The position numbers were made by a program, and so were the translations under genes. Below are positions 1-32,000 of a stretch of DNA of 32,000 bases, piece after piece. The DNA is from Moraxella nasicaprae. GTDB taxonomy: Bacteria; Pseudomonadota; Gammaproteobacteria; Pseudomonadales; Moraxellaceae. The stretch covers positions 690,001 through 722,000 of the forward strand of contig NZ_CP089977.1 in NCBI RefSeq assembly GCF_025643275.1, in the 5' to 3' direction. Below the pieces are notes generated by a model. It searched no databases and had not been told where the DNA came from. It saw nothing but the letters and a program-made list of their open reading frames with translations. Position 1 is the first letter of the stretch. Every line of letters begins with the position of its first letter.

Positions 1-150
1 CGTGATTCTGCCATTGTCGCTACGGCTTGAAAAGCCCACAGCAACCGCAGCTTGGTCTCGATAAGAACCTAAGCCAAATGCCAGCATTGATTTGCCAACC
101 GTGCTTACCTGTGGCAAGGCGGCAGTAGCACGAGAACCTGCCAAACCTGC
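1..150 (-). other. YadA-type C-terminal membrane anchor (partial)
   Basis: AGLAGSRATAALPQVSTVGKSMLAFGLGSYRDQAAVAVGFSSRSDNGRIT matches the ALPQ...GKSM..G.G.Y.GQ.A.A.G.S..SDNG anchor consensus. It is preceded by a neck (APGVISANSTDAVNGSQLF, nt 190-270) and a short coiled coil. Confidence 0.8.
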
Positions 151-3100
151 TTCTAGGTTTTGCTCCACACCATCAATGTGCTGACGCAAATTGTTGATGT
201 ATTGGTTGGTTGCAAATAACTGCGACCCATTGACAGCATCGGTTGAATTGGCAGAAATCACACCTGGTGCAACATTGCTCACCACATTATGACCCATATT
301 GACCGTACCTTGTGCATTGACCGTTAGGCTATTTGTCGTGATTGCATTGGCTGTTACCGTGTCGGCTGTCAGCGTGTCTGCAACTTTAACATTGTTAAAC
401 GATACATCATCGGTCGTGGTGATGCTTAATTTACCAGCATTTTGGGTGATGGCGATGTTATCACCTGCATTGATGGTAACCGTATTACCTGGATTAACCA
501 GCTCTTTGCTTGAACCTGATACCTTGCCTGTGCCAGATGCACTGGTGGTTAGGGTAAATCCTGAGTTGTTAATCGCTTTGGCAACATCATCAGCAGTCAC
601 CAATGCAGCAGTCGCCACCGCCAAGTCTTGTTGGGCGTTAGTCACAGCGGTTTGGGCTGCTTGACGCTCCGCTGGTGTGGCGGTTGTTGGCAATTTCGCC
701 AATGCAGTTTGGGCATTGGTTAATGCAGTTTGGGCATTAGTCACAGGACTGATGGCAGAACCTGCTTTTTCTTGACCTGCTGGAACACCCTCAATGCTGG
801 CTGTATGTGCGTCAATCTTGACGGTGCTATTTTTACCATCGCCATTTGTAACGGTAGCGATTGTGCCTTTGCCATCAATAAAGTTGATGTTGTCGCCAGC
901 TTGTACCACATCTTTGGTTTCGCCATTGTTTTGCAGATTCCAATCGCCAGCTGCTTGACCTACCTCGCCATCTTTACCATCTCTACCATCTTTGACTACG
1001 GTAGTGGTGGTGCCATTGACATCGGTAACGGTGATGGTATGGGTGCCATCTTGATTGTTGGTTACTGTGGCGATGGCATTTTGACCGTCTTTACCGTCTT
1101 TACCATCAGCACCTTTTTCACCTTGGTCACCTTTGTCACCTTTTAGGCCTTGGATACCTTGTTCGCCTTGGTCACCTTTGTCACCTTTAGCACCGTCTTT
1201 ACCGTTCTTGATGTCAAAGGTTTTTTCGCCAGTAGCATCAGTGATGGTGACGGTTGAGCCTGTGTCGTTGGTGTCAACGGTTACAGTTGGGCTAAAGCCG
1301 TCAGCACCTTTTTCACCTTGGATACCTTGTTCGCCTTGGATACCTTGTTCACCTTTTAGGCCTTGGATACCTTGTTCACCTTGGTCACCTTTGTCACCTT
1401 TTAGGCCTTGGATACCTTGTTCGCCTTGGTCACCTTTGTCACCTTTAGCACCGTCTTTACCGTTCTTGATGTCAAAGGTTTTTTCGCCAGTAGCATCAGT
1501 GATGGTGACGGTTGAGCCTGTGTCGTTGGTGTCAACGGTTACAGTTGGGCTAAAGCCGTCAGCACCTTTTTCACCTTGGATACCTTGTTCGCCTTGGTCA
1601 CCTTTGTCACCTTTTAGGCCTTGGATACCTTGTTCACCTTGGTCACCTTTGTCACCTTTTAGGCCTTGGATACCTTGTTCGCCTTGGTCACCTTTGTCAC
1701 CTTTAGCACCGTCTTTACCGTTCTTGATGTCAAAGGTTTTTTCGCCAGTAGCATCAGTGATGGTGACGGTTGAGCCTGTGTCGTTGGTGTCAACGGTTAC
1801 AGTTGGGCTAAAGCCGTCAGCACCTTTTTCACCTTGGATACCTTGTTCGCCTTGGTCACCTTTGTCACCTTTTAGGCCTTGGATACCTTGTTCGCCTTGG
1901 TCACCTTTGTCACCTTTAGCACCGTCTTTACCGTTCTTGATGTCAAAGGTTTTTTCGCCAGTAGCATCAGTGATGGTGACGGTTGAGCCTGTGTCGTTGG
2001 TGTCAACGGTTACAGTTGGGCTAAAGCCGTCAGCACCTTTTTCACCTTGGTCACCTTTGTCACCTTTTAGGCCTTGGATACCTTGTTCACCTTGGTCACC
2101 TTTGTCACCTTTTAGGCCTTGGATACCTTGTTCGCCTTGGTCACCTTTGTCACCTTTAGCACCGTCTTTACCGTTCTTGATGTCAAAGGTTTTTTCGCCA
2201 GTAGCATCAGTGATGGTGACGGTTGAGCCTGTGTCGTTGGTGTCAACGGTTACAGTTGGGCTAAAGCCGTCAGCACCTTTTTCACCTTGGATACCTTGTT
2301 CGCCTTGGTCACCTTTGTCACCTTTTAGGCCTTGGATACCTTGTTCGCCTTGGTCACCTTTGTCACCTTTAGCACCGTCTTTACCGTTCTTGATGTCAAA
2401 GGTTTTTTCGCCAGTAGCATCAGTGATGGTGACGGTTGAGCCTGTGTCGTTGGTGTCAACGGTTACAGTTGGGCTAAAGCCGTCAGCACCTTTTTCACCT
2501 TGGTCACCTTTGTCACCTTTTAGGCCTTGGATACCTTTTTCACCTTGGTCACCTTTGTCACCTTTTAGGCCTTGGATACCTTGTTCACCTTTGTCACCTT
2601 TTAGGCCTTGGATACCTTGTTCGCCTTGGTCACCTTTGTCACCTTTAGCACCGTCTTTACCGTTCTTGATGTCAAAGGTTTTTTCGCCAGTAGCATCAGT
2701 GATGGTGACGGTTGAGCCTGTGTCGTTGGTGTCAACGGTTACAGTTGGGCTAAAGCCGTCAGCACCTTTTTCACCTTGGATACCTTGTTCGCCTTGGTCA
2801 CCTTTGTCACCTTTTAGGCCTTGGATACCTTGTTCACCTTGGTCACCTTTGTCACCTTTTAGGCCTTGGATACCTTGTTCGCCTTGGTCACCTTTGTCAC
2901 CTTTAGCACCGTCTTTACCGTTCTTGATGTCAAAGGTTTTTTCGCCAGTAGCATCAGTGATGGTGACGGTTGAGCCTGTGTCGTTGGTGTCAACGGTTAC
3001 AGTTGGGCTAAAGCCGTCAGCACCTTTTTCACCTTGGTCACCTTTGTCACCTTTTAGGCCTTGGATACCTTGTTCGCCTTGGTCACCTTTGTCACCTTTA

Positions 3101-6100
3101 GCACCGTCTTTACCGTTCTTGATGTCAAAGGTTTTTTCGCCAGTAGCATCAGTGATGGTGACGGTTGAGCCTGTGTCGTTGGTGTCAACGGTTACAGTTG
3201 GGCTAAAGCCGTCAGCACCTTTTTCACCTTGGATACCTTGTTCACCTTTTAGGCCTTGGATACCTTGTTCGCCTTGGTCACCTTTGTCACCTTTTAGGCC
3301 TTGGATACCTTGTTCGCCTTGGTCACCTTTGTCACCTTTAGCACCGTCTTTACCGTTCTTGATGTCAAAGGTTTTTTCGCCAGTAGCATCAGTGATGGTG
3401 ACGGTTGAGCCTGTGTCGTTGGTGTCAACGGTTACAGTTGGGCTAAAGCCGTCAGCACCTTTTTCACCTTGGATACCTTGTTCGCCTTGGTCACCTTTGT
3501 CACCTTTTAGGCCTTGGATACCTTGTTCGCCTTGGTCACCTTTGTCACCTTTAGCACCGTCTTTACCGTTCTTGATGTCAAAGGTTTTTTCGCCAGTAGC
3601 ATCAGTGATGGTGACGGTTGAGCCTGTGTCGTTGGTGTCAACGGTTACAGTTGGGCTAAAGCCGTCAGCACCTTTTTCACCTTGGATACCTTGTTCACCT
3701 TTTAGGCCTTGGATACCTTGTTCACCTTGGTCACCTTTGTCACCTTTTAGGCCTTGGATACCTTGTTCGCCTTGGTCACCTTTGTCACCTTTAGCACCGT
3801 CTTTACCGTTCTTGATGTCAAAGGTTTTTTCGCCAGTAGCATCAGTGATGGTGACGGTTGAGCCTGTGTCGTTGGTGTCAACGGTTACAGTTGGGCTAAA
3901 GCCGTCAGCACCTTTTTCACCTTGGATACCTTGTTCGCCTTGGTCACCTTTGTCACCTTTTAGGCCTTGGATACCTTGTTCGCCTTGGTCACCTTTGTCA
4001 CCTTTAGCACCGTCTTTACCGTTCTTGATGTCAAAGGTTTTTTCGCCAGTAGCATCAGTGATGGTGACGGTTGAGCCTGTGTCGTTGGTGTCAACGGTTA
4101 CAGTTGGGCTAAAGCCGTCAGCACCTTTTTCACCTTGGTCACCTTTGTCACCTTTTAGGCCTTGGATACCTTGTTCACCTTGGTCACCTTTGTCACCTTT
4201 TAGGCCTTGGATACCTTGTTCGCCTTGGTCACCTTTGTCACCTTTAGCACCGTCTTTACCGTTCTTGATGTCAAAGGTTTTTTCGCCAGTAGCATCAGTG
4301 ATGGTGACGGTTGAGCCTGTGTCGTTGGTGTCAACGGTTACAGTTGGGCTAAAGCCGTCAGCACCTTTTTCACCTTGGATACCTTGTTCGCCTTGGTCAC
4401 CTTTGTCACCTTTTAGGCCTTGGATACCTTGTTCGCCTTGGTCACCTTTGTCACCTTTAGCACCGTCTTTACCGTTCTTGATGTCAAAGGTTTTTTCGCC
4501 AGTAGCATCAGTGATGGTGACGGTTGAGCCTGTGTCGTTGGTGTCAACGGTTACAGTTGGGCTAAAGCCGTCAGCACCTTTTTCACCTTGGTCACCTTTG
4601 TCACCTTTTAGGCCTTGGATACCTTTTTCACCTTGGTCACCTTTGTCACCTTTTAGGCCTTGGATACCTTGTTCACCTTTGTCACCTTTTAGGCCTTGGA
4701 TACCTTGTTCGCCTTGGTCACCTTTGTCACCTTTAGCACCGTCTTTACCGTTCTTGATGTCAAAGGTTTTTTCGCCAGTAGCATCAGTGATGGTGACGGT
4801 TGAGCCTGTGTCGTTGGTGTCAACGGTTACAGTTGGGCTAAAGCCGTCAGCACCTTTTTCACCTTGGATACCTTGTTCACCTTTTAGGCCTTGGATACCT
4901 TGTTCGCCTTGGTCACCTTTGTCACCTTTTAGGCCTTGGATACCTTGTTCGCCTTGGTCACCTTTGTCACCTTTAGCACCGTCTTTACCGTTCTTGATGT
5001 CAAAGGTTTTTTCGCCAGTAGCATCAGTGATGGTGACGGTTGAGCCTGTGTCGTTGGTGTCAACGGTTACAGTTGGGCTAAAGCCGTCTTTACCATTTTT
5101 GATGTTTAGTTCCTTTTGACTACCATCTGGCTGAGTGATAGTAATAATGTACCCATCATCAGTTTCTTTGGTTTCAAACAATGTACCTTTGATGGTAATT
5201 TCACGCACATTATCTTTGGTTTCGCCATTTACAATGATGCCTTGCTCACCGATGAATTTGACTTCATTGGCATTTTTGACCACATCGTTGTAACGGTTAC
5301 CAGAAGCAGAAACAACCCAACCCATATTACGCAAGTCACCCACAGTGGCAACAGTACTGTCCACAACACTAGTGTTAGCTAAGTTAAGTAGTGGTGCAGT
5401 GCCTCCTGTTATACTGATTGGATTGATTGATACATGATTGATGCCAAGTCCGCTTTGTACATTACTAATACTAATCGGATTGCCGATGGTATTTGGTTTG
5501 GCATTTGGATTGATAGCATTGACAACAATGTTGTCTTTTTCAATTTTCTGATCGGTTGGGTTGCCATTTTCGTCTAACACATAGTATTCATCACCCACTT
5601 TGGCAACTGGCTTACCATCTTTGGTGGTGTAAGAGACTGGCAGACCAATCACATTGACCTTGATATCACTTGAATTTTTGTCAGAATTAGTGGCGATGGT
5701 AACTTTGGTATTAGCACCATCAACAAAATTAACTTTATCACCAAACTTCACATCATCTTTATCAGTGGCATTTTCTTGTAGTTTCCAGCTGCCATTTTGA
5801 AGCACAGAATAAATCTGCGAGCCATTGATGGCGTCAGTAGAGCGAGCAGAAATCTCACCTGCGGCCACATTAATCAGGCGGCGTTCGCCATCTAAGCCAT
5901 CACCATAGACATGGTCGGCTTTATCACGACCGATTGATACCACGCCCGCTGCCCTTTCGCCAGCAAATCCGCCATAGGTAATATCACCAATCGTTGCTTG
6001 GTTAATCTTGTCTTTGATTTGACCATCAGCATCATAACTGTCATTGTTGATGGTTGCCGAGTATTCAGACGCACGAGAACCCAAAATCACATTGTCCGAC

Positions 6101-7704
6101 TTAGTCAGCGTATCAATTTCACGACCCAATACCACTGTACGGTCAGCCGTGTTACTGATTTGAACTGCATCGCCAATTGCCACTGAGCCACTACCTGCGT
6201 TGATGGTATTACGACCAATAGAGATTGCGGTAACATCGGTCGCCTGTGAATTTGTACCAATAGCAATGGCGTCATTCGCCAACGCTTTGGCAGTATGACC
6301 GATGGCGGTTGAGCGGTAGCCTGCATTTGCCAAATCGCCTGCTTGGGCTTGATAGCCCATTGCTACGCCAAACTGGGTATTTGCTTTACTTTCTGTACCG
6401 ATGGCAACTGTATTGGCAGCGTTAGTGGTCGCACCTGTACCTACCGCAAAGCTGTTTGTGCCTGTTGAATTGGCTCTTGTACCAATGGCATAACCGCTTG
6501 TACCATTTGCGATTGCAGTCGTACCGATGGCAGTGCTGTCCACGCCTTTGGCATTGGCTTTATTGCCCAATGCCAATGAGCGGGCAAGCTCGGTACTTGC
6601 ATTATGACCAATGGCGATTGCACTAGCACCCTGTGAGTTTGCATCAAGACCCACCGCCAAAGAACGGTTGCCAATTGCATTAGCACGATTACCGATGGCA
6701 ATTTCAGCATATCCGCCCTGTTTGCCTGCGGTTGCAGATTCGCCCAATGCCACTGCATTTTGACTCAAAGCTTTGGCTTTATAAGCAATGGCAGTACTGC
6801 CATAGCCTTGGGCTTTGGCAGTAGTACCGATGGCAGCGGCATACTGGTTGGTGGTCTCAGCTTGGTCGCCAATCGCCATTGCTGAACCTTGACCTGCCAC
6901 TTTGGTTTTTGCTCTATGACCCAAAGCAATGGAGTTTTTACCCCTGACGGTTGCTTCATCGCCTAATGCAATTCCTGATGCTGCATTGTAATTATCGGCT
7001 GACACATCCGCCTTAAAACCAATAGCAACTGATTTTTGACCATTTACAATAGCATTTGTACCCATTGCAATACTGTTAGAAGACTGCTGTGCATTGGCGA
7101 CACCTGTTTTGGTGACAGCATTATAACCCACTGCAATGGCATTCTCGCCCAATGCTCGGGCATGGACGCCCGCCGCCAAAGCTTTTGCACCTGATGCACC
7201 ACCTGTGCTATCAACAGTATCTTTGTTGGTTGCGATAGGTGTTGCTGTTTTGTTTGTATCATTAACGTGGAAGTAGTTTCGTTTTGCTGTTGTTGCATCT
7301 ATCGTGGGAAGATGAGCATTTACAACCGGCAAGCCGGTATTCACATCAACAAGCTGCTTTGCATCCAGATTATAGGCATAGCGATCGTCATTTATAGTTC
7401 TAAGGGCATTTAGGTACAGGTCCCCAAAATTTCTAGGATCTGAAGGAATGTATTGAAGATTATTTGTAATCCAGTTATGCGCCACTTCAATTCTCTGTGT
7501 CGTCGATAGCGAAGAGATAGGAACTAAATTTGGTTGTGCACCAGGAAAGAACTGAGCCTGTGCCACAGAGGCAGTTAATACCACTGCGGTGGCAATGGTG
7601 GCTACCTTGATGGATTTGGTCTTGCCTTTGGCTTTGGCGTACTCGGCAACTGCTGTCCATGTTTGTGTAGCATGATTAAATACAACACGATAAAACTTGT
7701 TCAT
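1..7704 (-). CDS. Giant trimeric autotransporter adhesin (type Vc, YadA/Hia/Hag-like). The C-terminal end of the beta-barrel anchor runs off the left window edge; 2568 codons are open in the window.
   Basis: The minus-strand frame (codons on 3k+1..3k+3) starts at ATG 7702-7704, with AAGGTAGGA 5 nt upstream. Hand translation of 5041-7704 and 1-1140 found no stop, and all repeat units are in frame. The ORF track omits it because it has no in-window stop. N-terminus MNKFYRVVFNHATQTWTAVAEYAKAKGKTKSIKVATIATAVVLTASVAQA is an ESPR-type signal. Other motifs: many xSIAIG/xAIAIGxxAxA head repeats; neck RLINVAAGEISARSTDAINGSQIY; TVGDLRNMGWVVSA Trp-ring; C-terminal ALPQVSTVGKSMLAFGLGSYRDQAAVAVGFSSRSDNGRIT anchor motif. 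Confidence 0.9.
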   Translation of the reverse strand, partial: MNKFYRVVFNHATQTWTAVAEYAKAKGKTKSIKVATIATAVVLTASVAQAQFFPGAQPNLVPISSLSTTQRIEVAHNWITNNLQYIPSDPRNFGDLYLNALRTINDDRYAYNLDAKQLVDVNTGLPVVNAHLPTIDATTAKRNYFHVNDTNKTATPIATNKDTVDSTGGASGAKALAAGVHARALGENAIAVGYNAVTKTGVANAQQSSNSIAMGTNAIVNGQKSVAIGFKADVSADNYNAASGIALGDEATVRGKNSIALGHRAKTKVAGQGSAMAIGDQAETTNQYAAAIGTTAKAQGYGSTAIAYKAKALSQNAVALGESATAGKQGGYAEIAIGNRANAIGNRSLAVGLDANSQGASAIAIGHNASTELARSLALGNKANAKGVDSTAIGTTAIANGTSGYAIGTRANSTGTNSFAVGTGATTNAANTVAIGTESKANTQFGVAMGYQAQAGDLANAGYRSTAIGHTAKALANDAIAIGTNSQATDVTAISIGRNTINAGSGSVAIGDAVQISNTADRTVVLGREIDTLTKSDNVILGSRASEYSATINNDSYDADGQIKDKINQATIGDITYGGFAGERAAGVVSIGRDKADHVYGDGLDGERRLINVAAGEISARSTDAINGSQIYSVLQNGSWKLQENATDKDDVKFGDKVNFVDGANTKVTIATNSDKNSSDIKVNVIGLPVSYTTKDGKPVAKVGDEYYVLDENGNPTDQKIEKDNIVVNAINPNAKPNTIGNPISISNVQSGLGINHVSINPISITGGTAPLLNLANTSVVDSTVATVGDLRNMGWVVSASGNRYNDVVKNANEVKFIGEQGIIVNGETKDNVREITIKGTLFETKETDDGYIITITQPDGSQKELNIKNGKDGFSPTVTVDTNDTGSTVTITDATGEKTFDIKNGKDGAKGDKGDQGEQGIQGLKGDKGDQGEQGIQGLKGEQGIQGEKGADGFSPTVTVDTNDTGSTVTITDATGEKTFDIKNGKDGAKGDKGDQGEQGIQGLKGDKGEQGIQGLKGDKGDQGEKGIQGLKGDKGDQGEKGADGFSPTVTVDTNDTGSTVTITDATGEKTFDIKNGKDGAKGDKGDQGEQGIQGLKGDKGDQGEQGIQGEKGADGFSPTVTVDTNDTGSTVTITDATGEKTFDIKNGKDGAKGDKGDQGEQGIQGLKGDKGDQGEQGIQGLKGDKGDQGEKGADGFSPTVTVDTNDTGSTVTITDATGEKTFDIKNGKDGAKGDKGDQGEQGIQGLKGDKGDQGEQGIQGEKGADGFSPTVTVDTNDTGSTVTITDATGEKTFDIKNGKDGAKGDKGDQGEQGIQGLKGDKGDQGEQGIQGLKGEQGIQGEKGADGFSPTVTVDTNDTGSTVTITDATGEKTFDIKNGKDGAKGDKGDQGEQGIQGLKGDKGDQGEQGIQGEKGADGFSPTVTVDTNDTGSTVTITDATGEKTFDIKNGKDGAKGDKGDQGEQGIQGLKGDKGDQGEQGIQGLKGEQGIQGEKGADGFSPTVTVDTNDTGSTVTITDATGEKTFDIKNGKDGAKGDKGDQGEQGIQGLKGDKGDQGEKGADGFSPTVTVDTNDTGSTVTITDATGEKTFDIKNGKDGAKGDKGDQGEQGIQGLKGDKGDQGEQGIQGLKGDKGDQGEQGIQGEKGADGFSPTVTVDTNDTGSTVTITDATGEKTFDIKNGKDGAKGDKGDQGEQGIQGLKGDKGEQGIQGLKGDKGDQGEKGIQGLKGDKGDQGEKGADGFSPTVTVDTNDTGSTVTITDATGEKTFDIKNGKDGAKGDKGDQGEQGIQGLKGDKGDQGEQGIQGEKGADGFSPTVTVDTNDTGSTVTITDATGEKTFDIKNGKDGAKGDKGDQGEQGIQGLKGDKGDQGEQGIQGLKGDKGDQGEKGADGFSPTVTVDTNDTGSTVTITDATGEKTFDIKNGKDGAKGDKGDQGEQGIQGLKGDKGDQGEQGIQGEKGADGFSPTVTVDTNDTGSTVTITDATGEKTFDIKNGKDGAKGDKGDQGEQGIQGLKGDKGDQGEQGIQGLKGDKGDQGEQGIQGEKGADGFSPTVTVDTNDTGSTVTITDATGEKTFDIKNGKDGAKGDKGDQGEQGIQGLKGDKGDQGEQGIQGLKGEQGIQGEQGIQGEKGADGFSPTVTVDTNDTGSTVTITDATGEKTFDIKNGKDGAKGDKGDQGEQGIQGLKGDKGDQGEKGADGKDGKDGQNAIATVTNNQDGTHTITVTDVNGTTTTVVKDGRDGKDGEVGQAAGDWNLQNNGETKDVVQAGDNINFIDGKGTIATVTNGDGKNSTVKIDAHTASIEGVPAGQEKAGSAISPVTNAQTALTNAQTALAKLPTTATPAERQAAQTAVTNAQQDLAVATAALVTADDVAKAINNSGFTLTTSASGTGKVSGSSKELVNPGNTVTINAGDNIAITQNAGKLSITTTDDVSFNNVKVADTLTADTVTANAITTNSLTVNAQGTVNMGHNVVSNVAPGVISANSTDAVNGSQLFATNQYINNLRQHIDGVEQNLEAGLAGSRATAALPQVSTVGKSMLAFGLGSYRDQAAVAVGFSSRSDNGRIT
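1084..5094 (-). repeat. In-frame tandem array: 17 copies of a 96-bp beta-module alternating with collagen-like (Gly-X-Y)n runs. Unit lengths are 195-276 bp.
   Basis: The marker agcaccgtcttt recurs at 1189, 1447, 1705, 1918, 2158, 2371, 2647, 2905, 3100, 3340, 3553, 3793, 4006, 4246, 4459, 4735 and 4975. Spacings are 258, 258, 213, 240, 213, 276, 258, 195, 240, 213, 240, 213, 240, 213, 276 and 240, all divisible by 3 and differing by multiples of 9. Minus-strand translation: ...DIKN GKD GAK GDK GDQ GEQ GIQ GLK ... GEK GAD G-FSPTVTVDTNDTGSTVTITDATGEKTFDIKN... Confidence 0.95.
5185..5890 (-). other. Neck plus GWxL-type beta domain plus Trp-ring/GIN connector domains
   Basis: GERRLINVAAGEISARSTDAINGSQIYSV (neck); NGSWKLQENATDKDDVKFGDKVNFVDGANTKVTI; ATVGDLRNMGWVVSASGNRYNDVVKNANEVKFIGEQGIIVNGETKDNVREITIKG, which closely resembles the Hia Trp-ring/GIN motif as I recall it. 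Confidence 0.65.
6121..7200 (-). other. YadA-like head (left-handed beta-roll) repeats of the adhesin
   Basis: The translation shows about 20 degenerate 14-15-aa repeats, e.g. NAIAVGYNAV, NSIAMGTNAI, KSVAIGFKA, NSIALGHRA, SAMAIGDQA, STAIAYKA, NAVALGESA, AEIAIGNRA, RSLAVGLDA, SAIAIGHNA, NSFAVGTGA, NTVAIGTES, DAIAIGTNS, GSVAIGDAV. Confidence 0.75.
7555..7704 (-). other. Extended signal peptide region (ESPR) of the autotransporter, with predicted cleavage after AQA (about residue 50)
   Basis: MNKFYRVVFNHATQTWTAVAEYAKAKGKTKSIKVATIATAVVLTASVAQA|QFF. The MNKxYRxxxNxxxxxWxAVxExAK pattern is typical of type V extended signal peptides. Confidence 0.8.
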
Positions 7705-7801
7705 AAATTCCTACCTTGGTTAATGAAACAATCAATCAAAAAGTGCACATAAATAATACAAATATACTATGTGATGTCATAAATATGACCCATATTTCCC
7801 C

Positions 7802-7836
7802 ATTATAACTATCTTTTGCTAAAAAATAAATAAACT
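7802..7836 (-). promoter_or_regulatory. Putative sigma70 promoter of the adhesin gene: -10 TATAAT (7802-7807) and a weak -35 TTTATT 17 nt upstream
   Basis: The reverse complement reads TTTATT-17nt-TATAAT, embedded in extremely AT-rich DNA about 95 nt upstream of the ATG. Many alternative AT-rich hexamers exist nearby. Confidence 0.25.
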
Positions 7837-8228
7837 AACAGGCATTTTTTTATATTTTATTTTTACATCAAATAATTTATATAAGTATTGAAATTACTTA
7901 TTTTAATTAAGAATATATATAATGATTGTTTTTATTTATCGATATAACCATTAGTTTTATTAAATTGTATATAATTTACCCATCAAATATATAAGAAAAT
8001 CACCTAGAAAAATTAGATAATCCAATGATTGTCATCAAAAATAAATATTATAAATATTTTCTTAATTATAAAAAAATAATAAAATTTTGATAATATCATG
8101 ATAATTGTATATATATTAAGCACTTAGCTCAAAATTTGACCATAGGGGGGTAGAAAGGACTTTTATTTTTGGATAAAAAATTGATGAATGATTTTTAATG
8201 ATTGTGATATAAAATGTATAAAATTTAT

Positions 8229-8255
8229 ACAAAAAAATGGCGAAATTATCGCCAT
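8229..8255 (-). terminator. Rho-independent terminator of truC; the hairpin overlaps the stop codon
   Basis: On the minus strand the stem is ATGGCGA-taatt-TCGCCAT, followed by TTTTTTT. Confidence 0.6.
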
Positions 8256-8977
8256 TGTCGCCAGCCAAATCGCTCCATCACTTGCCCAAATTGCTCATCA
8301 ATGGGGGCGGTGATGCACATCTGATTGCCTGATATAGGATGCTCAAATGATAAAGTGCGTGCGTGTAACAACAATCGCTGCACCCCCAGATTGGCGGTGA
8401 TGGCACGATTTTGGACTTTATCACCATAGGTGGTGTCGCCCACGATTGGGTGAAAGATGTGCTTCATATGCCGCCTAAGCTGGTGCTTGCGTCCTGTGAT
8501 GGGTGTCAGCTGTCCCAACGAATACCGAGAAGTCAAAAAGCGTTGGCATGACACAAAGGGCTGTTCGGTGGTCGCAAGACAACGATAGTCTGTGATGGCA
8601 TCTTGGGCAGGCTTCTCACTACTGGCGAACTTATCGGCTATCTTATCAAGGCGTGGTTTGAGCGGATAATCAATCCGTCCACACTCTGGCAAATGCCCAC
8701 GAAGCACCGCCCAATAGGTTTTTTGTACATCATGACGCTCAAACTGCAACGATAATGTGTGTGCCGTTTGGCTATCCAAAGCCATGAGTAGCACCCCTGA
8801 GGTTGGGCGGTCAAGTCGATGTACGGGATAGACCAGTTGTCCGATTTGGTCTCGCAGGGTTTGCATCACAAAAACACTTTCGTGCTTATCCAGCCAAGAA
8901 CGATGCACCAACATACCCGCAGGCTTGTTGATGGCGACAATGTGTTCGTCTTGATATAAAATAGGCAAGACTGTCAT
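8246..8977 (-). CDS. truC: tRNA pseudouridine(65) synthase TruC (RluA family)
   Basis: 243 aa. ILYQDEHIVAINKPAGMLVHRSWLD, HRLDRPTSGVLLMAL and TGRKHQLRRHMKHIFHPIVGD are colinear with E. coli TruC as I recall it. Confidence 0.85.
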   Translation of the reverse strand: MTVLPILYQDEHIVAINKPAGMLVHRSWLDKHESVFVMQTLRDQIGQLVYPVHRLDRPTSGVLLMALDSQTAHTLSLQFERHDVQKTYWAVLRGHLPECGRIDYPLKPRLDKIADKFASSEKPAQDAITDYRCLATTEQPFVSCQRFLTSRYSLGQLTPITGRKHQLRRHMKHIFHPIVGDTTYGDKVQNRAITANLGVQRLLLHARTLSFEHPISGNQMCITAPIDEQFGQVMERFGWRQWR

Positions 8978-9023
8978 AAACGCACCAAATATAGTAAATT
9001 AAGCTCAAAACACATGATATTAA

Positions 9024-9098
9024 GTTTTCCGTTCGCCCTGAGCCTGTCGAAGGGTAGGAAAACTTTCACCCGCAGGCAAACTCGGGGCGAACGGTTTT
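9024..9098 (+). repeat. Palindromic intergenic repeat (REP/MITE-like), copy 1
   Basis: The arm ttttCCGTTCGCCCtgag...ctcgGGGCGAACGGtttt forms a 10-bp perfect inverted repeat that extends imperfectly. The core cgttcgccctgagcctgtcgaagggtaggaaaac is 27/34 identical to 24058-24091. Confidence 0.7.
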
Positions 9099-9414
9099 GA
9101 TGATTTTTGAAGTTAAATCACTATAATACCTATCTACAAAAAAACCAAGCATAAAAACCACTCGCAACAAACCAACCATCACGGTGGCGATTACTTTTAT
9201 AAAAACTTAGTTTTGCAGAAGATTGATTGATTTAAAAAAATCACCTCATGCAGCCACTCAATCCCATCAATCATCATAATTGACATAATCATCATCAATT
9301 AGGATTGTCTTAATAATATTTTTATGCTACATTAGTGATTATCCACTAAGGGATTAGCATAGCATTTTTTGGCAATCATTACACCAAAAAATCAAGTCAT
9401 CATAAGGAAATCAT

Positions 9415-10212
9415 ATGGCTTTAACAGACAAAACCCCCTACAAATCCTACACCCCAGACGATACAGGTCTCATCAACTGGACCTGTGATGAAAATCATGT
9501 TTGGCATGACCTCATCACTCGTCAGCAACAAAGCATCATCGGCAAAGCTTATCAAGGCTATCTGGACGGGCTAGACACACTTGCCCTACCAACCAAGTGT
9601 GTGCCACAACTGCCTGCATTAGACACCATCTTGCAACAAGCGACAGGTTGGCAAACAGCTGCCGTCCCTGCCTTGATTTCTTTTGGCAAGTTTTTTGACC
9701 TGCTGGCAAATCAACGCTTTCCTGTGGCGACTTTCATTCGCACTCGTGAGGATTTTGACTATATCCAAGAACCTGATATTTTTCATGAGATTGTTGGTCA
9801 CTTGCCACTATTGACACACCCAGAGTTTGCCAATTTTACCCATATTTATGGCAAATTGGGTCAAAAAGCAGACAAAGCGGCACGGGTATTTTTGGCTCGT
9901 TTGTACTGGTTTACGATGGAGTTTGGACTCATCAACACCCAAGATGGACTGCGTATCTATGGTGGTGGTATTCTTAGCTCGCCTGCCGAGACTGATTATG
10001 CGGTCAGCGGTCAGCCTGAATATCGTCCATTTGTGCTTAACGATGTACTACGCACCCCTTATCGCATCGACAAAATCCAGCCGATTTATTATGTCATTGA
10101 TAATCCAGAACAGCTATTTTGTCTGGACGAGCATACATTGATGAACGCTGTCAATCAAGCGATGGAGCAAGGGTTATTTGCCCCGCATCCAAGCCTAATC
10201 GACCCTGTCTAA
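9415..10212 (+). CDS. phhA: Phenylalanine 4-hydroxylase (pterin-dependent aromatic amino-acid hydroxylase)
   Basis: 265 aa with SD AAGGAAA upstream. Iron-binding motif region [13 protein letters not shown], and [13 protein letters not shown]. Confidence 0.9.
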
Positions 10213-10247
10213 TCTATCAAAAAAAATCATCATCAAGGAGTAAACCG

Positions 10248-10598
10248 ATGAGCGACTTAAAAAATGCCTTTTGTGAAGCCTGTCAAGCAGACGCACCCAA
10301 AGTCACTGACGAAGAACTTGCCGAATTTATGAAACAGCTACCAGATTGGGCGGTTATTTCCGAACCCTTGAAAGACGCTTATGTTTTGCAATTAAAACGA
10401 GTATTTAAATTCAAAAATTTCAAAGAAGCAATGGCATTTAGCAATCGCTTGGCAGAGTTGGCAGAAGCAGAAGGTCATCACCCTGGTATTTTTACCGAAT
10501 GGGGCAAAGTGACTGTCACTTGGTGGTCGCACAGCATCAAAGGCTTGCACAAAAATGACTTTGTGATGGCGGTCAAAACAGACGAATTATTTGCTTAA
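10248..10598 (+). CDS. phhB: Pterin-4a-carbinolamine dehydratase
   Basis: ATG at 10248 preceded by AAGGAG; the track ORF from 10119 is an upstream extension that overlaps phh[25 protein letters not shown] is the PCD signature. It sits directly downstream of phhA. Confidence 0.85.
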
Positions 10599-10614
10599 TC
10601 TGCTCAATCAAACA

Positions 10615-10640
10615 CGCCCAATCTGATGATGGATTGGGTG
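10615..10640 (+). terminator. Hairpin downstream of phhB; possible terminator, but it lacks a clean T-run
   Basis: 9-bp stem CGCCCAATC-tgatgatg-GATTGGGTG, followed by CAAAAAAA rather than Ts. Confidence 0.25.
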
Positions 10641-10861
10641 CAAAAAAACCCAAGCATCTCTCATCACTAGTATGATGGGGGATTTTTTTATACATCAATT
10701 CTCTTAACATCACAAAAAACGACATATCCCAAACCCATCACAGGACAATGATGAGTTTGGATTTTTCAAATTCATCAAAAAATGGCTTTTGATGAGATTT
10801 TTGGGCAATCTTGTCATGCCTGAACAGCCATTGCATTCGCTCAAATAAAATCAAATCCCAT

Positions 10862-10892
10862 AAAAAACCGCCCTTATCCGAGCGGTTTTTTT
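10862..10892. terminator. Bidirectional A-tract/hairpin/T-tract terminator downstream of the permease gene
   Basis: AAAAAACCGC-ccttatccga-GCGGTTTTTT, located 12 nt beyond the permease stop codon. Confidence 0.5.
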
Positions 10893-10903
10893 ATCCAGTC
10901 CAA

Positions 10904-12136
10904 TCAACCTGTAAACACAGGCACCAGACCAAAATACACACCAAGCTGAGCCAAGATATTGATGACACCAAAAATGATGACAAAATAAATCATGAATGAG
11001 CCACCAAATGCTCGATAATCACTTTGTCCACCATGTTTAATACGGCTGGCACGGGCAAGCATCGCAGGAACAATCACGCCCCACACCGTCAAGGCAAGAC
11101 CTGCAAACGCAATGGCGGTCACAAAGCCAAACGGTGCAATCAGACTGGCAACCAATGGCGGTAAAAAGACCAATGCCACCGTCTTGGTGCGTCCTGCCTT
11201 ATCATTGCCAAATCCCAAAGCATCTGCCAAAAAGTCAAACAAGCCCAATGCCACGCCCAAAAATGAGCTGGTCAATGCCATATAAGCAAATGCTGATAGC
11301 GTCGTACCAATGATACCTGACTTGCCAATCACTGCCAGCAAAGTCGCCACATCGCCATCTTTGGCAATCACAGGCAAAAAGTCTGCTCGTGCCAAATTGC
11401 CCTGCACCACCACCTGCCAAATCAGATAGAACACCAACGCAAGCATAGTACCAATCAAGACCGCTTTGGCAACTTTTTGGTTATCGCCCTCAAAATACTT
11501 AACCATACTTGGTACAGCAATCTGATAGCCAAACGAAGTCAATAGTGTCGATAACGCCACCCAAATATAAGGTGTATAGCTGGTATTGGCGATGGGGTTG
11601 GCGTCAATCAGATGGTCAATCGAAACCGTCCCAGCCAAACCAAATGCCGACACAAAAAAGCTGACAATCATGCCAATCATCAAAATCGTCGCCACTCTAT
11701 CCACAGCACGAGTCGATAGCCAGACAAACACACCAAACAAGCCTGTCAACACCAACGAACCGACTGGCGTACCAACCTCAGCTCCCGTCAAAGTGCTTAG
11801 GTGATTAGCCGTCAGACCGCCACCACTGGTGATGTACGCATACAACAAGATATACATCACAAAGATGAGCGACAAGCTGTTCACGAAGTTCCAGCCTTTG
11901 CCAAGCAGCTCTTTGGTTAGCGTTGATAAGTTTGCCCCACTTGGAAAATGCGTACTGGCTTCCAAAATCATCAAACCTGATGCGTAAGTACACAACCAAG
12001 TATAAAACAACACAGGCAATGACCATAAAAACCACAAACCAGCCGTTGCTGTGGGATTGGCGAGCATACCTGCTCCAATGGCAGTACCAGCGATAATCAT
12101 CGCTCCGCCAAATACTGTTGGTTTTGAATGAGCCAT
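10904..12136 (-). CDS. Aromatic amino-acid permease, HAAAP family (TyrP/Mtr/TnaB-like)
   Basis: The likely start is ATG at 12136 (MAHSKPTVFGGAMIIAGTAIGAGMLANP...); the track start at 12142 is a TTG. The N-terminal IAGTxIGAGMLAxP motif and about 11 hydrophobic segments fit the family. It is convergent with phhAB. Confidence 0.8.
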   Translation of the reverse strand: MAHSKPTVFGGAMIIAGTAIGAGMLANPTATAGLWFLWSLPVLFYTWLCTYASGLMILEASTHFPSGANLSTLTKELLGKGWNFVNSLSLIFVMYILLYAYITSGGGLTANHLSTLTGAEVGTPVGSLVLTGLFGVFVWLSTRAVDRVATILMIGMIVSFFVSAFGLAGTVSIDHLIDANPIANTSYTPYIWVALSTLLTSFGYQIAVPSMVKYFEGDNQKVAKAVLIGTMLALVFYLIWQVVVQGNLARADFLPVIAKDGDVATLLAVIGKSGIIGTTLSAFAYMALTSSFLGVALGLFDFLADALGFGNDKAGRTKTVALVFLPPLVASLIAPFGFVTAIAFAGLALTVWGVIVPAMLARASRIKHGGQSDYRAFGGSFMIYFVIIFGVINILAQLGVYFGLVPVFTG

Positions 12137-12581
12137 ATCCAATATACCTTGTGCTTAATCAAAATGGACAATGGGCGGTAGTATTGACAAGCACGCCCAA
12201 CAAAAAAAACATTCGTGGATAAGACAAACCAAGTCGCCATCATGTCAATCTTCTTGATTTAACCAAAAGCAAACTATCTGGACTTGTCACACTTGATACA
12301 AACCACCGCCAAAATAAAAGTAAAGCACATTGGCTTATTGACACCATTGTACCCACCTGTTTTGCGATTGTATGCCAAATAATCCACAAAAATCAATAGA
12401 AATCTTGGTATAATTTGGATAAATTTATCAATATATCGGTAAATACCATCAATCTGATGGCACTACTGAGTATGTTTTGAGCAATTTTTATCACAAAGAG
12501 GCTTGCCTGAATAGATTTTTTCATCACGATACGCCAAATTATGCTACAATAAAATAAATCCTTCCACATAATACTTATCAT

Positions 12582-13565
12582 ATGATTTATGATATTATCG
12601 GCGACATACACGGACAAGCAGATAAACTCATCGGACTACTTCGCCATCTTGGTTATCAGGACAATGGTCGATTTTGGCAAGCACCACAAGGTCATCAAGC
12701 GATTTTTATCGGAGATTTGATTGACCGTGGACATCGCCAACTTGATACACTAAATATCGTCTTTAATATGATTGATGGCGGTTCGGCATTGGCGGTGATG
12801 GGCAATCATGAATACAACGCCATCGCTTATGCCACACCACACCCAGATGGTGGTTTTTGTCGCCCACACACCGAGCGAAATACAGGACAGCACCAAGCAT
12901 TTTTGGACGAAGTCGGCTTTGGTACAGACCTGCACCACTTTTGGCTAAATAGACTATATCAGCTGCCCTTATGGCTGGATTTGCCAGAAGCTCACATCAT
13001 ACACGCCTGCTATGATGCAGCATCAATGGCTGTGTTACGCCCCATCTTGACCAATAAAAATACCCTAACCCCCCAAGCGGTCATCGCCAGCAGCATGGAC
13101 AATACACCAGAATTTCATGCCCTAGAAAGACTACTCAAAGGCATCGAATGCCCACTACCAGAGGGTGTGCTTTTGACCGATGGGCATGGCATTATCCGTA
13201 CTCGTACTCGCATCAAATGGTGGATTGACGATTGGCAACACCAGCCACTTGCCAAAATCGCTCAGCTTGGCAGTCATGCCAGCATTAATCTGGCTGATGA
13301 CTCGCCTGTTTTGCCCACGCCATGCTCGTTTGCACTCACCACCGACAAGCCAATTTTTATTGGGCATTATTGGCTGGACGGAACGCCTGCTCTGCTTTGT
13401 CATCAGGTGGCTTGTACGGATTATTCGGCAGGCAAAGATGGCTTTTTGACCGCTTATCAATTTGATACTAACAAACCTGCATTAACGAACGCAGGCTTTG
13501 TTCAATACCATCATCATCATGATACTTTGTGTAGATTTGATTCGTTTTTTATGGAAAACAAATAA
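12582..13565 (+). CDS. Metallophosphoesterase (PPP/ApaH-PrpA-like Ser/Thr phosphatase fold) with an uncharacterised C-terminal extension
   Basis: GDIHG (res 7-11), GDLIDRG and GNHE motifs occur in the canonical order. The protein is 327 aa, so about 100 aa lie beyond the catalytic core. Confidence 0.7.
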   Translation: MIYDIIGDIHGQADKLIGLLRHLGYQDNGRFWQAPQGHQAIFIGDLIDRGHRQLDTLNIVFNMIDGGSALAVMGNHEYNAIAYATPHPDGGFCRPHTERNTGQHQAFLDEVGFGTDLHHFWLNRLYQLPLWLDLPEAHIIHACYDAASMAVLRPILTNKNTLTPQAVIASSMDNTPEFHALERLLKGIECPLPEGVLLTDGHGIIRTRTRIKWWIDDWQHQPLAKIAQLGSHASINLADDSPVLPTPCSFALTTDKPIFIGHYWLDGTPALLCHQVACTDYSAGKDGFLTAYQFDTNKPALTNAGFVQYHHHHDTLCRFDSFFMENK

Positions 13566-13574
13566 GGAATAACC

Positions 13575-14111
13575 ATGTCAAACCACCCTCAACCAGCTCC
13601 CATCGCCTCGCCTGCTGGCACGCCAAAAGTCGGCATCATCATGGGCAGCCAGTCTGATTGGGCAACGATGAGTGAAGCTGCCAATCTTTTGGCACAATTT
13701 GGCGTACCCTTTGAATGCGAAGTTGTCTCGGCACATCGCACACCTGACAAGCTCTTTGACTATGCCAAATCCGCCAAAGATAAAGGACTTGCCATCATCA
13801 TCGCAGGGGCAGGAGGGGCAGCCCATCTGCCTGGTATGTGTGCCAGTCAAACCCCCTTGCCTGTGCTGGGCGTGCCTGTCAAATCCAGCACGCTAAGTGG
13901 TTGGGATAGCCTGCTTTCTATCGTGCAGATGCCCAAAGGTGTGGCGGTGGGGACGCTTGCCATTGGCACGGCGGGTGCATTTAACGCTGGACTTTTGGCG
14001 GTGCAAATCCTTTCTTTGCACGATGAGACTTTGGCAGCAAAATTAGACAACTTTCGCCAAACACAGACTGATGGCGTGCTTGCCAATCCAACACCAGGCT
14101 TGATTGGCTGA
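13575..14111 (+). CDS. purE: N5-carboxyaminoimidazole ribonucleotide mutase
   Basis: [35 protein letters not shown]; SD AAGGAA upstream. Confidence 0.92.
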
Positions 14112-14168
14112 CATTCATCTTGATAGTTAAGATGATTTTTTGATAATTTTTTGGCTAAGGGATTTTTT

Positions 14169-15290
14169 ATGACAACAACCATCAACACCATTGGCATCTT
14201 AGGCGGTGGGCAACTGGGCATGATGCTGGCACAATCCGCCTTAAATTTGGGTCTGCAATGCGTATTTTTGGAAGATGCTGACAATCCGCCAGCGTCTTTT
14301 TATGGCAAAGTATTCAAAAGCAGTCAGCTTGATGAATTCATCAACGCTGCCGATGTATTTACCCTAGAATTTGAAAACACACCTGTCGATACCGCTCAAT
14401 CTTTGGGCGAGATTACCAATAAAGCAGGCATTTATCCACCTGCCATCGCTCTACGCACCACCCAAGACCGCCTACACGAAAAGGCACTATTTAACCAACT
14501 TGACATCGATACCGTGCCTTTTTTGGCGGTCAATGACTTTGATGAATTGCAACACGCCTGTCAGCATCTAGGCTTGCCTTTGGTGCTTAAAACCAGCCGT
14601 GGTGGTTATGACGGTAAAGGTCAGTTTGTCATCAAAAATCAAGCCGACATCCATACCGCTTGGGACGAGCTGGGTCAAGCGTGCCAAACTGCACCGCTGA
14701 TTGCCGAAGGTTTTATCCAGTTTAGCCGTGAAGTCTCCATCATTGCCGTGCGTGGCAAAGATGGACAAATTGGCTACTATCCTTTGGTAGAAAACACCCA
14801 TCATCATGGCATTCTTGCCAAGACCGTTGCTCCTGCACCTGATGCCAACCATCTGACCGAGCAAGCCCAAAACAACATCAAAAAACTCTTGGAGCATTTT
14901 GATTATGTGGGCGTGATGGCACTAGAATTATTCGTCACCGAAACAGGGGTGCTTGCCAACGAAATCGCCCCACGAGTGCATAATTCTGGGCATTGGACGA
15001 TTGAAGGGGCGGTGTGTAGCCAATTTGAAAACCACATCAGGGCGGTGGCAGGTTTACCGCTTGGCGACACCCGTATCGTCAAGCCGTCAGTGATGCTCAA
15101 TGTCATTGGTACCTATCCAGTCATCAAAGACATTTTGGCGGTCGATGGTGTGCATTATCACAGCTATCATAAAGAGGAGCGAGACGGTCGCAAAATCGCT
15201 CACATCACCGTGATGCCAGCAGACAGCAACACATTGGACGAGACGGTCGAAAAAGTGGTGAAACTACTGCCCAATAAACTTGGCATGTAG
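14169..15290 (+). CDS. purK: N5-carboxyaminoimidazole ribonucleotide synthase (ATP-grasp)
   Basis: ATG at 14169 preceded by AAGGGA; the track start at 14151 is a TTG. IGILGGGQLGMML, ATP-grasp body, NEIAPRVHNSGHWT. It follows purE. Confidence 0.88.
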   Translation: MTTTINTIGILGGGQLGMMLAQSALNLGLQCVFLEDADNPPASFYGKVFKSSQLDEFINAADVFTLEFENTPVDTAQSLGEITNKAGIYPPAIALRTTQDRLHEKALFNQLDIDTVPFLAVNDFDELQHACQHLGLPLVLKTSRGGYDGKGQFVIKNQADIHTAWDELGQACQTAPLIAEGFIQFSREVSIIAVRGKDGQIGYYPLVENTHHHGILAKTVAPAPDANHLTEQAQNNIKKLLEHFDYVGVMALELFVTETGVLANEIAPRVHNSGHWTIEGAVCSQFENHIRAVAGLPLGDTRIVKPSVMLNVIGTYPVIKDILAVDGVHYHSYHKEERDGRKIAHITVMPADSNTLDETVEKVVKLLPNKLGM

Positions 15291-15354
15291 GCTGCCGACC
15301 ACAAGGGTTTGTCAAAATGCGTTTTCTTTTAATAATGGGATTTTAATAAGTGGT

Positions 15355-16233
15355 ATGGTGTTTTCTACCACTTGGGCAAATGAAGTTAATCGGCTTGATT
15401 TTATTTATTTTAAGCCAATTAACCAAGCCCAAAGAACCGATTTTGACAATCCTGTCAATATCATCAAATATCACGGCATTTATGACACGACTTATACGCC
15501 AACTTATACAGGATTATTTAAGCCGTATGAGCCATCTGATGAATGGGTGCTGACTTTGGCGGACAATCACGAAAGTCTAAAAATCAGATATGGCAACAAT
15601 ACGGCAGGTAAATTCGCCAATGCCAACATTACGCCCTTAGACAATGGCGACTATATTGTCAGTTATGAAAAAGTGCCTTTAAAGTCCAATCAAAGTCCAT
15701 TAATTATGAAGCATTACATTCAGACATTTGATATTGCGGGAGAATTTTTACGGACAGAAGCTGATGGCAAGCCCAAAACCTTGTTTACCTCCTTTACCAA
15801 TTATCATGCTTTGCCAAAAATATTAAATTTCCCCAAAGGCTCAAAATGCTATCAATGGCAATTACACGAAAGTACGCCAGAGTTTTATGAATTTTCTCGC
15901 AGGGCATCATTTGAGTTATTTAATTTAGACAATAATATGCCAGAATATTGGAGTGATAGAACTCCAAGCGAATATTTGGGCGAAAATAATCAGGTAGCAA
16001 TTTATCCATTGGAAAATGAAGCAGAAATGCTTACTGATTATGAATTGACTTTTTATTTTGACACCATTTATCAAAACAAATACTATTCTGATGGCATTAA
16101 GTTCACTCCCAAAAATGCAATGAAAATTGATGGGCAATCTTGCACCTATTTAAATCCCATTGCGTCTGATTATATTGAAAGCTTATTAAAAACTCATCAA
16201 GATAAGATTATTAAAAAAGACACCACCCAATGA
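15355..16233 (+). CDS. Hypothetical protein, AT-rich orphan. The likely original start is ATG 15317, encoding a signal peptide now out of frame.
   Basis: The frame is open from 15280 (TTG), and the first in-frame ATG is at 15355. An out-of-frame ATG at 15317 encodes MRFLLIMGF*, which joins LISGMVFSTTWA|NE after a -1 shift at TTTT 15341-15344. No family motif recognised. The Tyr/Asn/Phe-rich sequence is visibly lower in G+C than its neighbours. Confidence 0.55.
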   Translation: MVFSTTWANEVNRLDFIYFKPINQAQRTDFDNPVNIIKYHGIYDTTYTPTYTGLFKPYEPSDEWVLTLADNHESLKIRYGNNTAGKFANANITPLDNGDYIVSYEKVPLKSNQSPLIMKHYIQTFDIAGEFLRTEADGKPKTLFTSFTNYHALPKILNFPKGSKCYQWQLHESTPEFYEFSRRASFELFNLDNNMPEYWSDRTPSEYLGENNQVAIYPLENEAEMLTDYELTFYFDTIYQNKYYSDGIKFTPKNAMKIDGQSCTYLNPIASDYIESLLKTHQDKIIKKDTTQ

Positions 16234-16709
16234 TTATCTATGCTGACGCTGACGCTCTACCCACCATCGCCAAAGACCTCATCGTCAAAACTGTGGGTCG
16301 CACGCAAGTTCAAGCGGTTTTTGTGGCAAACAAACCCATCAAGCTACCGCCATCGCCTTATCTACGCATGATGGTCGTGGCACAAGGTTTTGATGTGGCA
16401 GACAACTTTATCGCAACCCAAGTACGCATGGGCGATTTGGTGATTACAAGCGACATTCCTCTTGCTGATGAAGTGCTGGCAAAAGGAGCAAAAGTCTTAA
16501 CGCCACGAGGCGAGGAGTTTACCGCCAGCAACATCAAGGCAAAACTGAATGCCCGTGATTTTATGGAAAGTTTGCGTGGTACAGGCGTCCTAGACCCCAA
16601 TCAAATGGGCGGTCAAAAACCTTATGGCGACAAAGACAAACAAGCCTTTGCCAATGGGCTAAATCGTCTGGTTCGCCCTAATTTATCGCCTAATAACAGC
16701 CCATCTTAA
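16230..16709 (+). CDS. yaiI: YaiI/YqxD family protein (UPF0178, DUF188)
   Basis: IYADADALP...VFVAN...GFDVADNFI...GDLVITSDIPLADEVLAKGAKVLTPRGEEFT is colinear with E. coli YaiI. The start overlaps the upstream stop (ATGA). Confidence 0.8.
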   Translation: MIIYADADALPTIAKDLIVKTVGRTQVQAVFVANKPIKLPPSPYLRMMVVAQGFDVADNFIATQVRMGDLVITSDIPLADEVLAKGAKVLTPRGEEFTASNIKAKLNARDFMESLRGTGVLDPNQMGGQKPYGDKDKQAFANGLNRLVRPNLSPNNSPS

Positions 16710-16826
16710 ATCAGGCAATCCATCTTTTGATGATATAAATCATAAAAAATCATCAAAACTGACGAGCTATTTTTTCAAAATTGGTGCATAATAAGACACC
16801 TATCACAAAAAATCGGTCAAGCCCCT

Positions 16827-17966
16827 ATGATTGAGCATTGGACAAAAGAACTGGTACTACAACGCCTGCTGTCGGCAGTACTGCTGACGGTGTTGGTGAT
16901 TTTATGTTTTCAAATCGTGCAATTTTTTATCTCGCCTGCGATTTGGGCGGCGATTTTGGCTTATGTTACCTTTCCTTTGTATCGATTTTTTCATCACAAG
17001 GTTCATCTTAGCCCAACGCTCAGTGCTTTAATTATGACGGCAGCGGTGTCTTTGACCATTGGCGTGCCATTGATTATCGGTGTGCTTTTTCTGCAACAAG
17101 AAGTCATCAGTTTCTATGGCACGATGGTGCATCGCTTACAAGCAGGCTATGTGGATTTGCCAGAAAGCATCAAAAATCTACCCATCATCGGTCAGCAGAT
17201 TCGAGATACACTCTGGGAAATCAACAAAGACCCTGAAAGCTCTATGGCAGCCGCTCGTGCATGGGTGCAATCACATCTGTACTATGGCAAGCTGGCGTTG
17301 GACGCTGTCCTAAAAAATTTGACCAAACTGGGTATGGCGTTGATGACGCTGTTTTTCTTTTATCGTGATGGCATGAGTCTGATGAAACAGATTCGCCAAG
17401 CCATGAAAAACATCATTGGCGACCGTATCGACCACTACATCAACTCAGTGGCAGCCACTACTCAGGCGGTGGTGTATGGCATCGGACTGACCGCACTTGC
17501 CCAAGCGTTGCTGGCGGGTCTGGGCTATGCTGTGGCAAATGCACCCAACCCCATTTTATTGACCATCATTACCTTTATGGTGGCGTTAGTGCCTTTTGGT
17601 ACGCCATTTGCTTGGGGTGGTGTGTCGCTGTGGTTATTGTCTCAGGGATACACCACGCAAGGCATTGGCTTAGGCTTATGGGGAATCTTGGTCATCAGCT
17701 GGGTGGATAATCTGATTCGCCCCATCGTCATTAGTGGTGCAACCAAAATTCCATTTATCCTGATTTTTATTGGCGTGCTTGGAGGTCTGACTGCTTTTGG
17801 CTTTGTAGGATTATTCATCGGTCCTGTGGTGCTTGCCATCGTGCTGGCAGTCTGGCGTGAATGGATTAGCCAGCATAGAAGTGAAATTTTTGCCAACCAA
17901 AATGCTCAAACCACCGCAAACCAGCAAGCCCTACCTTGCGACACCAATAAGACATCATCATGCTAA
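16827..17966 (+). CDS. AI-2E family transporter (PerM/YhhT-like, UPF0118)
   Basis: 379 aa with about 8 TM segments. The conserved C-terminal region is VPFGTPFAWGGVSLWLL...WGILVISWVDNLIRPIVISG. Confidence 0.75.
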   Translation: MIEHWTKELVLQRLLSAVLLTVLVILCFQIVQFFISPAIWAAILAYVTFPLYRFFHHKVHLSPTLSALIMTAAVSLTIGVPLIIGVLFLQQEVISFYGTMVHRLQAGYVDLPESIKNLPIIGQQIRDTLWEINKDPESSMAAARAWVQSHLYYGKLALDAVLKNLTKLGMALMTLFFFYRDGMSLMKQIRQAMKNIIGDRIDHYINSVAATTQAVVYGIGLTALAQALLAGLGYAVANAPNPILLTIITFMVALVPFGTPFAWGGVSLWLLSQGYTTQGIGLGLWGILVISWVDNLIRPIVISGATKIPFILIFIGVLGGLTAFGFVGLFIGPVVLAIVLAVWREWISQHRSEIFANQNAQTTANQQALPCDTNKTSSC

Positions 17967-19030
17967 CCATCATTGCTGACGAAAACATCGCCAATATTGA
18001 TGACTATCTTGGTCATCATCAGGCAAACATCATTAAAATGCACGGACGAGACATCACAGGAGGGCTCGTCAAGGCACATCAAGCAGACGCTTTGTTTGTG
18101 CGTTCAGTAACCCCCATCAACGCCCACACCTTTGGCGATTTAAGCAAGACCTCACTAAAATTTGTGGGTTCGGCAACGATTGGCACAGACCATATTGACC
18201 AAGCATTTTTGGCAAAACATCACATCAGCTTTGCCAATGCAGCAGGTTGTAGCAAGCATTCAGTTGCTCAATATGTCATCTCAGCCATCTTGCATTTACG
18301 CCCAAATGCTCGCCATCAAGCCATCAAACTTGGCATCATTGGACTGGGCAATATCGGTCGAACGCTGGCAACTTATGCCAAAAAATTTGGCTGGCAAGTC
18401 ATCGGCTATGACCCCCATTTGCCCATCAATGCCATCAATCAACACGATTTTGACACCTTATTATCAGACAGTGATGTCGTCAGCATTCATACGCCTTTGG
18501 TCAAAGATGGCAATTACCCAACCTTTGGGCTGTTTGATAAACAAACTCTCGCCAAGCTCAATCCAGCCGCCCTGCTCATCAATACCGCACGAGGCGAAAT
18601 CATTGATGAACAAGCACTGCTCGATGACATTGCCCACACCAAGCGTCAAGTGGTGCTTGATGTCTTTCCAAGCGAGCCAGTCATCAGCGATGCTCTCATG
18701 CGTGCCATCACGCTTGCCACACCACACATCGCAGGCTATACTTTGGAGGGTAAATTGCGTGGTACGGACATGATTTATCAGGCGTTTTGTACGCATTTTG
18801 GGCTGGTAGTTTCTCAGGACTTAAACAGCTTACTGCCTGACAACGCTCATCATTTTGATGAATTTTATCGACTATCAGGCGATGATGTTGCCCATGCCAT
18901 CGCAAGCTACTATCCCATCAATGCCGACCACCAAAGATTATCTTTGGTCAATCATCATGGCGTGCTGGGCGATGATTTTGACAAACTTCGCAAGACCTAC
19001 CCGTTACGCCGTGAATGGCTAAGTGAATGA
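17960..19030 (+). CDS. pdxB: Erythronate-4-phosphate dehydrogenase
   Basis: IIADENI..., FVGSATIGTDHID, GIIGLGNIGR, HIAGYTLEGK, and C-terminal FDKLRKTYPLRREW match PdxB including its specific C-terminal domain. Confidence 0.88.
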   Translation: MLTIIADENIANIDDYLGHHQANIIKMHGRDITGGLVKAHQADALFVRSVTPINAHTFGDLSKTSLKFVGSATIGTDHIDQAFLAKHHISFANAAGCSKHSVAQYVISAILHLRPNARHQAIKLGIIGLGNIGRTLATYAKKFGWQVIGYDPHLPINAINQHDFDTLLSDSDVVSIHTPLVKDGNYPTFGLFDKQTLAKLNPAALLINTARGEIIDEQALLDDIAHTKRQVVLDVFPSEPVISDALMRAITLATPHIAGYTLEGKLRGTDMIYQAFCTHFGLVVSQDLNSLLPDNAHHFDEFYRLSGDDVAHAIASYYPINADHQRLSLVNHHGVLGDDFDKLRKTYPLRREWLSE

Positions 19031-19995
19031 TGATGACTGATTTTGCCCCCACGCTAAGCCTACCACTTGCCATTGCTCGTGGACAAATGCTTGCTCAAAT
19101 TCGCCATTTTTTTGCCCAAAAAAATGTGCTTGAAATCCAAACGCCCATTTTGTCGCACGCTGGCAACACCGATGTCTATATCCAATCTGTACAAACTTGG
19201 TTTCATCAAGCAGGCAAACCCACCACAGGCTATCTGCACACCTCGCCAGAGTTTGCCATGAAACGGGTGCTGGCTGATTATCGAGTGCCGATTTATCAGC
19301 TTTGTCAGGTGTTTCGTGATGACGAAAAAGGCAAAAAACACAACATTGAATTTACGATGCTAGAATGGTATCGTCCTGATTTTGACCTAGACATGCTGGC
19401 TGATGAACTGCATGAGCTGTTGTGCGTGGTGCTCAATCGCCCTTTGACCTTACACAGACTAAGCTATGCCCAAAGTTTTTTGGACAAACTACACATTCAC
19501 CCTTTTTCAGCCAGCATACAGACATTAAAAGACACCGCCTTAACACACGGCATCACGCTGGATATGGGCGATGATAGACAAGGTTGGCTTGATTTATTAT
19601 TTAGTCACTTGATAGAACCTGACTTAGGGTTTGACGCTCCAACTTTGGTGGTGGACTATCCTGTTGCCACCGCAGCCCTTGCCAAAACCGCCATTGACGC
19701 TGATGGTCATGTGGTTGCCAGACGCTTTGAGTTGTATATCAACGGCATCGAAATCGCCAATGCCTATGACGAACTTGCTGATGGCAATGAGCTTGCCAAA
19801 CGCTTTATGGACGACAATGCCAAGCGAACACAATTAGGCTTGCCTGCCATGCCCATTGATACACGCCTGCTGTCAGCCTGTCAGCATTTACCTGCTTGTA
19901 GTGGTATTGCTCTTGGTGTGGATAGGCTCTTTATGGTGCGTGAGTGTTTGGCAGACATCAGCGAGGCGATGATGTTTACGACCGATAAAGCGTGA
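19027..19995 (+). CDS. epmA: Elongation factor P--(R)-beta-lysine ligase (truncated class II LysRS paralog)
   Basis: HTSPEFAMKRVLA, FRDDEKGKKHNIEFTMLEWYR, RFELYINGIEIANAYDEL, CSGIALGVDRLFM. The ATGA overlaps the pdxB stop. Confidence 0.85.
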   Translation: MMMTDFAPTLSLPLAIARGQMLAQIRHFFAQKNVLEIQTPILSHAGNTDVYIQSVQTWFHQAGKPTTGYLHTSPEFAMKRVLADYRVPIYQLCQVFRDDEKGKKHNIEFTMLEWYRPDFDLDMLADELHELLCVVLNRPLTLHRLSYAQSFLDKLHIHPFSASIQTLKDTALTHGITLDMGDDRQGWLDLLFSHLIEPDLGFDAPTLVVDYPVATAALAKTAIDADGHVVARRFELYINGIEIANAYDELADGNELAKRFMDDNAKRTQLGLPAMPIDTRLLSACQHLPACSGIALGVDRLFMVRECLADISEAMMFTTDKA

Positions 19996-20001
19996 ATCAG
20001 A

Positions 20002-20820
20002 TTAAGTGGCTGGCATGGTTTTGCCCAGCACGCCAGCCGCCCAAATGATGAGTGGTAAATCCACCATTTGACCATCGCAAGCAAACACCATTTGCCCTGT
20101 TTCTTCAAAGATTTGCCAAATGGCGGTCGCTTTTTTCCAATCATCTTGTTTGGCGATGGCTTGTTTGGCGATGTTGATTTGTTTTGGGTGAATCAGTAGC
20201 TGTCCGCCAAACCCAAAATCCAGCCAATGTTGCACACACGCCATCATGCCAGATTCATCATCAAATCTAGGATAAATCGTCTCAATCGGCGGGTGTAGTC
20301 CATGAATCGCTGAATGAATCACAAGGTCGGTGCGAATTTTATCAAACATCACGCCTGCTGCCTGTGAGTTGAGCCGTACACCAAGCCCTTTCATCAAATC
20401 CAAACAGCCAAAACTTAATGCAAACAAACCCTTGCTTTGGGCAATTTGTGCAATATTTGCCACACCCAGCGGTGTCTCAATCATCGCAATGATGGGTAGG
20501 TGGGTTTGCTGGCTTAACATTTGCACTTGCAGATGATTCTCGCATTTGGGCAACAGCAACCCAGATACGCCAGTCAGCTTGGACAGCATTGATACATCAT
20601 CAGCAAAATCAGCACTGGACACGCCATTGATACGAAGCCAATACGAGCATTCATGCTCATCATCAAACTGTATCAATGACTGGCGAATGGCATCTTTTTG
20701 GTCGCAGGCAACGGTATCTTCAAGGTCAATGATGACAGCACTTGCCCCAGCATCAATGGCTTTTTGTACTCTATCTAGACGACTGGCTGGCACAAATAAA
20801 AATAGTAACTGCTCCATCAT
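20002..20820 (-). CDS. HpcH/HpaI aldolase / citrate lyase beta subunit-like (CitE family) protein
   Basis: 272 aa. N-terminal LFVPASRLDRVQKAIDAGASAVIIDLEDTVA and MIETPLGVANI are CitE/malyl-CoA-lyase-like motifs. Confidence 0.7.
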   Translation of the reverse strand: MMEQLLFLFVPASRLDRVQKAIDAGASAVIIDLEDTVACDQKDAIRQSLIQFDDEHECSYWLRINGVSSADFADDVSMLSKLTGVSGLLLPKCENHLQVQMLSQQTHLPIIAMIETPLGVANIAQIAQSKGLFALSFGCLDLMKGLGVRLNSQAAGVMFDKIRTDLVIHSAIHGLHPPIETIYPRFDDESGMMACVQHWLDFGFGGQLLIHPKQINIAKQAIAKQDDWKKATAIWQIFEETGQMVFACDGQMVDLPLIIWAAGVLGKTMPAT

Positions 20821-20955
20821 ACTTTATCCTTGCTGATGATTGATGACATTGCTAATGTAGCATGATTTGGCGATTTGGGCAATCTTTGCAAGGTTTGCAC
20901 TTTTTGGCACTTAGCGATACAATAAATTTACTTTTATCATCAGTCAAAAAATTTT

Positions 20956-22419
20956 ATGAATGTACCAAATATTTTAAACAATCCGTCCTTATGGCAACAC
21001 CAAAGTTTCATCAATAATCAGTGGGTAGATGGCAAGGCAAGCAAATTTGATGTCGTCAATCCCTTTGATGGTCAAGTTTTGACCAGCATTCAAGGGCTTG
21101 ATTTGGCACAAGTTCACACCGCCATTGATACCGCTCATACCGCTTGGCAGGCTTGGGCAAAAACCAGTGCCAAACATCGTGCCACACTATTGCATCGCTG
21201 GGCAGATTTGATTGATGAACACACTGATGACCTTGCCAAAATCATGACCTTAGAACAAGGTAAGCCACTGAGCGAATCAACTGGCGAGATGGGCTATGCC
21301 AATAGTTTTATTCGCTGGTTTGCCGAAGAAGGCAGACGAGTGTATGGCGACATCATCGCTGCCAATCAGCCTAATTTACGCCATCAAGTACTCAAACAGC
21401 CCATCGGTGTCTGTGCTGCCATCACGCCATGGAATTTTCCAGCGGCAATGATTACCCGAAAAGTCGCTCCTGCGTTGGCGGCAGGCTGCACCATCATCGT
21501 CAAGCCAGACAGCCAAACACCGCTGACCGCTTTGGCTCTGGCATATCTGGCACAACAGGCGGGATTGCCGGCAGGTGTCTTTCAAGTCGTACTGGGCGAT
21601 GCTCAAATGATTGGCGAGGTTTTGTGTCAGCATCCAACCATTCGCAAACTAAGTTTTACAGGCTCAACCCGTGTGGGTAAAATTCTGATGGCAAATAGTG
21701 CCAGCACCCTCAAAAAACTATCACTAGAACTGGGCGGTAATGCACCTTTTATCGTGTTTGATGATGCCAATTTAGAACAAGCCGTTGATGGCTTGATTGC
21801 CTCAAAATATCGCAATGCTGGACAAACTTGTGTCTGTGCCAATCGTATTTTTGTCCAAAATAACATCAAAGAACAATTTGTTCAACTGCTTGCCAGTAAG
21901 GTCGCCACGCTAAGGGTTGGTAATGGCTTGGATAAAGGGGTGCAAATTGGACCAATGATTCATCAAGATGCCCTACAAAAAGCCCAAAAACTGCTCAACA
22001 CCACCGTCAATCAAGGAGCAAAAATCATCACAGGTGGCGCCGTGCATCACAGTTCTGCTTTGGCTTTGATGCCAACCATCATTGATGGCGTGCGACATGA
22101 CATGGATATTGCTCAGACGGAGATTTTTGCACCGATTTTACCAATTTTTGGGTTTGATAACGAAAATGAAGTCATCAACCTTGCCAATGACACCCCTTAT
22201 GGTTTGGCGGCATATTTTTATACCAACAACATGGCTCGTTCATGGCGTGTGTGCGAGGCATTGGAATATGGTATGGTTGCCCAAAATACAGGGCTGCTTT
22301 CCACCGAAGTTGCTCCCTTTGGTGGTGTCAAAGAGTCAGGCTTTGGGCGAGAGGGTTCCAAATACGGCATCGATGAATATTTAACCATCAAATATTGGTG
22401 CTTGCACATCGATGACTGA
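20956..22419 (+). CDS. gabD: Succinate-semialdehyde dehydrogenase (aldehyde dehydrogenase family)
   Basis: 487 aa. ITPWNFPAAMITRK, LELGGNAPFIVFDDA, GQTCVCANR, and EGSKYGIDEYLTIKY at the C-terminus. Confidence 0.85.
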   Translation: MNVPNILNNPSLWQHQSFINNQWVDGKASKFDVVNPFDGQVLTSIQGLDLAQVHTAIDTAHTAWQAWAKTSAKHRATLLHRWADLIDEHTDDLAKIMTLEQGKPLSESTGEMGYANSFIRWFAEEGRRVYGDIIAANQPNLRHQVLKQPIGVCAAITPWNFPAAMITRKVAPALAAGCTIIVKPDSQTPLTALALAYLAQQAGLPAGVFQVVLGDAQMIGEVLCQHPTIRKLSFTGSTRVGKILMANSASTLKKLSLELGGNAPFIVFDDANLEQAVDGLIASKYRNAGQTCVCANRIFVQNNIKEQFVQLLASKVATLRVGNGLDKGVQIGPMIHQDALQKAQKLLNTTVNQGAKIITGGAVHHSSALALMPTIIDGVRHDMDIAQTEIFAPILPIFGFDNENEVINLANDTPYGLAAYFYTNNMARSWRVCEALEYGMVAQNTGLLSTEVAPFGGVKESGFGREGSKYGIDEYLTIKYWCLHIDD

Positions 22420-22495
22420 CCAGCTGTTTTGCTGAAAAACTCACCAAATCTTGCTAGAATATCCCATTTTGCCCAAACATAAGAAATCATTTGTC

Positions 22496-23899
22496 ATGTT
22501 TTTTGATTTACGCCAACACAGCTGGCACAGTTACAAAAAAGAACTGTCCGCCTTGACCACCCTAACCCTACCCATGCTACTTGCCCAAATCGCCCAAGTT
22601 GGCACAGGCTTTGTCGATACCATCATGGCAGGCGGGGCTGGCAAAGAACACTTAGCTGCGGTGGCGTTGGGCAGTAGTCTATTTTTTACAATCTATGTGA
22701 CCTTGATGGGTGTGATGACGGCAGTCAATCCCATGCTTGCCCAGCTCTACGGAGCAAATCACACCACCCAAATTGGTGTGCTGGGACGACAGGGCATTTG
22801 GTTTGGGTTATTTTGTGGGCTTGTGGGCATGGGTTTGGTGTGGCTTGCCATCGCTCCTTTTCAGGCATGGCTTGATGTCAGCCAGACCACGCTAGGCATC
22901 ACCGCAGAATATCTATGGTTCATTGGGCTTGCCATGCCTGCTGCAATGGTTCATCGAGCATTGCACGCCTATGCGTCTAGCCTCAATCGACCACGCACCA
23001 TCATGTGGGTCAGTTGGCTGTGTTTCTTTTTGAACATTCCGCTCAACTATATTTTTGTTTATGGCAAATTTGGCATGCCTTCTCTGGGTGGGGCTGGCTG
23101 TGGGCTGGCTACGGCAGTGGTCTTTTGGGTCAATGCCATCGTACTGTGGATATACATCGCCAAAGACCGCTATTTTGCTCCTTTTGGTCTGATGCAGCGA
23201 TTTGATTTGCCAGACCTTAGGCAGTTTGCAGCGATGCTCAAACTGGGTGTACCCATTGGATTTTCATTCTTTTTGGAAGTCAGCTTATTTACCTGCATCA
23301 TGTTTTTGCTTGCCAAATTAGATGGCAATAGCGAGGATTTTGTTGCTGCTCAGCAGATTGTGATGAGCTTGACCAGTTTGATTTTTATGATACCATCAAG
23401 TCTTGGCAATGCCTCCACCGTGCGTGTCGGTCAAGCCTTAGGTGCTAACCAACCTGCTCAGGCTCGCTACAATGCAGGGGTTGCTATTTCGTTATCAATG
23501 GTGCTGTCTGTGGTAACTGCCATTGGTCTGATTGTACTAAGAACGCCTGTTGCACGAATGTACACCGATGATGTTGCTGTATTAGACATCGCCACCACGC
23601 TCTTGCTGTTCTCGGCAGCATTTCAGCTGGTCGATGCGGTACAATGTGTGTCTAGTTGTGCTTTGCGTGGCTACAAGGTATCAACCATGCCCATGATTAT
23701 CCACATCATTTCTTTTTGGGGCTGTGGGCTGATTCCTGGTTACTATCTGGCATTTCATCAGCAAATGGGCATTTATGGTTTTTGGACAGCCTTGGTCATC
23801 TCGCTTGGTGTGGCGGCGGTGTGGCTGACTTGGTATCTAGAAATTCATAGCAAAAAAAATTCTGCTGGCAATCAAAGAATGCCATTAGCACAAGAATAA
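22496..23899 (+). CDS. norM: MATE family multidrug efflux transporter (NorM/MdtK-like)
   Basis: ATG at 22496; the track start at 22451 is a TTG. LTLPMLLAQIAQVGTGFVDTIMAGG and NIPLNYIFVYGKFGMPSLGGAGCGLATA are colinear with E. coli MdtK/NorM. Confidence 0.82.
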   Translation: MFFDLRQHSWHSYKKELSALTTLTLPMLLAQIAQVGTGFVDTIMAGGAGKEHLAAVALGSSLFFTIYVTLMGVMTAVNPMLAQLYGANHTTQIGVLGRQGIWFGLFCGLVGMGLVWLAIAPFQAWLDVSQTTLGITAEYLWFIGLAMPAAMVHRALHAYASSLNRPRTIMWVSWLCFFLNIPLNYIFVYGKFGMPSLGGAGCGLATAVVFWVNAIVLWIYIAKDRYFAPFGLMQRFDLPDLRQFAAMLKLGVPIGFSFFLEVSLFTCIMFLLAKLDGNSEDFVAAQQIVMSLTSLIFMIPSSLGNASTVRVGQALGANQPAQARYNAGVAISLSMVLSVVTAIGLIVLRTPVARMYTDDVAVLDIATTLLLFSAAFQLVDAVQCVSSCALRGYKVSTMPMIIHIISFWGCGLIPGYYLAFHQQMGIYGFWTALVISLGVAAVWLTWYLEIHSKKNSAGNQRMPLAQE

Positions 23900-24052
23900 A
23901 AAAACCTGCACTTACTGGCTAATTTTAAAAATAACCAAGTCGCTGATGCGGTGTAGGCAAAATCATCGGACGGCAACGCTAGCCACCCTTGTTTTAGTTG
24001 TCCATACAGCATAAAAATTTACGGTGGTGGTCTAAAAAGTAACCAAACTGGG

Positions 24053-24128
24053 TTTTTTCGTTCGCCCTAATCTTGTCAAAGAGCAGGAAAACAATGGCGG
24101 CTTGACAAGCTTGCCACGAACGGTTTTC
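24053..24128 (+). repeat. Palindromic intergenic repeat (REP/MITE-like), copy 2
   Basis: ttttCGTTCGccctaatCTTGTCAAagagcaggaaaac...TTGACAAGcttgccaCGAACGgtttt, in the same orientation and with the same termini as copy 1 (9024-9098). Confidence 0.7.
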
Positions 24129-24214
24129 TTTGTAGCATACTTTTTTAAGCCAGAACCAAATTTACTTGTGCTTTTTTTTGACAAGTACTTGCTTTTTTAA
24201 ACCATACAATCCAT

Positions 24215-24245
24215 AAAAAACACCGCCAATCTGACGGTGTTTTTT
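24215..24245. terminator. Rho-independent (bidirectional) terminator downstream of the cold-shock gene
   Basis: AAAAAACACCG-ccaatctga-CGGTGTTTTTT, 3 nt beyond the csp stop codon. Confidence 0.65.
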
Positions 24246-24247
24246 GC

Positions 24248-24460
24248 TTAAATCTTTTCGATTTGTTCGGCTTGTGGTCCTTTTTGACCTTCACCCAAGA
24301 TGAAAGCAACTTTTTGACCTTCGCTTAATGTTTTAAAGCCAGAACCTGTGATGGCACTATAATGAGCGAACACATCAGGACCGCCAGCATCTTGGGCGAT
24401 GAAGCCAAAGCCTTTTGATTCGTTAAACCACTTAACCGTGCCGAAAACTTTATTTGACAT
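24248..24460 (-). CDS. Cold-shock protein, CspA family
   Basis: 70 aa. [15 protein letters not shown] (RNP1) and DVFAHYSAI (RNP2). Confidence 0.92.
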
Positions 24461-24734
24461 AAGTATTCCTATCTAAAATGAATAAAAAAATCATGCTATT
24501 TATGCCTACTTGCAAAACGAGAGATAACAACGCTGAGCAAGCCCATTTTTATTCAATCAATCAAATAAGAACTTATTAGGATTTTTTAAATATTGCCTTG
24601 TATCACTGCCTAGATTTCGCAGTTTTTAAAAAACCAAACCATCAATCTGATTTTCTAACGGTACAAATACCATGGGTGCAGTATAGCAAACTTTTGCCAA
24701 ATAAAGTATGCTTTTTTATCAAAAAAGCTGATTT

Positions 24735-25145
24735 TTACCAAAAATTAATCAATCCAAGCACCTGTGCCAACGCAAGTACGCTTGCCAAGCCATACACTTG
24801 GGCAAAAGACTGACAAAACGATAAATATTTGGCAGGCACAACCATATCCATTGGGTCATCTGGCAAGTCTTCGCTTTTAATCAAACTGCCACTATAAAAA
24901 AAGCCAATCAACGCATATAAAGGATATGCCACCGCCACCGCACTGCCAAACTGAGCGAAGTCCAAAAAATACCACGCCACCGCCGACACCAGCACCCAAA
25001 CGCTGGTCATCAAGCTGATGATGGCAAAAAAGTTACTTTGGGGCATTTTGCCTTGATTTTTGAGCAGTAGTGCTGCCTCAACATAAACCAAGCACGCCAT
25101 CAGCAGGCTAAGCACCAAAAAACAAGTTACTAAGTCAAATTTCAT
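24735..25145 (-). CDS. Hypothetical small integral membrane protein (about 4 TM segments)
   Basis: ATG at 25145; the track start at 25148 is a GTG. Four hydrophobic stretches and no recognised motif. Confidence 0.5.
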   Translation of the reverse strand: MKFDLVTCFLVLSLLMACLVYVEAALLLKNQGKMPQSNFFAIISLMTSVWVLVSAVAWYFLDFAQFGSAVAVAYPLYALIGFFYSGSLIKSEDLPDDPMDMVVPAKYLSFCQSFAQVYGLASVLALAQVLGLINFW

Positions 25146-25232
25146 CACGATTTATCAAGCATATCTTATTGGTTTTGGCATTATACACCATTTGAGCGGT
25201 TTGCCAAAATTGCTTTTATACAAAAAAATTGA

Positions 25233-25268
25233 CACAAAAAACAACCGCCCCAAAAGGACGGTTGTTGG
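25233..25268 (-). terminator. Rho-independent terminator of ilvC
   Basis: On the minus strand: ACAACCG-tccttttgggg-CGGTTGT followed by TTTTTGTG, 17 nt beyond the ilvC stop. Confidence 0.65.
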
Positions 25269-25284
25269 CATATCAAAGAAAAAA

Positions 25285-26358
<1,074 letters not shown>

Positions 26359-26369
26359 TCATGTAAAAA

Positions 26370-27263
26370 TTATTTTGATGATTTCATCATCATGATGATA
26401 CCAATAAAAATCAATAATGAGCCAATATACCCAGTGGCACTTAACACATCACCAAAAACTATTAACGCCAATAGTGTGGCGAATAATGGGTCGCTGGTTT
26501 CAATAATCTGAACCTTGCTTGCCTCGCCATATTCAATGGCTTTGGTGGTCAAGTAAAATCCCCCAATGGTTGGTAATAGCACAAGGCAAATAATCATCAG
26601 CCACGCCATGCCGTTTGGTAAATAAAAATCCCAAAAATAAGGCACTGACAGATAAAGACTGCCAAAAGCAAATAACCAAAAAAGCTGGGCGACACCACCA
26701 CCGACTTTTAATAACTTTGAGATGAATATAAATAACGCATAGCCAAGACCACCAAGCAACGCCAAAATAAAGCCCAGATAACCGCCATGCACATCGCTTT
26801 CAAATAACAGCAAACAACAGACGCCAGCCATGATACTAAAAAACGCTGCTACTTTATTGAGGGTGAGCCGTTCTTTTAAAAAAACCGATAAAAAGACCGT
26901 TACCCCGCCTGCTGCATAAGTTAAAAACGACACCAAAGGGATAGAAGCGTGATAAAATGCCCAAGTTTCAAAGAAATACAGGCAAAAAATCCCCAAAAAT
27001 CCCAATAAAGCAAATTGATACCAGTGCTTTGAATGGCGTATGATTTCTTGCTTTGTCTGTCGATTGCCAAAACCAATCAAACATATGATTAAAAAAGCAA
27101 GAAAGCATTTCCAAAAAGCCAAGGCAACAGGGGATAATTTATCATCAAACTCAAAGGCAAGTCTGGTAAATATGCCAATAGACCCATTGATAATCGCTGC
27201 CAAAAGAGCAAAAATTTCTGGTCTTACCAATGCCTTCACATCAATCCCCAACGCCCTATCCAT
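26370..27263 (-). CDS. DMT superfamily transporter (EamA/RhaT-like, 10 TM)
   Basis: 297 aa with two EamA-like halves of 5 TM each. It lies between ilvH and ilvC on the same strand, with 52- and 62-bp gaps. Confidence 0.7.
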   Translation of the reverse strand: MDRALGIDVKALVRPEIFALLAAIINGSIGIFTRLAFEFDDKLSPVALAFWKCFLAFLIICLIGFGNRQTKQEIIRHSKHWYQFALLGFLGIFCLYFFETWAFYHASIPLVSFLTYAAGGVTVFLSVFLKERLTLNKVAAFFSIMAGVCCLLLFESDVHGGYLGFILALLGGLGYALFIFISKLLKVGGGVAQLFWLFAFGSLYLSVPYFWDFYLPNGMAWLMIICLVLLPTIGGFYLTTKAIEYGEASKVQIIETSDPLFATLLALIVFGDVLSATGYIGSLLIFIGIIMMMKSSK

Positions 27264-27315
27264 TAACTCTTTGGCTTAGCTGGCATTAAATCTTCATTGA
27301 CGCATTTTGGCAAAC

Positions 27316-27831
27316 TTATAGGCTTAGCGTTCGCTCGCCTCGTGCAATGCCAATCACGCCACTTCGCACCACTTCCAAGATTTTATCTCGACCAATCACA
27401 TCGATAAAACCGTCCAATTTGGCAGCATCGCCTGTGATGAGAATGGTATAGATATTTGGACCGACATCAACGATTTGGGCACGGAAAATATCAGCACTGC
27501 GTTTGATTTCTTCACGACCTGACCCTGTGGCTCGCACTTTGACCAGCATAAGTTCACGCTCGATTTGCTTGCCATCGCTCAGCTCTGATAGATTTTGTAC
27601 TTTTACCACCTCAATCAGCTTATGCAGCTGCTTGGTGATTTGCTCGATTTTATCATTGGTGGTGATGGTGGTCAAAGTCAATCGAGAAATGGTTGGGTCA
27701 TCAGTGGCTGCCACATTCAGCGTGTCAATGTTATAGCCCCTTTGAGAAAATAGACCAACCACACGAGACAGCGAACCTGCTTCATTTTCCATCAAAACAG
27801 AAATCAAATGTTTATGTTGTTGATTTGCCAT
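27316..27831 (-). CDS. ilvH: Acetolactate synthase small (regulatory) subunit
   Basis: ATG at 27831 overlaps the ilvI stop (TAATG). HLISVLMENEAGSLSRVVGLFSQRGYNIDTL is the ACT domain signature. Confidence 0.9.
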   Translation of the reverse strand: MANQQHKHLISVLMENEAGSLSRVVGLFSQRGYNIDTLNVAATDDPTISRLTLTTITTNDKIEQITKQLHKLIEVVKVQNLSELSDGKQIERELMLVKVRATGSGREEIKRSADIFRAQIVDVGPNIYTILITGDAAKLDGFIDVIGRDKILEVVRSGVIGIARGERTLSL

Positions 27832-29636
27832 TAGGTACGCTCCCCTTTTGATAGCCACATATCACGCATTGACTGTCCTGCTACTTGCATTGGATAGACA
27901 TGCTCTCCTTTATCCACATACACATCGATGAACACCAAGCCGTCCATTGCCAACGCTTCTTTTAGCTCCTCCTCCATCGTATCAGGATTGGTAATCTTAA
28001 CACCTTTATGCCCATAACTTTCAGCAAGTTTGACAAAATCAGGCAGTGATTTCATATAACTTTGGGCATGACGACCTTCATACAGCATATCTTGCCACTG
28101 TTTGACCATGCCAAGCTGAGCATTGTTTAGGTTTAGGATTTTGACAGGCAAATTGTACTGCAAGCAGGTTGATAACTCTTGGATATTCATCTGAATCGAA
28201 CCCTCGCCCGTGATACACACCACGGTTTTTTCAGGGCGAGCCAGTTTTGCCGCCATCGCATACGGCAAGCCCACACCCATCGTGCCAAGACCACCAGAAT
28301 TGAGCCATTGGCGTGGTTCATCATATTTATAATACAAAGCGGCAAACATCTGGTGCTGACCAACATCTGAGGTAATGATGGCTTTACCATCTGTCAATTT
28401 GCACAAAGTCTCCACCACATGTTGTGGTTTGATGGCGTGAATTTCTTCGCCATTGCTGATATCGCCATAACGCAATCCGTGGCGTTTTCGCCATTCGTTA
28501 ATCTGTTGCCACCAATCACTAAGTGCATGTTCATCGATTCGTTTCTCAATTTGGGCAAGTTGAGACAGCATCTCGGTCAAGACCAGTTTGACATCGCCAA
28601 CAATCGGAATGTGTGCCGTGATGGTTTTTGAAATGCTGGCTGGGTCAACATCAATGTGAATGATGGTTGCATTGGGGCAGAATTTTTTGACATTATTGGT
28701 TACACGGTCATCAAATCTAGCACCAATCGCCAAAATCACATCAGCATGATGCATGGTCATGTTGGCTTCATAAGTGCCATGCATGCCCAACATACCAATA
28801 AACTGCTCGCCTGAGCCAGGATAAGCCCCCAGCCCCATCAGCGTATTCGTAACAGGTAGTTTGAGCATGTCTGCCAATGTGCGAAGCTCTTGGCTGGCAT
28901 TGCCCAAAATCACGCCACCGCCAGAATATAGCACAGGGCGTTTGGCAGCCAATAGTGTCTCGATGGCTTTTTTGATTTGACCGCCATGACCTTTATTGGT
29001 TGGCTGATATGAACGCATATTGACGCTTTGTGGCATCACATATTCAAACTTTTCGCTTGGATTAGTCGTGTCTTTTGGAATATCCACCACCACAGGTCCA
29101 GGTCTGCCAGAGCCTGCGATATAAAATGCTTTTTTGATGACAGCTGGAATTTCAGCAGCGTGGCGAACCTGAAAACTATGCTTAACAATCGGACGAGAAA
29201 TACCGACCATATCGCACTCTTGGAACGCATCATCGCCAATCAAATGCGATGGCACTTGTCCAGACAGCACCACCATCGGAATTGAATCCATATAAGCTGT
29301 GGCAATGGCAGTAACCGTATTGGTTGCACCAGGACCTGAGGTTGCCAGCACCACGCCAGTCTTGCCAGTGGTACGACTGTATGCGTCCGCCATATGCCCT
29401 GCGGCTTGCTCATGACGCACCAAAATATGCTCAATCTTATCTTGCTTAAACAACGCATCATAAATGTGCAAAACCGCACCGCCTGGATAACCAAAAATAT
29501 ATTCAACTTCTTGGTCAATGAGTGCCTGAACCAGCATCTCAGCACCAGACATCATGACAGTTTCGCCACGAGCTAGGCGTGCTTGGGTTTCATGAAAATG
29601 CGAAGTGGCATCTTTTGTTGGAGTGGTTTGGGTCAT
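27831..29636 (-). CDS. ilvI: Acetolactate synthase large (catalytic) subunit, ThDP/FAD dependent
   Basis: 601 aa. [33 protein letters not shown], and [19 protein letters not shown]...[14 protein letters not shown] (ThDP motif). SD AAGGA is 9 nt upstream of ATG 29636. Confidence 0.92.
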
Positions 29637-29926
29637 AAGTTACATCCTTTTTTGTCCAAATCAATCAGACAATTCACAGACGAATGGCATACCAAAATCG
29701 AAGTCAGCGACAGATGTAGCAAGGCAAGAAGCTAGAAAATCCAGCTTTGACAGGAAGTAAAAAGATGATTTTCTGTCGTCTTGCAAGCCGATAAGCTCTG
29801 GCAATGAACTGCTTTAAATCAACAAACGGTAATTTGGCGATGTCCACAGTCCAAGCGCAACATCTGATAAATGATTACGCCGACTTTGTTTTTTGATAAA
29901 CCACAGATGGATTATCAACGCCAACT

Positions 29927-29955
29927 ATCTTACCCCAAAAAACCTTTCTTGCCAA
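29927..29955 (-). promoter_or_regulatory. Putative sigma70 promoter of the ilvIH operon (TTGGCA-17 nt-TAAGAT)
   Basis: The reverse complement of 29927-29955 reads TTGGCAagaaaggttttttggggTAAGAT. This would give a leader of roughly 285 nt. Confidence 0.4.
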
Positions 29956-30071
29956 GATGTTTTGAAAAATTTTTGTAACCAAACAATTTTTTATATAAAA
30001 TGGGCAAATTTAACGACTGCTTGATGGCATCTTTTGCTAAAATACACGCAACTTGACCAAAAAATTCATTC

Positions 30072-30440
30072 ATGCACACGCCATTATCCAAATTTTTAAT
30101 CACGCTTTTGCCTGCCATGCTATTTTGTCACGCTGGCAATACCGACAATCTGACCATCTACCAAAGCCTTGGAAAGTTTGGCGAGGCTCGCTATACGCAG
30201 ACACCGCCCATTGGCACAGCTTTTGAACCGATGACGATTTTTTTACCCAAGCAGGCAAATCAACACGCCAATCAAGCGTTTTGTCAAAATTTAAACAAAC
30301 AGCTTGCCACTCTCTCATCGGGCGGGCAAATCCATGAGATTGACGCACAAGGCAATCAAAAACTGCTCAATGCTGCCCAAATCGAACAAGCCAAACATCA
30401 AATCCGCCAAACTCTATCCGCTCAGTGCCAATCCCAATGA
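30072..30440 (+). CDS. DUF4124-like secreted protein
   Basis: Signal-peptide-like MHTPLSKFLITLLPAMLFCHA. IYQSLGKFGEARYTQTPP resembles the DUF4124 (I/V)Y+W.D..G..hYSD.PP motif. The stop overlaps the queG start (ATGA). There is no clear SD at 30072. Confidence 0.55.
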   Translation: MHTPLSKFLITLLPAMLFCHAGNTDNLTIYQSLGKFGEARYTQTPPIGTAFEPMTIFLPKQANQHANQAFCQNLNKQLATLSSGGQIHEIDAQGNQKLLNAAQIEQAKHQIRQTLSAQCQSQ

Positions 30441-31576
30441 ATCGCATTCCTGTACAACATCTGCCAGACGAAGTATCAGCAGTCAGGGCTTGGATTCATC
30501 AAAAAGCGATTGAGCTTGGATTTTCTGATTGTGGTTTTATCAGCGTACATCACCCTATTTTTGCTGAGCAAACTGCTGCCCTAAAAGCATGGCTGGACAA
30601 AGGACTTCATGGCACACTTGATTTTATGCACGACAATCACGAACTGCGTGCCAATCCACATAAGCTGGTCGATGGTGCCAAAACCATCATCAGCGTGCGT
30701 ATGGACTATCTGACCAGCACACCCAAAAGACGCAGCATCGAGGATAATGAACGCCCCAATCACGCCATCATCGCTCGCTATGCTCGTGGGCGAGATTATC
30801 ACAAAACATTAAGACAAAAGCTCAAACAACTTGCCAAAGCCATCGAACAAGAACTGCCCAACTGGCAACATCTTAACATCGGAGCGGACAAGCCTTTCAT
30901 CTTTCGACCATTTAGTGATTCAGCTCCGATTTTTGAACGCTCGTTGGCAGAAAAAGCAGGACTTGGCTGGACAGGCAAGCATACTTTGCTCATCAATCGT
31001 CAAGGGGGTTCTTTTTTTAATCTGGGCGAGCTGTTCATCAGCTTAGACTTAGCCGAGCCTAACAAAAGCACACTCACTAAGGCTCATTGCGGTAGCTGTA
31101 CTGCTTGCATTGATGTCTGCCCCACCAAAGCCATCATTGAACCCCATGTATTGGATGCAGGGGCTTGTATTTCTTATTTGACCATTGAGCATAAAGGCAG
31201 TATCGATGTCAAATATCGCAAAGCCATCGGCAATCGTATCTTTGGGTGTGATGACTGCCAGCTGATTTGCCCATGGAATCGCTATGCCAAGCTGGCTGTT
31301 GTGCCAGATTATGCACCCAGACACGGGCTTGATGACATCACTTTGTTAGATGTTTGGCAGTGGGACGAAGCCACTTTTTTAAACAACACCGAAGGGTCGC
31401 CACTAAGACGCACAGGCTATCTAAATTTACTTCGCAACACCGCCATCGCTTTGGGCAATAGTCAGCCTAATGATAAATCCAAATTAGTCCTAAGCCTACA
31501 AAATAGGCTTGGCATCAGCGAGATGCTTGATGAACATATCATCTGGGCAATCAATGAGCTAAACCATGAACAATAA
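30437..31576 (+). CDS. queG: tRNA epoxyqueuosine(34) reductase
   Basis: Start ATG at 30437. ARYARGRDYHK, AEKAGLGWTGKHTLLINRQGGSFFNLGELF, CGSCTACIDVCPT, and RIFGCDDCQLICPWNR (4Fe-4S) are colinear with E. coli QueG. Confidence 0.9.
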   Translation: MNRIPVQHLPDEVSAVRAWIHQKAIELGFSDCGFISVHHPIFAEQTAALKAWLDKGLHGTLDFMHDNHELRANPHKLVDGAKTIISVRMDYLTSTPKRRSIEDNERPNHAIIARYARGRDYHKTLRQKLKQLAKAIEQELPNWQHLNIGADKPFIFRPFSDSAPIFERSLAEKAGLGWTGKHTLLINRQGGSFFNLGELFISLDLAEPNKSTLTKAHCGSCTACIDVCPTKAIIEPHVLDAGACISYLTIEHKGSIDVKYRKAIGNRIFGCDDCQLICPWNRYAKLAVVPDYAPRHGLDDITLLDVWQWDEATFLNNTEGSPLRRTGYLNLLRNTAIALGNSQPNDKSKLVLSLQNRLGISEMLDEHIIWAINELNHEQ

Positions 31577-31607
31577 AAAATCCCCAAGATAGTTTGGGGA
31601 TTTTTTT
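31575..31607. terminator. Bidirectional rho-independent terminator between queG and the LysM gene
   Basis: AAAAAATCCCCA-agatagtt-TGGGGATTTTTTT. Confidence 0.7.
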
Positions 31608-31615
31608 GTCAATCA

Positions 31616-32000
31616 TTAGGCAGGAATGCGAAGCACTTGACCTACATAGATTTTATCAGGGTGGCTTAGCATTGGCTTATTAGCATCAAAAATCTTCATG
31701 TATTGATTGGCATCGCCATACATTTCTTTGGAGATTTTTGATAGGTTGTCGCCCGCCTTGACTGTATAGAAACGGGATTCGTCCGCAGGAGTCTCTACTT
31801 CGATGTCATCAACCACAGTCGCCACATGCTGCACATTACCCACTGCCAATCTGGCACGCTCACGGTCTTCTTGGGTCTTGGCAACACCTGCCAAAGTGGC
31901 AGTATCTGTCTGACCATCGTAGCTGACTTTTAGACCGCTGATGTTCACATTTTGCTCTTGGATACGAGCAAGTAGTAGGTTGGCAATCTCCTGAGCGGTA
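31616..32000 (-). CDS. lysM: BON + LysM domain protein (YgaU/Kbp-like); the N-terminus lies beyond the right window edge
   Basis: The C-terminus FYTVKAGDNLSKISKEMYGDANQYMKIFDANKPMLSHPDKIYVGQVLRIPA is nearly colinear with E. coli YgaU. The frame stays open upstream of the track GTG start through nt 32000 (..TAQEIANLLLARIQEQNVNISG..). Confidence 0.85.
   Translation of the reverse strand, partial: TAQEIANLLLARIQEQNVNISGLKVSYDGQTDTATLAGVAKTQEDRERARLAVGNVQHVATVVDDIEVETPADESRFYTVKAGDNLSKISKEMYGDANQYMKIFDANKPMLSHPDKIYVGQVLRIPA

Follow-up and report, generated by a model that had tools for sequence, protein, structure and literature searches.

A collagen-like, bead-containing array of unusual size in a trimeric autotransporter adhesin of Moraxella nasicaprae

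Introduction

That trimeric autotransporters can contain collagen repeats has been known since 2009 from the VtaA proteins of Glaesserella parasuis (Pina 2009, cited in PMC6755704), which carry 2-8 PF01391 collagen domains per protein (PMC6211672; PMC6755704). A VtaA collagen fragment runs as an SDS-resistant multimer (PMC2820231), deletion of the collagen domains leads to weaker collagen binding (PMC6755704) and, for VtaA10, mimicry of host collagen has already been proposed (PMC8415917). Outside the autotransporters, Scl1 and Scl2 of Streptococcus pyogenes and Lcl of Legionella are surface fibres with hydroxyproline-free, charge-stabilised Gly-X-Y sequences, in which a single continuous collagen domain is nucleated by a globular terminal domain and attached by LPXTG or other anchoring. 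A third group, the proteins with the "Collagen-flanked surface repeat" (CFSR; PF19079, TIGR04203), contain a unit of about 40 aa (DG-F/I-SPT-x-x-V ... ITITD-x-x-G-T ... NGKDG) that is flanked by Gly-X-Y and occurs in long tandem arrays. Here we describe an adhesin of Moraxella nasicaprae, a bacterium of the goat nose, which shares features with all three groups.

Results

Gene, strand and domain content

In the window, i.e. the whole stretch of 32,000 nucleotides that was analysed, the adhesin is encoded by one uninterrupted open frame running on the minus strand from position 7704 to position 1, where the window edge cuts its 3' end; the ATG is preceded, at a distance of 5 bases, by a AAGGTAGG ribosome-binding site (Table 1). 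The preliminary description had taken this strand as coding and the product as a trimeric autotransporter, and both assignments are borne out, since ESPR, YadA_head, Trp_ring, YadA_stalk and YadA_anchor all exceed their Pfam cut-offs in this single frame. The N-terminal Sec signal of type Vc secretion is present as an ESPR-type signal and is followed by the head, connector and stalk modules of this class. The YadA_anchor profile reaches 34 bits (cut-off 22.7), and positions 1-36 of its 60 lie within the window. In a YadA-like anchor, each chain gives four strands to a 12-stranded barrel.

The plus strand carries an open frame across the array whose length of 1,328 codons could suggest that it is the real gene and the minus frame incidental. 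This frame lies inside the repeat only, starts with TTG, translates to PWIPCSPWSPLSP-type Pro/Ser/Trp/Cys repeats and gave no family match in a Pfam search, whereas the minus frame extends 2.6 kb and 1.1 kb beyond the array into strong trimeric autotransporter domains. A plus-strand gene is therefore extremely improbable, and the frame is a shadow of the repeat.

Table 1. Features of the adhesin locus, in window coordinates
Feature	Position	Strand	Residues	Basis and remarks
Trimeric autotransporter adhesin gene	1..7704	minus	2,568 aa visible	ATG 7704-7702; C-terminus beyond left window edge
ESPR extended signal peptide	7561..7704	minus	aa 1-48	PF13018, 48.6 bits (cut-off 25)
Head with YadA_head (Hep_Hag-type) repeats	5326..7560	minus	aa 49-793	PF05658, 114.6 bits, 5 stretches
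Trp-ring domain leading into array	5188..5325	minus	aa 794-839	PF18669, 59.5 bits
Short entry bead, LFETKETDDGYIITITQPDGSQKELNIKN	5095..5181	minus	aa 842-870	PF19079, predicted beta strands
Array of 17 identical 31-aa beads and 17 Gly-X-Y runs	1078..5094	minus	aa 871-2209	PF01391, TIGR04203
Divergent exit bead, GQNAIATVTNNQDGTHTITVTDVNGTTTTVVKDG, short Gly-X-Y flanks	955..1095	minus	aa 2204-2250	PF19079 CFSR
Conventional C-terminal stalk, YadA_stalk motifs	115..951	minus	aa 2252-2530	PF05662, 68.6 bits, 2 stretches, best aa 2475-2516
Start of YadA-like membrane anchor	4..114	minus	aa 2531-2567	PF03895, cut by window edge
Shadow ORF, TTG start	1133..5119	plus	1,328 aa	Within array only; no Pfam match

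Anatomy of the array

The alternation of collagen-type Gly-X-Y runs with a beta module, as first noticed in this stalk, was recovered as 17 identical beads and 17 stretches of Pfam Collagen PF01391, with an E value (4e-136) that puts the collagen match far beyond chance. An exact-string search of the translation found FSPTVTVDTNDTGSTVTITDATGEKTFDIKN 17 times, the number originally claimed, with the first copy at 4990-5082 and the last at 1204-1296, and the 93-bp DNA of all 17 beads is 100% identical. Two more variants, a shorter bead before the first collagen run and a divergent one after the last, bring the total to 19. Gly-X-Y stands on both sides of 17 of the 19, the entry bead has it on its C-terminal side only, and the C-terminal flank of the exit bead comprises just four triplets.

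The runs between beads are always whole triplets and, counted up to GAD, measure 11, 13, 16, 18 or 20 triplets, the same values as in the preliminary description (a regular expression that includes the GFS triplet gives 12, 14, 17, 19 and 21). Without GFS they add up to 268 triplets or 804 residues, close to the earlier hand estimate of about 260 and 790. The accompanying statement that they form more than half of the visible protein holds for the whole array with its modules (54%, aa 875-2260) and fails for Gly-X-Y alone (31%). As expected of PF01391 collagen, Gly-X-Y is uninterrupted, with Gly at every third position in all 17 runs. Its stabilising residues would be supplied by charge motifs (82 KGD and 6 KGE, together 88 in 268 triplets) and not by imino acids, proline occupying none of the 536 X/Y positions.

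At the DNA level, eight distinct unit variants follow one another in the order ABCDCECAFGBCDCGH and differ only by 45-bp blocks; Tandem Repeats Finder gives periods of 45, 213, 240, 258, 276 and 453 bp. The copy number comes from one assembly with 100%-identical repeats, and an assembly artefact could have altered how long the array is or how its units are arranged, in which case the architecture would be real and the 17 copies would not. The perfect identity of the 93-bp modules and the restriction of unit differences to 45-bp blocks are compatible with such an error, as are the related Moraxella sp. assembly that stops inside the array (its protein P0001 ends ...GIQGLKGDK) and the Mannheimia and Moraxella sp. 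Pampa loci that reach contig ends in the same region. Nevertheless, the source is apparently a single contig of M. nasicaprae, 2,106,666 bp long, suggesting that long reads were used, the minus-strand frame stays open over 7.7 kb, and the order of the eight variants is non-trivial, neither collapsed nor uniformly inflated, so we consider an artefact unlikely. Such arrays break short-read assemblies and, in trimeric autotransporters, are therefore probably both commoner and larger than counts indicate.

Family and predicted fold of the bead

By its profile matches, the bead is a member of the curated TIGR04203/PF19079 repeat family. The NCBIfam model TIGR04203 scores 281.7 bits on the adhesin (cut-off 60) in 19 stretches, which, going by their count only, probably include the entry bead. 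With PF19079 (cut-off 27), the whole protein scores 37.6 bits, the exit bead alone 43.1 bits, and a fragment of entry bead plus bead 1 29.1 bits, its best stretch falling on the entry bead. The main bead as a single copy gives 22.9 bits (E 9.8e-5), a divergent CFSR variant just below the Pfam cut-off. A search with a bead-derived profile retrieves 9,229 representative proteins, and PF19079 matches occur in eight of the nine top proteins checked, seven of them above cut-off; one CFSR protein (P0144) combines 18 CFSR copies with Collagen. Most of the top-scoring CFSR proteins resemble Gram-positive wall-anchored adhesins, with YSIRK-type N-termini, LPXTG-like tails and an SdrG-like domain, and others are phage-tail-fibre-like, whereas the M. 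nasicaprae array lies inside a Gram-negative trimeric autotransporter.

The NCBIfam Lcl and Scl models also exceed their cut-offs on the Gly-X-Y part. Membership was rejected because alignment to these models is confined to their collagen part (Lcl 67-271 of 431; SclA 116-249 of 405) and because the adhesin has a YadA anchor; Scl1, Scl2 and Lcl, unlike it, have neither an autotransporter anchor nor interspersed beads. As these "equivalog" models pass their cut-offs, the adhesin is at risk of being mis-named.

In agreement with the small beta module proposed earlier, AlphaFold2 with an alignment predicts the bead as a three-stranded beta meander (mean pLDDT 82). Monomer modelling without an alignment also gave three beta strands (pLDDT 60-81), and beta strands were predicted for the entry bead. 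No solved structure was found that could confirm trimerisation of the bead, nor one for any trimeric autotransporter collagen segment.

For the Gly-X-Y runs the models, all of monomers, give pLDDT values below 50. This result, together with the lack of proline across 268 triplets and the shortness of the single runs (11-20 triplets), would suit flexible, highly charged, disordered linkers that make the array an entropic tether instead of a stiff rod. On the other hand, the Gly phase shows no lapse and indels are whole triplets or 5-triplet blocks, which indicates selection for triplet phase, something that a disordered linker does not need. Moreover, KGD/KGE motifs make up a third of the triplets, and salt bridges of this kind are reported to stabilise triple helices and to be enriched in collagen-like proteins of bacteria and viruses (PMC11923368). 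Classical proline-rich collagen occupies the same site in homologous trimeric autotransporters and, with the chains joined at both ends, helix formation would face no concentration barrier. Disorder is thus, in our judgement, rather improbable, and collagen-like folding of the runs is preferred below.

Discussion

The domain content, the repeat anatomy and the bead family of the adhesin are directly established, as is the occurrence of its layout in other trimeric autotransporters. The stalk had been presented as an uncatalogued design, a claim that has to be withdrawn, since the bead is curated as TIGR04203 and PF19079, VtaA collagen repeats are published, and the same layout recurs in other trimeric autotransporters. 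The narrower remark that collagen is outside the domain set of these proteins appears right, the daTAA paper having collagen in its reference list only. The adhesin is therefore a new, unusually large representative of a known architecture, and what stands out is its scale, estimated at about 270 nm.

Among described systems, VtaA has the same order of ESPR, YadA head and stalk, several central PF01391 domains and YadA anchor, and the adhesin agrees with the published description when compared by architecture only (PMC6211672). Proline is abundant in VtaA collagen, e.g. AGPTGPQGPAGPTG (PMC6211672), and absent from the M. nasicaprae runs; VtaA proteins measure about 1,000-1,200 aa (1,225 aa in VtaA2) and contain far fewer triplets. 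A genome scan returned no Glaesserella locus. The present case shows the collagen and bead module set, otherwise known from Gram-positive wall-anchored-like adhesins and phage-fibre-like proteins, used at very large scale in a Gram-negative trimeric autotransporter. A collagen that lacks proline altogether and is rich in KGD, with its chains kept in register at either end, also offers a clean natural test of bacterial triple-helix folding and stability.

We consider a type Vc adhesin with a collagen-like, beads-on-a-string spacer to be the best explanation of these data, and one that is probably correct. Three identical chains would share a common C-terminal YadA-type barrel anchor and carry a YadA-like head at the N-terminus, separated by a spacer of 19 beads and 17 Gly-X-Y runs between the Trp-ring and the conventional C-terminal stalk. 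Triple-helix formation, bead trimerisation, C-to-N nucleation, fibre length and function are inferred, as follows. For the Gly-X-Y runs, homotrimeric collagen triple helices are the most likely state; in the absence of proline they would be held by interchain Lys-Asp/Glu salt bridges. Wholly proline-free runs of just 11-20 triplets may have low thermal stability by themselves. The bead would be an amphipathic meander with its V/V, V/I and F/I residues as one hydrophobic face, and its odd number of strands implies that the chain enters and leaves at opposite ends. The hydrophobic faces of three chains could pack around the fibre axis as a small trimeric prism, which would hold them in register and set off the next helix anew.

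Autotransporter passengers exit C-terminus first. Triple-helix folding is reported to proceed from C to N (PMC11923368), so that a folded bead could seed the helix emerging next. The spacer would measure about 270 nm (804 residues x 0.286 nm plus 19 beads x about 2.3 nm) and hold the head at a great distance from the cell, and its length may change by recombination, given the perfect DNA identity of the repeats. It is possible, though we hold this extension to be tentative and somewhat doubtful, that the beads act as serial in-register trimer clamps, each nucleating the next proline-free, KGD-zipped segment while the passenger leaves the type Vc barrel, making the stalk a self-chaperoning vectorial ratchet and one of the longest trimeric autotransporter fibres, with its length tuned by recombination. 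If so, it would represent a defined stalk class whose structure is unsolved and which the domain dictionary of trimeric autotransporters lacks, and designer collagens free of proline would have a natural template in it.

The order Trp-ring, bead and Gly-X-Y was also found in Mannheimia, in a Neisseriaceae genome, in another Moraxella and in other Pasteurellaceae. These uncharacterised relatives have a Trp ring and a short entry bead followed by Gly-X-Y with or without CFSR beads; they differ in having much smaller numbers of beads and triplets in what is available of their sequence, several of them ending at contig ends, and in collagen that often contains proline. Six beads with Gly-X-Y are present in M. 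indoligenes (L003), five in the trimeric autotransporter P0236, and four, together with an anchor, in Neisseriaceae bacterium B1 (L001). At the homologous position, Mannheimia haemolytica P0023 has proline-rich GPQGPQ runs, and Moraxella sp. Pampa (L022) has proline-rich collagen of at least 83 uninterrupted triplets. The Trp-ring/array junction is conserved in M. haemolytica P0023 and in the Moraxella sp. protein P0001, a partial sequence whose head region is 89% identical to the head of the M. nasicaprae adhesin. P0001 has, in addition, about 1,000 further N-terminal residues compared with the M. nasicaprae protein.

Architecture and coding strand of the adhesin gene

The adhesin of the window is an exceptionally large trimeric autotransporter with proline-free collagen repeats and a catalogued collagen-flanked repeat. 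Its frame runs uninterrupted on the minus strand from an ATG, preceded by a ribosome-binding site (AAGGTAGG), to the window edge, which cuts it after 2,568 visible amino acids. The Pfam domains found in this frame constitute the complete layout of a trimeric autotransporter, the anchor being seen only to the window edge. The structural reading of the preliminary description, a stalk of collagen and beta-modules ("beads") in a protein of this class, is supported at sequence level. A very AT-rich intergenic region of 540 bp with many A/T runs lies upstream, up to truC, and the neighbours are ordinary chromosomal genes (truC, phhA, a Trp/Tyr permease gene, purE, purK, ilvIHC and queG). Seven neighbour proteins are identical to M. 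nasicaprae entries within UXZ05472-UXZ05490, all of them on one contig of 2,106,666 bp. Neither Rfam nor tRNA features were found across the window. An ORF of 317 aa between purK and a YaiI/YqxD-family gene matched nothing in Pfam or NCBIfam, and short ORFs of 137 and 122 aa, both without a Pfam match, may not be genes.

The plus strand also carries a long ORF opposite the array (1,328 codons), which was rejected as coding because it is confined to the repeat, starts with TTG, yields a nonsensical PWIPCSPWSPLSP-type product and gave no match in the family search. This ORF is a shadow frame, kept open solely by the absence of stop codons from that reading frame of the repeat unit, and the chance that the plus strand is the true coding strand is negligible. 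Gene callers based on ORF length could nevertheless mis-call it as a gene.

Features of the adhesin gene, the window and related loci
Feature	Location	Strand	Details	Source
Adhesin frame	window 7704-1	minus	C-terminus beyond window edge	
ESPR	aa 1-48	minus		Pfam
YadA_head	within aa 49-793, best stretch 462-486		5 stretches	Pfam
Trp_ring	aa 794-839			Pfam
Entry bead	aa 842-870		immediately C-terminal to Trp ring	
Collagen PF01391	inside array		17 stretches, E 4e-136	Pfam
CFSR PF19079 (divergent exit bead)	aa 2204-2250			Pfam
YadA_stalk	C-terminal stalk		2 stretches	Pfam
YadA_anchor	aa 2531-2567		first 36 of 60 profile positions, remainder beyond window	Pfam
AT-rich intergenic region	window 7705-8245			
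Shadow ORF	window 1133-5119	plus		
317-aa ORF	window 15280-16233	plus		
137-aa ORF	window 24735-25148	minus		
122-aa ORF	window 30072-30440	plus		
Mannheimia haemolytica P0023			Trp-ring, entry-bead and Gly-X-Y layout, GPQ-rich collagen	
M. indoligenes L003			same layout, 6 beads with Gly-X-Y runs of up to 17 triplets between them, stops at contig end	
Neisseriaceae bacterium B1 L001			same layout, 4 beads and anchor	
Moraxella sp. Pampa L022	8600-14449		Trp ring and entry bead, then at least 83 uninterrupted proline-rich triplets to contig end	
Mesocricetibacter			same Trp-ring, entry-bead and Gly-X-Y layout	
Veillonella spp. L035	12635-16723		large surface-protein ORF	
Veillonella spp. L055	13732-17763		large surface-protein ORF	
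Veillonella spp. L032	11939-15247		large surface-protein ORF	

Anatomy of the repeat array

The 31-aa bead FSPTVTVDTNDTGSTVTITDATGEKTFDIKN occurs exactly 17 times in the adhesin, and its 93 bp of DNA are identical in all 17 copies. Exact-string and run counts reproduced the numbers of the preliminary description, which had counted 17 copies separated by strict Gly-X-Y spacers of 11, 13, 16, 18 or 20 triplets. With the entry bead and the divergent exit bead, the total rises to 19. The Gly-X-Y part of the array amounts to 268 triplets (804 residues), or 31% of the visible protein, so the earlier figure of more than half of the protein does not hold for Gly-X-Y alone and is correct only for the array including its beads (54%). 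At DNA level the array units sort into eight variants, arranged as ABCDCECAFGBCDCGH; they differ from each other by entire triplet blocks, and Tandem Repeats Finder reported periods of 45, 213, 240, 258, 276 and 453 bp. That the repeats match each other perfectly in their DNA implies recent expansion or gene conversion, as well as easy variation in length. A mis-assembled copy number is unlikely in our judgement. The architecture as such, as distinct from the number of copies, is present in several independent assemblies.

The bead belongs to a catalogued family

The adhesin gave 19 matches to TIGR04203, a curated NCBIfam surface-protein repeat (281.7 bits, cut-off 60). In PF19079, the "Collagen-flanked surface repeat" (CFSR), the exit bead scored 43.1 bits (cut-off 27) and a single main bead 22.9 bits (E 9.8e-5), slightly below that cut-off. 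A profile built from the window beads and the fragments recovered with them (A2), searched against 1.84 billion representative-set proteins, matched 9,229 of them at E <= 1e-3, 3,891 at <= 1e-10 and 474 at <= 1e-30. The top matches were mostly of two kinds: Gram-positive wall-anchored adhesin-like proteins with YSIRK-type N-termini, for instance P0144, which carries 18 CFSR copies together with Collagen and an SdrG-like domain, and phage-tail-fibre-like proteins matching PHROG tail-fibre families, one of which (P0172) has a weak Phage_tail_C match. Also among them was a trimeric autotransporter, P0236, with ESPR, YadA_stalk, five CFSR copies and YadA_anchor. Neither the repeat unit nor a fragment of the bead found a match in the phage collection by tblastn, the low-complexity filter being the likely cause, so that only the PHROG matches and the one weak Phage_tail_C match point to a phage link. 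Word-indexed protein searches returned only 23 short fragments with the bead profile, and with the Trp-ring/bead/collagen junction the results were dominated by short collagen-like proteins, with no trimeric autotransporters among them.

In the AlphaFold2 prediction the bead forms an antiparallel meander of three strands, with a mean pLDDT of 82 when an 18-sequence alignment was supplied and of 60-81 without alignment. A sequence search of the PDB matched only the collagen part and gave no solved structure for the bead; a fold search of the PDB with the bead model (Foldseek) gave only generic beta meanders, none of them below E 0.5.

Relatives and earlier reports of collagen in trimeric autotransporters

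The order Trp ring, entry bead, Gly-X-Y recurs in several other genomes (see the table). In the trimeric autotransporter of Moraxella sp. Pampa the stalk is continuous collagen without internal beads. Gly-X-Y runs also occur in anchored trimeric autotransporters of Spirabiliibacterium and of another Pasteurellaceae genome, but no bead was detected in these. The closest relative is P0001, a protein of a Moraxella sp. MAG (273,232-bp contig), with 89% identity over the head; it stops within the array at a contig break. Its first bead (INGKNGTSVVATVNDDGTITVSNIDADGIKTDVGKLTNGKDG) differs from that of the window adhesin and its N-terminus holds about 1,000 extra residues, a second head region ahead of the shared part, so that both head and array vary between close strains.

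Large surface-protein ORFs were also observed in Veillonella spp., near trimeric autotransporter genes; in them Gly-X-Y runs of 6-17 triplets alternate with a 24-aa module, KSAYEVWKEIPGNGEKTKEEYLASLKGERG, which is not the beta bead. The anchor search did not flag these ORFs, which represent a second design of the "collagen plus bead" kind.

Trimeric autotransporters with collagen repeats are already known, as is the collagen-flanked repeat itself. [quoted passage not shown] A collagen fragment of VtaA10 ran as an SDS-resistant multimer (PMC2820231), VtaA2 without its collagen domains bound collagen more weakly (PMC6755704), and VtaA10 has been proposed to mimic human type II collagen (PMC8415917). 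The supposition that the architecture was uncatalogued is therefore refuted by the curated bead models, the published VtaA collagen and the layout found in other genomes; the narrower view that collagen is missing from the structural domain dictionary appears fair, as the word occurs in the daTAA paper in the reference list only. The "collagen-like adhesin" of Burkholderia was discarded as a parallel: the proteins so named are lipoproteins, their domain is another one, and they do not belong to the trimeric autotransporters.

Proline-free Gly-X-Y runs and a probable stalk mechanism

Autotransporter passengers are exported C-terminus first (type V secretion), so a folded bead would come before, and could seed, each emerging helix. 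The three chains would be joined by the anchor and by each bead, which would hold every Gly-X-Y run in register at a very high local concentration. The bead strands, as positioned by AlphaFold2, alternate hydrophobic with Thr or charged residues in the sequence (V-V, V-I, F-I); since a lone three-stranded sheet would expose its hydrophobic face, three sheets packed about the fibre axis would be the natural solution, and the odd strand number would let the chain carry on along that axis. At 0.286 nm for each of its 804 Gly-X-Y residues (about 230 nm) and about 2.3 nm for each of the 19 beads (about 44 nm), the array would measure roughly 270 nm, which would be exceptional for a spacer in the fibre of a trimeric autotransporter.

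The Gly-X-Y runs contain no proline and one third of their triplets lie in KGD/KGE motifs, whose interchain salt bridges could act as the helix stabiliser in its absence. Such bridges have been reported to stabilise triple helices kinetically; according to the same paper, KGD/KGE is the sole triplet type enriched in collagen-like proteins of all domains of life and viruses, and collagen folds from the C-terminus to the N-terminus (PMC11923368). It is unlikely that the runs are disordered linkers and not helices, considering that their triplet phase is flawless, that indels are always whole triplets, that the KGD pattern is present and that homologues carry proline-rich collagen at the same site. 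Of the 165 relatives retrieved that have 30 or more triplets, a set biased towards the query, 16 are proline-free, so that this feature is uncommon but not unique; in the same set the window adhesin has by far the most triplets (280 by the same counting, against a maximum of 128). The Gly-X-Y part by itself scores above the cut-offs of three NCBIfam equivalog or exception models, namely Legionella Lcl (555 bits, cut-off 500), Scl1/SclA (404, cut-off 400) and Scl2/SclB (401, cut-off 325), and automatic annotation could thus mis-name this trimeric autotransporter.
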